Notes under the pieces: model-generated
Told to the model about the DNA's origin: nothing
Databases searched by the model: none
Seen by the model: the letters and a program-made list of their open reading frames with translations, nothing else
Source: Candidatus Oxydemutatoraceae bacterium
GTDB taxonomy: Bacteria; Pseudomonadota; Gammaproteobacteria; Poriferisulfidales; Oxydemutatoraceae
Length of the DNA: 64,000 nucleotides
Direction: 5' to 3'
Assembly (NCBI GenBank): GCA_965220085.1
Contig: CBDCOZ010000003.1
Span: 782,979 to 846,978 of the forward strand
Part shown: positions 1-64,000 of the stretch, piece after piece
Layout: every line of letters begins with the position of its first letter
How positions within the stretch are numbered: position 1 is the stretch's first letter
Program-made: the position numbers and the translations under genes

Positions 1-2164
1 GGGACAGACGGCGGCAACGGTGAGTGTCGAAGTGCGCGGGCGCAAAGCGCCTTCGGCGGCCGCAGCAGCCGCCAAGCGAGCCAAGGCCGACAAACCGCGA
101 GTGAAAAAGAAACCGACATCGGCGACCGCCGGGTCGCCGCCGGCAAAGACTCCGGCAACCTCCAAGCCCAAGAAGAAAGCGGCGGCGAATAAAAAGCCCG
201 ATTCGTCGGCGCAGAAAAAAGCGCCCCAAGACGCTTCAAAGAAGGAAGCGAAGCCGTCTGATACGGCAAAGAAGCCGGTCGAGCGCAGACAACTGCGGAT
301 TGACGGCGCCAAGCGCAACAAGCGCAAGCCGAAGGAGCGTACGTTTGCTCCGCCGAAGCAGGTCAAGGTGGAAGGCACTCAGAAGCATGCGTTTGAAAAA
401 CCGACCGAGCCTGTCAAGCGCGCTGTGATGGTGCCGGAGAAGATTACGGTGGCCAATCTTGCGCAACGCATGGCGATCAAAAGCGGCGAGTTGGTAAAAC
501 TTTTGATGGACATGAATATGTTGGTCACGATTAATCAGGTGCTCGATCAGGATACCGCGATATTGGTCGTCGAGGAGTTGGGACATATTGCCAAGCCGGA
601 GAAGAGAGACGACACCGAAAAAGAATTGGCGAAGAAGATGGAAATGGAACCGGGGGTATTAAAAATCCGTCCTCCGGTCGTTGTCGTCATGGGGCATGTG
701 GATCACGGCAAGACCTCGCTGTTGGATTACATTCGCTCCACTCAGGTGACGGCCGGCGAAGCGGGCGGCATCACGCAGCACATCGGCGCGTATCATGTGG
801 AGACCGACCACGGCATGATCACGTTTTTGGATACTCCCGGGCACGAAGCGTTTACCGCGATGCGCGCGCGCGGCACCGGCCTGACCGACATCGTGGTGCT
901 GGTCGTTGCCGCCGACGATGGCATCATGCCGCAGACCATCGAAGCGATCGAACACGCCAAAGCCGCCGATGTGCCCATCATCGTCGCGCTGAACAAGATT
1001 GACAAAGAAGGCAGCGATGTTGAGAAAGTGAAGGGCGAACTCGCAAAGCACGGCTTGATTCCGGAGGATTGGGGCGGCGGCAATATGATGCTCGGAATCT
1101 CGGCCAAGACCGGGGAGAATGTGGACCATTTGCTGGAGGCGATCTCGCTGCAAGCCGAGATCATGGAGCTGAAGGCGAGCGAAGAGGGCGCGGCGGTGGC
1201 GACGGTCGTCGAGTCTTCCCGCGACAAAGGGCGCGGCGTGATGGTGACGGTGCTCGTCCATCGCGGCACTTTGAACAAGGGCGATATTTTGCTGGCCGGC
1301 GCGGAGTATGGCCGGGTGCGCGCGATGATAGACGAGCGCGGCAATGATTTGCAACGGGTCGGCCCGTCCCTTCCCGCCGTCGTATTCGGTCTGTCGGGGA
1401 CGCCGGATGTGGGCGAGGAAGCGGTGGTCGTCGATGGCGAGCGCCGGGCGCGCAGTGTCGCCGAGCAACGGCGCGAAAAACAACGCGCGATCCGGTTGTC
1501 GGTGACGCCCGCGCACGGCGAAGAGTTGTTCGGTATTTCGGCGCAGGACAAAAAGGAGTTGCGCATCTTAATCAGGTCCGATGTTCGCGGCACGGCCGAG
1601 GCGTTGCGCGATTCGCTTGAGAAAATCGTGAGCGATGAGGTCAAGGCGAATATCCTGTCCAATCTGGTCGGCGGGATTACCGTATCCGATATCAATCTGG
1701 CGGCGGCTTCGCGGGCGATGGTAATCGGTTTTAACGCGCGGGCGGATGCTCCCGCGCGCAAAGCCGCCGAAGCGCAGGGGGTGACGATTCGCTATTACGG
1801 GATTATTTATGAGTTGATAGACGACGTAAGGAAGATGATGAGCGATATGTTATCGCCCGAGGTCAAAGAGGAGATCGTCGGTCTGGCGACGGTCAAGGAT
1901 ATTTTCCGTTCGTCGCGTTTCGGCACGGTAGCGGGTTGTCGGGTCGTTGAGGGGATGGTCAGGCGCGGCAACCCGATTCGCGTGTTGCGCGATCAGATCG
2001 TCATCTTTGAAGGCGAACTGGAGTCCTTGCGCAGACATAAGGACGATGCCGCCGAAGTGAACGCGGGGACAGAGTGCGGCATTGCGGTGAAAGACTATAA
2101 CGACGTCAAGGTCGGCGATCAGATAGAAGTGTATGAGAGGATTGAAACGCCTCGTAATCTGTGA
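1..2164 (+). CDS. infB: translation initiation factor IF-2 (5' end probably lies upstream of the window)
   Basis: Lys/Ala/Pro-rich N-terminal region, G-domain motifs GHVDHGKTS and DTPGHEAF, C-terminal [24 protein letters not shown] close to E. coli IF2; followed by rbfA-truB. Confidence 0.95.
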
Positions 2165-2532
2165 TGGCGCTGCCGAATAGGACCGCGCGAGTCGCCAACA
2201 TGATGCGGCAAGAGATGACCATCCTCTTGCAACGCGAAATCCGAGACCCCAGACTGGCCGCCGTCGCCATAACCGATATTGAAGTGAGCGCGGACTTGTC
2301 GTCGGCGCGGGTCTATGTGCATGTCGCGGCGGGCGATGCGCGGGAAGCCTTGCGCGGCTTGGCCGCGGCGCAAGGTTTTTTCCGGAAAAGACTGTGTCAA
2401 TTGTCGCAACTTCGGGTCGTGCCCGAGATGCGCTTCAAGTTGGACGATTCCAAGATCAAGGCGCAACGCATTGAGGAACTGCTCAACGACCCGCGCGACA
2501 AAACGGTTGCGGATGAGGATGCGGCTTCATAA
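2161..2532 (+). CDS. rbfA: ribosome-binding factor A
   Basis: 123 aa; [23 protein letters not shown] RbfA signature; infB-rbfA-truB synteny; start overlaps infB stop (ATGA). Confidence 0.9.
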
Positions 2533-2534
2533 CC

Positions 2535-3407
2535 ATGGACGGTTTGCTGCTGGTTAACAAACCCTCCGGCATCAGTTCCGGCAAAGCGGTGGGCCGGGTG
2601 ATACGCCGTTTGGGCAAGGTCAAGGGCGGTCACAGCGGCACGCTTGACCCGCTTGCCGAAGGTTTGTTAGTCATCGGCTTGGGGTGCGCGACAAGAGCCT
2701 TGGGCCACCTTGCGGCGAAGCCCAAATGTTATCGCGCGACCGCTCGCTTGGGCGTGTCTACCGCCACCGGAGACCTGGAAGGCGCAATCGTGGCGCGGCG
2801 CGATTTTCACATGCCCGATCGGGAATGTTTGGCGTCTTTGTTCGCGGCATTGCAAGGCGAGATGTTGCAAACCGTGCCCGCCTATTCCGCGCTCAAGCAA
2901 GACGGCAAGCGGTTTTATGAGTTGGCGCGCGATGCGCAAGAGACGCCGCACCGGCAGCGGTGGGTGCGCATACATCGGCTGCAATTGCTCGCGGCGGAGA
3001 ACGACCGCATCTCGTTTGATGTCGAGTGCTCCAAGGGGACATATATACGCAGCCTTGCCGAGGACATCGGTCGCTACCTCAATACCGTCGCATGCCTTGC
3101 GCGGTTGCAACGCACCGCGATCGGCGCGTTCGCATTGGAGCAAGCATTGCCGCTTGATGCGATTGAGCAACGCTCGCAAGAGGAGATCGCCGCGGCTGTT
3201 CTGCCTGTGGATCAAGCCTTTTGCGATTTGCCGGCGGCGTATTTGGATGCGACATCGGCGGCTGCGTTTTGTCACGGTCAAACTGTCGCACCGGTCGGCG
3301 CGCCGACCGAGGAGCGGTGCCGAGTGTACGCCGCCGACAAACAGTTTGTGGGCGTTGCAAGCGCGAAGGACGGCCTGCTCAAACCGCTGAAGGTGCTCAA
3401 GCCCTGA
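2535..3407 (+). CDS. truB: tRNA pseudouridine(55) synthase
   Basis: LLVNKPSGISS...HSGTLDPLAEGLLVIGLG catalytic Asp motif; synteny. Confidence 0.9.
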   Translation: MDGLLLVNKPSGISSGKAVGRVIRRLGKVKGGHSGTLDPLAEGLLVIGLGCATRALGHLAAKPKCYRATARLGVSTATGDLEGAIVARRDFHMPDRECLASLFAALQGEMLQTVPAYSALKQDGKRFYELARDAQETPHRQRWVRIHRLQLLAAENDRISFDVECSKGTYIRSLAEDIGRYLNTVACLARLQRTAIGAFALEQALPLDAIEQRSQEEIAAAVLPVDQAFCDLPAAYLDATSAAAFCHGQTVAPVGAPTEERCRVYAADKQFVGVASAKDGLLKPLKVLKP

Positions 3408-3459
3408 TAGCCGCTGTGCGCCGGCAAACCGGACGGCGATAGTGCGAGCAGGTTACGAT

Positions 3460-3720
3460 GCCGTCCGCGCTTTGCGACATGGAAAGACCGTGCGCACGGG
3501 CTCCGATAGGCATCCGGGCTTTGCGACATGGCAAGACCGTGCGAGCGGGCTCCGATAGGCGGCGATAGGCGAGGGTGCCCGGGCTTTGGAACAACCGGAT
3601 TTCGCTAGGGCGATGCCGGCAACTGTTGCAAAATAGCGACACCGTATTTTCGGGCGAGCGGGTTGCGATAGGCGACGAAGGTCGTTGGGGCTTTGCGACA
3701 TGGCAAGAAGCGGGCGGCGA
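3460..3720. repeat. degenerate tandem repeats (~47 bp unit GGGCTTTGCGACATGGCAAGACCGTGCGAGCGGGCTCCGATAGGC, 2 full and 2 partial copies) where rpsO would normally sit
   Basis: direct reading: copies at about 3467, 3514, 3574 (partial) and 3688; units contain the GCGATAGGCG motif that resembles the family gene terminus. Confidence 0.6.
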
Positions 3721-3902
3721 TGCTGTCCTTCTGTGCCGCCATGCCCCCTAATCCGCGCGATAGCGCAAATCTCCGGCGGCGGAGCAGGGGAGTGTTATGG
3801 GGGCCGGCATAGCACACTGCAAGCCCTGTCTTGGCAAGGGTTTCAGGGCAACGCATCCCGCGCATTGCCATAGATACCGTGCAAGCGCCAATGACATATG
3901 AC

Positions 3903-3932
3903 ATTGCCCCACGTGTGCGATATGTCATGGCA
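3903..3932. promoter_or_regulatory. conserved ~30 bp element CATTGCCCCACGTGTGCGATATGTCATGGC with flanking ATGACATAT/ATATGTCAT inverted repeat; second copy at 54727-54757
   Basis: 27/31 identity between the two copies, each just upstream of a sigma70-like promoter. Confidence 0.45.
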
Positions 3933-3944
3933 TCATACATACGC

Positions 3945-3973
3945 TTGCACATGACACGAATTTGTGATATAGT
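3945..3973 (+). promoter_or_regulatory. sigma70-type promoter TTGCAC-17-TATAGT of family gene A
   Basis: same architecture, TTGCAA-16-TATAGT, found at 14973-15000 and 51114-51141 upstream of the paralogous loci. Confidence 0.6.
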
Positions 3974-4064
3974 GCGATACTCGTTGCTTGCTTAAATATA
4001 GGAGATACGGCAGACACTTGTAGATGACTTGCATTTTGCGTTAGAGTACATAGCATTAAACAAT

Positions 4065-4081
4065 CCACAAACAGTTTGTGG
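4065..4081. promoter_or_regulatory. perfect palindrome CCACAAACAGTTTGTGG in the long 5' leader; related CACAAACAA/TTGTTTGTG arms recur in the leaders at 15080-15245 and 51236-51262
   Basis: seen on direct reading; conserved between three leaders. Confidence 0.5.
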
Positions 4082-4172
4082 AGCACAATCGGTATTAAAT
4101 GTTGCTTGTGTGCATATACCGCATAGCTAAATTTATCAAAATTATTAGATACATGATATCAGGAGAGTAACT

Positions 4173-5760
4173 ATGAATTACAAATACTTTGGTATAACTA
4201 CCCCCCCCCCCCCCCCCCCCGCGTTGTCAGGGCAGGATAACCCGGCATAGCCTCTGGCCGCTCACTCTGCTGGCCCTGTTTGCGCTCTGCGCTCAGGCGC
4301 AAGCGCAGAACGCCACTGGCATGCCGGAGGTCACTTACGTCAGCGGCATAACCGTTCCCACTGAGGACTCCGCCATCACCGCATCTCAGGGCACCATAGC
4401 CGACCCGGACAATACGCCCACCACCACGGTCGGCGCCCTCAGCTGGCAGTGGAGCATGGCCGACACCAATGGCGGCACCTACACCGCCATCGCCATGGCG
4501 ACCAATGCCGCATTCACTCCGGGCGATGATGAGGTGGGCAAGTTTCTGCAGGTCTGCGCATCGTTCATGGATATGGCCACCACCCCCAATTCGGAGATGC
4601 GATGCCTGCAGATAGCCACCGCTGTGGCCAATGTCAATGACAAGCCGGTATCCATAAACACCAATCTTGTAGTAAATATAAACGCCGATGCCGACAGCCC
4701 TCATCCGCTTCGGGCATCCGACTTCCCGTTCACCGATGCCGACAAAGATATGCTGGCTGGTGTCATCATACATAGCCTGCCCAGCCACGGTACCATGAGT
4801 CTGGATGGCACAGCCCTGACCAGCGACGATGTTCCCACAGCAACCATAACCGTGGCCAAACTGGACGCTGGTGCCCTGACCTATTACCCGACACCAGCCC
4901 AGCGAATGCCGAGCTTCGCAGCAGTCTCCTTCTTCCAGGCCAGGGTGGTGGATGATGGCAGCGATGGCACCGACAACAAGACCAGCATTGGTGCCAACAT
5001 CCTTATCGTTCTGACATCGCCGGACCAGACTGCCGCCAGTGGTGCCCCCACCATAATCCCGTCCACCACCGCCGACAACCCGACCCACGCCGAGGATGCC
5101 CAGTTGACCGCCAGCAGCGATGGCATCACCGAGCCCAATGGCATAGACCGCACCACCCTGAGGTGGCAATGGCAGTCATCCCCCGCCAGCGATGGCGCTT
5201 TTGCAGCCATAAACGGCGCGACCGGGGTGCTATTCACCCCCCTGCAGGCGCATGTGGGCCAATACATCCGGGTCTGCGTCAGTTTCATGGATTTCCACGC
5301 CATGCCGGAGACTGTGGAGGGCCTGTGTTCCGCCGCCGCCCGGGTGCGCAACGTAAACGATGCGCCCCGGGCGCAAAACCGTACGATAAATGTGTCGGTG
5401 GATGCCACGATGAGCGAGCCTTTCAGGTTCGCCGTCGACGACTTTCCCTTTGCCGATGAGGACGATGACAACTTAGTCAACGTGGAGATTGCCAGCCTGC
5501 CGGGTGCCGGCACCCTGCAAATAAACGGCGCTGACGCCACTGTCGGCGATATCATAGAAGCCGATGACATAGACGACTTGGCGTACTATCCCGCCAGCCA
5601 GAATGCCCAGGCCGGCTACGCCGCCTTCACCTTCAAGGTAACCGACGATGGCAGCGATGGCAGCGGCAACAAAACTTCCGGCGCCGCCACAATCACCATC
5701 AATCTCACGGAGCACTTGCGCCTGCGCTTGCGCCTCTTTCTGGAAGGCCCGTTGCGATAG
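4173..5760 (+). CDS. secreted cadherin-like repeat protein, family member A; poly-C frameshift currently out of frame (ON would need 21 C); ends HLRLRLRLFLEGPLR
   Basis: signal peptide LWPLTLLALFALCAQAQA; two SWQWQ-type ~90 aa repeats; cadherin-like motifs NVNDKPV / NVNDAPRA / DDGSDGTDNKTS; paralogous to the genes at 15291-19725, 51346 and 53099. The track ORF 4321-5760 is the in-frame downstream part. Confidence 0.7.
4201..4220 (+). repeat. homopolymeric poly-C tract (20 C) between the ATG-led mini-ORF and the signal peptide of gene A
   Basis: RBS AGGAGAG, ATG 4173, 9 codons, then C20; signal-peptide frame (open from 4198) is +1 relative to the ATG with 20 C. Confidence 0.85.
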
Positions 5761-6016
5761 CGCGCGTACCGGCGGCGGGGTTGAGTGCGCGCATTGCGAC
5801 TCGGCAAAGCGCTCCGGCAGCGGCAACAAAACTTCCGGCGCCGCCACAGTTTCGGCGGTCGGCAGTCGGCGTTAGGGTGCGCTTTCACAGGGCGGTATTT
5901 CTGCCGCCGCCGCTATGACCGTGTGTGAAATCGCGGGCAGACATTGCTTTTGCAACAACTTTCATTGTTGCCGGACGGGGCGGGCATATGCGTCCTTTTC
6001 CCGCGTCAACGGCGGT

Positions 6017-6115
6017 TATCCTTGCGCGGGCAGCAATTCGGCGGTCGGCAGCGCTAAACCGCTCATTGAGAAGGAGCGCAGAGTTCCTTGCGCGGGCAGC
6101 AATTCGGCGGTCGGC
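6017..6115. repeat. 31 bp direct repeat TCCTTGCGCGGGCAGCAATTCGGCGGTCGGC x2, period 68; a related TTCGGCGGTCGGCAG lies at 5851
   Basis: direct reading. Confidence 0.6.
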
Positions 6116-6189
6116 GGCGCGGTTTGTACTATAATCATTTTAGCCATTCAGTTCATCTGATTATTTTCGTTTTGGATTTGGAGACGCAG

Positions 6190-6654
6190 ATGTTGTTATT
6201 TGTGTGCTCGCGCAATATCTGTCGCTCAGCTGTTGCCGAAGCAGTATTCAATTATATTTTGCAATCTTCGGGCCGAAGCCCGGCGGCGCAGTCCGCGGGC
6301 GCCCGCGCGGATTGCCCGGGAGAACCCGCCGATTCGCTTATGCGACAAGTTGCCGCGCGCCGCGGCTATGATTTGTCCGCGCATTCTTCGCGCGCGATGG
6401 ACAGCCTGTCGCCGTCCGACTTCTCGCATGCGTTTTGGCTCGATGCCTCCCAGCGCGACCCGTTGCGGCGCTGGGCGAGCGGCGCGGACATCGCCATCGC
6501 GCCGTTGATGCGCTACTCCGAGTATTATGCGACCGATGAGGTGTTGATGCCCGCGGCCGCTTCGGCGGCACACGGGTATGCGCTGATGTTGGATCAGGTT
6601 GAGGACGCGTGTCTCGGCTTGTGGCATCATCTCACAAAGGAAGGGGTGTTTTGA
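6190..6654 (+). CDS. low molecular weight phosphotyrosine protein phosphatase
   Basis: CX5R(S) P-loop in LLFVCSRNICRSAVAEAVF, with DSAG-like region downstream; about 154 aa from ATG 6190. Confidence 0.7.
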   Translation: MLLFVCSRNICRSAVAEAVFNYILQSSGRSPAAQSAGARADCPGEPADSLMRQVAARRGYDLSAHSSRAMDSLSPSDFSHAFWLDASQRDPLRRWASGADIAIAPLMRYSEYYATDEVLMPAAASAAHGYALMLDQVEDACLGLWHHLTKEGVF

Positions 6655-7784
6655 GCACGTTTGATCCGTTTGCGCTTTGTCAGCCGGGCCTGCGCGATAT
6701 CAAACCGTATCAGCCGGGCAGTACCGCGGAACAAATTGAAGAGAAATTCGGCATTCGCGACGCTCTCAAATTGGCGTCCAACGAGAACCTGCTCGGCCCG
6801 AGCGAGCGGGTTGCGCAGGCGCTGAATGACGGCGGCAAAGAGGCGCGCTTTTACCCCGATGGCGCGGGGCGGGCGTTGAAAGAGTTGCTGGCGGCGCACT
6901 GCGATGTGACACCCGCGCAGATCACGCTTGGGAACGGTTCCAACGAACTGCTGGAGCTCATCGCGCGGGGGTTTCTCGCGCCCGCAAAGAGCGCGGCGTA
7001 TTCGCAACACGCATTCGCGGCATATGAGTTGGTGACCAAACTGAGCGGCGCGAAAGCGGTCGTCGCAGCGGCGCGTTCGCCCGCCGATGAAAGCATGCCT
7101 TATGGGTGCGATCTGGCGGCGATGGGCGCGGCTATCGGGCCGGCGACAGCGGTTGTTTTTATCGCCAACCCGAACAATCCGACCGGCACTTGGCTTGCGA
7201 CATCCGAGTTATACGACTTTGTGCGCGCCGTGCCCGCCAATACGATTGTCGTCATCGACGAAGCGTATGCGGAGTATGTCGAAGCGCCCGACTATCCGAG
7301 TTGCGCCGGATGGCTTGCGGAGTTTCCCAATCTGATCGTGACGCGCACCTTTTCCAAGTTGTTTGCGCTGGCCGGTTTGCGCATCGGCTATGCTGTGTCC
7401 TCGCCCGCGATCGCCGATATTCTGGATCGTTTGCGCCAACCGTTTAATGTCAATGCGCTGGCGCAGGCGGCGGCGGCGGTAGCACTCTCTGATCGGGCGC
7501 ATATCGCCAAAAGCATCGCTTTGAATCGCGAGGGGCTGGCGATATTGCGCGAGGGGCTTGAGGGCATGAACCTCGCTTGCCTGCCGTCGGCGGCAAACTT
7601 TATCTGTTGCGAAGTCGGCGATGCGCAGTCGGTTTATAAACGGTTGCTTGAGCAGGGCGTTATCGTGCGCCCGATAGGCGGATATGATCTGCCTTGCCAT
7701 TTAAGAATTACCGTGGGTTTGCCCGAACACAATGAGCGTTTTCTCAGCGCCATGAGACGGGTCATGAGACGGGTGACGGCGTAA
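6651..7784 (+). CDS. hisC: histidinol-phosphate aminotransferase
   Basis: class II aminotransferase, PLP-Lys motif TFSKLFALAGLRIGY; precedes tyrA-aroA; likely TTG start 6651 after RBS AAGGAAGGGG. Confidence 0.8.
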   Translation: MSTFDPFALCQPGLRDIKPYQPGSTAEQIEEKFGIRDALKLASNENLLGPSERVAQALNDGGKEARFYPDGAGRALKELLAAHCDVTPAQITLGNGSNELLELIARGFLAPAKSAAYSQHAFAAYELVTKLSGAKAVVAAARSPADESMPYGCDLAAMGAAIGPATAVVFIANPNNPTGTWLATSELYDFVRAVPANTIVVIDEAYAEYVEAPDYPSCAGWLAEFPNLIVTRTFSKLFALAGLRIGYAVSSPAIADILDRLRQPFNVNALAQAAAAVALSDRAHIAKSIALNREGLAILREGLEGMNLACLPSAANFICCEVGDAQSVYKRLLEQGVIVRPIGGYDLPCHLRITVGLPEHNERFLSAMRRVMRRVTA

Positions 7785-7808
7785 GTTTCCGCTGATATCT
7801 CTCGGCAA

Positions 7809-8705
7809 ATGAAGCATATAAAAGAAAGCGCGAATGCACTGCCCGATCATCTCGGCATCATCGGCACCGGCTTGATCGGCGTCTCGCTGGTTCTGGCGCT
7901 GAAACAGCGCGGACTGAAATTGAAAGTGACCGGCTTTGATGCGAACCGCGCGCATCTGCAATGCGCCGCGGAGGTCGCCGGCTTTGATGCGCTGGCTGAC
8001 TCGCCGCAACAGGCGGCGGCCGGCGGCGGGGTGATTGTTCTTGCGACGCACCCGAGCGCGATGCGCGAAGTGTTCGAGCAACTGGGTTCTCTTGATGCGG
8101 GCGCGGTCGTAAGCGATGTCGGCAGCGTCAAGCGCAGCATCATCCGCTCCGCCGAGACGGCGTTAGGCGACGATTGCGCGCAGTTTGTCCCGTCGCATCC
8201 GATTGCCGGCACCGAGCGCAGCGGCCCGCAGGCGGCGGATGCGATGTTGTTTGAAGGGTGTGCCGCGGTAGTGACGCCGCTCCCCGGCAACGCGGCCTCT
8301 GCGGTGCGGGTGATTGCGGATTTGTGGCATCGGGCGGGCGCTGCGAAGGTGCTTGAGATGACGCCGGAAGAACACGACCGTATCTTTGCGCGCAGCAGCC
8401 ACCTGCCGCATGCGCTGGCGTATGCGTTGATGCACAGCATAAGCGACACCTTGTCCGCCGCCGATATGGATTTGTATTCCGCGGGGGGCTTGCGCGGTTT
8501 TGCCCGCCTGGCCGCCAGCGACCCGGATTTGTGGTGCGATATTCTGCTGTCAAATTCCGACCGGATTATTCCCGCATTGCAATCGTTTCATGATTCCAGC
8601 GATAGCCTGCGGGCGATGTTGGAGCGCCGCGATGCCGACGGTTTGCGCGATCTGTTCCGTCAGGTGAAGTGCTGTTGCCGCCGGCCCGACGGGGGAGGCG
8701 AATAG
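7809..8705 (+). CDS. tyrA: prephenate/cyclohexadienyl dehydrogenase
   Basis: N-terminal Rossmann motif IIGTGLIGVSL; synteny hisC-tyrA-aroA. Confidence 0.8.
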   Translation: MKHIKESANALPDHLGIIGTGLIGVSLVLALKQRGLKLKVTGFDANRAHLQCAAEVAGFDALADSPQQAAAGGGVIVLATHPSAMREVFEQLGSLDAGAVVSDVGSVKRSIIRSAETALGDDCAQFVPSHPIAGTERSGPQAADAMLFEGCAAVVTPLPGNAASAVRVIADLWHRAGAAKVLEMTPEEHDRIFARSSHLPHALAYALMHSISDTLSAADMDLYSAGGLRGFARLAASDPDLWCDILLSNSDRIIPALQSFHDSSDSLRAMLERRDADGLRDLFRQVKCCCRRPDGGGE

Positions 8706-8710
8706 GCGCC

Positions 8711-10021
8711 ATGTCCGCTCTTACGCTTCGCTCACAACCGGTCGCCGCTTTGGCGGGCGAGGCGCGGGCGCCCGGGGACAAGTCTATTTCGCATCGCGCT
8801 TTGATGCTTGCGGCGATCGCCCGGGGCGACAGCGAGATTACCGGCTTCCTTCACAGCGACGATTGCCAGGCGACTGCCGATGCATTGCGTATGTTAGGGG
8901 TCTCCATTGAATATGACGGGCGCGATCGTGTGCTCGTGCGCGGCGGCGGGCGGCGGGCGTTTGCCGCCGCCGATGCCGAGATTGACCTCGGCAATTCCGG
9001 CACGTCGATGCGTTTATTGAGCGGCTTGCTCGTCGCGCAACCTTTTGCGAGCGCGCTGACCGGGGACAGGTCTTTGAATACGCGTCCGATGCAACGGATT
9101 ACAGACCCCTTGCGGATGATGGGAGCGGATATTCAAGCGACGCCCGACGGCACGCCGCCTCTGGTGATCAAACCGTGCGCGGGCTTGCAAGGCATTTCTT
9201 ACGCGTTGCCGATGTCCAGCGCGCAGGTGAAATCCTGCCTTTTGCTGGCCGGATTGTATGCCCGCGGGCGGACTACGGTGACCGAGCCCGCGCCAAGCCG
9301 CGATCATACCGAGCGGATGCTCCGAGCGTTTTCATATCCGCTGACCTGCGATCAAGGCGGTATCAGCCTAGAAGGCGGCGGCGAGCTGAGGGCGACCCGG
9401 GTGGATGTGCCGGGCGATATTTCATCGGCGATGTTTTTTATCGTCGCAGCCTGTATCATAAAGGGTTCTAAGTTGACGGTTCGCGATGTCGGGGTCAATC
9501 CGACCCGCATCGGAGCGATAGATATTTTACGGAGCATGGGAGCGATGATAGAAATAAAACATATGCGCGAAGCAAACGGAGAGCCGCTTGCCGACATTGC
9601 GGTGGAGTCGCGTGATCTGCGCGGCGCGGAGATTGCGCCCGAACAAGTGCCGGCAGCGATCGATGAGTTCCCGATATTGTTTGTCGCCGCCGCTTGCGCG
9701 AAGGGCAAGACCTGTTTGCGCGGCGCGAAGGAGTTGCGGGTGAAAGAGAGCGATCGCATCGGCACGATGGCGGACGGGTTGCGGCGGTGCGGGGTGCGCG
9801 CCGAGACCTTTGACGAGGGCATCGTGATCGAAGGCGGGGGGCTGAGCGGCGGCGCGGTCGATGCGGCGGATGATCATCGCGTTGCGATGGCGTTCTCTGT
9901 CGCCGGCGCTGTCGCGGCGGCGCCCGTTACGATTAAAAACTGCGCCGGTATCGCGAGTTCCTTCCCGGGCTTTGCCGAATGCGCCAACGCTATCGGCATG
10001 CATATCAGCGAGGAGACGTGA
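8711..10021 (+). CDS. aroA: 3-phosphoshikimate 1-carboxyvinyltransferase (EPSP synthase)
   Basis: LAGEARAPGDKSISHRALMLAA...LGNSGTSMRLL motifs; ATG at 8711. Confidence 0.9.
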   Translation: MSALTLRSQPVAALAGEARAPGDKSISHRALMLAAIARGDSEITGFLHSDDCQATADALRMLGVSIEYDGRDRVLVRGGGRRAFAAADAEIDLGNSGTSMRLLSGLLVAQPFASALTGDRSLNTRPMQRITDPLRMMGADIQATPDGTPPLVIKPCAGLQGISYALPMSSAQVKSCLLLAGLYARGRTTVTEPAPSRDHTERMLRAFSYPLTCDQGGISLEGGGELRATRVDVPGDISSAMFFIVAACIIKGSKLTVRDVGVNPTRIGAIDILRSMGAMIEIKHMREANGEPLADIAVESRDLRGAEIAPEQVPAAIDEFPILFVAAACAKGKTCLRGAKELRVKESDRIGTMADGLRRCGVRAETFDEGIVIEGGGLSGGAVDAADDHRVAMAFSVAGAVAAAPVTIKNCAGIASSFPGFAECANAIGMHISEET

Positions 10022-10698
10022 TGGCGGCGGAAGTAATTGCGGTGGATGGCCCGGCGGGTTCCGGCAAGAGCACGATCGCTTCCGGACTCGCGCTTACTTT
10101 GAGTTTTCATCTGCTTGTCAGCGGCGCGCTATACCGCATCATAGGCGAGGCTTTTCGGAGAAAGTCTATCGATGTGCGCGACAGCGAGGCGATAACCAAT
10201 CTGGTATCCGCGATCGATATGCAGTGCATACCGATGAAAGGCAAGACGCGCATTATCTATAATGGCACCGATGTGACGAATGAGATCAGCAAAGAATCGT
10301 ATGCCGCCGACGCCTCGTATGTGGGCACTATTCCCAAGGTGCGCGAGGCGATATTGAATCTGCAGCGTTGTTATCGCGCAACACCGGGTCTTGTCGCCGA
10401 AGGACGGGATATGGGAAATGTGGTATTTCCCGAAGCCAAACTCAAGATATTTTTGACTGCCAGCATTGAGGTTCGCGCCGAACGGAGGCTCCGGCAGTTG
10501 AATAAATTGGGGGTAAATGCTAATCTTAGCGACCTTGCCCAAGGCATATCGCAACGAGATGAGCAGGATGCGGGACGCGCTATTGCTCCCCTCAAATTGA
10601 TGCCCGATGCCGCATTGGTGGACACGAGCGATTTGACAGCGAAGGAAACGGTGGAGACTTTGATCGGCATGGCAAGAGAACGCGGAATTTGTCCGTAG
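10021..10698 (+). CDS. cmk: cytidylate kinase
   Basis: P-loop IAVDGPAGSGKST; aroA-cmk-rpsA-ihfB synteny. Confidence 0.9.
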   Translation: MAAEVIAVDGPAGSGKSTIASGLALTLSFHLLVSGALYRIIGEAFRRKSIDVRDSEAITNLVSAIDMQCIPMKGKTRIIYNGTDVTNEISKESYAADASYVGTIPKVREAILNLQRCYRATPGLVAEGRDMGNVVFPEAKLKIFLTASIEVRAERRLRQLNKLGVNANLSDLAQGISQRDEQDAGRAIAPLKLMPDAALVDTSDLTAKETVETLIGMARERGICP

Positions 10699-10712
10699 CA
10701 AACAAATATATT

Positions 10713-12410
10713 ATGAGTGAAAATTTTTCTGAATTATTTGAAAGTCAAAAGGAGAGCCTGAACATCAAGCGCGGCTCCTTGATTACCGGCATGGTCGCCG
10801 CGATCACCGATTCTACGGTTGTCATCAATGCGGGCCTGAAATCGGAGGGGGTGATTCCTTCCGATGAGTTTCTCGATCAGGACAACGAACTGGAGGTCGC
10901 TGTCGGCGACACGGTCGAGGTGGTGTTGGAGGCTTTGGAAGACAGCGTCGGCACCGTGAGTATGTCCCGTATCCGCGCGCGCCAGTTGCGGGTGTGGAAG
11001 CAACTCGAAGACGCCCACAAGGATAACCTGACGATGAAAGGCATCTTTTCCGACAAGGTCAAAGGCGGGTTTACGGTGGATATAAACGGCGTGACCGCCT
11101 TTTTGCCCGGCTCCTTGACCGATATCAAACCCGTGCGCGACAACAATCTCAGTTATCTTGAGAACAAAGAGATAGAATTCAAAGTCATCAAGCTCGACCA
11201 CCAGCGCAATAATATTGTCGTATCGCGCAAGGCGGTGCTGGAAACCGAACACAACGCCGAGCGCGAGGAGGCGGTGAAAAATCTCAAGCAAGGCGCTGTC
11301 GTCAAAGGCGTCGTCAAACACCTGACCAACTATGGCGCATTCTTGGGCTTCAACGGTCTTGACGGCCTGCTGCACATAACCGACATCGCATGGAAGCGCA
11401 TCCGAGACCCTTCCGATGTGCTTGCCATCGGCGACGAAGTGGAAGTCAAAGTCCTCAATCACGACAAAGAGAAAGGCCGTATCTCGCTCGGCCTCAAGCA
11501 GATGACCGAAGACCCGTGGGAGAGGTTGGTTGAGCGTTATCCCGAGGGCACGCGCACCGTCGGCCGGGTGACGAACCTGACCGAGTACGGTTGCTTCGTT
11601 GAACTGGAAGAGAGCATAGAAGGGTTGGTGCATGTGTCCGAAATGGATTGGACAAACCGGAATATGACTCCTTCTAAGATGGTTTCTGTCGGCGACGAAG
11701 CGGAGGTGATGGTAATCGGCATCGATAAGGCCAAGCGGCGCATATCGCTCGGCTTTAAGCAATGCACCCCGAATCCTTGGGCCGAGTTCTCGCGCAAATA
11801 CCCGAAAGGGAGCAAGTTCAAAGGCGAGGTGAAATCGATCAACGATTTTGGCATTTTTGTCGGTGTGCCCGGGGGCAAGATTGACGGCTTGGTGCATACC
11901 AGCGATATCTCGGCGACCGAACCCGCGGAGCAGGCCATATTGCAATACAAAAAAGGCGATATGGTCGAGGTGACGGTCTTTTCAACGGATATTGAGAAAG
12001 AGCGAATCGCGCTGAGTATCAAAGCGCTTCAGGACGATGTGTTGCAAGATTATTTTAATAAACACGGCAAAGGCTCGGCGGTTACCGGCACAGTGATTGC
12101 GGCGGAAGAGAAGCGGGTATGGGTGCGGCTTGCCGACAAAGTAAAAGGGATGGTGCCGCCGTCTGATTTCAAAGGCGAACACGGAAAGAAAAAGGTTGCG
12201 GAAGGGGATGAGGTCGAAGCGAAGGTAATGGGCATTGACAGAAAGAACTTTGCGATCAGGCTGTCCGTGAAAGAGAGAGAAAGAGAAGAGGAAGCGCGGG
12301 CTGTCAAAGAGTATTCGGCAAAAGAAGAATCTACCGGCGCTTCGTTGGGCGACCGCATCATAGGGAGTTCTATCATGGATAAGTTGTCGGGCCTGTTTAA
12401 GAAGAAGTGA
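10713..12410 (+). CDS. rpsA: 30S ribosomal protein S1
   Basis: six S1 repeats, MSENFSELFE N-terminus, ~565 aa. Confidence 0.95.
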   Translation: MSENFSELFESQKESLNIKRGSLITGMVAAITDSTVVINAGLKSEGVIPSDEFLDQDNELEVAVGDTVEVVLEALEDSVGTVSMSRIRARQLRVWKQLEDAHKDNLTMKGIFSDKVKGGFTVDINGVTAFLPGSLTDIKPVRDNNLSYLENKEIEFKVIKLDHQRNNIVVSRKAVLETEHNAEREEAVKNLKQGAVVKGVVKHLTNYGAFLGFNGLDGLLHITDIAWKRIRDPSDVLAIGDEVEVKVLNHDKEKGRISLGLKQMTEDPWERLVERYPEGTRTVGRVTNLTEYGCFVELEESIEGLVHVSEMDWTNRNMTPSKMVSVGDEAEVMVIGIDKAKRRISLGFKQCTPNPWAEFSRKYPKGSKFKGEVKSINDFGIFVGVPGGKIDGLVHTSDISATEPAEQAILQYKKGDMVEVTVFSTDIEKERIALSIKALQDDVLQDYFNKHGKGSAVTGTVIAAEEKRVWVRLADKVKGMVPPSDFKGEHGKKKVAEGDEVEAKVMGIDRKNFAIRLSVKEREREEEARAVKEYSAKEESTGASLGDRIIGSSIMDKLSGLFKKK

Positions 12411-12429
12411 TATCGGGATATTTTTCAGT

Positions 12430-12771
12430 ATGTCAAACGATAAAAAATTTCCCGCAGTCAATTGCTCTGAGTTGATCGAGAGACTCGCCCGCAAGCAACC
12501 CCACCTCAAGCCCAAAGACATCAAGGATGCGGTCAGGCTGTCTCTTGATTGCATCAGCGAAAGTCTGGGACGAGGCGGACGGGTCGAAGTGCGTCACTTC
12601 GGCAGTTTCTCGGTGCACACGCACAAAGAGAAACTGACTCGCAATTTGAAGACGCACAAAGCGGTCGTGGTTTCGTCCCGCAAGTCGCCGCACTTTAAGC
12701 CGAGTTCATCGCTTAAAAGACGCGTCAATAGGGTGAACAGCGACCCCGGTTACTACGACGTTATTATCTGA
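12430..12771 (+). CDS. ihfB: integration host factor subunit beta
   Basis: SELIERLA...RVEVRHFGSFSVH...PHFKP matches the HU/IHF fold; follows rpsA. Confidence 0.8.
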   Translation: MSNDKKFPAVNCSELIERLARKQPHLKPKDIKDAVRLSLDCISESLGRGGRVEVRHFGSFSVHTHKEKLTRNLKTHKAVVVSSRKSPHFKPSSSLKRRVNRVNSDPGYYDVII

Positions 12772-12806
12772 CTTTCTCGGACAGCGGCGGTTTTAAGGAG
12801 ATCGTT

Positions 12807-13988
12807 ATGACTTCGTTTTTAATGGGATGGTTTTGGTTCCTCTTGCCGCTGGCCGCATTGAGCGGTTGGTACTTTGGCACGCGGGAAAACGAAAACAACA
12901 CATGGACGAAGACTCCGGAGTATATTGCCGGCCTCAACTACCTTCTCAACCAGCAGACGACCAAAGCCATCGACACCTTGATTAAATTCTTCAAGGTAAA
13001 CCTGACCACCGTGGATACGCACATCATTCTGGGCAATCTGTTCCGCGAGAAAGGGGAACTTGAAAAAGCGATAAAGATACATCACAACGTGGTATCGCGC
13101 GACAATATTAGCGGCGAAACAAGGGTGATGGCGATGCTTGAACTCGGGCGCGACTACTTCTCTTCGGGTTTGTTGGACAATGCCGAAGAGATTTTTCTGA
13201 AACTGACCCAATGCGATTCGCGCTCGGCGGTGCGCGAAGCGCATATCAGCCTGGTCACCATTTACGAGCGAGAAAAATCGTGGGAGAAGGCTATCAAATG
13301 CGCCGGTTATCTGATGAACAGCGGCGATCAGGAATATCGTCTGCGGATAACCCACTATCATTGCGAACAGGTCGACCAACTGCTGGCAAAGCATGATTAC
13401 AAGCAAGCAAAAAAGAGCGTGGCAAACCTGCACTCCGCCGGCAATGTCAGAGCCGCCATCTTGGAAGGGGACGCGGAGTTTGTCTGCGGTCATCACTCGA
13501 TTGCCATGCATCTGTATTCCAATGTGTTCACCCGCTGGCCGGCTTATGCGCAGATCGTATTGCCCAAGTTGAAGGCTTGTTTCCCCCCGCACAGCATGGG
13601 GGAGTTTGCCAATCACTTGCATAAGTTGACGCCGTCGGTGATGACCGTTTCTTATATCATGTCTTATACCCGCGCCTTGCTCGGTTCGCATAGGCCGGAA
13701 GAAGCCGAAGCGTTCGCATTGAACTTGATCAAGAGCCAGTGCGTGCCGGTCTCAATGCTCAGACTGTTTATTGAGAACAGCATCAAAAGGGAGCAATCCG
13801 ACGAGAAAGAACTGATGCCCCATTTTGTCGAGGCGCTCAGACAACACGAGGAAGCCACCGGATTCTCTTGCTCGGAATGCGGTTTTGAAACCGCCCACCT
13901 GTATTGGCAATGCCCGAGTTGCCACAGTTGGCAGACCGCTTGTTCGTTGGATATAGTGGAATCTGCCAAAGACGCCTCGCTACAATAG
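12807..13988 (+). CDS. lapB: lipopolysaccharide assembly protein B (TPR plus rubredoxin-type zinc finger)
   Basis: TPR repeats and C-terminal CSECGF...CPSCHSW; position after ihfB. Confidence 0.75.
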   Translation: MTSFLMGWFWFLLPLAALSGWYFGTRENENNTWTKTPEYIAGLNYLLNQQTTKAIDTLIKFFKVNLTTVDTHIILGNLFREKGELEKAIKIHHNVVSRDNISGETRVMAMLELGRDYFSSGLLDNAEEIFLKLTQCDSRSAVREAHISLVTIYEREKSWEKAIKCAGYLMNSGDQEYRLRITHYHCEQVDQLLAKHDYKQAKKSVANLHSAGNVRAAILEGDAEFVCGHHSIAMHLYSNVFTRWPAYAQIVLPKLKACFPPHSMGEFANHLHKLTPSVMTVSYIMSYTRALLGSHRPEEAEAFALNLIKSQCVPVSMLRLFIENSIKREQSDEKELMPHFVEALRQHEEATGFSCSECGFETAHLYWQCPSCHSWQTACSLDIVESAKDASLQ

Positions 13989-14164
13989 GCTAACGGCCTA
14001 AGCCACGGCTAAGCCTAAGCCGCTGCCCGCCCGCCGCGGCGCGCTTTGCCGCCAAATTTGCCGTTTGTCAGACGAATATGCGCTTTCGTCTCATTCGTCG
14101 CTTCGCCTTGTAAAAAGCGGTTTATGTTCTTGCTTCCTTCATTTTTTATATAGGAGAATTCTAA

Positions 14165-14499
14165 TGAAATGGTTTAAGTTTATTTCTATTATTTGTGCTG
14201 TTCTGCTAAGCGGCATGGTGTTTGCCGAAGTGAACCTCAATACGGCGAGCGAAGAGCAACTGACGGAGGGGCTGGTGAACATTGGCCCGTCCAAAGCGGC
14301 GGAGATCGTTCGCTATCGGGAAAAGTACGGCCCCTTCAAAAGCGTGGACGAACTGGTCGGCGTCAAGGGCATCGGCATAACGACCCTTGAAAGGAACCGT
14401 CACTTGCTGACTATCGAAGAAAGCAAGGCGGACGATAAGCCCGCGAAGATGGATCCCCCGTCACACGAATCCGAGAAGATGATGGGCGATGGCTCATGA
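14165..14499 (+). CDS. comEA: competence protein ComEA (helix-hairpin-helix DNA binding)
   Basis: signal peptide, then VNLNTASEEQL...GIGPSKAAEIVRYRE..GPFKSVDEL..VKGIG; the ATG at 14165 with RBS TAGGAGA is preferred over the track start at 14065. Confidence 0.75.
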
Positions 14500-14567
14500 T
14501 AAGTTGCAACAAAACAGGCAAAGAGAACTCATCTCGCTAAGGTTGATTCTTTTTGGTTGTCTCCTCT

Positions 14568-14768
14568 GGCGGCGCCGAACTTTGGCGCCGCCCTTTTTAA
14601 GCGTCTCCGGCGGCGCCGAACTTTGGCGCCGTCTTTTGGGTTGTCTCTTCTGGTGGCACCGAACTCCGGTGCCGCCTTTTTTGGTTGTCCCCTCCGATGG
14701 CACCCGAACTCCGGTGCCGCCCTTTTTAAGCGTCTCTGGTGGCACCGAACTCCGGTGCTACCTTTTTA
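14568..14768 (+). terminator. array of five tandem REP-like GC-rich hairpins, each followed by a T-run, giving multiple intrinsic terminators
   Basis: GGCGGCGCC-GAACTTT-GGCGCCGCC+CTTTTT at 14568-14597, then four more (two subtypes, GGCGGCGCC and GGTGGCACC stems) near 14608, 14652, 14696 and 14738. Confidence 0.7.
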
Positions 14769-14972
14769 GGGCCTTTCAGACTTGACTCCGCCCGGCAACA
14801 ACGGAAGTTGTTGTAAAACGGCGACATTTCATCGCTATTTTGACGATGGTCATAGCGGCGAGGGCAGCAATACCGCTGTGCCGCGATACCCCTAAACCCG
14901 CACCATAGCGCGAATTCCCGCCAGCGGAGAAGGGGAGCACCGGGGGGTGTGCGAGGGGTGAGACAGATACGC

Positions 14973-15000
14973 TTGCAAATGATCGAATGTATGGTATAGT
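14973..15000 (+). promoter_or_regulatory. sigma70-type promoter TTGCAA-16-TATAGT of the tandem paralog array
   Basis: same architecture as 3945-3973 and 51114-51141. Confidence 0.6.
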
Positions 15001-15290
15001 GCGACACTAAGCGTTATATGTACGCAAACAACTCAAGAAGTCACAAATAAAAATATCATTTGTGCCTCATTAAAAGTTGTTTGTGTACATTAAACAATCC
15101 ACAAACAATGGAGTTGTTTGTGTACATATAACGTATAATTGAATTTTCTAAACATAGGAGATACAAACATTTGCAGATGACTTGCATTTTGTGGCAGGGC
15201 ACACAGCAGTAAACAATCACAAACAACGGAGTTGTTTGTGTGCATATGCCGCACAACTGTATTCGCTAGAAACAGGAAATACGAACCATT

Positions 15291-16183
15291 ATGAATAATT
15301 ACATGAATATAAATATATCTAATACCCCCCCCCCCCCCCCCCCCCCCCCCCGCATTGGCGGACAGCACTAACTCGGCTTAGTCTCCGGTCACTTATCCTG
15401 CCGGCCCTGTCTCTGGCATTGGGCGCAACCCATGTTTGGGCCCAGACGAGCAAGAGTGTTAATGCCCCTGTTGGCGGCGGCACATATTATTTCACCGCCG
15501 CAGATTTCGGATTCTCCTCAGGTGTCATCGTGTTTGAGTCGTTGCCCGCTCGTGGCAACTTCCAGCGATACAGTAACGGAAATCCCGCGGCTATCATTCC
15601 AGGGATTATCGACGACCACCAAGCCACCCATTTCTTTGCCGACGCCTTTGGCGGTGCCGGCTCCGACGACAGGTTGGAGTACAGGACTCCTGCCGATGCT
15701 GTTTCCATCGCCACTGGCTATACCAGCTTTATCTACCAACATTCTGCTGACGGTGGTATCACCCGCACCATGTTCACCATGACCATCAACCTGGCGGGGG
15801 CATCCACGCCGACGGCCGCCAGCGGTGCGCCCACAATTGCCGCCACAGACACGCACCGGATTAGAGCTTCCATCACCGGTGTGACGGACCGCAACGGCAT
15901 TGATGTCGGCACCCTGAGTTGGCAGTGGCAACAGGCCGCCGCACCTGCCAGCGGTGTTCCTGAAACCGATGACTATGACGACATAGAGGATGCTACTTCC
16001 TCCCTCTTCGCACCGACTGCCGCCCAACTGAGCAGGTATGTGCGCACCTGCGTTTCTTTCAAGGATCAGTCTCCCACGCCCGCATCGGAAGGGCCGCTGT
16101 GTAGCGCCGGCCTTCGGGTGACAGAGTTGCCGTCTGAGATACGCTTGCGGTTGCGCCTCTTCCTGGAGGGCCCCCTGCGATGA
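15291..16183 (+). CDS. family member C1 (first gene of the five-gene array); poly-C currently out of frame
   Basis: track ORF 15419-16183 plus the upstream frame open from 15323; ends ELPSEIRLRLRLFLEGPLR. Confidence 0.7.
15325..15351 (+). repeat. poly-C tract (27 C) between the mini-ORF (ATG 15291) and the signal peptide of array gene 1
   Basis: the ATG frame hits a stop at 15369 with 27 C; 26 or 29 C would fuse it to PHWRTALTRLSLRSLILPAL. Confidence 0.85.
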
Positions 16184-17064
16184 TGCGAGTACTCCGCCCC
16201 TTCCCGCATTGGCGGACAGCACTAACTCGGCTTAGTCTCCGGTCACTTATCCTGCCGGCGCTGTGTCTGGCATTGGGCGCAACTTATGTTTGGGCCCAGG
16301 CGACAGATCAGAGCATTGATGTCCCGATAGGCGGCAACGCCTATACCATCACGGCTGCCGACTTTGGCTTTGATGATATCACTGCCGGAAGCGCCCTTAC
16401 GATCATGACGGTCGGGTCTTTGCCTGCTCTCGGCAACTTACAGCGATACACAGGTGGGAATCCTGCGAATCTGCGTTTGGCTTCTGACCCAAATGCAAGT
16501 ACTTTCTTTGAAACAGGTCTTGGCGGTCTTGACGGCGCCGGCTCCGACGACAGGTTGGATTATACGCCTCCTGCCGATGCTGTTTCCGTTGCCGCCGGCT
16601 ATGCCAGCTTTGCCTTTCATATTTCCACCGATGCTATTACCGATACGATGGCCACCATGACCATCAACCTGGTGGGGGCATCCACGCCGACGACCGCCAC
16701 CGGTGCGCCCACAATCTTCGCCACGGACACGCACCAAATCAGAGCTTCCATCACCGGTGTGACGGACCTCAACGGCATTGATGTCGGCACCCTGAGTTGG
16801 CAGTGGCAACAGGCCGATGCCCCCGTCAGTGGCGTTCCCGAAACCGGTGATTACATCGACATAAAGGATGCTACTTCTTCCTCCCTCTTCGCACCGACTG
16901 CCGCCCAACTGAGCAGGTATGTGCGCACCTGCGTTTCTTTCAAGGATCAGTCTCCCACGCCCGCATCGGAAGGGCCGCTGTGTAGCATCGGCATTCTGGT
17001 GACAGAGTTGCCGTCTGAGATACGCCTGCGGTTGCGCCTCTTCCTGGAGGGCCCCCTGCGATGA
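16180..17064 (+). CDS. family member C2 (own signal peptide MMRVLRPFPHWRTALTRLSLRSLILPALCLALGATYVWAQA)
   Basis: ATGA start/stop overlap with C1; GGAGGG in the conserved terminal codons acts as its SD; conserved C-terminal half. Confidence 0.8.
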   Translation: MMRVLRPFPHWRTALTRLSLRSLILPALCLALGATYVWAQATDQSIDVPIGGNAYTITAADFGFDDITAGSALTIMTVGSLPALGNLQRYTGGNPANLRLASDPNASTFFETGLGGLDGAGSDDRLDYTPPADAVSVAAGYASFAFHISTDAITDTMATMTINLVGASTPTTATGAPTIFATDTHQIRASITGVTDLNGIDVGTLSWQWQQADAPVSGVPETGDYIDIKDATSSSLFAPTAAQLSRYVRTCVSFKDQSPTPASEGPLCSIGILVTELPSEIRLRLRLFLEGPLR

Positions 17065-17960
17065 TGCGAGTATTCTGCCCCTTCCCGCATTGGTGGGCGA
17101 TACTAACTCGGCTTAGTCTCCGGTCACTTATCCTGCCGGCGCTGTGTCTGGCATTGGGCGCAACTTATGTTTGGGCCCAGGCGACAGATCAGAGCATTGA
17201 TGTCCCGATAGGCGGCAGCGCCTATACAATCACGGCTGCCGACTTTGGCTTTGATGATATTATCAATACTGGAGCCTCCGATACGATTATGACGGTCGGG
17301 TCTTTGCCTGCTCTCGGCAACTTACGGCGATACACCCGTGGGCGGGTTGTAACTTTACGTGTGGGGAGCCTGACAGATGGCGACACGAGTGTAAGTGCTT
17401 TCTTTGAGACAGGCTTTAACGGTCTTGATGGCGCCGGCTCCGACAACAGGTTGGATTATACGCCTCCTGCCGATGCCGTTTCCGTTGCCGCCGGCTATGC
17501 CAGCTTTGCCTTTTATATTTCCACTGATGGCAGTACCGATACGATGGCCACCATGACCATCAACCTGGTGGGAGCATCCATGCCGACGACCGCCACCGGC
17601 GCGCCCGAAATCGCCGCCACAGACACGCACCGAATCAGAGCTTCCATCACCGGTGTGACGGACCTCAACGGCATTGATGTCGGCACCCTGAGTTGGCAGT
17701 GGCAACAGGCCGATGCGCCCGTCAGCGGTGTTCCCGACACCGGTGATTACATCGACATAAAGGATGCTACTTCTTCCTCCCTCTTCGCACCGACTGCCGC
17801 CCAACTGAGCAGGTATGTGCGCGCCTGCGTTTCTTTCAAGGATCAGTCTCCCACGCCCGCATCGGAAGGGCCGCTGTGTAGCATCGGCATTCTGGTGACA
17901 GAGTTGCCGTCTGAGATACGCCTGCGGTTGCGCCTCTTCCTGGAGGGCCCCCTGCGATGA
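17061..17960 (+). CDS. family member C3
   Basis: same as C2; variable N-terminal half, near-identical C-terminal half. Confidence 0.8.
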   Translation: MMRVFCPFPHWWAILTRLSLRSLILPALCLALGATYVWAQATDQSIDVPIGGSAYTITAADFGFDDIINTGASDTIMTVGSLPALGNLRRYTRGRVVTLRVGSLTDGDTSVSAFFETGFNGLDGAGSDNRLDYTPPADAVSVAAGYASFAFYISTDGSTDTMATMTINLVGASMPTTATGAPEIAATDTHRIRASITGVTDLNGIDVGTLSWQWQQADAPVSGVPDTGDYIDIKDATSSSLFAPTAAQLSRYVRACVSFKDQSPTPASEGPLCSIGILVTELPSEIRLRLRLFLEGPLR

Positions 17961-18838
17961 TGCGAGTATTCCGCCCCTTCCCGCATTGGTGGGCGATACT
18001 AACCCGGCTTAGTCTCCGGTCACTTATTCTGCCGGCGCTGTGTCTGGCATTGGGCGTAACCTGGGCGCAGGCTCAAACTGCCCAGGACCGCAGTGTTGAT
18101 ATCCCCATAGACAGCGATGGTCATCCGTTGCGACTTGCCGATTTCGGGCCTACCTCATCTGCCTCAGGTATAGTTATAATCAAGATCAAGTCGCTACCCG
18201 CTCGTGGCAGCTTACAGCGATACAGTAGTGGAATTCCTGTGCTGCTCGTTGTTGGGGATTTTATCCACGGCAACACAAGCTTTTTCACTTTCTCAACCCT
18301 TGGCGGTGCCGACGCCGATGACAGGTTGGAGTACAGGCCTCCCGCCAATGCTGGTTCCCCCGCCACTGGCTACGACAGCTTTGTCTTCCATTATTCTGTT
18401 GACAGTGGTTTCACGGCCACCACGGCCACCATGACCATCAACCTGGTGGGGGCATCCATGCCGACGACCGCCACCGGCGCACCCACAATCGCCGCCACAG
18501 ACACGCACCGAATCAGAGCTTCCATCACCGGTGTGACGGACCTCAACGGCATTGATGTCGGCACCCTGAGTTGGCAGTGGCAACAGGCCGATGCCCCCGT
18601 CAGCGGTGTTCCCGACACCGGTGATTACATCGACATAAAGGATGCTACTTCTTCCTCCCTCTTCGCACCGACTGCCGCCCAACTGAGCAGGTATGTGCGC
18701 GCCTGCGTTTCTTTCAAGGATCAGTCTCCCACGCCCGCATCGGAAGGGCCGCTGTGTAGCATCGGCATTCTGGTGACAGAGTTGCCGTCTGAGATACGCC
18801 TGCGGTTGCGCCTCTTCCTGGAGGGCCCCCTGCGATGA
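17957..18838 (+). CDS. family member C4
   Basis: same as C2. Confidence 0.8.
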   Translation: MMRVFRPFPHWWAILTRLSLRSLILPALCLALGVTWAQAQTAQDRSVDIPIDSDGHPLRLADFGPTSSASGIVIIKIKSLPARGSLQRYSSGIPVLLVVGDFIHGNTSFFTFSTLGGADADDRLEYRPPANAGSPATGYDSFVFHYSVDSGFTATTATMTINLVGASMPTTATGAPTIAATDTHRIRASITGVTDLNGIDVGTLSWQWQQADAPVSGVPDTGDYIDIKDATSSSLFAPTAAQLSRYVRACVSFKDQSPTPASEGPLCSIGILVTELPSEIRLRLRLFLEGPLR

Positions 18839-28976: not shown

Positions 28977-29780
28977 TTATGCTCGGTGCAGAATCAACTC
29001 TAAGACGAACTTGCTGCCAAGGTAAGCAAGCAGCAGAAGCACAATACCCGATAATATGGTTTTCCACAAACTTCTGCCGCGCCAGCCGAATAACAGCCGG
29101 CCTGTGAGTACGGCAAAAAAGAGCAGCCAGGCGATCGCCGACAGCGTTGTTTTGTGCACCAGATGTTGCGCAAAAAGGTTTTCGTGGACTATCCAGCCGC
29201 TGACCAGACTGGCGGTCAGCAACAGTATGCCGACGATGAGCAGGTCCAACAGAAAACTTTCCATGGCATCCAGCGACGGCAGCGCGGCGAGGATTCCCGG
29301 CAGGGACGAATTCCGCAGGCGCTTGTCTTGCATATAAATGGCAATCGTTTGAATCCCCGCCAGATTCAGAAAGCTATAAGCCAGAAACGAGGAGATGATG
29401 TGTATTTGCACGCCCGCGGCAGCCGTGTCGCGCACGATGATGTTGCCGCTTACATTCATAGAGTCAAGCAGGATGACGAAGATCGTAATCGGCAGAACGA
29501 TGAGCCCGAGGACCGCGAGGGGACGGCGGATGCAAGACAGGAGAAGCGTGAGCGATATGAGCAGCATGGACAATGAGGCCGCCTTGAAGAAGGACAAGTC
29601 TATGCCGGAGTTGTCGCCAAACAGCAAGTTCAGGTTTATCGCATGGAAAAAAATTGCGATGGCCCAGAAGGCAATCACAGGGCGGCTCAATTCTCCTTTC
29701 TTGTTGCGGCTTCTTGCCCATAACAACAGGGCTGCGAACAGGTACAAGGAGACGGAAATGAAGGCTGAGACAAGTGTCAT
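28977..29780 (-). CDS. cytochrome c assembly (CcsA)-family inner membrane protein, YpjD-like
   Basis: 8-TM hydrophobic profile; position next to the corC-like gene. Confidence 0.6.
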   Translation of the reverse strand: MTLVSAFISVSLYLFAALLLWARSRNKKGELSRPVIAFWAIAIFFHAINLNLLFGDNSGIDLSFFKAASLSMLLISLTLLLSCIRRPLAVLGLIVLPITIFVILLDSMNVSGNIIVRDTAAAGVQIHIISSFLAYSFLNLAGIQTIAIYMQDKRLRNSSLPGILAALPSLDAMESFLLDLLIVGILLLTASLVSGWIVHENLFAQHLVHKTTLSAIAWLLFFAVLTGRLLFGWRGRSLWKTILSGIVLLLLAYLGSKFVLELILHRA

Positions 29781-29943
29781 ACGGGACTCTTTGATGCGTT
29801 AGTTTAGTTGTCGCACTGGCGGACATTATAACCGATAGCCATATTGCCGCCGGCCCTGCGGGCTTGTTTCTTGTTGTAAAGGCGCATGTTTGTTCCTGTG
29901 TATTGTGGTAATATACGGGTCGCAATATTCATGGAGTCAGCAT

Positions 29944-30285
29944 ATGTCAGAAGCGCAAAATTTGATTTTTACCGATGCGGCGGCTGAAAAAGTAAAAAAG
30001 CTGGTCGCGGAGGAAGAGAATGACAACCTTAAATTGCGTGTGTTTATCAGCGGCGGCGGTTGCGCCGGTTTCCAATACGGTTTCACTTTTGATGAAACGG
30101 TTCAGGATGGCGATACCACGATTGAGAAAGGCGGGGTAGTCCTGTTAGTCGATCCGATGAGCATACAATATTTGAGGGGAGCCGAGATAGATTACACAGA
30201 AGGTCTGGAAGGAGCCCAGTTCATTATCCGCAACCCGAATGCGGTTACGACTTGCGGGTGCGGTTCTTCGTTCTCGCCGGCTTGA
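29944..30285 (+). CDS. erpA: iron-sulfur cluster insertion protein ErpA
   Basis: [14 protein letters not shown]...[14 protein letters not shown] Cys triad; ATG 29944 preferred over the track start. Confidence 0.9.
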
Positions 30286-30316
30286 ACCATCCCGCAATCA
30301 AGATGTCACGGACAGC

Positions 30317-31417
30317 TTAGCGGGCGGGAGCATAGATCGCTCCCAGTATCGCGGCTTTGCGAGCGCCGGTCGCGGTTGTCATCGCCCCCGGCTTGGCGTC
30401 TAAGCGACGTTGCGCCAGCCAGGCGAAAGTGAGCGCTTCAACATGCATGGGATTGATTCCCTCATCCAGAGTTGTTTTGGTTTCCATGTCGGTATGTTTG
30501 CCGATGTTATCGATGAGGCGGCGATTGTATGCGCCGCCCCCGCAGATGAGTATCGTGCGCGTATCCGGAGCGTAGTCGCGTATCGCTTGTGCGATGCATT
30601 GGGCGCTCAGTTCGGATAATGTCGCTTGTACGCTGGCCGGCTCATATTTGTCCGCCAAGCGCTGTTGCAGCCAGCCCAAGTCAAACTGACCGGCGCAAGC
30701 GCTTTTTGGCGGCGGCAAAGAAAAATACGGTTCGTCCGACAGTCTTTTGAGCAGCGTTCGGTCGGCCTGCGCCGACGCCGCCCACTGTCCTCCGTCATCA
30801 AATGCTTTGCGCAGGTGCCGTCTCGCCCACAGATCCATCAGGCAGTTACCCGGGCCGACATCAAAGCCGGCGGTCACACGGCCTTGCTCCGACAGGACGG
30901 TGATATTTGCAATGCCCCCGATGTTGACGACGGCTTTGGCGTGTCCGGGTTCGCCGAATGCCAACTCGTGAAACGAGGGGGTCAGCGGCGCGCCTTGTCC
31001 GCCGTAGGCCATATCGGCGCGCCTGAAGTCGGCTATCGTGACCAGATTGGTTTCGGCCGCAACGATATTCGGGTTGCCGATTTGAATCGTGGACGGATAG
31101 GCATCCGCCGGATTGTGTAACACGGTTTGCCCGTGCAGTCCGAGCGCTTTTATTTCATCGCTCGGCAGACCGCGGTCTTTGACAAAGGCATTGATGCTGT
31201 CGGCAAAGGTTTGTGCGAAGAGATAATCCAACTGCGCGAACTGTTTCAGTGTTTGCATCCCGCCTTGCGCCGCTCTGACTTCTTGTGCGAGTTGCGGTTT
31301 GATCGGATAACTGGCAAACGCCAGCACGGCGATTTGATTGTCTTTGAAGTCGGCCGCTATGACATCCGCCGCATCGATGCTGGTCCCAGACAATGCGCCG
31401 AGATACATGTCAGTCAT
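30317..31417 (-). CDS. anmK: anhydro-N-acetylmuramic acid kinase
   Basis: MYLGALSGTSIDAADV N-terminus; 366 aa. Confidence 0.9.
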   Translation of the reverse strand: MTDMYLGALSGTSIDAADVIAADFKDNQIAVLAFASYPIKPQLAQEVRAAQGGMQTLKQFAQLDYLFAQTFADSINAFVKDRGLPSDEIKALGLHGQTVLHNPADAYPSTIQIGNPNIVAAETNLVTIADFRRADMAYGGQGAPLTPSFHELAFGEPGHAKAVVNIGGIANITVLSEQGRVTAGFDVGPGNCLMDLWARRHLRKAFDDGGQWAASAQADRTLLKRLSDEPYFSLPPPKSACAGQFDLGWLQQRLADKYEPASVQATLSELSAQCIAQAIRDYAPDTRTILICGGGAYNRRLIDNIGKHTDMETKTTLDEGINPMHVEALTFAWLAQRRLDAKPGAMTTATGARKAAILGAIYAPAR

Positions 31418-32820
31418 TGCCGCCGCCGGTTTGAATCGCCGTCATCCATCGCCGCCAAATGCGCTTGGTTTACTATGTCGATCCGGGCAAGCAACGGCGC
31501 GGTCGTTTCCCGGAAACGTTTCAGTTCCGCTTTGGGCAAGGGTTTGGCATTGGGCAGTTTGACCTTGACCGGGTCTTTGTGGGTTCCGTTGACCTGTAGT
31601 TCGTAGTGCAGATGGGGGCCGGTAGACAAGCCGGTCGAGCCCACATATCCGATGACCTGTCCTTGTTTGACAAATGATCCGACGCGTTGCTTTTTTGCAA
31701 ATTTTGACAGGTGGGCATAGAGCGTTTTGTAATTGCCGCCGTGGCGCACGATGACCGTATTGCCGTATCCTCCGCTGCGCCCGCGGAAAATTATTTTGCC
31801 GTCGCCGGTCGTATGTACCGGCGTGCCGCGCTTGGCCGCATAGTCGACTCCCTTGTGCGCGCGAACGGTATGCAGAATCGGGTGGCGTCGTCTCGGATTA
31901 AAGTGAGAGCTGATGTATGCGAAGTTAAGCGGGCTGCGCAGGAAGGCTTTGCGAACATTTTTGCCGTCCGCGAAGTAATATCCCTCTTTGCCTTTGGAGT
32001 CGGCATAGCGCGCGATGCGGTAATCTTTTTTGCCGTTGCGAAAATGCAGCGCTACGATGTCTCCGTCGCGAATTTTCTTGCCTTCTATGTATTCCTCCTC
32101 GTACAGCAGAACAAAGTAGTCGTTGAGGCGAATGTCGCGCGCAAAGTCTATGTCCCACCCCAGAATGGCCGCCATCTCAACGATGATCTTGTCCGGTATG
32201 TTGGCGCTTTCCGCCGCCAAATAAAGGGAATTCTTGATCGTGCCCGATGCGTATGCCAGACTTTTCTCTGCCGCGAGAGTGTGCTCTTGAAAGTCCAGAG
32301 TTTTGTCATCCAGGCGCGAGATAACGATGCGTTCGGTCGGGGACGGCTGATAGATCAACTTTTCCAGCGCATCGTTATTGACCGAGAACGTGATCGGTTT
32401 GCCCGCGCGCAACGCGCTGATCTTTTTCAGGTTCTGTTTGTCCAGCGCAAGCAGATACCTGAGTTCATGCGACAGGCCGTGGTGTTCTATAATTTCCGAC
32501 AAAGTATCTCCCGCTTTGACGGTGTATCGATAGGTCTGCAGATGTTCGTCTTCCGCCGCCGAAGGGCGGTTGTTTGTCACCGAATCGTCCGCTCGGTGTG
32601 GCCGGATAGCGTCATCGGGCGGAGGCGTATCGTTTGCCGGGTACTTGTAAATTCCCGCCGTGTGAGCGGGCGGGAGTTGCATGGCATTGGTGGAAATGAT
32701 GAAGGTCGCTGTCAGCGTAAGCAAAACGATGCTGATCGAGAATCGCAACCGGTTACGAACCAGGTTGCGGGCTTTGTCGCTCGGTAGAGTATAATTTTTC
32801 ATTGGCAGTGCCTGAATCAT
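31414..32820 (-). CDS. LysM plus M23 family murein endopeptidase
   Basis: LysM (YTVKAGDTLSEI) and M23 HxxxD/HLH motifs (HKGVDY...GPHLHYEL). Confidence 0.85.
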   Translation of the reverse strand: MIQALPMKNYTLPSDKARNLVRNRLRFSISIVLLTLTATFIISTNAMQLPPAHTAGIYKYPANDTPPPDDAIRPHRADDSVTNNRPSAAEDEHLQTYRYTVKAGDTLSEIIEHHGLSHELRYLLALDKQNLKKISALRAGKPITFSVNNDALEKLIYQPSPTERIVISRLDDKTLDFQEHTLAAEKSLAYASGTIKNSLYLAAESANIPDKIIVEMAAILGWDIDFARDIRLNDYFVLLYEEEYIEGKKIRDGDIVALHFRNGKKDYRIARYADSKGKEGYYFADGKNVRKAFLRSPLNFAYISSHFNPRRRHPILHTVRAHKGVDYAAKRGTPVHTTGDGKIIFRGRSGGYGNTVIVRHGGNYKTLYAHLSKFAKKQRVGSFVKQGQVIGYVGSTGLSTGPHLHYELQVNGTHKDPVKVKLPNAKPLPKAELKRFRETTAPLLARIDIVNQAHLAAMDDGDSNRRRQ

Positions 32821-32888
32821 CCGAATTGAAAGGTAAAGGTTACTGTTCTTGGTTTTATTGTCAAATAATCATCGACTTCGTTTGTATC

Positions 32889-34082
32889 ATGCTATCCGAA
32901 TTACTGCGCGGCGCCAAAGAAATACTGCACACCGAGGAGCTCGAGCGGCAACTGGATTCGGGCAAGCGGCTGGTTGTCAAAGCCGGCTTTGACCCGACCT
33001 CGCCGGACTTGCATCTCGGCCATTTTGTCGTGTTGAACAAACTGCGCTTGTTTCAGGACCTGGGACACAGCGTCAAGTTTGTGGTCGGCGACTTCACCGG
33101 CCTAATCGGCGACCCCAGCGGGAAGGATGCGACCCGCCCGCCGGTGTCAAAAGAACTCATCGAAAAAAATGCCGCCAGTTATGCCGAGCAGGCCTTTAAG
33201 GTTCTGAATCCCGAGGCCACGGAAATCTGCTTTAATTCCAAGTGGCTCGGCGCGTTGAGCCTGTCCGATGTATTGCGTCTGGCATCCCATCATACGGTTG
33301 CGAGAATGTTGGAACGCGATGACTTCAGTCAGCGCTATGCCGCCGGGCAGCCGATAGGCATCCACGAATTTTTGTATCCTCTGATGCAAGGTTACGATTC
33401 GGTGGTCCTGTCCAGCGATGTGGAATTGGGCGGCGCCGATCAAAAGTTCAATCTGTTGGTCGGCAGGCATCTGCAAAAAGTTTGGAAGCAAGCGCCGCAG
33501 GTAGTGATGATGATGCCGCTGCTGGTGGGTTTGGACGGCACGCGAAAGATGTCGAAATCGCTGGATAACTGCATCGGCATTACCGAAAGCCCGCAGGCGA
33601 TGTTTGGCAAGGTCATGTCTGTGTCGGATGATCTGATGCGGCACTATTTTGACTTGCTGAGCTTTCGCCCGTCATCGGAGCTGGACAGTCTGAAAGAGTC
33701 GGTTGCCCAAGGCGCGAACCCTCGCGATATCAAGATGTTGCTGGCTTCGGAGATCGTGACGCGCTTTTGCGGTGACACCGCGGCGCAAGCGGCGGAGGCC
33801 GACTTTGTGGCGCGTTTTAGGCACGGGCAAATGCCCGATGACATAGAGTCCGACACCTTGACGATCGAGGATTCCGCCTTGGGCTTGGCAACGCTTCTCA
33901 AACTCTCTTCTTTGACCCCTTCGACTTCGGAAGCTATCAGAATGATCAAGCAAGGCGCGGTTCGGATAGACGGAGAAAAAGTATCGGATATTAAACTGCC
34001 GATCAGCGCCGGCAGCGAACACATATTTCAAGTGGGGAAGCGGCGGTTTATGAAGATAAAACTGTTGCGAGGTTCCGATTAA
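32889..34082 (+). CDS. tyrS: tyrosine--tRNA ligase (type 2)
   Basis: HLGH and KMSKS motifs, C-terminal S4 domain; ATG 32889. Confidence 0.9.
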   Translation: MLSELLRGAKEILHTEELERQLDSGKRLVVKAGFDPTSPDLHLGHFVVLNKLRLFQDLGHSVKFVVGDFTGLIGDPSGKDATRPPVSKELIEKNAASYAEQAFKVLNPEATEICFNSKWLGALSLSDVLRLASHHTVARMLERDDFSQRYAAGQPIGIHEFLYPLMQGYDSVVLSSDVELGGADQKFNLLVGRHLQKVWKQAPQVVMMMPLLVGLDGTRKMSKSLDNCIGITESPQAMFGKVMSVSDDLMRHYFDLLSFRPSSELDSLKESVAQGANPRDIKMLLASEIVTRFCGDTAAQAAEADFVARFRHGQMPDDIESDTLTIEDSALGLATLLKLSSLTPSTSEAIRMIKQGAVRIDGEKVSDIKLPISAGSEHIFQVGKRRFMKIKLLRGSD

Positions 34083-34867
34083 AACCTGCAAAATGTAATT
34101 TTGAAGCGAATCGTTTCCTTGACTTGCCGGGGGCGCACCGCCAGATCGTCCAGCGCAAAAAAGTGGATGGCGAAGCGCGGCTTGCCGGCGCTGACCTCGG
34201 GATATATCCCGTCGTAACCGTCCAAATCAATCCGCAACATCTGATACTTTTTCTCCGGATTTTCAAACTCTTGCGAGTAGTACCCCGCTTTTGCGGTGAG
34301 TTCGATACATTCTCCTCCGCTGCGCGACAACTCAAGGCAATCGTAGATGCCTTGGCAGAGTTCGGAGAACGGCTGATACCACGCTTGGATATCGCTTACC
34401 CGCCGCTCGCGGGGCAATGCAAACCATCCTGTCAATATGGGAAGATCAAAACTACAGACCCCGCCCGGGATGCTGATCCTCCGTTTGACCAAATTTAGAA
34501 AGTGGTGGTTTTGTCGGTTGAGAGCGTGCGAAGAGAAATGCTCCATCTCCAATAAGAGTTGTTCTTTTCCGCGGGTTGTCAGGCGCAGGCTTTCCTGATT
34601 GACTTGCGGTCTGGAGTCTAACTTTTTTAACTGTTCTATTTGCCACCTCAGGTGTTGCATGATCTCGCTTCTTAAATCTATGTTTTTAGTCAGTTCTTCC
34701 AACTCTATCAACAAGCGCAAAGCCTCCAGACAAGCCTCGGCGCTGTCTATCGATTCAATTTTTGCTTCCAGACTGCGCGCCAGATATTCGCAACGCAGAA
34801 AATAGCGGATGCGGCTGCTCAAGGGAAATTCGCAGATTCTAGTCGGTGTTTTTGCTTCCATGTTCAT
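34079..34867 (-). CDS. zapD: cell division protein ZapD
   Basis: DUF1342-like sequence; position upstream of coaE as in E. coli. Confidence 0.65.
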   Translation of the reverse strand: MNMEAKTPTRICEFPLSSRIRYFLRCEYLARSLEAKIESIDSAEACLEALRLLIELEELTKNIDLRSEIMQHLRWQIEQLKKLDSRPQVNQESLRLTTRGKEQLLLEMEHFSSHALNRQNHHFLNLVKRRISIPGGVCSFDLPILTGWFALPRERRVSDIQAWYQPFSELCQGIYDCLELSRSGGECIELTAKAGYYSQEFENPEKKYQMLRIDLDGYDGIYPEVSAGKPRFAIHFFALDDLAVRPRQVKETIRFKITFCRF

Positions 34868-35456
34868 GTGCCGCGCGCATAAGCAGCGCGTGCAACTCGT
34901 TTATTCTCTTTTTTAAGTACTCGGGCCCCCTTATATTATTAACGACTATGTCAGAAACTTCCAACCTTTTGTTTCTGTCCGACTGCGAATTGATGATTTT
35001 CATGGCTTCTGCCTCGCCGCAACGGTCGCGTTCTGTGATTCGCCGCACCTGTGTTTCGATCGGGCAGTCTATCGTGATGATGCGATCGACCATGTCTTGC
35101 ATATTCGCTTCCAGCAACAAAGGCGCTGCGATGACGCAGTAAGGCGCATCTAATAATTCAAGTTCTTTCTCTATCCGTCTGCGTATGGCAGGGTGAAGGA
35201 TCGCGTTTAATTTCTCTTTGGCAGAGGCGTCATTAAAGATAAGCCTGCGCATGAAAGGGCGGTTCAGGTTTCCGTCTTGGTCGAGAACCTTGTCGCCGAA
35301 GCATTCGACTATGGTATCTAGTTCGCGACAGCCGCGGCGGGTGATTTGGCGCGAAATCTTATCCGCGTCGATGACCGGAACGCCTATCTTTTCAAAGCAT
35401 TCGGTTGCTTCGCTCTTTCCGCAAGCGATACCGCCGGTTAAACCGATTCTTAACAT
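34839..35456 (-). CDS. coaE: dephospho-CoA kinase
   Basis: P-loop GLTGGIACGKSE. Confidence 0.9.
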   Translation of the reverse strand: MLRIGLTGGIACGKSEATECFEKIGVPVIDADKISRQITRRGCRELDTIVECFGDKVLDQDGNLNRPFMRRLIFNDASAKEKLNAILHPAIRRRIEKELELLDAPYCVIAAPLLLEANMQDMVDRIITIDCPIETQVRRITERDRCGEAEAMKIINSQSDRNKRLEVSDIVVNNIRGPEYLKKRINELHALLMRAAHEHGSKNTD

Positions 35457-35469
35457 CTCCTTAACATCT

Positions 35470-36330
35470 CTATTTCATACCGAAGAAAAAAGCAAAAGGG
35501 TCGGATATTTCATGAATATATATTAATCCGATAATACTCGCAAAGGCCAGATATGGGCCAAATGCGATTTCCTCCTTAAGCGCGCGTCGTCGCAGAACGA
35601 CGAGGGCGAGGCTGGCAAAAATCCCGCTGACAGAAGCGATTAGAATCACGCCGGGCAATGCCTCCCAGCCCAGCCAAGCGCCGATGGCCGATAGCAATTT
35701 GAGGTCTCCTTGGCCCAAGCCGTGCTTGCCGGATAGCAGTCTAAATGATTGTTTTATAAAGAGAAATATGACATAGCCTGCGATGGCGCCGAAAACCGCG
35801 CTGGTGATGTCGGCGAACAGGCCGAAGCTGTTGCAAACCAGTCCGGCCCACAGCAGGGTCAGTGTCAGTTCGTCGGGCAGGATTTTCTCACGCTGATCGA
35901 TACAAGCCAGCGCCAGCAAAAATGTCGCCGCGATGACAGCGGCAAGAAAATGCCATGTCGCCCCGTAGACATGGAACATGGTCAGCCATAACGCAAGCGT
36001 GGCCGCCTCAATCAGAAAATACGATTTGATGGGCGCGCGGCAATACGCGCAGCGCCCTTTGAGAAAGACGCAACTGATCAGCGGAATGTTGTGTCGCCAC
36101 TTGAGTTTCTTTTTGCACTCGGGGCAATGCGAAGCGGGCAGGCAGAGCGATAGCCCGGAGTCGGCGTCGGCGTGAGGCGCTTCGGCCAGAAACTCTTTGC
36201 ACTCCGCGCGCCACTTGCGCTCAAGAATTTTGGGAAGGCGGCAGATGACAACGGTCAGAAAACTGCCTATGCATGCGGCTATCGCAACGATCGCAATAAG
36301 CGACAACCAGTGGTTGGCAAAAATATCCAA
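35470..36330 (-). CDS. pilD: prepilin peptidase / N-methyltransferase
   Basis: CPECKKKL...C..C zinc-binding tetrad and 8-TM A24 peptidase architecture. Confidence 0.9.
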   Translation of the reverse strand: MDIFANHWLSLIAIVAIAACIGSFLTVVICRLPKILERKWRAECKEFLAEAPHADADSGLSLCLPASHCPECKKKLKWRHNIPLISCVFLKGRCAYCRAPIKSYFLIEAATLALWLTMFHVYGATWHFLAAVIAATFLLALACIDQREKILPDELTLTLLWAGLVCNSFGLFADITSAVFGAIAGYVIFLFIKQSFRLLSGKHGLGQGDLKLLSAIGAWLGWEALPGVILIASVSGIFASLALVVLRRRALKEEIAFGPYLAFASIIGLIYIHEISDPFAFFFGMK

Positions 36331-36363
36331 ACTTATCGTTCCAAGTATCTATATCAGTGCGGA

Positions 36364-37539
36364 TTATAGAACAGTTCCCAGATTAAATATCGGCAGATAC
36401 ATAGAAGCCACGATCCAGCCGATAACAACGGCGGTTACCAGAATCAGAGCGGGCTCTGCCAGTTGGATGAGTTTGCCCGCATAATCCTCAATTTGATTGT
36501 TGTAATACTCCGTAATCTGTCGCAGGGCGCTCTCAAATTTGCCGCTGCTTTCGCCGACACTGATCATTTGCTCAAAGAACTTGCCGAATATTGCGGCGCT
36601 TTTGACGGATTCGTATAAGCTGCCGCCCCGCATCAGGTGTTCTTTGAGCCGGATGATTCTCTCAATGAATACCAGATTGGACGAGGTTTGCGGCAACCAC
36701 GCCAGCGTCTGATCGATCGGAGTGCCCGCTTGGTAAGAGACTTTGACCAACATGGCAAACAGATATTGCAGGCGGGCTTTGTTCAATTTTCCGATCACCG
36801 GAAGCTCCAGCATCAGCCACGAGACGATGTAGCGCACAGAGCGTATCTGTCTGTAGAGCACGATCAGCGCTCCGAGCGACAGGGCGATGGAAGAGAACAC
36901 AAGCGCGCCGTGTCGGATGATAAAGTCCGATGCTTGAATCGTAATTTGAGTGTACGGCGGAAGGTTCTCCGCGCCTTGATACAAGGCGGCGAATTGCGGC
37001 ACCACGCTGGTAAGCAGCAACACGCTGACACCCAGCGCGGTGCACAGCACGGTCAGCGGGTATATCGACGCCTTTTTCATTTTTGAAGCCACTTTTCGTT
37101 GCCGCTCTCTGTAGTCCGACAAGGCTTCCAGCAAAGGCACGATCTGTCCGCTGCTCTCGCCGACTTGCATGATGCGCGCGATAAATTGATTGCGCGGCTC
37201 CAGATGCGGTTCCAGACTTTGCGCGAGCGACTCGCCGCTTTCTATCCTGTTCCACACCTGTCGGAGTATGTGATGCAGTTCGCGCGGCGCTTGGCGGCGC
37301 AACAGGTTAAACACATCGGCCAAAGGCAGGTTGGCCCCGAGCAATGTCGCAAGTTGCATCAGCAGAAAGTCTATGTCTGCGGATTTCAGGACCTGCTTTG
37401 ACCATACTCGCTTTGCTTTGAGCAAGATGATATCGCGCAAAGCGAGGTTCGTCTCCAACGCCTTTTTGTTGCGCGCAGTCTCCTCGCCGGAGACAGGTTC
37501 TCCGCTGACAGTCAGCCCTTTCCACTGAAAGAGTTTCAA
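36364..37539 (-). CDS. pilC: type IV pilus assembly platform protein PilC (GspF family)
   Basis: duplicated GspF domains, 391 aa. Confidence 0.85.
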   Translation of the reverse strand: MKLFQWKGLTVSGEPVSGEETARNKKALETNLALRDIILLKAKRVWSKQVLKSADIDFLLMQLATLLGANLPLADVFNLLRRQAPRELHHILRQVWNRIESGESLAQSLEPHLEPRNQFIARIMQVGESSGQIVPLLEALSDYRERQRKVASKMKKASIYPLTVLCTALGVSVLLLTSVVPQFAALYQGAENLPPYTQITIQASDFIIRHGALVFSSIALSLGALIVLYRQIRSVRYIVSWLMLELPVIGKLNKARLQYLFAMLVKVSYQAGTPIDQTLAWLPQTSSNLVFIERIIRLKEHLMRGGSLYESVKSAAIFGKFFEQMISVGESSGKFESALRQITEYYNNQIEDYAGKLIQLAEPALILVTAVVIGWIVASMYLPIFNLGTVL

Positions 37540-37749
37540 TGCAAGCGACCGGGCGGCGCAGTGTTCCCGCTGCCGATACGGCTCCGGTGTGTGATGGCGG
37601 CGGTAGTTACCGCCGCCATCACTGCCGCCGTCACTGGGTCGTGCCGGAGGTCGCCGTCACAGTCGGTGGTGTTAGCCACCGCCGCCACTATTGCTACCGC
37701 CATCGATTGAGGTTTCTTCTGAGCTAATCGCGCGACGCTTAATCTAAGG

Positions 37750-38235
37750 TCATGACTCGCTACCATCGGCTGGGGTTTCTTCTGAGCGACAGTTGGCCGG
37801 CAGGTACTCACCGCCTATATTATCTGTTTCACCGTCTTCGGTGGTGGTGCAGTTCCATGTCAGCGTGCCATTACTCACTTCCGCTTCCAAAATGAGCACT
37901 GTGTTATTAAGGTCGGTGCTGACTTGGTCGCTCAAAGTCATCTTCAATTGTCCTACACCACCGTCTTCTGCCGTACCATAGCTTACACCTTGGATGTACT
38001 CGGTCGAAAAATTAGTGGTGTTAATCCCGGCTGCAGCCGCATCGGCCGGAATCTTTCCGGTGTTCAGATAAGATTCCGCAATCAAAGTTTTGAACGAACT
38101 GGCGACGGTCAATGCCTCGGCAATCTTCGCCCGTATTGTATAATTTTGATACGCGGGCACCGCCAGCGATAAAAGAATTCCGACGATAGCAATTGCAATC
38201 ATCAGTTCAATCAAGGTAAATCCATTTTTTCGCAT
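37750..38235 (-). CDS. pilA: type IVa major pilin
   Basis: class III leader MRKNG/FTLIELMIAIAIVGIL with Glu+5; C-terminal disulfide loop C..C. Confidence 0.9.
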   Translation of the reverse strand: MRKNGFTLIELMIAIAIVGILLSLAVPAYQNYTIRAKIAEALTVASSFKTLIAESYLNTGKIPADAAAAGINTTNFSTEYIQGVSYGTAEDGGVGQLKMTLSDQVSTDLNNTVLILEAEVSNGTLTWNCTTTEDGETDNIGGEYLPANCRSEETPADGSES

Positions 38236-38343
38236 TGTGTTTTTCTCCTAAAAAATAGAATAATGAAGGTATTTTTCTCAAACAAACAGACTGGGTTCAA
38301 AGTATTTTTACCAGCGGTCGCTTTTTATGGATGAGGTGCGACA

Positions 38344-39951
38344 ATGAGTCTGAAAATCGCTGTGGCGCAACAAGATTTCACGGTCGGGGATGTGCGGGGG
38401 AATGCCGCAAAGATCATAGAGACGGTACGCTTTTCGCGCAGCAAGAGGGCTGCCTTGGTTGTATTTCCGGAGTTGGCGGTGACGGGTTATCCGCCGGAGG
38501 ATTTGCTCTTGCGCCGCGATTACCTCGACGCGAGCGATCGCGCTATCCAACAGATTGCGGCCGAGGTCGGCGCGGGGATTGACGTGATCATCGGCGCGCC
38601 GATGCGCGAAGGGGAACATCTGTTTAATGCCGCGCTGCACATTGCCGATCATCGTATCGCCAATGTGTATCACAAGCGGAAGCTGCCGAACTACGAAGTA
38701 TTTGACGAAAAGCGATACTTCAAAGAGGGGCATACGACCGGAGTCTTTGCCATAGGCGGTCACCGTTTGGGCGTGACGATCTGCGAAGACATTTGGGATG
38801 CGGCTGCCGCCGCGGACGCAAAGCGCGCAGGCGCGCAGTGCATCATAAATATCAACGCGTCTCCTTTTCACATTAAAAAGCAAGCGCAGCGCGATGCCAT
38901 ATTGCGCCTGCGTCATGCCGAGACGGGCTTGCCGTTGGTATACGTCAATCTCGTCGGCGGACAGGACGAGTTGGTGTTTGACGGCAGTTCCGCCGCATTG
39001 AATCGGCATGGCAACAGCATCCTCAGGGCGCCGTCTTTTGAAGAGGGGGTCTATTTCTGTGACCCGTTTGCATCCGAGGCGCCGCCGCAAGAACCCGCCG
39101 CGGCAGAGATTGAATTGATTCGCCGCGCGTGTGTGACCGGCTTGGCCGATTACGTCTCAAAGAACAGTTTTGAAGGTTTGGCGGTCGGGTTGTCGGGCGG
39201 CATAGACTCGGCGGTCTCTTTGATGATCGCGGTCGATGCGGTCGGCGCTAAGCGCGTGAAGGCGGTTACGATGCCATCGCCGTATACCGCGGCACAAGGG
39301 ATAGAAGATTCCTACGCGCTGGCTCGCGCGTTGGGAACGGAGATGATTCAAGTCCCGATAAGCAAGGCTTTTGACTTGATGTGCCGCGAGTTGCGCGATG
39401 CTTGCGGCGACGGCTTAACGGGAACCGGCAAAGAGAATTTGCAAGCGCGCATCCGCGCCTGTTTTCTGATGGCGATTTCCAATCGCTATCGTCTGATGGT
39501 TGTCTCCACTTCCAACAAGAGCGAATTGGCGGTCGGCTACACAACCCTCTACGGCGACATGATAGGCGGCTACGCGCCGCTCAAAGACGTATTCAAGACG
39601 CAAGTCTATGAACTGGCGCATTACTATAACCGCGAGCGCGCCGTGATTCCCGAAAACATGATTTGCCGTCCGCCATCGGCGGAATTAGCGCCGGGGCAGA
39701 AAGACAGCGACAGCTTGCCGCCGTATCCGTTGCTGGACCGGATACTGAAAGCGTTGATTGAGGACGAGGCGTCGTGCGCGGATCTGGCGGGCGAACAGTT
39801 TGACACGGACACGGTTCGCCGGGTGCGACAGATGATCGCGGACAGCGAGCACAAGCGGCGTCAAGGCGCGCCCGGCGTTAAGATCACCCCGCGCGCATTC
39901 GGCAAAGATCGGCGTTATCCGGTGAGTTGCCGGTTTGACTTTGCGTCATAG
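38344..39951 (+). CDS. nadE: glutamine-dependent NAD+ synthetase
   Basis: N-terminal nitrilase (CN hydrolase) domain plus C-terminal NAD synthetase SGGIDS P-loop. Confidence 0.9.
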   Translation: MSLKIAVAQQDFTVGDVRGNAAKIIETVRFSRSKRAALVVFPELAVTGYPPEDLLLRRDYLDASDRAIQQIAAEVGAGIDVIIGAPMREGEHLFNAALHIADHRIANVYHKRKLPNYEVFDEKRYFKEGHTTGVFAIGGHRLGVTICEDIWDAAAAADAKRAGAQCIININASPFHIKKQAQRDAILRLRHAETGLPLVYVNLVGGQDELVFDGSSAALNRHGNSILRAPSFEEGVYFCDPFASEAPPQEPAAAEIELIRRACVTGLADYVSKNSFEGLAVGLSGGIDSAVSLMIAVDAVGAKRVKAVTMPSPYTAAQGIEDSYALARALGTEMIQVPISKAFDLMCRELRDACGDGLTGTGKENLQARIRACFLMAISNRYRLMVVSTSNKSELAVGYTTLYGDMIGGYAPLKDVFKTQVYELAHYYNRERAVIPENMICRPPSAELAPGQKDSDSLPPYPLLDRILKALIEDEASCADLAGEQFDTDTVRRVRQMIADSEHKRRQGAPGVKITPRAFGKDRRYPVSCRFDFAS

Positions 39952-39973
39952 CGCCGCTCTGGCAACGACCCGG

Positions 39974-40819
39974 TTAGTTTATCTTCTCAAGTATGATATC
40001 GGACATATCCCGCGCGCCTTCCAACCAGGATTTTTGCTCCTCGCGACCGACTTGCGGAACATAGTCCATTTCTTTGTCCAGCATGTGCGGGTAATTCAGT
40101 TTCAGCACGCGCAAGGTGTCGCGCGCGAGGTCATGGCTGCCGATACGCTCGTATGCCGTCGCCATCAAATACAGACCGTCGGCTGTGTGCTGCGCCCCCT
40201 CATACTTCTCAAGCATATACTTGATGCGGTTGATGGTCGCGATATAACTGCCTTGTTCCAGATAAAAAGCGGCCACCCGAATTTCGTGTATCGCCAACAT
40301 ATTCCTCAGCACGACCAAGCGTTTTTTGGCGTCCGCGCGATAGGCGCTCTTCGGAAATTTGTTGTGGAGATCGGAGAAGGCGGCAAACGCCATCAGCAGC
40401 GACCCGGTGCTTTTGGCGCTCATGTCGCGCGGGAGGATGTGGTGGAGCAATGTCTTGCCGCGGTTAAAGTGCGTGATTCCCTTGAGGTAATACGCATAGT
40501 CCAGATTGGGATCGCCGGGGTGGTTTTTGACGAAGCGGTCGGTCAGCGCGATGGTTTTCTCGCTCTCGCCGTTTTTGTAATTCGCATAGGCCGATTCCAG
40601 CAGGGCGCGGCGGGCGTATTTGCTGAACGGATACTTCTGTTCCAACTCCTCGTATTTTTCTATCGCGGAAGCATAATTGCTTCTGCGCAGGTGACCGTAT
40701 GCCGTGTTGTATATCTTGGTCGCCGACTCGCTGACTTCGGGTTGATTCGACGAACACCCGCCGACAGCGACCGTCGTTATCGTCGCGAGTAAGATTCCGC
40801 TGAGGCTAAAATTTTTCAA
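39974..40819 (-). CDS. bamD: outer membrane protein assembly factor BamD
   Basis: lipoprotein signal (..AVGGCSS), TPR repeats; divergent from rluD as in E. coli. Confidence 0.85.
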   Translation of the reverse strand: MKNFSLSGILLATITTVAVGGCSSNQPEVSESATKIYNTAYGHLRRSNYASAIEKYEELEQKYPFSKYARRALLESAYANYKNGESEKTIALTDRFVKNHPGDPNLDYAYYLKGITHFNRGKTLLHHILPRDMSAKSTGSLLMAFAAFSDLHNKFPKSAYRADAKKRLVVLRNMLAIHEIRVAAFYLEQGSYIATINRIKYMLEKYEGAQHTADGLYLMATAYERIGSHDLARDTLRVLKLNYPHMLDKEMDYVPQVGREEQKSWLEGARDMSDIILEKIN

Positions 40820-40879
40820 GGTGCGCTAAAATCACGGGGTTTCCAATATTCCGATGACAAATTATAGCGGGTTAATAGA

Positions 40880-41836
40880 ATGGATGGCGATGCGATTTTG
40901 ACCGAAACCATAAAAGAGGAACACGAAGGCCGCCGTCTGGATGTCGTGTTGGCAAATATTTTCTCCGATTATTCGCGAAGTTATTTGCGTAATTGCATCA
41001 TCGGCGGGCGCGTATTGGTCGATGGTCGCATCCTGCGCCCCCGGGACCGGGTGCGCAGCGGGTCGCAAATTGCCTTCGCCCCTCCCGCCGACAAAGCAAC
41101 GGAAGCGGAAGCGGAAGCGTTGCCGTTTGTGATCGCTTATGAGGACGACGACTTGCTGGTTGTGAACAAAGCGGTCGGCGTGGTCGTGCATCCGGCGCCG
41201 GGGCATCCAAGCGGCACGTTGCTAAACGGCTTGTTGCATTATTGTCCGGCATTGGCCGAGCTTCCGCGCGGCGGCATCATTCACCGCCTTGACAAAGACA
41301 CCAGCGGTTTGTTGGTGATTGCCAAAACGCACAAGTCGCACAAGTCCTTGGTCGAGCAATTGCGCAAGCGGGATATGGAGAGGCATTATTTTGCGATCGC
41401 ATGGGGGACGGTGACGACCGGGGGCAAAGTGGACGCTCCGATCGGGCGTTGCCGGCATGACCGCAAACGCATGGCCGTAGTTAGCAACGGGCGCGATGCC
41501 TTGACCCATTATCGCGTGCTTGAGAGGTTCGCGGCGCATACGGCGCTCGGTGTGCGGCTGGCAAGCGGGCGCACCCACCAGATTCGGGCGCATCTCTCGC
41601 ACATCAAACACCCGCTTGTCGGCGATGCGGTTTATGGCGGCCAGTTCAGGGCGATCGCCGGCTGGTCGCGGGATGATCTGGAGCGGTTGCGGCGGTTTAA
41701 TCGCCAAGCGTTGCACGCCCGCCGCTTGCTGCTGACACACCCGGTGACAAACAGAATCTGCGAATGGGAGGCGCCGTTGCCGGATGATATGCTTTCGTTG
41801 CTCGCGTTGCTCGGAAGCAAAGACAATGCCGGATAG
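40880..41836 (+). CDS. rluD: 23S rRNA pseudouridine synthase RluD
   Basis: S4 domain plus HRLDKDTSGLL catalytic motif. Confidence 0.9.
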   Translation: MDGDAILTETIKEEHEGRRLDVVLANIFSDYSRSYLRNCIIGGRVLVDGRILRPRDRVRSGSQIAFAPPADKATEAEAEALPFVIAYEDDDLLVVNKAVGVVVHPAPGHPSGTLLNGLLHYCPALAELPRGGIIHRLDKDTSGLLVIAKTHKSHKSLVEQLRKRDMERHYFAIAWGTVTTGGKVDAPIGRCRHDRKRMAVVSNGRDALTHYRVLERFAAHTALGVRLASGRTHQIRAHLSHIKHPLVGDAVYGGQFRAIAGWSRDDLERLRRFNRQALHARRLLLTHPVTNRICEWEAPLPDDMLSLLALLGSKDNAG

Positions 41837-42584
41837 AATTGACCGGGGCTTTTTGTATCCGAACAAACGGCTGCCGCAAGGGGCGAACATGGTTGTGACG
41901 ACCCGTATCGGCGGCTTCAGCAAGCCGCCTTTTGCCGGCTTGAACTTGTCCGATCGGGTCGGAGACGAAACCGCTGCGGTGCAAAAGAATCGCCGCTACC
42001 TGCGCCGCGCATTAAACTTGCCGACCGAACCCGTATGGCCGAAGCAGCGGCATGGCGCCGATGTCTTCGTCGCCGATTCCGCCGCCGCGAATCCTGTCGC
42101 CGATGCCACGATTGCGTTTGCGCCCGGGCTTGTGTGCGCGGTGACGGCGGCCGATTGCTTGCCGATTTTGCTTTGCGATAAGCGGGCGCGACGGGTGGCG
42201 GCTATCCACGCCGGTTGGCGCGGGCTTGCGGCCGGCGTCATCGAGCGCACCGCAGAAGCGCTTCGCGCTCGGCCGCATGATGTCATCGCCTGGCTGGGGC
42301 CGGCGATCGGCCCCGATGCGTTTCGGGTCGGCGATGAGGTGCGCGATGTGTTTGTGGCGGATGACAAGCGCGCCGCGCTCGCATTTGTGCCCGACAATGC
42401 CGGTCGCTGGATGGCGAACATCTATCAACTCGCGCGGCTGCGTCTTGAGCGGCTCGGAATTGCGGACATAAGCGGCGGCTTTCACTGTACGTATCACGAC
42501 AGCAAACATTTCTATTCGTATCGGCGCTCCGCCCGCACCGGCCGCATGGCGGCGCTCGTTTGGATTGACGCGCGAGGCGGTTGA
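41826..42584 (+). CDS. pgeF: purine nucleoside phosphorylase / peptidoglycan editing factor PgeF (YfiH, laccase-domain protein)
   Basis: DUF152 motifs (AADCLP, HAGWRG); rluD-yfiH-clpB synteny. Confidence 0.8.
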   Translation: MPDRIDRGFLYPNKRLPQGANMVVTTRIGGFSKPPFAGLNLSDRVGDETAAVQKNRRYLRRALNLPTEPVWPKQRHGADVFVADSAAANPVADATIAFAPGLVCAVTAADCLPILLCDKRARRVAAIHAGWRGLAAGVIERTAEALRARPHDVIAWLGPAIGPDAFRVGDEVRDVFVADDKRAALAFVPDNAGRWMANIYQLARLRLERLGIADISGGFHCTYHDSKHFYSYRRSARTGRMAALVWIDARGG

Positions 42585-42656
42585 TCACAACCGCGTGATC
42601 GCAAGGAGACTTGAAATTGCTCCGCCCGCCCATACATATCCGAATGAGGGCAGAAC

Positions 42657-45239
<2,583 letters not shown>

Positions 45240-45256
45240 GCGACGGCTCCGTGCGC

Positions 45257-45823
45257 TCAGCCCATAAAGGGCAGGCCGTGCCCCATGCCGCCGCCGACCA
45301 TGCACATGAGCATGGGAATAGACAGCAGGGTATTGGCGCGCGATGCCATCAGCGCGACTTTCTTAGCCGAAGCCTTCTCCGCATCGCTCGCCTGTTTGCC
45401 GCCGAGTCCGAGAATCTTCTTTTGATTCGGCCATATCAGCGCCCAGACATTGAACAGCATGATGGTGCCGAGCCAAGCGCCGACTCCGATTACCCGCAAC
45501 CCTTCGTCGAGGGCAAAGGCGCCGTGCAGTCCGCCGCTATCGCGCCAGATGATTTCCAGCGCGGCGGCGCCGGTCAGCCAGGTCAGCAGCGCCGAATAGC
45601 GAAACCATGCCAGCGCGCACGGCGCGACATACTTGTTGATCGCGGCGGGCCCGGGACTGCCGTCCTGTGTCGCCTGCGCGACCGCCGGAACCTGTACGAA
45701 GTTGAAGTAATAGAGCAGTCCGATCCAGACTATGCCGACCAGCACATGCAACCAAACGATGAGTGCGTTCATATTAAGCCAATCCATTTGTGCCTCCTTT
45801 GTTGTGACGAGAATGAGCGGCAA
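45257..45823 (-). CDS. hypothetical inner-membrane protein (4-5 TM); possibly HemJ/CopD-like
   Basis: hydrophobicity; weak resemblance of WLHVLVGIVWIGLLYY to HemJ-type N-termini. Confidence 0.4.
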   Translation of the reverse strand: MPLILVTTKEAQMDWLNMNALIVWLHVLVGIVWIGLLYYFNFVQVPAVAQATQDGSPGPAAINKYVAPCALAWFRYSALLTWLTGAAALEIIWRDSGGLHGAFALDEGLRVIGVGAWLGTIMLFNVWALIWPNQKKILGLGGKQASDAEKASAKKVALMASRANTLLSIPMLMCMVGGGMGHGLPFMG

Positions 45824-46062
45824 ATATCATAACAGTACGGATATTATTATTGCCAGAATAAAGCCGCTTACGATAGTATAAAAAACCGAATTAAGTGGGT
45901 TCATAACATCTCTCCTTATTGTGCGGTATCCGCTGTGCGGATTCCCAAAATAGTGTGGCTCAAGTATATACCAAGTAAACGACATATTAAATTTCGGTAT
46001 AATCTCGATACCGTGTTTTTATTGCGAATCACGGTAAAATTACGGATTTTCGGGAGCCAAAA

Positions 46063-47607
46063 GTGGGGCCAATTGAACTAAGCTTGTTTGCCAGCCGTTT
46101 GGACGGCATTTGCGAGGAGATGGGGACGCATCTGCGGTGCGCCGCCTTTTCGGTCAACATTCGCGACCGTCTCGACTACTCGTGCGCCGTGTTTGACGCC
46201 GACGGCAAGTTGCTGGCGCAAGCGGCCGACATACCGGTGCACCTCGGCAGCATGGCGTATGCGATGCGCGGCGTTGTCAAACGCTTCGCTTGGTCGCCCG
46301 GCGATGCGGCGGTGTTCAACGATCCGTATGCCGGCGGCACCCACCTCCCCGATGTCACGTTATTGGCGCCCGTTTTTCATGACGATTGTTTGTGCGGTTT
46401 TGTCGCCAACCGCGCGCACCATGCGGATATCGGCGCCGACGCGCCGGGCGGCATGCCCTTGTCGTCGCGTCTTGAGCAAGAGGGCATCATCATCAAACCG
46501 CAATACCTGATCAAAGGCGGCGTCTTGGACGACAGTCTGCTCGAGTCTTTTGTCGCCGACTCGCGCAGCCCGGATGACGAACGCGGCGATTATCTGGCGC
46601 AGATCAGCGCGAATCGCATCGGCGCCGCGCGCCTTTGCGAGGTCATCGACGGCATAGGGGAGCGCGCGTGGTTTGACGCGCAGAGCCGGCTAAACCGCTA
46701 CGGGCGGCAGTTTGCCCGCGCGGTTGTCGCCAAAATACCGGATGGCGAGTATCGCTTTTCCGATGTGATGGATGACGATGGCTTCGGTCATGCCGATATT
46801 CGCATCTGCGTGGCTTTGCGCATAAAAGGAACGGCCATCACGGTGGATTTTGACGGCACATCGGATCAGGTGGAAGGCAACATCAACTGCCCCGAAGCGG
46901 TGACGGTCGCGGCGGTCTATTATGTGTTTCGTTGCCTGCTGCCGGCGTATGCGCCGACTTGTCAGGGCATATTCTCGTTGCTTTCCATCCGCGTCCCCGA
47001 AGGTTGTTTTCTGCGCGCGAGCGATGGTTGCGCGGTTGTCGCGGGCAATACCGAGACCAGTCAGCGGGTGGTGGATTGCCTGCTCGGGGCCTTGGCCGAG
47101 GCCTTGCCGCACAAAGCGGTCGCAGCCAGTCAGGGCACGATGAACAATATTGCGATGGGCAATGCGGGCGCGGACACCGATGCGTGGTCTTATTACGAGA
47201 CGGTGGGCGGCGGCATGGGCGGCGGCGAAGGTTTTTGCGGGCATTCCGCCGTACAGACGCATATGACGAACACCTTCAATACGCCGGCGGAGGTTCTGGA
47301 GATGAAGTATCCGCTGCGGATTCGCTCGTATCGCATCCGCCGCGCTTCCGGCGGCGGCGGACGCTTTGCCGGCGGCGACGGTCTGGCGCGCGAATTTGAA
47401 TTGCTGGCGCCGACTCAATGTACGGTACTGACCGACCGGCGACGCCATGCGCCGTGGGGGGGCGCGGGCGGCGGCGACGGATTGCCGGGACGTAACTTTT
47501 TCAACGGCGAAGAAGTCGCGGGCAAGGTATCCGTCATCGCCGCCCAAGGCGATCGCCTGCGCATTGAAACCCCCGGCGGAGGCGGCTGGGGGAAAGTCGA
47601 GACATAG
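46063..47607 (+). CDS. hydantoinase B / 5-oxoprolinase family protein, with no adjacent A-subunit gene
   Basis: N-terminal MGPIELSLFASRLDGICEEMG...DYSCAVFDADG typical of HyuB. Confidence 0.8.
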   Translation: MGPIELSLFASRLDGICEEMGTHLRCAAFSVNIRDRLDYSCAVFDADGKLLAQAADIPVHLGSMAYAMRGVVKRFAWSPGDAAVFNDPYAGGTHLPDVTLLAPVFHDDCLCGFVANRAHHADIGADAPGGMPLSSRLEQEGIIIKPQYLIKGGVLDDSLLESFVADSRSPDDERGDYLAQISANRIGAARLCEVIDGIGERAWFDAQSRLNRYGRQFARAVVAKIPDGEYRFSDVMDDDGFGHADIRICVALRIKGTAITVDFDGTSDQVEGNINCPEAVTVAAVYYVFRCLLPAYAPTCQGIFSLLSIRVPEGCFLRASDGCAVVAGNTETSQRVVDCLLGALAEALPHKAVAASQGTMNNIAMGNAGADTDAWSYYETVGGGMGGGEGFCGHSAVQTHMTNTFNTPAEVLEMKYPLRIRSYRIRRASGGGGRFAGGDGLAREFELLAPTQCTVLTDRRRHAPWGGAGGGDGLPGRNFFNGEEVAGKVSVIAAQGDRLRIETPGGGGWGKVET

Positions 47608-47618
47608 CGGGGCGGCCG

Positions 47619-49100
47619 ATGGAAGCTCTTTATACCGCGCGGCAAAGTCGCGAGATCGATCGCAGCGTAATCAAAGACACGCCCATTGACGGCTACGCGC
47701 TGATGTGTCGCGCCGGCGAAGCGTGTCGCAAACACTTGATGGCGCGCTGGCCGCGGACACAGCGCGTGATAGCGTATGCGGGAAGCGGCAACAACGGCGG
47801 CGATGCGTATGTCATCGCGCGCCTGTTGCGCGAGGCCGGCGTGTCGGCGCGCGCGGCGGCAATCGGCGCGCCGCAAGACTTGCGCGGCGAAGCCGCGCGA
47901 GCGCATGCCGACTATGTCGATGCCGGCGGCGAGATGACGACCGTGTCGGATGCGCGGTCGGCTGATGCGGATGTCGTCATCGACGGCGTGTTCGGCAGCG
48001 GTTTGTCGCGTCCCTTGTCCGCCGACCTGTGCGCCGTGATAGAAGCGATGAATCAAACGCCCGCAAAACGTTTTGCGATCGATATTCCTTCCGGCTTGAG
48101 CGCGGATACGGGTTGCCCGCTGCCTGTGGCGGCGGTCGCGGACATGACCGTGTCATTGATCACCCGCAAGCAAGGGCTTTACACGGGCGCGGCAAAAGAC
48201 TTTTGCGGCGAGTTGGTGTTTGACGATTTGCAAGCGCGAGCGGAGACTTTTGAAGCGCCCTCGGCGCGCTTGACAAGTTACCTTGATTGCAAGCGCTTTT
48301 TTGCGCCGCGCAAAGCGGACACGCACAAAGGCATGTTTGGCCGCTTGTTGATCGTCGGCGGCGATTACGGGATGGCCGGCGCGGTGTGTTTGGCCGGACT
48401 CGCCGCGTTGCGCGCCGGCGCCGGACTCGTAACCTGCGCCACCCGTCCCGAACACGCGCGGCACATCGGCGTGGCGCACCCCGAGCTGATGACATGCGGC
48501 GTATCCGCCGCCGCTGAGTTGGACTCAGCTTTGCAACGCGCGACCGCGGTGGCGTTGGGCCCCGGTTTGGGGCGGGGCGCTTGGGGCGAAAGTCTGTTTG
48601 ACCGAGTGGCGCAATGCGAGGCGCCGGTCATAGCGGATGCCGATGCGCTGCGCATTCTCTCCGAGAAGAAAAAACTGCCCGAGGCGGGACGATGGATACT
48701 GACGCCCCACCCCGGCGAAGCCGCCGCCTTGCTCGGCTTGTCTGCCGCGCAGGTGCAGGCTGATCGATTCGCGGCGTTGGCCGCATTGCGCGCGCGCTAT
48801 GCGGCGACTCCCGTTTTGAAAGGAGCGGGCACGCTGATTGCGGCGAACGAGCAAGCGTTGATCTGCGACGGCGGCAATTCGGGCATGTCGAGCGCGGGCA
48901 TGGGGGATGTATTGAGCGGCGTTTTGGGCGGATTGGTCGCGCAGGGGATGCCGCCCGATGATGCGGCCATCGCCGCGGTATGCATTCACGCACAAGCCGG
49001 GGACTGCGCCGCGAGCGCCAAGCCGCGCGGTTTGATCGCAAGCGATCTATTGCCGCTGATTCGCGATTGCATAAACGCTTTGGTTGACAGTGGCGGTTAA
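47619..49100 (+). CDS. nnr: bifunctional NAD(P)H-hydrate epimerase / ADP-dependent dehydratase
   Basis: YjeF-N (GSGNNGGDAYV) plus YjeF-C carbohydrate-kinase domain. Confidence 0.85.
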   Translation: MEALYTARQSREIDRSVIKDTPIDGYALMCRAGEACRKHLMARWPRTQRVIAYAGSGNNGGDAYVIARLLREAGVSARAAAIGAPQDLRGEAARAHADYVDAGGEMTTVSDARSADADVVIDGVFGSGLSRPLSADLCAVIEAMNQTPAKRFAIDIPSGLSADTGCPLPVAAVADMTVSLITRKQGLYTGAAKDFCGELVFDDLQARAETFEAPSARLTSYLDCKRFFAPRKADTHKGMFGRLLIVGGDYGMAGAVCLAGLAALRAGAGLVTCATRPEHARHIGVAHPELMTCGVSAAAELDSALQRATAVALGPGLGRGAWGESLFDRVAQCEAPVIADADALRILSEKKKLPEAGRWILTPHPGEAAALLGLSAAQVQADRFAALAALRARYAATPVLKGAGTLIAANEQALICDGGNSGMSSAGMGDVLSGVLGGLVAQGMPPDDAAIAAVCIHAQAGDCAASAKPRGLIASDLLPLIRDCINALVDSGG

Positions 49101-49566
49101 TTTGCAACTGGTCGGAGCGCCCGCGACCGAGTGTCTGGGAGCTTGTGTGGCGCGCTTGGTCAAAGCGCCCGCTTGTATTTGGTTGCAAGGCGCTTTGGGA
49201 AGCGGCAAGACCACTTTTTGCCGCGGCTTTATCCGCGCTTTGAGCGCCGCCGAAAAAGTCGCGAGTCCGACCTATGCGCTGTTGGAAACCTATGCGGCCA
49301 AAGAGACGACCATCTGCCACTTTGATCTGTATCGCATCAGCAAACCGGATGAACTGGAGTTTATCGGCGTCAGAGACTGTTTTGCCGACGACAACATCTG
49401 TTTGATCGAGTGGCCTGAGAATGCGGGTGCGCTGCCGCCGCCCGATTTGAAGATTACCCTGACGTATGCGGACAAAGAACAAGAGCGTCATGCCGCGGCG
49501 GAGGGCGGCGATACGCAGTTGATTCAGAACATACGACAGGATTATATGCGCCAATGTACCGGCTGA
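49084..49566 (+). CDS. tsaE: tRNA t6A biosynthesis protein TsaE
   Basis: P-loop LQGALGSGKTTF; yjeF-yjeE-amiB order. Confidence 0.85.
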   Translation: MTVAVNLQLVGAPATECLGACVARLVKAPACIWLQGALGSGKTTFCRGFIRALSAAEKVASPTYALLETYAAKETTICHFDLYRISKPDELEFIGVRDCFADDNICLIEWPENAGALPPPDLKITLTYADKEQERHAAAEGGDTQLIQNIRQDYMRQCTG

Positions 49567-50810
49567 TCGCTTGCTTTTTATTGTCGTTCGTCGGCGCCGC
49601 CGTCGCATCCGCCGCCAATGTGGAAGGCATGGCCATCAGCGAGTATCGGCAGAAGACAGAAATCGCGGTGCATCTGGATCGCCTGCCCCGATACGAAGCT
49701 TTCGTTTTGCAGTCGCCGGAACGTCTCGCGCTCAATTTGCACGAAAGCACGGGATGCAAACTCAGGCTGGAGCGCCCGACCAGAGCAATCAGCGAGATAC
49801 GCTCCAAGACCCAAGGCGGCGCCTGCAGCGTATATTTCTATCTGACCACGGCGGTCGACTACAAAGTGGCATCCGCTCAATCGCCCGCGAAACTGGTCAT
49901 CACCATCAGTCAGAAGCCGTCCGCGACGGCCCGCCGCTCGATTACGTTGGGTCGCGATGCGATTATCGTGATCGACCCCGGACACGGCGGCAAGGACCCG
50001 GGAGCCATCGGCGCCGCCGGAACATACGAGAAACATATCACGTTGTCGGTGTCCGAGCATCTGCTGCGCTTAGTCAACGACGCCTACGGCATGCGCGGTT
50101 TTCTGACGCGCGCCGATGATCGCTTTGTCAGTTTGCGCGACCGTCTCAATTTCGCCCAGCGGCATAAGGCCGACATATTCGTTTCCATCCACGCCGATGC
50201 CGCCGCCGACCGCGCGGCGGCGGGCGCGTCGGTCTATATGCTCTCGCCCAAAGGCGCGTCGAGCGAAGCGGCCAGATTATTGGCCCGCCGCGAAAACCAA
50301 GCGGATCTGATCGCCGGCGTTCCGGCGCGCGACGCCGACCCGCAAACCGCGGGCATTCTGCTTGATCTGTCGCAGACCGCCACTCTGGATCACAGCAAAG
50401 CGCTGGCCCGCGAGGTGTTGTCTTCTTTTGGCAAGATCGCAAAAAACAATCGGATTGAAGCCGCCGGTTTTGTCGTTCTGAAGTCGCCCGATATCGTATC
50501 GGTGTTGGTGGAGTCGGGCTATTTGTCCAACCCCAAAGAAGAGAAGCGCTTGCGTACGACGGCGCATCAAAAGCGCGTGGCAAAAGCGGTTCACAGAGGC
50601 ATTAAACGTTATCTCGCGCGCCACCCGACGAGGGACATGTTGCTGTCGTCGGTGCGCATCAAGGATTACAAAGTGGCGAGCGGCGATACCTTGTCGGACA
50701 TCGCATTGCGCTTCCGGACAAAAATATCCGACATCAAAAAGTTATCGGATTTGCCGTCAGATACGATCCGCGTCGGGCAGGTGCTCAAAGTGCCGGTGAC
50801 TCGGGAGTAG
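49554..50810 (+). CDS. amiC: N-acetylmuramoyl-L-alanine amidase (AMIN, Amidase_3 and C-terminal LysM domains)
   Basis: signal peptide, AMIN domain, VIDPGHGGKDPGA zinc-amidase motif, LysM YKVASGDTLSDIA. Confidence 0.85.
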   Translation: MYRLIACFLLSFVGAAVASAANVEGMAISEYRQKTEIAVHLDRLPRYEAFVLQSPERLALNLHESTGCKLRLERPTRAISEIRSKTQGGACSVYFYLTTAVDYKVASAQSPAKLVITISQKPSATARRSITLGRDAIIVIDPGHGGKDPGAIGAAGTYEKHITLSVSEHLLRLVNDAYGMRGFLTRADDRFVSLRDRLNFAQRHKADIFVSIHADAAADRAAAGASVYMLSPKGASSEAARLLARRENQADLIAGVPARDADPQTAGILLDLSQTATLDHSKALAREVLSSFGKIAKNNRIEAAGFVVLKSPDIVSVLVESGYLSNPKEEKRLRTTAHQKRVAKAVHRGIKRYLARHPTRDMLLSSVRIKDYKVASGDTLSDIALRFRTKISDIKKLSDLPSDTIRVGQVLKVPVTRE

Positions 50811-50984
50811 GCGCGGACTCGGTTGTTTGCGAATCACACACCGCCGAACCATGCCGGAAACATTCCGGACTCCCGGCATCAACACGATGCGTTGCAATAT
50901 CACCTCAGCCGCTTATCACGCTATGCGTGGCGGCACAAATATCCGTGCGATGGCATGAACGGCTTAACCGGCCCTGTCCTACGC

Positions 50985-51030
50985 CGCCGCCCGCCGCCCC
51001 TGCGTCTGCGCCTTTTCCTTCAAGATCCTT
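50985..51030 (+). pseudogene. orphan remnant of a family-gene 3' end (..RRRPPPLRLRLFLQDP..)
   Basis: degenerate copy of the LRLRLRLFLEGPLR terminus, followed by a leader homologous to 3745-4172. Confidence 0.55.
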
Positions 51031-51113
51031 GCAATAATGCGGGTATCCTGCGGCAGAGAAAGGGAGTATTATGGGGCGCAAACAAGGGGAGCGAGGCAGG
51101 ATACGGAGGCGCT

Positions 51114-51141
51114 TGCAAATGACTTGCTTTGTGGTATAGTG
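51114..51141 (+). promoter_or_regulatory. sigma70-type promoter TTGCAA-16-TATAGT of family gene B
   Basis: near-identical to the 14973-15000 promoter. Confidence 0.6.
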
Positions 51142-51345
51142 CGCCAAAGGAGGGAAACAATGAGCAATTTAACTCTTGCAAATAACTTGCGCCTTGTGGC
51201 AGAGTACAGCACTCAGAGTACGGCACTAAACAGCACACAAGCAGCACTCAGTTGTTTGTGGTTTCTTGAGCGTTGCTTGTGTGCATATACTGTGCAACTG
51301 CATTTGCTAGAAACAGGAAATACATGCCATAAGGAGTAATAGATT

Positions 51346-52612
51346 ATGAATAGACAAGACTTTAATACTACCCCCCCCCCCCCCCCCCCCCCGCGCTATG
51401 TAAAGGTAAGGGGACTGCGGTCGCTTGGCTGTATTGCCTCGCCACCCGCTTTCTGCAAGTACTTCGCCCCTCCGCATTGGCGGGCAACGATGATGCGGCT
51501 TAGCCTCTGGTCGCTGGCCCTGTTCGTCCTGTTCGCCGTCTGCGCTCAGGCGCAGGCGCAAAATGCCACCGGCATACCCGATGTCACCTACGCCAGCGGC
51601 ATAATCGCTCCCACCGAAGATTCCGCCATCACCGCCAACGGCGGCAGCGGTTCCACCGCCATAGCCGACACCGATGGCCTGGGCACTTTCAGTTGGCAAT
51701 GGAGTGCGGCCGATACCAACGGCGGCGCCTACGCCGACATCGCCATGGCGACCAATGCCGCCTTTACTCCGGGCGATGACGAGGTGGGCAAGTTCCTGCG
51801 CGTCTGCGCATCTTTCACGGATAACGCCGGCAACAACGAGGAGCGTTGCCTGCGGATAGCCACCGCCGTGGCCAACATCAACGACAAGCCGGTGCCTATC
51901 GCCAACACAATTTCGGTGAGCACCGCCGCCGATGCCGACAATCCCTATGTCTTCTCTGCGGATGACTTTCCATTCACGGATGTGGACGGCGACATGCTGG
52001 CGGGCATCGAAATAGCCGCCCTGCCAGGAAGAGATTCTACAGCCGGGCCAGGCAGTCCGGGCACCCTGGCATTGAACGGAACGGCCTTGACCGCTGTCCC
52101 CGCAAGCACCATCACCGTAGCCCAACTGGAGGCCGGCGCTCTGACCTATTACCCGCCAGAGGGCGAGCAACCCACCAACCCCAATGACCCCATTGCCAGA
52201 TTAGCCTTCTTCGGCTTTGATGTGGTGGACGATGGCAGTGATGGCAACACCAACAATGTCAGCAATGTGGGCAGAATCATAGACATACGACTGGTGTCGG
52301 TGAGTCAGACTGCCGCCAGCGGCAGACCCAGAATAGCAGTGCTGAATGTTCCCGCCAATATCCACACCCACGCTGAGGGCACCCAACTGAGAGCCGACAC
52401 CGGAGACATCGTCGAACCCAACGGCATAGACCGCAGCACTCTGGAGTGGCAATGGCAGTCATTCTCTGTCGGCGATGGTGTCTTTGCCGACATAAGCGGC
52501 GCCACCGGAGGCGCATTCACCCCGGGCCAGGCCCATGTGGGCATGCGCATCCGCGTCTGCGCCAGTTTTATGGACAATCACGCTATGCCGGAGACTGTGG
52601 AAGACCTGTGCT
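51346..52612 (+). pseudogene. family member B; family homology stops at ~52612, and the frame then runs on into unrelated sequence
   Basis: identical to gene A up to ...HAMPETVE(G/D)LCSA; after that the track ORF 51346-53094 becomes R/H/P/Q-rich nonsense, while the +1 frame encodes an OMP-like C-terminus. Confidence 0.5.
51371..51392 (+). repeat. poly-C tract (22 C), here in frame: MNRQDFNTT-P7-...-MMRLSLWSLALFVLFAVCAQAQA
   Basis: ATG 51346 with RBS AAGGAG; the open frame continues through the tract. Confidence 0.85.
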
Positions 52613-53056
52613 CCGCCTCTATCCGGCAACAGCAGCACCCTGGCGGCCGCCGATGCCTCCATCAACGAGATATCCATAGATGCCCAACTGCGCTATACCA
52701 AAGACAATCTGATGCCCTTTGCCAGCATAACCGCCCGCAAACTTGGTGGCGACCTCAGCCAATCCTTGGCGATGGATCTCAGATTCGGCGCAGACCTGCA
52801 GACCAAACCCGCCACCATCCGCCTGTCCATAATCCGCCAGATAAACGACACCACCCACAAACGCGACAGCCTGAGTCTGGACATAGCCACCAGGCCCAAC
52901 CGCAGCGGCATAACCGCCAGCCTCGGCAGCCGCTACGACAGCATAACGGGCCGCCCACAGTGGCACAGCCGCCTGGGCTGGCAATACCGAAACTTCCAGA
53001 GCTCCCTGCAGGCATCGCCAGACGACTGGCGACTGCAAGCCCGGGTGCGCTGGTAA
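52535..53056 (+). CDS. C-terminal fragment of an outer-membrane beta-barrel protein (beta-signal ...DWRLQARVRW), +1 out of frame with gene B
   Basis: alternating hydrophobic pattern with a terminal aromatic; no start or signal peptide of its own. Confidence 0.45.
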   Translation: MWACASASAPVLWTITLCRRLWKTCAPPLSGNSSTLAAADASINEISIDAQLRYTKDNLMPFASITARKLGGDLSQSLAMDLRFGADLQTKPATIRLSIIRQINDTTHKRDSLSLDIATRPNRSGITASLGSRYDSITGRPQWHSRLGWQYRNFQSSLQASPDDWRLQARVRW

Positions 53057-53098
53057 TCCGGGCGCAAGCCCACTCATCCATCAACCATACATAGGAGT

Positions 53099-64000: not shown

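Follow-up and report, generated by a model that had tools for sequence, protein, structure and literature searches.

At the front of each of three loci in the 64,000-nucleotide stretch of DNA analysed here (the window) is a homologous leader. This leader is probably a duplicated cassette of promoter and 5′ UTR, which serves loci switched by a poly-C tract and has spread together with its gene family. The leaders, delimited by alignment, occupy positions 3731–4172 (L1), 14876–15290 (L2) and 51015–51345 (L3). Each stands 5′ of an ATG mini-ORF, a tract of 20–27 C and the signal peptide of a secreted paralogue, and all three loci have the same orientation (+). In the proposed mechanism, the leader would be the non-coding front of an expression cassette that is repeated in a lineage-specific family of secreted, cadherin-like and putatively autotransporter-derived proteins. 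The cassette would comprise, in order, the remnant of a gene 3′ end with a G-rich flank, a promoter (P1), an AT-rich 5′ UTR, an SD, ATG and mini-ORF of 8–12 codons, the poly-C tract and the signal peptide. P1 would transcribe each locus with no need of an activator, and translation of the gene or gene array behind the C tract would depend on the length of that tract. An inverted repeat and a conserved box within the UTR would not constitute a ligand- or ribosome-sensing switch.

Homology runs unbroken from the decayed gene end through promoter, UTR, ATG and poly-C tract into the signal peptide, with 73–84% identity within blocks and large indels between them (dot-plot and blastn). A first-pass annotation of this DNA had marked homologous blocks at 3745–4172, 14930–15290 and 50985–51345, and these are recovered by alignment, dot-plot and blastn alike. 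The leaders have a GC content of 35–43%, against 57% for the window, and so form AT-rich islands; in the stretch from ATG to poly-C the GC content is 12–24%. Several short motifs are overrepresented in the window, with four occurrences of TTGTGTGCATATRCYG (0.10 expected by chance), three of CGCTTGCAMATGA (0.47 expected) and eight of CACAAACAR (0.99 expected), seven of these eight lying in the leaders. Logan contigs found via GalU and TruB are from the same strain and match the window at 100% identity; in the only other assembly of this strain, contig L047 stops at 4083, short of the C tract. The features of the three leaders are collected in Table 1.

Table 1 Features of the three leaders and of the translational starts that follow them, with positions in the window.
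Leader	Feature	Position	Strand	Basis or state
L1	Decayed remnant of a family-gene 3′ end (stop region GCGATAGCGC) with its G-rich 3′ flank	3731..3803	+	Alignment
L1	P1: TTGCAC, 17 nt, TG-a-TATAGT	3945..3973	+	Promoter scan, alignments
L1	Box 2/P2: 7-4-7 direct repeat CTTGTAG-ATGA-CTTGCAT and −10-like TAGAGT	4017..4047	+	P1 alignment
L1	TAAACAAT, then palindrome CCACAAACAGTTTGTGG	4057..4081	+	Sole stem kept in centroid fold
L1	Box 3 GTTGCTTGTGTGCATATACCG; degenerate extra copy 3983–4000	4101..4121	+	Motif count, repeat search
L1	SD AGGAG (4161–4165), ATG (4173), mini-ORF, 20-C tract (4201–4220)	4161..4220	+	Out of frame; 19 or 22 C in frame
L2	Decayed remnant of a gene 3′ end with G-rich flank	14876..14965	+	Alignment
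L2	P1: TTGCAA, 16 nt, TG-g-TATAGT	14973..15000	+	Promoter scan
L2	First UTR unit: inverted box copy (15011–15034), small hairpin (15039–15067)	15011..15133	+	Repeat search, fold
L2	First UTR unit: direct box copies (15075–15095, 15112–15133); hairpin CACAAACAA-TGGAG-TTGTTTGTG (15100–15122)	within 15011..15133	+	
L2	Box 2/P2: TTTGCAG-ATGA-CTTGCAT, −10 position decayed to CAGGGC	15170..15199	+	P1 alignment
L2	Second UTR unit: TAAACAAT, hairpin CACAAACAAC-GGA-GTTGTTTGTG (15218–15240), box 3 (15231–15251), CAACTG, GCTAGAAACAGGAAATAC	15210..15282	+	
L2	ATG, mini-ORF, 27-C tract (15325–15351)	15291..15351	+	Out of frame; 25 or 28 C in frame
L3	Decayed gene 3′ end, translation still LRLRLFLQDPCNN, and G-rich flank	51015..51105	+	Translation, alignment
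L3	P1: TTGCAA, 16 nt, TG-g-TATAGT (51113–51140), followed directly by SD AAGGAGG and ATG (51160)	51113..51162	+	Promoter scan
L3	Box 2/P2: CTTGCAA-ATAA-CTTGCGC and CAGAGT	51175..51205	+	Repeat search, P1 alignment
L3	5′ arm GCACACAAGCAGC, proximal 3′ arm GTTGTTTGTGG (51251–51261), distal 3′ arm/box 3 GTTGCTTGTGTGCATATACTG (51272–51292)	51233..51292	+	
L3	CAACTG, GCTAGAAACAGGAAATAC, SD AAGGAG (51331–51336), ATG (51346), mini-ORF, 22-C tract (51371–51392)	51295..51392	+	In frame

Upstream of the promoter, each leader opens with sequence that is homologous by alignment to the 3′ flank of family genes and the region of their stop codon, which confirms and extends an earlier suggestion that the blocks begin with gene 3′-end remnants. 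The L1 remnant is 79% identical to 14876–14937 of L2 and 84% identical to 51046–51076 of L3, and it also aligns with the true gene ends at 5728–5800, 19693–19760 and 54425–54530. In L3 the upstream block translates to 'PLRLRLFLQDPCNN', and the remnant reads LRLRLFLQDP. Past the last gene of locus 3, the 3′ flank (54458–54530) leads into a −35 copy that carries mutations, which points to an ancestral order of gene, flank, promoter, leader and gene.

Following the remnant is P1, the one + strand sigma-70-like site of each leader, always at the aligned position and consisting of TTGCAC or TTGCAA, 16–17 nt and TG-n-TATAGT. By sequence, P1 has the features of a near-consensus sigma-70 promoter with extended −10, with 9 of 12 hexamer matches and TG at −15/−14. 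The promoter scan thereby bears out the proposal of a common TTGCA(A/C)-16/17-TATAGT promoter in all three leaders, and this predicted site lies upstream of the poly-C switch. Transcription is predicted to start about 7 nt beyond TATAGT, near 3980, 15007 and 51147, and the 5′ UTRs of L1, L2 and L3 would measure about 193, 284 and 199 nt. They are long, as had been claimed, but do not share a uniform length of about 250 nt.

Within the UTR is box 2, which on the strength of its alignment is a decayed duplicate of P1 and is referred to here as P2. The two align across about 45 nt, with 18 of 22 matches, a spacer of 18 nt in P2 and −10 hexamers decayed to TAGAGT, CAGGGC and CAGAGT; the promoter scan makes no call at P2 in any leader. 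Box 2 had been recognized as conserved, but in two of the three leaders, and it is present in all three (the L3 copy at 51175–51192). The repeat search matches the 'ATAGGAGATAC' box 5′ of P2 (the AGGAGATAC box) with the 'ACAGGAAATAC' box that adjoins the actual RBS. A sigma-54 reading of box 2, TGGCAG...AGCA, was rejected by eye, as the spacing is one off and L1 is without it.

The duplication is plainest in locus 2, which has an internal 118-bp tandem duplication (15100–15168 and 15218–15286, 78% identity). The first unit is complete in locus 2, collapsed in locus 1 (3983–4008) and represented in locus 3 by only the SD and ATG directly after P1 (51147–51162). This remnant of the first start module opens a 59-codon ORF, found in L3 only, which is the tail of the listed ORF 51037..51339. 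We infer that the UTR is long because a promoter-and-start module was duplicated in tandem and then decayed.

Common to the leaders are also a 21-nt box (box 3), GTTGYTTGTGTGCATATRCYG, and a CACAAACAA/TTGTTTGTG inverted repeat. A palindrome had been ascribed to every leader; an inverted repeat does occur in all three, but the exact palindrome CCACAAACAGTTTGTGG is confined to locus 1; locus 2 has CACAAACAA-n3/5-TTGTTTGTG and locus 3 has CACAAGCAG-n7-TTGTTTGTG. The L3 arms pair as an inverted repeat of 18 nt with 89% complementarity, and the inverted box copy of L2 (15011–15034) is 96% complementary to 15111–15133 over 23 nt. The arms are likely to be repeated because they are copies of one short CACAAACAA/TTGTTTGTG inverted repeat, multiplied by duplication and altered by decay. 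A − strand terminator reading (hairpin followed by ATTGTTTA, flagged in L1 and L2) was set aside, there being no plausible antisense transcript and weaker pairing in L3.

The 21-nt box, conserved in all three leaders, corresponds to a further box that had been noticed near the RBS. It has 17 of 21 positions invariant across the three loci, and a fourth copy keeps 18 of 21; the neighbouring sequence is about 75% identical among loci. By a rough estimate, its conservation exceeds that expected from ancestry alone (p about 0.05–0.1). The inverted repeat and the box probably form one small element, which might act as an mRNA-stabilising or -processing hairpin or as a protein-binding site. The near-invariance of the box, the occurrence of its copies in both orientations and, within the window, the restriction of the 7-4-7 direct repeat to the leaders speak against pure ancestry.

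For the leader as a whole, comparison with ancestry alone gives a mixed picture. Aligned leader columns are 73–82% identical, against 73–78% in the adjoining signal-peptide DNA, and between L1 and L3 the 3′ part of the leader (125 bp) is 72.8% identical, against 70% over 1178 bp of gene body. The gene bodies of locus 2 give no DNA-level alignment with those of loci 1 and 3, whereas its leader aligns at 78–82%, which points to constraint on the leader or to gene conversion.

Inserted between the mini-ORF, which is AT-rich in all cases, and the signal peptide is the C tract. It lies inside the ORF near its start and its length sets the downstream frame, as expected of a simple-sequence contingency locus. 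Locus 3 is the only one of the three in frame (its in-frame lengths are 19, 22 and 25 C), a pattern of frame states that rests on assembled homopolymers of 20–27, lengths at which assembly is uncertain. Downstream are members of a family with at least 30 paralogues on the same 2,046,636-bp contig (genome about 2.05 Mb), of which five form a tandem array at locus 2; the ATGA stop/start overlaps within this array follow from ORF coordinates, and one was confirmed directly in the sequence. The family proteins have conserved ends and variable middles, nearly all terminate in ...RLRLRLFLEGPLR, and their domain matches are weak and limited to cadherin-like and ZirU-like domains.

This DNA comes from an uncultured gammaproteobacterium on a deep branch. 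Its RpsA shares 84%, 78% and 68% identity with the proteins of metagenomic relatives, and no named taxon exceeds 57%. In the relative with 84% RpsA identity, truB is followed by 248 bp and then the phosphatase/hisC operon, and comEA with a single terminator is followed by about 240 bp and then galU; loci 1 and 2 are therefore absent from this relative and, in this comparison, lie between conserved housekeeping genes in the source lineage only. Together with the gene-end remnants, this absence documents the expansion of the family into housekeeping intergenic regions. A distant relative (ENA ERZ25072196) encodes family homologues, some fused to autotransporter β-domains. The 5′ intergenic regions of these homologues (L039–L041) are ordinary, at 82–157 bp, and inspection by eye found no poly-C tract and no boxes in them; the RLRLRLFLEGPLR motif is absent from the proteins checked. 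In an ENA array (L038), 22 kb of sequence likewise contains neither a leader nor a poly-C tract nor a box. A scan of the genome collection with GTTGYTTGTGTGCATAT returned 36 single matches in unrelated taxa, consistent with chance, and a scan of the metagenome collection with the 21-mer returned three matches, all apparently in unrelated coding DNA. In these searches, the cassette has no sequence relatives outside its own lineage. The leader would mark the expression sites of the family, with P1 and the 21-nt box as a simple marker for all such sites and CGCTTGCAMATGA-n8-10-TGRTATAGTGCG as a composite pattern for the leader.

The first-pass annotation had read the leader as an attenuator or RNA switch with mutually exclusive hairpins. 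In such a cis-acting element (attenuator, riboswitch or thermosensor), the CACAAACA 5′ arm would pair with either the proximal or the distal TTGYTTGTG 3′ arm and thereby control elongation or translation; we consider this the least probable of the explanations weighed here. The arms themselves are present, L1 and L3 each offering two candidate 3′ arms for a single 5′ arm, and L2 three 3′ arms for two 5′ arms. In the shared stem, the 5′ arm CACAA(A/G)CA(A/G) faces a 3′ arm, TTG(T/C)TTGTG, that is the start of the box. Across the four hairpin copies supplied by the three leaders, 88% of cells pair, against 25–57% in slid registers; one pair is changed on both sides (A-U to G-C, with an A-C intermediate in locus 1), several G-U pairs favour the + strand, and the RNAalifold consensus of the hairpin has an energy of −10.85 kcal/mol. 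Against this, 190 of 500 column shuffles of these four copies reach the observed covariation score, and a CM of hairpin and box, run over 157 kb made up of the window and 93 kb from loci of relatives, recovers the four copies used to train it and no others. Rfam 15 at gathering thresholds has no match in the whole window; in permissive (E-value) mode it returns nothing for L1, and for the long hairpins of L2 and L3 it returns miRNA-precursor models and one sRNA model at 14–27 bits, against gathering thresholds of 50–140. When folded from the predicted starts and compared with shuffles, the UTRs have z-scores of +1.75 (L1, less structured than its shuffles), −6.8 (L2) and −2.4 (L3), the L2 value being due to an inverted duplication of 24 bp specific to that locus, and no fold architecture common to the three was found. 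A scan for + strand terminator-like sites inside the leaders found none in L1 or L2 and a single weak one in L3 (51236–51260), where the hairpin is followed by GTTTCTTGAG. Reading the sequences by eye revealed no conserved stem that includes the SD or AUG. Nor is there a conserved upstream ORF or leader peptide: the small ORFs differ in frame and extent, an SD and ATG belong to one in L3 only, and in the frame common to L2 and L3 across the box a manual count gives more non-synonymous than synonymous changes. The supposed alternative stems are duplicated copies of one arm with no conserved switch layout, and the attenuator reading finds no support here. For annotators, a promoter cassette in place of a riboswitch would mean that constitutive transcription and a poly-C frame switch control these loci.

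A role for the boxes as DNA is easier to reconcile with their arrangement, although it too is unlikely to be the main explanation. They could be operators for a family-wide transcription factor that co-regulates all poly-C loci above the stochastic switch. The 7-4-7 repeat CTTGCAN-ATGA-CTTGCAT, with an 11-bp period and placed over the −35 position, could be the site of an OmpR/PhoB-type response regulator with a winged helix; instead of this, or as well, a dimeric repressor could bind the CACAAACAA/TTGTTTGTG inverted repeat with the box. The direct repeat occurs at 4017, 15170, 51112 and 51175, and partially at the other P1 sites (seven against 0.63 expected), in a layout like that of the Pho box. 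All occurrences of the motifs in the window lie in the three leaders. Copies of the box and inverted repeat are found in both orientations and vary in number, with four in L2 and two in each of the other leaders, an arrangement more in keeping with binding sites for a protein than with a fixed RNA fold. However, the neighbours checked are housekeeping genes and none adjoining any locus encodes a regulator, P1 already looks activator-independent, promoter duplication accounts for the direct repeat, and spacings of 1, 3, 5 and 7 nt between the arms of the inverted repeat are unusual for one dimeric binder. Should the box or inverted repeat bind a factor, deterministic control would be superimposed on stochastic phase variation. 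Another role at the DNA level would be that of a recombination substrate, in which the leader and gene 3′ end are conserved by gene conversion, cassette shuffling or copy-and-paste and not by regulation. Every locus opens with a family gene-end remnant, so that direct repeats of the LRLRLFLEGPLR*/GCGATAG region stand on either side of it; in comparison with the close relative, loci 1 and 2 are insertions; the segment at 5892–5978, downstream of locus 1, is an inverted copy (74%) of 14788–14876, upstream of L2; tandem duplications cluster at locus borders; and the ends of family members are conserved and the middles variable. We nevertheless hold this to be very unlikely, as the neighbours checked include no recombinase or transposase gene, the three loci are identically oriented, and the relative's intergenic DNA cannot be aligned, so that the insertions have no defined boundaries. 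Moreover, the leaders have diverged to 73–82% identity with many indels, which argues against recent homogenisation. Improbable to nearly the same degree is a combination of the two roles, with the leader as the active part of a self-propagating cassette between the 3′-end/GCGATAG region and poly-C. The inverted repeat, 21-nt box and 7-4-7 repeats would then bind a recombination or regulatory protein encoded elsewhere, which would seed further loci with poly-C switches in the intergenic DNA that separates housekeeping genes, and would subject the family loci, at least 30 in number, to a single environmental signal in addition to stochastic switching.

A literature search found general analogues only, PMC2268961 among them. 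With attenuator and riboswitch leaders, the leaders described here share a long 5′ UTR and competing complementary segments, and they differ in having no Rfam match, conserved terminator, anti-SD stem, leader peptide or common fold. The Pho box of OmpR/PhoB-type regulation consists of two 7-bp direct repeats 4 bp apart at the −35 position. CTTGCAN-ATGA-CTTGCAT resembles it in layout only, by overlapping the −35 hexamer; its half-site differs from CTGTCAT, no cognate regulator is present among the neighbours, and duplication of the promoter would suffice to explain it.

The opa and pilC genes of Neisseria carry a repeat tract inside the signal-peptide coding region and occur as paralogues at several unlinked loci that have separate promoters. 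The likeness to the present loci would lie in a switch tract that follows closely on the start codon and lies before or within the signal peptide, in frame-dependent expression (here one of three loci is in frame), in many paralogues with homologous 5′ regions, and in transcription that is apparently constitutive, with control at translation. Distinct from opa and pilC, with which there is no sequence homology, are the very long homopolymer (20–27 C) behind an AT-rich mini-ORF of 8–12 codons, the 5′ UTR of about 190–280 nt derived from a duplicated promoter module, and the ability of one leader to head an array of up to five translationally overlapping paralogues.

In the variable lipoprotein families of Mycoplasma (vlp, vsp, vpma and vsa), all paralogues share a 5′ non-coding region and a signal peptide that are highly conserved. 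These families resemble the present one in having a conserved cassette of promoter, UTR and signal peptide before variable bodies, tandem arrays, and homopolymer or recombination switches. They differ from it in switching by a poly-A promoter spacer in vlp, or by Xer-like site-specific inversion at a 5′ UTR site in vpma and vsp. Here, in contrast, no recombinase was found, all loci have one orientation, and the leaders are only 73–82% identical. The inverted repeat of L2 (15011–15034/15111–15133) also differs from inversion sites of the fimS, vpma and vsp type, in lying downstream of P1 without enclosing it and in having no neighbouring recombinase. Taken as analogues, the systems closest to these leaders appear to be the Neisseria opa/pilC-type contingency loci and the 5′ cassettes of the Mycoplasma lipoprotein genes.

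The cassettes carrying loci 1 and 2 are insertions between housekeeping genes in the source lineage. In a relative with 84% RpsA identity, both loci are wholly missing (window 3408-6190 and 14560-20192 against contig intervals L045 5231-5479 and L046 4846-5085). No transposase was found near the cassettes of the source lineage.

Located directly upstream of leader 2 (the promoter and 5' UTR region of locus 2) is a terminator array, each unit of which consists of a strong intrinsic-terminator hairpin, GGTGGCACCGAACTCCGGTGCCGCC, and the T-rich sequence after it. At the position of this array, the relative has one copy. The five copies would strongly insulate leader 2 from upstream transcription.

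Positions in the window of repeats, regulatory elements and genes at and around the loci.
Feature	Window position	Details
Near-perfect tandem duplication	3464-3560	49 bp x 2
Near-perfect tandem duplication	19718-19951	56 bp x 4.2
Near-perfect tandem duplication	55330-55874	182 bp x 3
Near-perfect tandem duplication	58511-59434	156 bp x 5.9
Inverted copy pair	5892-5978; 14788-14876	74% over 89 bp
Terminator array	14549-14767	five tandem copies, 41-45-bp unit
Conserved G-rich block	3780-3803; 14925-14960; 51050-51100; 54470-54515	e.g. GGAGAAGGGGAGCACCGGGGGGTGTGCGAGGGG
32-bp element	3904-3935; 54730-54761	87.5% identity between copies
P1-like promoter	54778-54812	GCGCTTGCAAAA...TATAAT
Redoxin/AhpC-TSA gene	54819-55394	
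Leader ORF, locus 3	51160-51339	59 codons
Locus 2 gene array	15353-19725	five genes, each ~295 aa
MbnB/TglH/ChrH-type and DUF2063 genes	55767-57433	- strand

Positioned 20-140 bp upstream of P1, the predicted sigma-70 promoter of each leader, is a conserved G-rich block containing several G runs and partially complementary to the C tract; a G-quadruplex is conceivable here. Upstream of P1 at locus 1 is also a 32-bp element (TTGCCCC..GTGTG.CGATATGTCATGGC), the second copy of which precedes a P1-like promoter ahead of a redoxin/AhpC-TSA gene. Elsewhere in the window, a gene for an MbnB/TglH/ChrH-type RiPP-modification enzyme adjoins a DUF2063 gene, and the two may form a small RiPP-like cluster.

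A Logan short-read contig of the same strain (L047, corresponding to window 845-4083) matches the window at 100% identity, and its end coincides exactly with the locus 1 palindrome CCACAAACAGTTTGTGGAG; this break is probably due to the palindrome or to the repeat common to the leaders. In locus 3 only, a strong Shine-Dalgarno sequence, AAGGAGG, and an ATG open an ORF that runs the full length of the leader and terminates 6 nt upstream of the main ATG. If this ORF is translated, the hairpin would unfold, and coupling to the main start could occur.

A hairpin similar to that of the leaders, CAACAAC-GGAAG-TTGTTG, is included in a segment 3' of the locus 1 gene that is an inverted copy of the sequence directly upstream of leader 2. 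The four tandem duplications overlap gene 3' ends together with neighbouring intergenic DNA, and several of their units contain a motif resembling GCGATAG, which occurs at family gene 3' ends; the 56-bp array begins where the last family gene ends, at its stop codon.

Locus 2 comprises five paralogous genes in tandem, served by one leader and one poly-C tract. At the first junction, read directly in the sequence, stop and start overlap as ATGA (...GPLR* / MMRV...), and 4-bp overlaps at the remaining junctions are implied by the ORF coordinates. Because direct control by the C tract reaches the first gene only, the array may rely on translational coupling.

In the first gene of locus 3, the reading frame is lost after '...LCSAS' (window 52600-53094, in the frame of 52481), and another frame encodes a decayed autotransporter β-domain end, '...DDWRLQARVRW*', similar to the C terminus of the family protein P0025. 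This suggests that the family originated from autotransporters and that this gene copy is frameshifted or mis-assembled. Nearly all paralogues on the source contig and on two related NCBI contigs (P0001-P0052) retain the C-terminal motif RLRLR(L/I/V)FLEGPLR, which could act as a signal for export or anchoring, or as a recombination block at the DNA level. The motif was not found in the ENA-only homologues checked, including loci L038-L041 of a distant relative, and some of the homologues without it bear autotransporter β-domains in its stead.

Follow-up and report, generated by a model that had tools for sequence, protein, structure and literature searches.

Predicted translational ON/OFF switching by long poly-C tracts in the leaders of a secreted adhesin-like protein family

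The window (the whole stretch of DNA analysed, 64 kb in length) carries members of one family of secreted proteins, designated here as genes A, C1-C5, B and D (Table 1), and three of these genes (A, C1 and B) contain an uninterrupted run of C (C20, C27 and C22, respectively). In shuffled sequence the expected number of C runs of at least 12 is zero. Apart from the three tracts, no C or G run in the 64-kb window reaches 8, and only one, a G7, reaches 7. The positions (4201, 15325 and 51371) and lengths of the three runs had been given exactly in the first-pass annotation. Each tract is located 8-11 codons 3' of an ATG and occupies the same codon position of a homologous leader. A predicted sigma-70-like promoter is common to the three loci (70-76% pairwise identity). 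Since each run follows the ATG and is separated from this upstream promoter by 230-350 nt, the runs are coding tracts and not promoter spacers. A homopolymer switch of the promoter-spacer type was ruled out on the same grounds, the tract being neither between nor beside the -35 and -10 elements. The SD is AGGAG at gene A (4161-4165, 7-nt spacing) and AAGGAG at gene B (51331-51336, 9-nt spacing); at C1 the site matching these two is mutated and a weakened SD, AGGAA, remains 12 nt upstream. The strong ribosome-binding site that had been described for all three loci thus holds for A and B and fails for C1. No known RNA elements or tRNAs were found near the three loci.

Table 1. Coordinates of the features of genes A, C1-C5, B and D within the window
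Feature	Coordinates	Strand	Remark
Gene A promoter, predicted, sigma-70-like (TGCACA-16-TG-n-TATAGT)	3946..3973	+	
Gene A conserved 5' UTR module	4016..4172	+	alignment of three upstream regions; stem-loop 4064-4082
Gene A ATG and leader codons (MNYKYFGIT-T)	4173..4200	+	native N-terminus of family
Gene A poly-C, 20 C, out of frame	4201..4220	+	
Gene A body: rest of signal peptide, four cadherin/Ig-like beta-sandwich domains, C-terminal tag	4221..5760	+	
Gene A OFF stop TAG, ends 25-aa product	4248..4250	+	read from ATG 4173 through tract
C1-C5 array promoter, predicted (TTGCAA-16-TG-n-TATAGT)	14973..15000	+	
C1 ATG and leader codons (MNNYMNINISN-T), second in-frame ATG at 15303	15291..15324	+	
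C1 poly-C, 27 C, out of frame	15325..15351	+	
C1 body: HWRTALTRLSLRS signal peptide, two domains, C-terminal tag	15352..16183	+	
C2-C5, four more paralogs, each ATGA-overlapping the preceding stop, without own promoter	16180..19725	+	
Gene B promoter, predicted (TTGCAA-16-TG-n-TATAGT)	51113..51140	+	
Gene B ATG and leader codons (MNRQDFNT-T)	51346..51370	+	
Gene B poly-C, 22 C, in frame with downstream ORF	51371..51392	+	
Gene B extra segment (about 100 nt), tract to signal peptide, B-type loci only	51393..51489	+	
Gene B internal ATG ATG (MMRLSLW...)	51490..51495	+	normal-length signal peptide, tract-independent
Gene B 3' end, out-of-frame autotransporter beta-domain remnant, last about 143 residues	52625..53056	+	
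Gene D, family member, tract-less comparison copy, CCC at tract position	53099..54457	+	SD/ATG leader as in family

When tract lengths were simulated, a full-length ORF was obtained only at every third length. At the out-of-frame lengths translation ends 3-9 codons past the tract, with stops in both alternative frames, one frame of gene B being the exception. The assembled lengths leave both A and C1 in the OFF state, as had been annotated at first pass: the frame of ATG 4173 ends at the TAG of Table 1, and that of ATG 15291 yields a product ending at TAA 15369-15371. The ON lengths that had been assigned to the two genes were incorrect. In gene A, 21 C gives a 22-aa peptide, and 19 or 22 C is needed for the ORF of 528 or 529 aa; in C1, 26 and 29 C are both OFF, and ON is reached at 25, 28 or 31 C (an ORF of 296 or 297 aa at 25 or 28 C, respectively).

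The remainder of the gene A signal peptide reads RCQGRITRHSLWPLTLLALFALCAQAQA, with predicted cleavage before Q, and the C-terminal tag (LRLRLRLFLEGPLR) is encoded at 5716-5757. From the tract to the signal-peptide core of gene A there is no ATG, GTG or TTG, which bears out the earlier claim that this gene can be translated only through its tract, and the replacement of the internal MMR start of B by ATA ACC in A was likewise seen. The sole alternative start candidate of C1 (TTG 15419) comes too late. Being out of frame, otherwise intact and without an alternative start, A and C1 are therefore gated by the tract, and after restoration of the frame both are complete, carry the family C-terminal tag and show no other lesion. 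From their arrangement in the sequence, C2-C5 are probably gated together with C1 through translational coupling and polarity.

Gene B is less simple. Its frame is open from ATG 51346 through the tract into MMRLSLW, as the ON state assigned to it had implied (in frame at 19, 22 or 25 C), but the gene is chimeric, has a frameshift in its body near 52,626 and is without the family C-terminal tag. For a frameshifted chimera with an internal start, the ON state is moot. The order of tract and signal peptide described earlier was found, with about 100 nt of extra sequence and the internal ATG-ATG (51490) lying between the two. This extra segment is related to the N-terminal extensions of the paralogs P0202, P0064 and P0212, and the conserved reading is in another frame in B. 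Of the two OFF frames of B, one stays open for 36 codons and meets a TAG shortly after the internal ATG-ATG. Upstream of the B promoter, and also within the B leader, there are 3'-end remnants of family members.

At least 65 paralogs were recovered in the one source genome of 2.05 Mb, where they make up at least 4% of the genome. The three leaders have ATGAAT...AATAC(T)ACC in common, and across the paralogs the leader peptide is conserved as M-N/K-R-Q-x-F-N-T-A/T-P. The first-pass annotation had regarded the mini-ORF before the tract as unrelated between loci and had argued for selection on a switch from this lack of conservation; neither statement is tenable, the mini-ORF being conserved. Judged from the leader sequences, the tract is an expanded Pro codon of the native N-terminus of the family. 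Twelve paralogs are annotated from the leader through an in-frame poly-Pro stretch (P4-P7) into the signal peptide, ten have this leader without a tract, with one Pro codon only (NTAP), and for about 14 the annotation begins at an N-terminally truncated start, among them A (P0001) and C1 (P0207), whose annotated truncation results from the out-of-frame tract. The number of C at the tract codon ranges from 0 to about 27 across the paralogs, and the tract is interrupted in some of them (PPSPPPPPP, PPPPPPSP and PPPPPTP). The leader of gene D reads MIMNITAFFSNPATSG...

The signal peptide is of the Sec type, with AQA|Q. The product was modelled as a string of beta-sandwiches (pLDDT 86.7) that resembles cadherin ectodomains and a bacterial ice-binding adhesin, and thousands of giant repeat proteins contain domains of the same types. 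When the family was compared with Pfam and NCBIfam, only cadherin-like, Big and ZirU matches were obtained, all of them below threshold. The C-terminal translocator domain PF03797 is present in the relatives P0217, P0220 and P0011 and gave no match in A, C1, C2, B and D, by which type Va autotransporters were ruled out for these genes. A lipoprotein was also ruled out, as the residues before Cys (F-A-L-C and F-V-V-C) are unlike a lipobox. The likeness to classical (type Va) autotransporters is that relatives on metagenome contigs have the passenger domains and long N-terminal signal-peptide extensions in common with the family and carry PF03797 beta-domains. A, C1-C5 and D, by contrast, are without a beta-domain, and at their C-terminus is the tag LRLRLRLFLEGPLR of 14 residues, absent from the autotransporter relatives. 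The tag has been retained through synonymous changes, which indicates that the proteins are under purifying selection. The Sec signal and the cadherin/Ig-like fold point to an exposed product, and the family, which is very large and specific to its lineage, is one of secreted, adhesin-like proteins with a predicted surface location.

The poly-C runs probably act as contingency loci, turning the translation of members of this large family of Sec-exported, adhesin-type proteins ON and OFF in a heritable and reversible way. The slipped-strand translational switch proposed at first pass thus remains the best explanation and has been strengthened, although the argument from the leader and the ON lengths for A and C1 had to be abandoned and switching itself is put forward as a prediction. 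The proposal gains from the placing of the tract past a conserved start and at a distance from the promoter, from the intactness of A and C1 outside the tract, and from the paralogs that read through in-frame poly-Pro or carry the single-Pro leader. All three runs lie above the length of about 8 or more at which a G/C homopolymer is regarded as hypermutable, and a one-unit change would alter expression at A and C1; B has its internal ATG-ATG. According to the proposed mechanism, transcription would start from the shared promoter, and ribosomes would begin at the conserved SD/ATG, translate the 8-11 leader codons and then read the tract as CCC (Pro). With the correct length modulo 3, translation would proceed into the remaining signal peptide (HWR-x-TLTRLSLW, the hydrophobic core and AQA|Q) and the passenger; with a wrong length it would reach the early stop or, in the exceptional B frame, the TAG past the ATG-ATG. 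Replication slippage would frequently lengthen or shorten the tract by about one base and flip each locus independently, and premature termination in C1 would silence the four ATGA-coupled downstream paralogs as well. Length change, heritability, surface exposure and polarity on C2-C5 are what we infer, and the switching principle itself is textbook, its mechanism being already well known. Proven switches typically have tracts of 8-14 nt, far shorter than the 20-27 nt of the present ones. At this length the DNA may be so unstable that stable ON/OFF lineages are absent, and slippage of RNA polymerase or the ribosome could blur the ON and OFF states. Translation of 6-9 consecutive prolines is intrinsically slow.

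It is quite possible, if somewhat short of probable, that the tracts are real and the ON/OFF states are not a genotype, the counts of 20, 27 and 22 being the consensus of a mixed population and/or off by 1-2 bases, in which case the finding of three loci in different states would be uninformative. Homopolymers of 20-27 nt are beyond what any platform calls reliably, so the states given here are those of the assembly consensus only. Exact-protein look-ups for other assemblies (with TruB, P0001, P0002, P0017 and gene D) returned as their sole match one short-read contig (run ERR14375724), which is 100% identical to positions 845-4083 of the window and breaks off within the repeated 5' UTR hairpin, 118 nt short of the gene A tract. 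A precedent is given by Bifidobacterium breve, in which the reference G11 tract is a G11/G12 mixture and synthetic C11/G11 controls were 3-6% heterogeneous (PMC9187656). Against miscalled lengths, every housekeeping gene in the window is intact, from which the assembly was taken as generally accurate; a mixed population, moreover, is compatible with the switch model, which predicts it.

For the B-type loci only, the internal ATG-ATG at 51490 might be the true start, with the leader ATG and the tract forming a uORF that modulates expression and does not gate it, but this is rather doubtful. At 20 or 23 C such a uORF would meet its stop, a TAG, 10 nt beyond the internal start, which would allow re-initiation, and the same frame carries a peptide conserved in P0202 (KGxAVAWLYxLAxRFLxVLR); MMRLSLWSLALFVLFAVCAQAQA also has the length of a normal signal peptide. 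On the other hand, the internal ATG lacks a good SD in front of it, the ORF annotated for P0202 runs unbroken through leader, tract and B-type extra segment, and B is defective downstream anyway.

An unlikely, more elaborate reading is that a lone deep-branching gammaproteobacterial lineage has made a novel type of surface-protein system out of autotransporter passengers, with at least 65 barrel-less paralogs. Their unique tag LRLRLRLFLEGPLR would be a possible new sorting or anchoring signal, and unusually long coding poly-C would randomise some two dozen copies. The effect of the tracts could then be exerted on three levels, through slippage of the DNA, slippage of RNA polymerase, and slipping or stalling of the ribosome on poly-Pro. 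Recombination may carry the promoter-leader-tract cassette from paralog to paralog, perhaps with the opposite-strand G-run as a stimulus.

Improbable as well is a non-heritable throttle, by which realignment of RNA polymerase and/or slippage of tRNA-Pro on CCC-C would scramble the frame in every cell, so that output from each locus would stay low and depend little on tract length, and DNA length would not define the phenotype of the cell. The tracts of 20-27 nt exceed the length of the RNA-DNA hybrid and consist of CCC codons only, and the intactness of A and C1 apart from the tract is equally expected if these genes are expressed by slippage. Productive transcriptional slippage, however, is documented mainly for A/T runs, and the in-frame annotated copies genome-wide span P4-P7, a spread that fits length change at the DNA level; a throttle would also add to DNA slippage and not replace it. 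That transcription slips on homopolymers, and that gene expression makes use of this, is documented (PMC1088944, PMC5009743), with A and T runs analysed in the former.

Least probable of all is decay, with the tracts as neutral runaway Pro-codon expansions that knock out the genes of a degenerating family and no selected switch: the frameshifted chimera B with half an autotransporter barrel, the 3'-end remnants upstream of its promoter and inside its leader, the interrupted tracts of some paralogs and the many paralogs annotated as truncated would agree with it, but A and C1 have no lesion except the tract, the three tracts are pure over 20-27 nt at the same codon and are followed by a stop in each of the other two frames, the synonymous changes in the C-terminal tag indicate purifying selection on the proteins, and twelve tract-bearing copies are in frame.

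The predicted switches resemble Neisseria opa (CTCTT repeats in the leader-peptide coding region; 11-12 copies; eight-stranded beta-barrel outer-membrane proteins) and Neisseria pilC (poly-G in the signal-peptide region) in that the repeat is within the signal-peptide coding sequence. As with opa, a multigene surface family would have its own switch in each copy and combinatorial expression (here predicted); unlike opa, there are at least 65 copies versus 11-12, and the proteins are unrelated. An Opa-type family was ruled out by the C homopolymer in place of CTCTT and the soluble beta-sandwich strings in place of a barrel, so the likeness is one of logic only. In Bordetella fim (poly-C) and Neisseria opc and porA (poly-C/G), a poly-C/G run also goes with a surface protein; the tract there is in or beside the promoter and alters transcription, whereas the present one is about 230-350 nt 3' of the predicted -10 and past the ATG. 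Outer-membrane protein genes with 5' CT repeats are known from Helicobacter pylori (oipA, sabA and hopZ), and poly-G/C contingency genes from Campylobacter. Poly-G/C contingency genes are also described for Neisseria meningitidis (PMC5084427). In these three groups, as in the present family, genes for surface molecules carry simple-sequence repeats close to their 5' ends and are expressed according to frame, in the present case by prediction; the repeats of the three groups, however, are typically 8-17 nt, the protein families are others, and the hosts of the repeats are experimentally studied, host-restricted pathogens.

Precedents that favour the switch are two intragenic C/G homopolymers beside signal peptides, both with length variation demonstrated by experiment. 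In nanH3 of Gardnerella, a poly-C tract about 100 nt into the ORF beside the signal peptide has been shown experimentally to vary in length, most lengths giving truncated products of 37-44 aa and every third the full-length protein (bioRxiv 10.1101/2020.09.16.300947). That tract has 8-14 C, follows the signal peptide and belongs to a single sialidase gene, whereas those of the window are in an N-terminal extension before the hydrophobic core, in a multigene adhesin-like family. In the sortase-pilus operons of B. breve, an intragenic G-tract of 11-12 nt occurs at two loci with measured length heterogeneity; there too, a G/C homopolymer stands between the Sec signal and the rest of the first gene of an operon for a surface structure, and its length decides whether translation continues and constrains the downstream genes (PMC9187656). 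B. breve, by contrast, is a Gram-positive actinobacterium with LPXTG pilins, and the present tracts are 20-27 nt long and belong to a family of at least 65 genes.

If the tracts do switch, a small-genome uncultured gammaproteobacterium would spend at least 4% of its genome on an independently toggled adhesin-like repertoire, and independent switching of a repertoire of this size would imply strong fluctuating selection on the surface by a host, phages or grazers. Many family genes that appear "truncated" are probably intact genes caught out of frame. The tracts of 20-27 C, corresponding to 6-9 Pro in the signal-peptide extension, would also provide a natural test of the limits of slippage switches, namely the point where transcriptional or translational infidelity erases the distinction between ON and OFF.

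A search with the C-terminal motif across 185,579 species genomes and the JGI metagenomes gave no relatives, the source organism itself was absent from the GTDB representatives and from these metagenomes, and the 107 matches of a 17-nt 5' UTR word in metagenomes (21-27 nt) were all by chance. Homologs were present on two related low-coverage metagenome contigs (L002 and L083) and on a short-read contig (L084); as these have ordinary signal peptides or a tract-less leader, they are uninformative on length variation. ClpB, the single member of its 90% cluster, had at most 66% identity to assorted Gammaproteobacteria.

The poly-C tracts of A, C1 and B, three genes of a family of secreted adhesin-like proteins, were found exactly at the places and with the lengths reported by the first-pass annotation. 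They are the only C12 runs on both strands of the window; C12 was obtained in none of 100 dinucleotide-preserving shuffles, and apart from one G7 the 64 kb, where G+C averages 50-63%, has no further C or G run of at least 7 nt. Since the tracts are rare in the window and the housekeeping genes infB, rbfA, truB, aroA, rpsA, dxs and clpB are intact, the tracts are specific to these loci and are no assembly-wide property. For the frame simulation, the tract of each locus was varied in silico from n-4 to n+4, with translation starting at the leader ATG. The simulated frames agree with the states first proposed for A, C1 and B, namely OFF, OFF and ON (tract out of frame or in frame), and corrected the proposed ON lengths (21 C for A; 26 or 29 C for C1) to those listed in the table. 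The frame-restored ORFs of A and C1 both end in LRLRLRLFLEGPLR.

Coordinates of the tracts and associated features
Feature	Position	Strand	Description
Poly-C tract of A	4201-4220	+	C20
Poly-C tract of C1	15325-15351	+	C27
Poly-C tract of B	51371-51392	+	C22
A, leader ATG	4173		As assembled (20 C), 25-aa peptide, TAG 4248; full-length ORF at 16/19/22 C (528 aa at 19 C)
C1, leader ATG	15291		As assembled (27 C), 26-aa peptide, TAA 15369; full-length ORF at 25/28/31 C (296 aa at 25 C)
B, leader ATG	51346		As assembled (22 C), open to 53094; full-length ORF at 19/22/25 C
Shared promoter	3946-3973 (A), 14973-15000 (C1), 51113-51140 (B)	+	By sequence homology
UTR stem-loop	4064-4082, 15100-15122, 15218-15240, 51236-51260		CACAAACA...TGTTTGTG
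C1-C5	15291-19725		Five tandem paralogs; each next ATG overlaps the previous TGA (ATGA)
C-terminal tag	5716-5757, 16139-16180, 17020-17061, 17916-17957, 18794-18835, 19681-19722, 54413-54454		
B 3' remnant	52625-53056		Out of frame; 71% identical to residues 881-1034 of P0220, an autotransporter relative (last ~143 residues, autotransporter beta-domain region)
Gene D	53099-54457		Tract-less comparison copy; same SD/ATG leader, CCC only at the tract position

The ON and OFF states are consensus calls only, taken from tracts of 20-27 nt whose size is difficult to determine whatever the platform, and it is a serious possibility, compatible with the switching model below, that they are unreliable. 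The reference G11 of B. breve proved to be a G11/G12 mixture (PMC9187656). The only further sequence found for the same strain was one short-read contig, 100% identical to positions 845-4083; it breaks off within the repeated hairpin of the 5' UTR and does not reach the tract. A 17-mer of the UTR gave only chance matches in metagenomes, and no close relative of the source organism was found in the collections searched; its ClpB shares no more than 66% identity with those of assorted Gammaproteobacteria and is the sole member of its 90%-identity cluster.

The earlier claim that A can be translated only through its tract is supported by a body-frame stop right before the tract (TAA 4195-4197), by the lack of ATG, GTG or TTG from the tract to the hydrophobic core, and by ATA ACC at the site of ATG ATG in B. 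C1 has the corresponding stop at 15320-15322 (TAA), and its earliest start candidate is TTG 15419, past most of the hydrophobic core. Both genes are intact apart from the tract frame. Stops in both alternative frames lie no more than ten codons from the tract, embedded in the L-T-R-L-S codons CTA ACT CGG CTT AGT, with the B counterparts A TGA TG and CT TAG. Judged from this layout, the tract is predicted to gate A and C1. About 14 paralogs are annotated with a start inside or past the signal peptide, among them A (protein P0001) and C1 (P0207), whose annotated starts are displaced because of the out-of-frame tract; by extrapolation, roughly two dozen loci genome-wide may bear a tract.

Protein searches, one with gene A and a second with members of the C and D types, yielded 65 or more paralogs. 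All of these lie on the single 2,046,636-bp contig that makes up the genome, where they take up at least 85 kb and at least 4.2% of the sequence; a few additional relatives came from a 230-kb contig and metagenome contigs. Ten paralogs open with M-N/K-R-Q-x-F-N-T-A/T-P-x-W-R-A-T-L-T-R-L-S-L-W, followed by the hydrophobic core and AQAQAQ, with a single Pro codon and no tract; 12 carry the same leader with 4-7 in-frame prolines exactly at that Pro; and nine have the 'internal' leader MMRVLRPFPHWR, which is typical inside tandem arrays. The leaders of A, C1 and B, described at first as mini-ORFs without sequence conservation, share ATGAAT ... AATAC(T)ACC, and the peptide is conserved in the paralogs. 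This conservation, together with the one-Pro and poly-Pro paralogs, argues that the tract is an expanded Pro codon within the N-terminally extended part of the signal peptide and that the ATG upstream of it is the genuine start. The reading of the tracts as translational switches is strengthened by the conserved leader and its start, and the reason originally given for it, an unconserved mini-ORF, was wrong.

A sigma-70-like promoter, TTGCA(A/C)-16-TG-n-TATAGT, is common to the three loci (pairwise identity 70-76%) and is followed by a conserved long 5' UTR module of about 200 nt with a stem-loop, for which an Rfam search gave no match; the module is present twice upstream of C1. In A the Shine-Dalgarno sequence is AGGAG, 7 nt ahead of the ATG, and in B it is AAGGAG at a distance of 9 nt; in C1 it is mutated and a weaker AGGAA remains 12 nt upstream. 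At all three loci the tract starts 25-34 nt past the ATG, and the -10 lies about 230-350 nt upstream of it, an arrangement that does not match a promoter-spacer switch as exemplified by Bordetella fim and Neisseria opc.

The paralogs C2-C5 stand behind C1 without intergenic space and without the promoter module; promoter, leader and tract are present at C1 only. Nucleotide identity within C1-C5 is 61-91% in the N-terminal halves and 93-95% in the C-terminal halves. An early stop in C1 would lessen coupled initiation at C2 and leave untranslated RNA open to polarity, and one tract may thus gate five variant proteins; the pilus operons of B. breve are a documented parallel for one tract constraining downstream genes (PMC9187656). 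The LEGP codons (CTGGAGGGCCCC) double as GGAGG 10 nt ahead of the next ATG.

Gene B had served as the ON example. Its frame is indeed open through the tract at 22 C, but an internal start, a frameshifted body and the absence of the C-terminal tag mean that it is not a clean ON copy. About 100 extra nt lie between tract and signal peptide, and an internal ATG-ATG at 51490 would yield a signal peptide of normal length (24 residues). In the simulated 20/23-C frame the upstream ORF stops at TAG 10 nt beyond this ATG-ATG, and an upstream-ORF coupling role at B-type loci is rather doubtful. The body diverges from the paralogs near 52,626 and goes on out of frame into barrel-type sequence. Taken together, these sequence features make a recombinant, defective copy the best reading of B. 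Degenerate remnants of the 3' end of a family gene and of a gene junction (…LRLRLF…/ATGATGCG-like) at 50985-51030, upstream of the B promoter, and at 51393-51489, between tract and signal peptide, suggest that a promoter-leader-tract cassette recombined into a pre-existing array.

Slipped-strand mispairing at the intragenic poly-C is probably the mechanism: slippage would shift the frame, so that A and the C1-C5 array would be translated or silent, reversibly and heritably, within a genome-wide switch set. Phase variation is defined by heterogeneity of tract length, and the model predicts a population of mixed lengths. It is improbable that RNA polymerase, or tRNA-Pro on CCC-C, scrambles the frame and so turns the tract from a switch into a throttle. 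Neutral decay of a degenerating family is quite improbable, given that the OFF genes are intact, the tracts are pure and the C-terminal tag is conserved at the protein level.

Only sub-threshold cadherin-like, Big and ZirU matches were obtained with Pfam and NCBIfam. AlphaFold models A (mean pLDDT 86.7) as four beta-sandwich domains with a C-terminal tail of low confidence that includes the tag, and Foldseek retrieved cadherin ectodomains and a Marinomonas ice-binding adhesin with low TM-scores, as expected of beads-on-a-string proteins. The family profile matched 18,571 representative proteins, many of them giant and multi-repeat, and reached the C-terminal tag in close members only. An adhesin-like exported protein with a Sec-type signal peptide is a reasonable reading of sequence and model, and the products are presumably surface-exposed. 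The tag, (L/I)RLRLRLFLEGPLR, forms the 14 residues directly before the stop in seven window genes and in 59 of the 65 family proteins of the source genome; its copies differ synonymously, which shows that conservation is at the level of the peptide. The motif was found neither in 185,579 species genomes and JGI metagenomes nor in the autotransporter relatives, and may serve as a new signal for sorting or anchoring. No autotransporter beta-domain (PF03797) was detected in A, C1, C2, B or D, so the family members are not themselves autotransporters; judging by the barrel remnant fused to the B passenger, the family seems to derive from classical autotransporters by barrel loss.

The feature is real, specific and well organised, and most likely represents a set of contingency switches. 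The same logic is seen in the repeat-based switches of Neisseria opa and pilC and in H. pylori outer-membrane protein genes, which carry 5' CT repeats. It is shared by Gardnerella nanH3, with a poly-C of 8-14 adjoining the signal peptide (bioRxiv 10.1101/2020.09.16.300947), and by the pilus operons of B. breve, where a G-tract separates the signal peptide from the rest of the first gene (PMC9187656). The loci are a further case of a known kind of switch, and the mechanism as such is not new. The present loci differ from all of these in tract length (20-27), in the position of the tract in an N-terminal extension, where it would encode 6-9 prolines, in family size (at least 65 genes) and in the protein family itself; their main value is that the repertoire is so large, that the tracts reach extreme lengths and that the C-terminal tag is uncharacterised.

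Long tandem repeats are unusually abundant across the window. A 49-bp repeat (x2) lies upstream of A (3464-3560), and five tandem GC-rich hairpins, each with a T-run, form terminator-like units of about 41-43 bp at 14549-14767, between a ComEA-like gene and the C1 promoter. A 56-bp unit (x4.2; 19718-19951) begins in the last C5 codons and follows straight after the stop; a similar element (…CCCCTCGTGGGAGAGTCGG…CATAGCGCG) is present upstream of a family gene on a related short-read contig (L084, 80-150), and the unit resembles a REP-like element specific to the lineage. Two further tandem repeats are near-perfect: one of 182 bp (x3; 55330-55874), beginning in the 3' end of a thioredoxin-like ORF (54819-55394), and one of 156 bp (x5.9; 58511-59434).

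Follow-up and report, generated by a model that had tools for sequence, protein, structure and literature searches.

Genes and features of the window

The window, by which we mean the whole 64-kb stretch of DNA analyzed, contains seven open reading frames that share the C-terminal end [I/L]RLRLRLFLEGPLR-stop, hereafter called the tail. They comprise gene A, a tandem array of five genes (B1 to B5), and gene C; the window also contains a decayed orphan tail and a further gene, D, which ends in a truncated barrel relic and has no tail. The central finding of this study is the tail, as at the end of gene A. The features are as follows.

4173–5760, + strand: gene A, with leader ATG at 4173, poly-C, signal peptide (…LFALCAQAQAQ), two Ig-like and two cadherin-like domains, and the tail
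4201–4220, + strand: C20 homopolymer in the 5′ leader of gene A; the frame is restored by C19 or C22
5716–5760, + strand: tail of gene A, LRLRLRLFLEGPLR plus TAG
15291–16183, + strand: array gene B1, with leader ATG at 15291, signal peptide, two beta-sandwich domains, and tail at 16139–16183
16180–17064, + strand: array gene B2 (294 aa), whose start overlaps the B1 stop (ATGA); tail at 17020–17064
17061–17960, + strand: array gene B3 (299 aa, = P0001), two beta-sandwich domains in the AF2 model; tail at 17916–17960
17957–18838, + strand: array gene B4 (293 aa); tail at 18794–18838
18835–19725, + strand: array gene B5 (296 aa); tail at 19681–19725, stop codon TAG
19718–19951, + strand: 56-nt tandem repeat, 4.2 copies, whose units start with TGCGATAG, which is the end of B5 (the final two codons of its tail and the stop)
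50997–51070, + strand: decayed orphan tail (LRLRLFLQDP) and downstream flank, homologous to the gene C tail and flank
51346–52625, + strand: passenger part of gene D, with leader, signal peptide, and Ig-like and cadherin-like domains, up to …ETVEDLCSAS
52626–53056, + strand: C-terminal part of gene D, read in another frame and corresponding to the final ~140 residues of the beta-domain of a classical autotransporter; it ends …WRLQARVRW-stop
53099–54457, + strand: gene C (452 aa, = P0028 from the second Met), with signal peptide, cadherin-like, Ig-like, and cadherin-like domains, and tail at 54413–54457

As sequenced, gene A is out of frame at its tract (4173–5760 spans 1588 nt, and the main ORF is listed from 4321), as is B1 at its tract (15325–15351); the tract in the gene D leader (51371–51392) is in frame. 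An initial annotation of this DNA had described seven intact paralogs, and this holds for the tails, present in all seven, but not for the reading frames of gene A and the first array gene. The orphan copy that it placed near 51000 is there, and its similarity to the C locus runs beyond the old stop codon.

The tail is conserved as a peptide

In the 64-kb window the degenerate pattern R-L-R-x-F-L-E-G-P-L-R-stop has exactly seven + strand matches, ending at 5760, 16183, 17064, 17960, 18838, 19725, and 54457, against a chance expectation of 0 matches (100 shuffles of the window), and this bears out the earlier report of a common C-terminal peptide in the seven paralogs. That peptide had been given H or E as its first position; the unit actually conserved is 14 residues long and begins with a hydrophobic residue, the consensus being [I/L/V]-R-L-R-L-R-[L/V/I]-F-L-E-G-P-L-R-COOH. 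The tail has a net charge of +3 and an alternating R/L pattern, such that residues 1–9 are perfectly amphipathic when considered as a beta-strand (face I/L/L/L/L vs. face R/R/R/F); the longest uncharged run is LFL. The proteins of genes A and C are 40% identical as a whole and 100% identical over their last 15 residues.

Three divergent loci, A (5760), the array, and C (54457), were compared over the last 13 codons (39 nt). They differ pairwise by 5–8 nt, and 100% of these differences are synonymous (probability of all-silent differences 2e-3 to 5e-5 per locus pair). The tail codons offer ~12 synonymous sites and are near synonymous saturation with 0 amino acid changes (dN = 0), whereas the flanking protein has fallen to 35–40% identity. 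The initial annotation had placed the conservation at the peptide level on the strength of synonymous codon differences, and we agree, since every difference between loci in the tail is silent. Judged by these substitutions, strong purifying selection is acting on the tail at the peptide level.

The conservation of the DNA reaches ~12 nt past the tail stop codon, where ATGATGCGAGTA is the start of the following gene in the array and persists in decayed form after the terminal copies. This, together with the 56-nt tandem repeat that begins at the last codons of the tail and with the array sequence CTGGAGGGC (L-E-G), which gives GGAGG ~10 nt upstream of the next ATG where stop and start overlap, could mean that the 3′ end is kept as a nucleic-acid element (a homology block for recombination or duplication, a Shine-Dalgarno sequence for the next gene, or an RNA structure) and that the peptide is incidental. 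We consider this highly improbable, as the synonymous-only pattern, with 5–8 of ~12 such sites changed and no amino acid replaced, largely refutes it. In addition, opposite-strand frames are not conserved, GGAGG is degraded in gene A (GGAAGG), and terminal genes with no downstream gene keep the tail equally invariant. An RNA element was rejected because the folds are no more stable than those of shuffled sequences (z +1.4 to +1.8) and there is no Rfam match. We likewise rejected GCCGTCTGAG, which lies near the tail, as a DNA uptake sequence of the Neisseria type, the window having no enrichment of any DUS/USS. We tentatively regard the tail as an autonomous C-terminal tag that is read at the peptide level.

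Family size, cargo domains, and distribution

The tail is found, always at the extreme C-terminus, in at least 84 proteins; they appear to come from a single, poorly sampled gammaproteobacterial genome, and nearly all lie on contigs of one assembly. They range from 35 to 6018 aa, although most are short (median ~360 aa), and those fetched amount to ~120 kb of coding sequence. A first homology search had the tail at the extreme C-terminus in 37 of 37 homologs. The initial annotation had proposed a profile search with the C-terminal residues; a tail profile run against 1.84 billion representative proteins gave 60 genuine matches, in all 60 of which the tail closes the protein (with PLQ as the ending of one variant), and one further match that was spurious (low complexity).

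Among the 84 proteins the domain preceding the tail is most often Ig-like (31) or cadherin-like (25), followed by He_PIG (10), PPC (2), and others; the remaining cargo includes true cadherin repeats and a Peptidase_S8 subtilase. Short variable linkers join the tail to at least five unrelated domain types. Signal peptides are recognizable in 57 of the 84, many gene calls being truncated. By their predicted domains and leaders, the carriers of the tail are a very large, lineage-specific set of Sec-exported, adhesin-like proteins with at least one protease among them.

Scans of the tail proteins with Pfam and NCBIfam found no C-terminal signal model, the matches being weak ones to cadherin and Ig domains. 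The claim that the motif matches no known C-terminal signal thus stands, and the finding that would have undone it, namely that the motif is the end of a known domain family, did not emerge from these profile scans. A string search of the literature for the peptide gave 0 papers. A word-indexed search with a 45-aa tail alignment left 3 short remnants among 201 candidates, and the exact degenerate DNA pattern had 0 matches in 185,579 GTDB species genomes, JGI metagenomes, and IMG/VR, collections from which the genome of the window is evidently absent as well. The closest dxs among GTDB representatives is 65% identical and belongs to uncultured Gammaproteobacteria/Thiotrichales MAGs.

Relationship to autotransporters

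The nearest available relative, L081, was our source of homologous barrel-bearing autotransporters. L081 has a 2659-aa autotransporter with a PF03797 domain, and its passenger is similar to gene A (33–37% identity over 377–492 aa, E 1e-58). The final 142 residues of the barrel of this autotransporter share 65% identity with the gene D relic, and an S8 protease that has an outer-membrane-protein-like end (…RWDSRF) in L081 has the tail in this lineage. There are no PF03797 matches in the tail proteins scanned, and the barrel remnant is confined to the tailless gene D. The homology of the cargo to L081 passengers and the remnant in gene D together indicate that the tail occupies the place of a cis beta-barrel. 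That the same cargo carries a classical barrel in a relative strengthens the reading of the tail as a sorting or anchoring signal.

The tail strand IRLRLRLFL itself resembles the last barrel strand, YRLKARLHW or WRLQARVRW (4 of 9 residues identical, 7 of 9 of the same class), and gene D shows that barrel deletions happen. One might then see in the tail a functionless relic of recent common descent, for instance the undiverged last strand of a deleted autotransporter barrel, but we find this extremely improbable: EGPLR has no counterpart in the barrels compared, and near-saturation at synonymous sites with dN = 0 beside such diverged flanks is a selection signature that contradicts it.

Poly-C tracts and probable phase variation

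Poly-C tracts of 20–27 nt are found in the 5′ leaders of window genes (C20 in gene A, C22 in gene D, and C27 in B1), although these lengths are possibly unreliable if the assembly was built from long reads. The homopolymers sit between start codon and signal peptide, and both ON-frame and OFF-frame paralogs occur, which suggests from the leader sequences that the tail genes are phase variable. Such leader tracts are expected of surface-exposed contingency genes and so are a point in favor of surface exposure of the tail proteins. The tail would then mark a very large phase-variable surface repertoire in a poorly sampled gammaproteobacterial lineage, and a repertoire of this size suggests strong host or predator pressure on the cell surface. 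Both the poly-C tracts and the autotransporter ancestry are additions to the initial annotation.

Structure predictions and possible roles of the tail

In two AF2 models the domains have pLDDT >90, and the tail, at 54–76, is unpacked from the domain that precedes it; AF2 weakly favors helix or coil over strand for the tail, and the beta-sandwiches are complete with no strand missing. The tail is thus predicted to stand apart from the fold before it. Intramolecular strand complementation, which the initial annotation had raised for the domain next to the tail, finds no support in either model.

Alternating polar/non-polar strands are strongly beta-aggregating, and the tail has this alternation, is free of its own domain in the AF2 models, and ends the products of tandem, translationally coupled genes with ATGA overlaps. 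It might therefore serve as a donor strand or amyloid-like zipper by which family members join, head-to-tail or as sheets, into a fiber or surface layer. The at least five unrelated preceding domain types, a protease included, offer no common acceptor groove, however, and the completeness of the predicted beta-sandwiches also argues against it, making such an assembly role decidedly unlikely.

We favor, still tentatively, a modular C-terminal surface-sorting or anchoring tag composed of an amphipathic beta-strand and an EGPLR cap. Such a tag would have taken over from the barrel the task of delivering cargo to the cell surface or outer membrane, or of retaining it there. Its first nine residues would form a beta-strand that matches the transmembrane strands of barrels in length and pattern, and this strand would most likely dock by beta-augmentation on an outer-membrane barrel partner, either BAM/TAM or an orphan translocator, with the invariant EGPLR and its free carboxylate acting as specificity cap. 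A bolder and rather doubtful extension is a “split” type V-like pathway, in which a small number of outer-membrane barrels, perhaps just one, would act in trans for dozens of passengers that have none of their own, the tail engaging or completing the barrel by beta-augmentation. Such a many-to-one system of secretion and anchoring would derive from classical autotransporters that lost their cis barrel, and its tail would represent a new class of short, helix-free diderm sorting signal.

The genes around the tail copies are all housekeeping genes (infB-rbfA-truB, hisC-tyrA-aroA-cmk-rpsA-ihfB-lapB, galU-dxs-ispA, amiC, and a thioredoxin-like gene), no orphan barrel, Omp85-type protein, or sortase-like enzyme is encoded in the 64-kb window, and no transporter gene adjoins any copy. 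The suggestion that a dedicated transporter or sortase-like gene might accompany the motif thus fails for every copy within this window. The lack of dedicated machinery near the copies, the type IV pilus/T2SS-like gene set that the window holds, and the +3 strand with three Arg on one face and Leu on the other would all suit self-anchoring, in which cargo is exported by a general route such as T2SS and then retained at the surface because its cationic amphipathic strand attaches straight to LPS phosphates or to the outer leaflet, no dedicated machinery being needed to recognize it. We think this unlikely. A physico-chemical anchor would allow exchanges of K for R or among L, I, and V, and changes of length, but F-L-E-G-P-L-R is near-invariant across the 84 proteins (the exceptions are one P-to-S and one R-to-Q), which argues for specific recognition; self-anchoring also leaves the passage of cargo across the outer membrane unexplained.

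Recognition could in principle be by a protease. An exact free C-terminal position is typical of PDZ-read signals, and the motif has this position in every member, so that a periplasmic protease or PDZ protein of the Prc/Tsp or DegS/DegP type might read it as a proteolysis or quality-control tag controlling abundance or release. However, the PLR ending of the tail differs from that of known ssrA-type or Prc tags, which have small non-polar residues there, and a degron fails to account for a tail at the former position of an outer-membrane barrel; we judge this role improbable.

If the favored reading as a sorting signal is correct, the tail would be a minimal 14-residue display tag and would reveal an unrecognized Gram-negative way of displaying many surface proteins without one barrel each.

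Comparison with known systems

[quoted passage not shown] Of the features that define T5aSS proteins, the signal peptide and passenger are thus present and the 12-stranded PF03797 barrel in the same polypeptide is not; a ~290-residue translocator stands against a 14-residue tail, and without a barrel self-translocation is impossible. Neisseria PilC (poly-G) and the Opa repeats exemplify phase-variable surface families with homopolymer tracts in the leader. Leader homopolymers, ON/OFF paralogs, and a large paralog family are common to these and the tail family, but PilC/Opa-type proteins are anchored as barrels or pilus-associated proteins, and this tail is not known from any of those families.

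The tripartite sorting signals are LPXTG/sortase, PEP-CTERM/exosortase, GlyGly-CTERM/rhombosortase, and MYXO-CTERM/myxosortase, and the Haft criteria for them include a post-signature transmembrane alpha-helix, 2–5 terminal basic residues, and a cognate processing enzyme (bioRxiv 10.1101/2023.06.07.544157). The tail is like them in its extreme C-terminal position (60/60 genuine profile matches, 37/37 homologs), in its dozens of copies in one genome with an invariant signature, and in its diverse signal-peptide-bearing cargo (84 proteins, at least five domain types, 57/84 signal-peptide-like). It differs in its length (14 vs. ~25–35 residues), which includes no transmembrane helix or hydrophobic segment of transmembrane length, and in its …EGPLR end, where a single terminal Arg stands in place of a basic cluster. 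NCBIfam sorting-domain models have no match to the tail proteins, and none of the cognate enzymes (sortase, exosortase, rhombosortase, myxosortase) is encoded within the window.

The BAM beta-signal and the tail are both C-terminal amphipathic beta-strands with alternating hydrophobic residues, and the tail resembles the last autotransporter strand of its own lineage. In the BAM signal, however, a terminal F, W, or Y closes a barrel, whereas the tail is not in a barrel, continues past the strand with E-G-P-L-R, and ends in R (Q in one member). T1SS/RTX substrates, marked by an unprocessed C-terminal signal, usually with GGxGxD repeats, and by the lack of an N-terminal signal peptide, are also different, as the tail proteins have cleavable Sec-type signal peptides and no RTX repeat matches.

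The T9SS CTD, like the tail, is a C-terminal tag on Sec-exported multi-domain surface proteins and proteases, many per genome. It is a folded beta-sandwich of ~70–100 residues confined to Bacteroidota and relatives, with no sequence similarity to the tail, which is unstructured in AF2 and matches no Por_Secre_tail model in NCBIfam or Pfam; and outer-membrane transit and anchoring, which the CTD directs, are proposed for the tail. Measured against the defining features of every known C-terminal signal, the tail falls short. Short C-terminal tags have repeatedly led to new sorting machines (sortase, exosortase, rhombosortase, myxosortase, and T9SS), and the tail, which has none of the known tags' architecture and yet the genomic hallmarks of a sorting tag, probably represents a novel type of tag for sorting to, or anchoring at, the surface.

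Tail copies and selection on the peptide

The tail, a C-terminal peptide occupying 5716-5760 in gene A, was found seven times in the window, always on the + strand, by six-frame motif searches and by a degenerate DNA pattern for R-L-R-x-F-L-E-G-P-L-R-stop that had no occurrence in 100 dinucleotide-preserving shuffles.

Tail copy ends (+ strand; motif and DNA pattern searches)
5760, gene A (4173..5760)
16183, 17064, 17960, 18838 and 19725, array genes B1-B5 (15291..19725)
54457, gene C (53099..54457)

The initial annotation gave these genes a common end of 14-15 residues; the shared end stands, and the conserved unit is set at 14 residues, (I/L)-R-L-R-L-R-L-F-L-E-G-P-L-R, followed by TAG or TGA. 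Three tail loci (gene A, array B1-B5 and gene C) are clearly divergent, and in the last 13 codons, where about 12 of 39 sites are synonymous, each pair of them has 5-8 nt differences, 100% of which are synonymous. When the same number of changes was placed at random, the fraction of trials that left the peptide intact was only 2e-3 to 5e-5. Over their whole length proteins A and C share 40% identity, with their last 15 residues identical, and conservation was not found in the opposite-strand frames at the tail loci. Thus the peptide-level constraint proposed earlier is real, and this selection signature contradicts the alternative that the tail is a neutral relic.

The orphan copy LRLRLFLQDP noted earlier near 51000 (50997..51070, + strand) is also genuine, and since its resemblance to locus C extends past the former stop codon, it is what remains, in decayed form, of a lost paralog's 3′ end.

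Poly-C leaders

Genes A, B1 and D (D being a paralog that lacks the tail) have poly-C tracts of 20, 27 and 22 nt, sizes that may be wrong if the assembly was built from error-prone long reads (homopolymer error), between the start of a short leader ORF (MNYKYFGIT…, MNNYMNINISN…, MNRQDFNT…) and the signal peptide.

Poly-C tracts
4201-4220, +, gene A C20; ATG 4173 and the main ORF, on either side of the tract, are in different frames
15325-15351, +, B1 C27; ATG 15291, out of frame, layout as in gene A
51371-51392, +, C22 of the third paralog, gene D; start 51346, in frame

Two of the three leaders are therefore out of frame as sequenced, and not all seven tail paralogs can be called intact, as they had been; gene A as originally delimited (4173-5760) is 1588 nt long and is not an intact ORF. 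Because of these tracts with frame switches, and because poly-Pro occupies the corresponding position in several homologs, A, B1 and D-type genes are probably slipped-strand contingency genes, and the tail-tagged cargo family is probably phase-variable.

Spread and modularity of the tail family

A search of 5.8 billion proteins with B3 (P0001) returned 37 homologs, every one of which ends in the tail. They lie on contigs of 2,046,636, 230,214 and 215,991 bp. No sequence occurred more than once, and the set looks like the product of a single assembly, or of two or three at most. The profile search suggested in the initial annotation was run with the last 32 residues against 1.84 billion cluster representatives (E<=1e-3) and gave 61 matches; one, a low-complexity protein, was discarded as spurious, and in all 60 genuine matches the motif reaches the last residue.

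The tail-bearing proteins retrieved number 84 (35-6018 aa, 39,955 aa summed). In these, I, L, V or M occupies position -14 and L, V or I position -8, and F-L-E-G-P-L-R is invariant except for one P-to-S and one R-to-Q. Signal-peptide-like N-termini are present in 57 of them, despite many gene calls being truncated at phase-variable leaders. The tail follows diverse domains through short, variable linkers.

Domains preceding the tail
SWQWQ-type Ig-like (…EGPLCS…), 31 proteins
Bacterial cadherin-like (…TMTINL…), 25 proteins
He_PIG, 10 proteins
PPC, 2 proteins
Other contexts: eight true cadherin repeats; Cys-rich modules; Peptidase_S8 subtilase with Calx-beta repeats

No model in Pfam or NCBIfam scans covers the tail, so it is not the end of a known domain family, a possibility that had been raised at the outset. 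The peptide string had no match in the literature searched, and the exact degenerate DNA pattern had none in GTDB species genomes, JGI metagenomes or IMG/VR. Sampling around this organism is poor; the dxs gene of the window is at most 65% identical to that of any GTDB representative (top matches, uncultured Gammaproteobacteria/Thiotrichales MAGs), and all known members of the tail family apparently come from a single genome. Beyond the window, the same genome has short or chimeric tail-keeping ORFs of 35-149 aa (P0049, P0061, P0084 and P0085), one being a LOG-like fragment joined to half a cadherin-like domain and the tail; these suggest frequent decay and rearrangement among family members.

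Sequence comparison thus establishes the tail as a modular tag, confined strictly to the C-terminus and constrained at the peptide level, that is carried by a very large family of Sec-exported cargo, both adhesin-like proteins and proteases, derived from autotransporter passengers. The motif is real and under strong selection, and it had not been described before.

Predicted structure

AlphaFold2 monomer models with family alignments were made for two proteins, B3 and P0032. The B3 model has two tandem beta-sandwich domains (pLDDT mostly >90; Foldseek matched generic Ig/cadherin tandems) and an unpacked tail (residues 284-299, pLDDT 54-69). P0032 (mean pLDDT 91.6) comprises an Ig-like domain, a cadherin-like domain and the tail, which is coil (residues 244-259, pLDDT 64-76). 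The models thus place the tail outside any domain fold, predicting that it does not form the final strand of a domain, and the initial proposal of strand complementation with the preceding domain finds no support in either. Polymerisation through a donor strand or zipper would have to work with diverse preceding domains that share no common acceptor and with predicted beta-sandwiches that are already complete. The first nine residues are perfectly amphipathic if read as a beta-strand (I/L/L/L/L face versus R/R/R/F face) and not if read as a helix.

Genomic neighbourhood and array junctions

All tail genes in the window are insertions between housekeeping operons.

Tail loci
Locus A: infB-rbfA-truB, A, LMW phosphatase, hisC-tyrA-aroA-cmk-rpsA-ihfB-lapB, comEA-like
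Array locus: array, galU, dxs, ispA
Orphan/D/C locus: tsaE, amiC, orphan, D, C, thioredoxin-like

Beside them we found no orphan barrel, Omp85-type protein, ABC/MFP set or intramembrane protease, and the nearby Pfam-less ORFs look like antisense reading frames. Elsewhere, and on the - strand, 55767-57433 holds an MbnB/TglH/ChrH-family RiPP-modification enzyme (PF05114, 335 bits) adjoining a DUF2063 protein, a pair that suggests a peptide-modification cluster, and 35470-38235 holds type IV pilus genes (N-methylation-motif pilin, PilC/T2SSF, prepilin peptidase A24), followed by coaE and zapD.

Within the array every stop overlaps the next start (ATGA), and the L-E-G codons give GGAGG for the next gene, as would be expected if the conserved 3′ end were a DNA or RNA element. 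Against such an element, substitutions between loci are synonymous only, the tails of terminal genes are equally conserved, RNA folds are unstable, and an Rfam search gave no match. The 12 nt 3′ of the stop, ATGATGCGAGTA, persist, though degraded, downstream of the terminal genes A, B5 and C. A tandem repeat of 56 nt (19718-19951, + strand; 4.2 copies, 99% identical) starts at the last two tail codons and stop of B5, TGCGATAG….

Other repeats, tandem or dispersed, are intergenic, just upstream of locus A (3464-3560, 49 nt x 2, within wider repeats at about 3278-3952) and of locus B (14549-14767, 41 nt x 5.1), with paired hairpins CACAAACAACTCCGTTGTTTGTG at about 15100-15240. Of two large, near-perfect tandem repeats, one crosses the 3′ terminus of the thioredoxin-like gene (55330-55874, 182 nt x 3.0) and the other follows the Kdo/WaaP-type kinase gene (58511-59434, 156 nt x 5.9), in a region unusually rich in repeats.

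Autotransporter ancestry

Gene D features
51346-53094, +, ORF: leader, signal peptide, Ig-like/cadherin-like domains up to …ETVEDLCSAS near 52620
52626-53056, +, barrel relic: ~140 residues, alternating-pattern strands, ending …WRLQARVRW-stop

By third-position GC the coding frame of gene D switches near 52620, and the new frame ends at 53056. Its C-terminal segment has three homologs in a large protein database, one on a 475-kb ENA metagenome contig (L081, 65% GC), where it makes up the C-terminal portion of classical autotransporters. In a 2659-aa L081 protein, the last 400 residues match PF03797, the autotransporter beta-domain, at 45 bits (cut-off 26), and the final 142 share 65% identity with the D segment. 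Gene D has thus retained just the C-terminal half of a barrel, as a deletion or frameshift relic that reveals the autotransporter ancestry of the tail family.

Gene A is 33-37% identical to L081 autotransporter passengers over 377-492 residues (E 1e-58), and these passengers and the tail proteins have a common module set. An S8 subtilase has the outer-membrane-protein-like end …RWDSRF in L081 and the tail in the tail lineage. C10 (4390-4399) and C11 (18889-18899) tracts lie just upstream of two L081 autotransporter genes, and no FLEGP- or RLRL-type motif was found in any frame of this contig. One L081 barrel is split into two overlapping ORFs (9574-10540), probably because low coverage (the contig is labelled "8x" in its name) left a frameshift in the assembly.

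L081 is the closest relative available, and there the cargoes are thus classical type Va autotransporters. In the lineage of the window, the 14-residue tail stands in place of the ~290-residue cis barrel in dozens of genes. This exchange is the "choice of anchor" pattern, which has earlier identified sorting signals. The last strands of these autotransporter barrels, YRLKARLHW and WRLQARVRW, look similar to the tail strand IRLRLRLFL (4/9 identical, 7/9 of the same residue class), a likeness in sequence so short and simple that it is a lead and not evidence of homology.

Proposed function and comparison with known signals

As the tail replaces the barrel in a family of probably phase-variable surface proteins, a role in sorting or anchoring would best explain it. 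That it takes over from the barrel in targeting to the outer membrane and in surface display, docking included, is a tentative proposal to which we give slightly less than an even chance. Most likely, the amphipathic strand would dock by beta-augmentation on an outer-membrane barrel partner, which might be BAM/TAM or an orphan translocator, with invariant EGPLR-COOH as the recognition cap. We consider it unlikely that the tail proteins share a dedicated trans-acting barrel ("split type V"), which, if true, would be a categorically new type-V-like pathway. Among the alternatives, the tail could be a proteolysis tag read at the C-terminus, or could anchor directly in LPS or membrane; against direct anchoring, the near-absolute invariance of FLEGPLR favours specific recognition.

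The tail has several of the features set out for tripartite C-terminal sorting domains (bioRxiv 10.1101/2023.06.07.544157), namely C-terminal site, many copies per genome, invariant signature, signal peptides and diverse cargo, but it is excluded from them by having neither transmembrane helix nor terminal Arg cluster. Lack of a barrel rules out autotransporters and, with the lack of a terminal aromatic residue, a BAM beta-signal; length (14 versus about 80 residues) and the absence of a model match rule out a T9SS CTD, and Sec signal peptides on the tail proteins rule out a T1SS signal. The initial view that it matches no known C-terminal signal is borne out by the missing helix, barrel, aromatic end and CTD model match. 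The tail behaves like a sorting tag outside every described family and, on present comparisons, may be classed as a so far undescribed variant of the short C-terminal sorting tag.

Follow-up and report, generated by a model that had tools for sequence, protein, structure and literature searches.

A probable deletion-derived chimeric pseudogene holding an autotransporter barrel relic in a member of the Oxydemutatoraceae

Gene B, which lies in the 64-kb window analysed here (the whole stretch of 64,000 nucleotides, from a Candidatus Oxydemutatoraceae bacterium), is very probably a deletion-derived chimera and a pseudogene that holds the relic of an autotransporter. This reading of gene B as a deletion scar and pseudogene is based on its in-frame continuation, which is nonsense with the wrong codon statistics. 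An earlier note, made from the letters of the DNA, had described gene B as a chimera in which a family N-terminus is joined out of frame to the C-terminus of an outer-membrane barrel; the description is upheld by the break against the paralogs and by the barrel homologs of the +1 frame. Among the annotated proteins of the source genome and in the 64-kb window, the tail of gene B is the sole trace of an autotransporter barrel that we found.

Organization of the gene B locus

The features of the locus are collected in Table 1.

Table 1. Features at and around gene B, in window coordinates
Feature	Position	Strand	Remarks
amiC	49554-50810		just before the tag relic 50996..51067
Decayed 3' end relic of another family gene	50996..51067	+	reads PLRLRLFLQDPCNN; stop codon lost; keeps downstream flank
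Candidate sigma-70-like promoter	51113..51140	+	TTGCAA-16-TATAGT with TG extension
Conserved 5' block of family "head" genes	51272..51396	+	upstream region, ATGAA start, poly-C tract
N-terminal leader extension of gene B	51346..51489	+	MNRQDFNTTPPPPPPPR...; in frame with the body, single ORF 51346-53094
Poly-C tract	51371..51392	+	22 C, within leader coding sequence
Sec-type signal peptide	51490..51561	+	MMRLSLWSLALFVLFAVCAQAQAQ; judged by eye; ...CAQAQAQ motif also in about 20 paralogs
Passenger	51562..52626	+	Ig-like "WQW", cadherin-like, second Ig-like "WQW"; ends ...ETVEDLCSASIR
Breakpoint 52626|52627	52624..52630	+	last passenger codon CGG (52624-52626); barrel DNA from 52627, +1 codons
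Out-of-frame read-through of gene B	52627..53094	+	155 nonsense residues and stop codon
Barrel relic	52628..53056	+	142 codons and TAA stop; ends DWRLQARVRW
Native barrel-to-next-gene spacer	53057..53098	+	42 nt; AGGAG ribosome-binding site
Intact family gene 53099	53099..54457	+	452 aa; ends in tag LRLRLRLFLEGPLR (54416-54454)

The relic that follows amiC has 75% nucleotide identity to 54415-54485, the tag and flank of gene 53099, and appeared as a degenerate copy in the motif scan. The candidate promoter is the sole plus-strand match at the locus, matched by consensus only, and such matches are no more numerous than in shuffled sequence. It would probably serve gene B and also gene 53099, for which the plus-strand promoter scan of the locus found no promoter-like site of its own; gene 53099 is probably co-transcribed with gene B. 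When compared by blastn, the 5' block showed 77.6% identity to 15231-15353 and 72.8% to 4101-4223. In addition, the start context of the leader resembles those of gene 53099 and of the paralogs P0006 and P0007. The poly-C tract of gene B is in frame (gene B ON), with a chance expectation of 0.11 for a tract of this kind, while those of gene A (20 C; ATG 4173) and of the array head gene (27 C) are out of frame. Poly-C tracts lie at 4201 and 15325 as well as at 51371. A homopolymer within the coding 5' end, as in a phase-variable contingency gene, is found in both frame states, and the tract of gene B is a candidate slipped-strand phase switch.

Gene B and its paralogs

Gene B has the family leader, the signal peptide and the Ig-like/cadherin-like passenger, which is 40-63% identical to those of about 20 paralogs and gave weak profile matches to ZirU_fam, SCAB-Ig and Cadherin. 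The break was placed at 52626|52627 because the protein alignments to P0006 and to gene A (4321-5760) both stop there. In the comparison with P0006, the twin paralog from the same genome, 353 of 379 residues are identical (93%), and the ungapped alignment stops exactly at residue 379, counted from the signal-peptide Met at 51490. Gene A is 60% identical by BLASTP, with a match that likewise ends at residue 379, at ...ETVEDLCSASIR (52626); at the DNA level its blastn match ends at 52617. The last family codons of gene B read ...LCSASIR (52626), and past this point P0006 continues with VTNANDAP..., a cadherin-like domain and the normal family end, LRLRLRLFLEGPLR-stop, so that the match breaks in the middle of an inter-domain linker (SIR|VTNANDAP) and not at the end of a domain. 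The abrupt end of family homology claimed by the earlier note thus holds, but its position at about 52612 does not, since the break lies some 14 nt further downstream at 52626/52627. The proposed truncation at about 420 aa agrees with residue 427 counted from ATG 51346.

Gene B does not end in LRLRLRLFLEGPLR-stop as the tag-type paralogs do. The motif scan found the tag in none of the frames of 52627-53094, with 7 copies elsewhere in the window. Because the tag sequence is present in no frame, no single-base correction restores the normal family C-terminus, an outcome that had been named beforehand as one that would speak against the chimera.

Reading frames past the break

The in-frame continuation at 52627-53091 (155 aa) consists of proline, glutamine, arginine and histidine to 51%. 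Its GC content by codon position is 0.755/0.542/0.523, compared with about 0.6/0.45/0.72 in real genes of the window, and its codon-usage log-odds are -56.6 bits. For the +1 frame at 52628-53053, a GC3 of 0.775 and log-odds of +47 bits were obtained, and the ORF runs uninterrupted over 146 codons. Based on these codon statistics (+47 vs -56.6 bits), the barrel frame is the true coding frame of the tail and not the annotated one. The cluster of P0005 has a single member, which was also cited as a basis for out-of-frame read-through. Both frames are thus as first described: the annotated continuation is nonsense, rich in the four residues and wrong in its codon statistics, and the +1 frame encodes a barrel tail with homologs and a conserved terminal motif, DWRLQARVRW. 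The join is out of frame; therefore, translation of gene B continues through nonsense for 155 codons, and the barrel codons of the +1 frame, 142 in number, stay untranslated. The annotation of gene B needs to be corrected, as one third of the 582-aa annotated protein is nonsense and the barrel fragment sits in the other frame.

Identity of the barrel tail

By tblastn, the tail matches the C-terminal 143 aa of an intact autotransporter of 2659 aa (L001:10796-18775) with 65% identity and E=1e-54, and 13 further barrel sequences are 50-73% identical to it. All barrel homologs end in ...RLxARLxW and the window tail in RLQARVRW; this C-terminal beta-signal (...DWRLQARVRW-stop) has a terminal aromatic residue, a tryptophan that is invariant among the homologs. 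The autotransporter beta-domain family PF03797 was matched by 8 of the 14 alignment members (best E 4.8e-14), and full-length homologs score 45.2, 46.6 and 43.4 bits, above the gathering cutoff of 26 bits. The tail alone (146 aa) gave no Pfam match at E<=1 and no NCBIfam match. Since it is unmatched while the full-length homologs pass the cutoff, the tail is regarded as a fragment of a PF03797 member and not as a member. The barrel subfamily runs about 67 aa past the end of the Pfam match.

Structure prediction was less informative. For the tail, AlphaFold2 gave an all-beta model of 9 strands with a low pLDDT of 62.6, and Foldseek found no outer-membrane-protein match for it in the PDB; the model of a full barrel (P0034, 14 sequences) had a pLDDT of 42 and was unusable. 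Sequence searches of the PDB with the full beta-domain query and with the profile of alignment A4 found no relative. Given the lack of a Pfam match for the tail and the weak models, the identity of the barrel rests on homology to PF03797-positive proteins, and judged by that homology the tail is the C-terminal half, approximately, of a type Va autotransporter beta-domain. The earlier note had left the barrel family to be identified and had held that a lack of outer-membrane-protein homologs would undo its reading; homologs were found at the E value given above, and they are PF03797 autotransporter beta-domains.

At the DNA level, the match to L085:10408-10907 starts exactly at 52627 and shows 82.5% identity over 503 bp. 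It spans the barrel stop, the 42-nt spacer, which is collinear with L085:10841-10886, and the first 27 nt of gene 53099, conserved with those of the gene after the barrel in L085; in the final ~250 aligned nt, identity is about 95%. Only 3 substitutions in the tail fall at otherwise invariant columns, all of them in a stretch that is DNA-identical in the L085 barrel. The 142 aa encoded at 52628-53053 share 65-73% identity with the C-terminal half of PF03797 domains that, in the related metagenome ENA ERZ25072196, are fused in one ORF with the same Ig-like and cadherin-like passengers. In the autotransporter P0012, the three passenger domains of gene B recur (57% identity), joined directly to linker and barrel.

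Further irregular genes were observed. The barrels of the ERZ relatives carry scattered single-base frameshifts on contigs of 2-8x coverage; a shared programmed frameshift site in these barrels was considered and rejected, as the positions and contexts of the frameshifts differ and the contigs are of such low coverage. The tag relic at 50996-51067 and a 24-aa barrel-end relic at L001:4205-4276 resemble the scar described here, and P0050 is a further chimera.

Missing barrel parts and distribution of homologs

The tail keeps only the distal 143 of ~295 beta-domain residues. When the window was searched by tblastn with an intact homolog as query, only residues 2518-2660 matched; the whole 64-kb window contains neither the linker nor the proximal barrel half. 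Alignment A4 shows that about 170 proximal barrel residues are lacking in the tail of gene B, which is thus no complete barrel, and nothing in the window corresponds to the alpha-helical linker that the homologs carry (...SLLxRLQSMAxGDIA...). All 10 longer homologs have the linker helix and the proximal strands, and both barrel halves are present in L001, L002 and L003. Nor does gene B hold passenger and barrel in one frame behind its Sec signal peptide, the barrel remnant being in the +1 frame from 52627.

None of the annotated proteins of the source genome matched the tail or the full beta-domain query; intact barrels that are unannotated, or too diverged for a word-seeded search, could exist there. 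The tail profile found no relative in the genome contigs of species representatives and 0 relatives in metagenome contigs. A search of the genome contigs with AmiC gave only matches of 31-50% identity (Alteromonas, Burkholderiaceae and others). Because the tail profile was unmatched and AmiC reached only 31-50%, we conclude that none of the species representatives is a close relative of the source organism.

Origin of the scar and competing explanations

The first 427 codons of gene B (379 from the signal-peptide Met) represent a normal member of a large secreted Ig-like/cadherin-like paralog family. We propose that an illegitimate deletion or recombination very probably fused the passenger, at its final nucleotide 52626, to a type Va autotransporter beta-domain that was entered in its middle. 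The donor autotransporter gene would have stood upstream of gene 53099, and what was lost would comprise the remainder of the passenger (and/or an entire intervening passenger) together with the alpha-helical linker and the proximal barrel half. It is slightly more probable than not that gene B was once a tag-type gene like P0006, followed by a separate autotransporter gene, and that one deletion ran across both; that gene B was once itself an autotransporter, which then underwent an internal deletion, is nearly as probable. The earlier note had offered a recombination scar and the fossil of a passenger-barrel fusion as alternatives. Both are supported as aspects of one event, with the tail being a distal PF03797 barrel that in relatives is fused to the same passengers. 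The relic would be young, as it is free of stops, indels and private decay, and its persistence may be due in part to its place as native 5' flank of gene 53099, which is probably co-transcribed; the lack of decay would also fit a tail that has kept some function.

An indel from sequencing or assembly near 52615-52630 could mask an in-frame miniature autotransporter composed of signal peptide, a 355-aa passenger and a 143-aa C-terminal barrel. The +1 ORF is indeed intact over 146 codons and well conserved, and the single-base frameshifts of the low-coverage ERZ contigs indicate that such errors occur in such data. The junction, however, has no homopolymer, the alignment of the tail is confined to the distal half of the ~295-aa beta-domain, with linker helix and proximal strands missing, and the match to P0006 breaks within an inter-domain linker, so that we regard this explanation as very improbable. 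An in-frame join would leave about half a barrel without a linker, incapable of passenger translocation, and a single-base error at the junction would not alter the loss of half the barrel and the linker. A mis-join of two distant loci at 52626/52627 by the assembler is just as improbable. A highly repetitive family of >60 paralogs is a setting prone to assembler errors, but there is no repeat at the junction, the tail DNA is single-copy in the window, the contig is 2.05 Mb long, and on either side of the junction the neighbours are plausible and collinear, with the 5' block and passenger to the left and the native spacer and following gene to the right.

The ORF at 52535-53056, with 173 codons and an ATG start, could be taken for an independent gene that overlaps gene B and encodes a small, functional outer-membrane protein; about 9 beta-strands were predicted for it by AlphaFold2, and its product is similar in size to 8-stranded barrels such as OmpX. 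Against this, the passenger in a shifted frame accounts for the first 31 codons of the ORF, and homology begins exactly at the breakpoint; inspection revealed neither a Shine-Dalgarno sequence nor a convincing signal peptide, the seemingly standalone homologs P0001-P0003 are artefacts from frameshifted full barrels, and Foldseek gave no outer-membrane-protein match. We consider such a gene more doubtful than either of the artefacts above. Least probable of all is programmed +1 ribosomal frameshifting that would yield a functional fusion of passenger and half barrel, e.g., with two half barrels paired: the intact +1 frame fits it and nothing more, whereas ATC CGG CAA CAG contains no slippery or stimulatory motif and the architecture occurs in no homolog found.

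The C-terminal tag and the route to the surface

The 14-residue tag LRLRLRLFLEGPLR forms the C-terminus of >60 secreted (signal-peptide) proteins of the source genome. Followed by a stop, it occurs in 7 copies in the window (chance expectation 0.00), and it is present in 65 database clusters. The passengers that bear it are unrelated (Ig-like/cadherin-like, PPC repeats, fn3 and Cys-rich), and its DNA variation is synonymous in 11 of 11 variable codons; on these two grounds, read-through of the non-coding end of a mobile element was rejected as its source. The tag looks like an amphipathic beta-strand and has no transmembrane helix or basic tail. No match was found in NCBIfam or in the literature ('FLEGPL'), and its degenerate DNA pattern had 0 matches in metagenome contigs. 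Between P0047, a tag-bearing protein of the source genome, and P0105, a full autotransporter of a relative, the passengers are ~97% identical, and in P0047 the tag stands in place of about 650 residues of P0105, the barrel included.

We tentatively suggest, as a possibility that we hold to be less probable than not, that the relic marks a recent genome-wide switch, in which a large adhesin-like family exchanged its type Va translocator for LRLRLRLFLEGPLR as a previously undescribed surface-sorting or secretion signal, served by some machinery. The poly-C tracts in the leaders of many family genes were counted as fitting this switch, as candidate gating. The claim that gene B bears on how the family reaches the surface stands for the history of the barrel; the present route in the source genome would be the putative 14-residue tag and not a barrel. 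The question of the surface route has thereby become concrete, namely the role of the tag that sits in the translocator's former place. The family context, i.e., the tag on >60 proteins and the pair P0047/P0105, is of more interest than the scar itself, and the value of gene B is that of historical evidence.

Comparison with known systems

In type Va autotransporters, a single ORF encodes a signal peptide, then the passenger, the linker and, at the C-terminus, the barrel, an order seen in the relatives. The tail of gene B is homologous to their distal PF03797 beta-domain and keeps the terminal aromatic residue (...RVRW), but it has 143 of ~295 domain residues, out of frame and without a linker. 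The usual type Va passenger is a beta-helix, whereas those of the gene B family and its relatives consist of Ig-like and cadherin-like repeats. Close relatives still encode type Va autotransporters, some with nearly identical passengers, and the abundant Ig-like/cadherin-like surface family of this lineage descends from, or lived beside, such autotransporters. The relic is taken as evidence that barrels of this kind formerly exported the family, as they still do in close relatives.

In surface families such as the Rickettsia sca genes and the autotransporter pseudogenes of Bordetella pertussis, decay through deletions and frameshifts leaves behind fragments of barrels or passengers. In contrast to these, the fragment in gene B is attached to a paralog whose usual C-terminus is a different, short tag, and no annotated intact barrel of the tail's type was found in the source genome. 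With regard to the passenger, residues 63-106 of gene B ('WQW...FTP...VG..xRVC') match ZirU_fam, the family of ZirU/ZirS of Salmonella (NCBIfam NF040485), with E=2.9e-8, although at 34 bits, far under the 100-bit cutoff, this is a likeness at the domain level only. Faint matches to SCAB-Ig (PF16709) were found in the relatives.

The leader-peptide repeats of Neisseria opa genes and the poly-C tracts of Bordetella fim genes are phase-variable contingency loci. Similarly, the family head genes carry 20-27 nt of poly-C inside the leader coding region, with both frame states seen in one assembly. PEP-CTERM/exosortase, GlyGly-CTERM/rhombosortase and LPXTG/sortase are systems with short C-terminal sorting tags. 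Although LRLRLRLFLEGPLR differs from these in having neither a transmembrane helix nor a basic tail, it is likewise strictly C-terminal, highly conserved and carried by dozens of signal-peptide proteins with unrelated passengers in one genome.

Family homology of gene B

Gene B is a single long ORF (51346-53094, 582 aa), annotated in the source genome as P0005 (100% identical) on an NCBI/ENA contig of 2,046,636 bp. It starts with ATGAAT..., followed by a tract of 22 C, and a typical signal peptide, MMRLSLWSLALFVLFAVCAQAQAQ, begins at Met 51490. The passenger, ~355 residues after the signal peptide, consists of two Ig-like 'WQW' domains with a cadherin-like domain between them, all with weak domain matches (ZirU_fam, E=2.9e-8; SCAB-Ig; Cadherin_3/4 in paralogs). 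After the poly-C tract and before the conserved 'PHWR' segment, the leader contains ~80 extra nt at 51393-51480 (RYVKVRGLRSLGCIASPPAFCKYFAP), missing from the head gene of the tandem array and from the paralog P0006, which may be an insertion.

The earlier note had ended the family homology at ~52612. The alignment with the paralog gene A (60% identical) ends at residue 379, with ...LCSASIR against ...LCSAAAR, and the DNA-level homology at 52617. The decisive comparison is with P0006, encoded on the same 2.05-Mb contig: 353 of 379 residues are identical in an ungapped alignment, including all of the last 19, and it ends exactly at residue 379. The homology does stop in the LCSA region, but the exact break lies at 52626. 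Beyond it, P0006 continues as VTNANDAP... into a third (cadherin-like) domain and then the tag, the C-terminal sequence that closes family proteins. Gene B continues with QQQHPGGRRCLHQRD... for 155 residues, 51% of them P, Q, R or H, with an inverted GC content by codon position (0.755/0.542/0.523 vs ~0.6/0.45/0.72 in real genes) and a codon log-odds of -56.6 bits, so that its description as nonsense stands. The tag was found in no frame downstream of the break, and a normal family C-terminus is therefore not restorable by a single-base correction.

Identity of the shifted-frame tail

The +1 frame (52628-53053), in which a barrel tail had been proposed, has gene-like codon statistics (GC3 0.775, +47 bits). 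A search of 5.8 billion proteins returned four homologs only, all short ORFs from ENA/Logan assemblies. These correspond to the distal portions of autotransporter genes that single-base frameshifts have broken up, on contigs of the related metagenome ENA ERZ25072196 (2-8x coverage); P0001-P0003 and P0043, taken as 'standalone tail' proteins, were thus rejected as artefacts. The frameshifts lie at differing positions and are probably read errors, with pseudogenisation as the alternative.

In the same metagenome, the intact gene L001:10796-18775 (2659 aa) encodes passenger repeats of the same Ig-like/cadherin-like types together with a linker and a beta-domain that scores 45 bits against PF03797 (E=1.3e-11, cutoff 26), in agreement with the suggestion of an autotransporter-like fossil. 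The tail is 65% identical to its last 143 residues (E=1e-54). A second search, with the full beta-domain as query, returned 11 proteins, eight of which were PF03797-positive; outer-membrane homologs of the tail thus exist, and the homology search places it in the distal part of the PF03797 autotransporter beta-domain. Alignment of 14 sequences revealed that it covers just the distal ~143 residues of a ~295-residue beta-domain, lacking the linker and proximal half, which were found nowhere in the 64-kb window. The tail alone was below detection by Pfam, no PDB relative was found by sequence, and structure prediction was uninformative. Based on homology to full-length PF03797-positive proteins, the tail is classified as an autotransporter-family barrel fragment. 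The PF03797 match in P0034 and L001:17498-18772 covers profile positions 1-247 of 255, yet stops ~67 residues before the C-terminus; this barrel subfamily may have more C-terminal strands than the Pfam model includes.

Coordinates of features in the window and, where a locus or protein is named, in related sequences
Feature	Position	Description
Gene A	4321-5760	Family member
Five ~295-aa family genes	15419-19725	Head-to-tail tandem array
Gene 53099	53099-54457	Family member immediately downstream of gene B
Tag copies	5719-5760, 16142-16183, 17023-17064, 17919-17960, 18797-18838, 19684-19725, 54416-54457	Strictly C-terminal, 14 residues, LRLRLRLFLEGPLR-stop
Poly-C tracts	4201-4220 (20 C), 15325-15351 (27 C), 51371-51392 (22 C)	In leader-peptide coding region of family 'head' genes
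Inverted repeats	51236-51260, 15220-15243, ~4066-4085	CACAAnC...GTTTGTG
Tandem repeat	55330-55874	182 bp, 3.0 copies, 98% identity
Second scar	50996-51067	Directly 3' of amiC
Barrel-end relic	L001:4205-4276	24 codons
Barrel frameshifts	L001:9969-9971, L002:9759-9761, L003:~1113-1124, L084:~1870, L085:10623/10635/10677	ENA ERZ25072196
Residues beyond PF03797 match	P0034 247-313; L001:17498-18772 residues 360-425	

Breakpoint and alternative explanations

When the window was compared by blastn with the loci of the related metagenome, 52627-53125 matched L085:10408-10907 at 82.5%, beginning at the base following the last passenger codon. The join is therefore 52626|52627, where homology to P0006 ends and homology to L085 begins, and from there the barrel codons run in a frame shifted by one base. 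The chimera of a family N-terminus and an out-of-frame barrel C-terminus is real, and the proposed recombination scar is borne out. The L085 alignment crosses the barrel stop (53054-53056) and a 42-nt spacer containing an AGGAG site, then extends 27 nt into the next gene (ATGAACATCACGGCATTTTTC), its final ~250 nt being ~95% identical, which places the tail still in its native 3' context; the relative's tandem autotransporter arrays show the same order, with a spacer between the barrel end and the family gene that follows. Three substitutions seemingly private to the tail lie in a stretch where the DNA is identical to the L085 barrel, whose copy (5x coverage) has three extra bases relative to the window. 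No decay was detectable in the relic, with neither stops nor indels, and the deletion is judged evolutionarily recent.

A single-base sequencing error hiding an in-frame fusion was given a low probability: it could restore the frame, but the linker and half of the barrel would still be missing. Mis-assembly is unlikely given a junction without a repeat, flanks that are both collinear with sensible neighbours and a contig 2 Mb long. It is likewise unlikely that the tail is an independent small outer-membrane-protein gene, as the first 31 codons of that ORF are out-of-frame passenger, homology begins at the break, and the ORF has neither a Shine-Dalgarno sequence nor a signal peptide. Programmed frameshifting found no support.

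Gene B is thus a deletion or recombination scar, and two original arrangements were considered. Gene B could have been a tag-type gene like its 93%-identical twin P0006, followed by a separate autotransporter gene; one deletion would then have started ~150 codons before its end, crossed the spacer and reached into the autotransporter as far as mid-barrel. The close paralogs are all tag-type, and the tail finds its best DNA match in an autotransporter with an unrelated (He_PIG) passenger. Alternatively, gene B itself would have been an autotransporter that suffered an internal deletion; the required deletion is shorter, and the relative's P0012 carries this three-domain passenger (57% identical) with a linker and barrel attached directly to it. 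The two are nearly balanced, with the former slightly preferred. Under either arrangement the product is without tag and without usable barrel. No promoter-like site was found for gene 53099 itself, the sole + strand match in the locus being upstream of gene B; the two are thus probably co-transcribed, which may help explain retention of the tail DNA.

The second scar carries a decayed tag and its downstream flank (PLRLRLFLQDPCNN, without a stop) and is read as what is left of a family gene that once preceded gene B and was deleted. In the relative, the barrel-end relic at L001 (GRLQTSLQASPGDYRLKARLHW), located just after an unrelated gene's stop and before the next family gene, is the same kind of scar as gene B. 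P0050 of the source genome (149 aa) is another chimera, with ~80 non-family, enzyme-like N-terminal residues, the last ~60 passenger residues and the tag; deletion fusions seem common around the family.

The tag-type family

Tblastn and ORF translation identified seven further family members in the window, and all intact ones close with the tag (chance expectation 0.00). Among the window copies 11 of 12 tag codons vary, with synonymous differences only, indicating that selection acts on the tag peptide. When 1.84 billion representative proteins were searched with a profile built from the C-terminal ~35 residues of family members, 65 clusters were returned, nearly all matching at the exact C-terminus. 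Of ten that were checked, nine lay on the 2.05-Mb contig of the source genome and the tenth came from a Logan assembly; almost all of the 65 appear to belong to this single genome. The tag also closes unrelated passengers (PPC repeats, fn3, Cys-rich proteins). It has no NCBIfam entry and no match in the searchable literature, was not found in JGI metagenome contigs, and is a candidate new sorting signal. In the tandem array each stop overlaps the next start (CGATGATGCGA); in non-array genes, the sequence following the stop (TAGCGCGnGTA) is similar to this junction, which suggests that all copies derived from arrays.

All three poly-C tracts are preceded by a start with a conserved ATGAA sequence. 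In gene B this start leads in frame into the body (ON); in gene A (ATG 4173) and in the head gene of the array (ATG 15291 or 15303) it does not (OFF), hence their annotation from internal codons. Several paralogs have PPPPP in the leader or start at 'MP.V.Y'. The pattern is suggestive of slipped-strand phase variation in a family of contingency genes. A conserved inverted repeat lies upstream of each poly-C head gene, and the copy at 51236 scored as terminator-like. Separately, the 182-bp repeat triplicates the 3' end of a minus-strand DUF2063 gene and also overlaps the redoxin gene region at its end.

Comparison with autotransporters of the relative

Gene B is an ordinary kind of object, a degraded autotransporter-family member fused to a paralog, i.e., a pseudogene, and the significance of its relic is moderate and derivative. 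No source-genome protein was matched by the tail or full beta-domain query, so that the relic is the only barrel trace seen for this genome, in which the family is otherwise tag-ended; AmiC was at most 50% identical to GTDB species representatives, with no close relative among them. The relic anchors the reading worth following, that in this lineage a short, undescribed C-terminal tag may have replaced autotransporter translocators. Its most telling context is a pair of proteins ~97% identical over ~585 passenger residues: tag-type P0047 of the source genome (642 aa) and P0105 of ENA ERZ25072196 (232,989-bp contig, 1269 aa). After the shared passenger P0047 ends as DNLNLRLRLRLFLEGPLR, whereas P0105 continues for ~650 residues, through two further passenger domains and a linker into a PF03797 barrel (residues 973-1202). 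The former has a poly-Pro leader and the tag, the latter an ordinary signal peptide and a full PF03797 barrel; around a conserved passenger, the 5' and 3' modules thus appear to have been swapped very recently.
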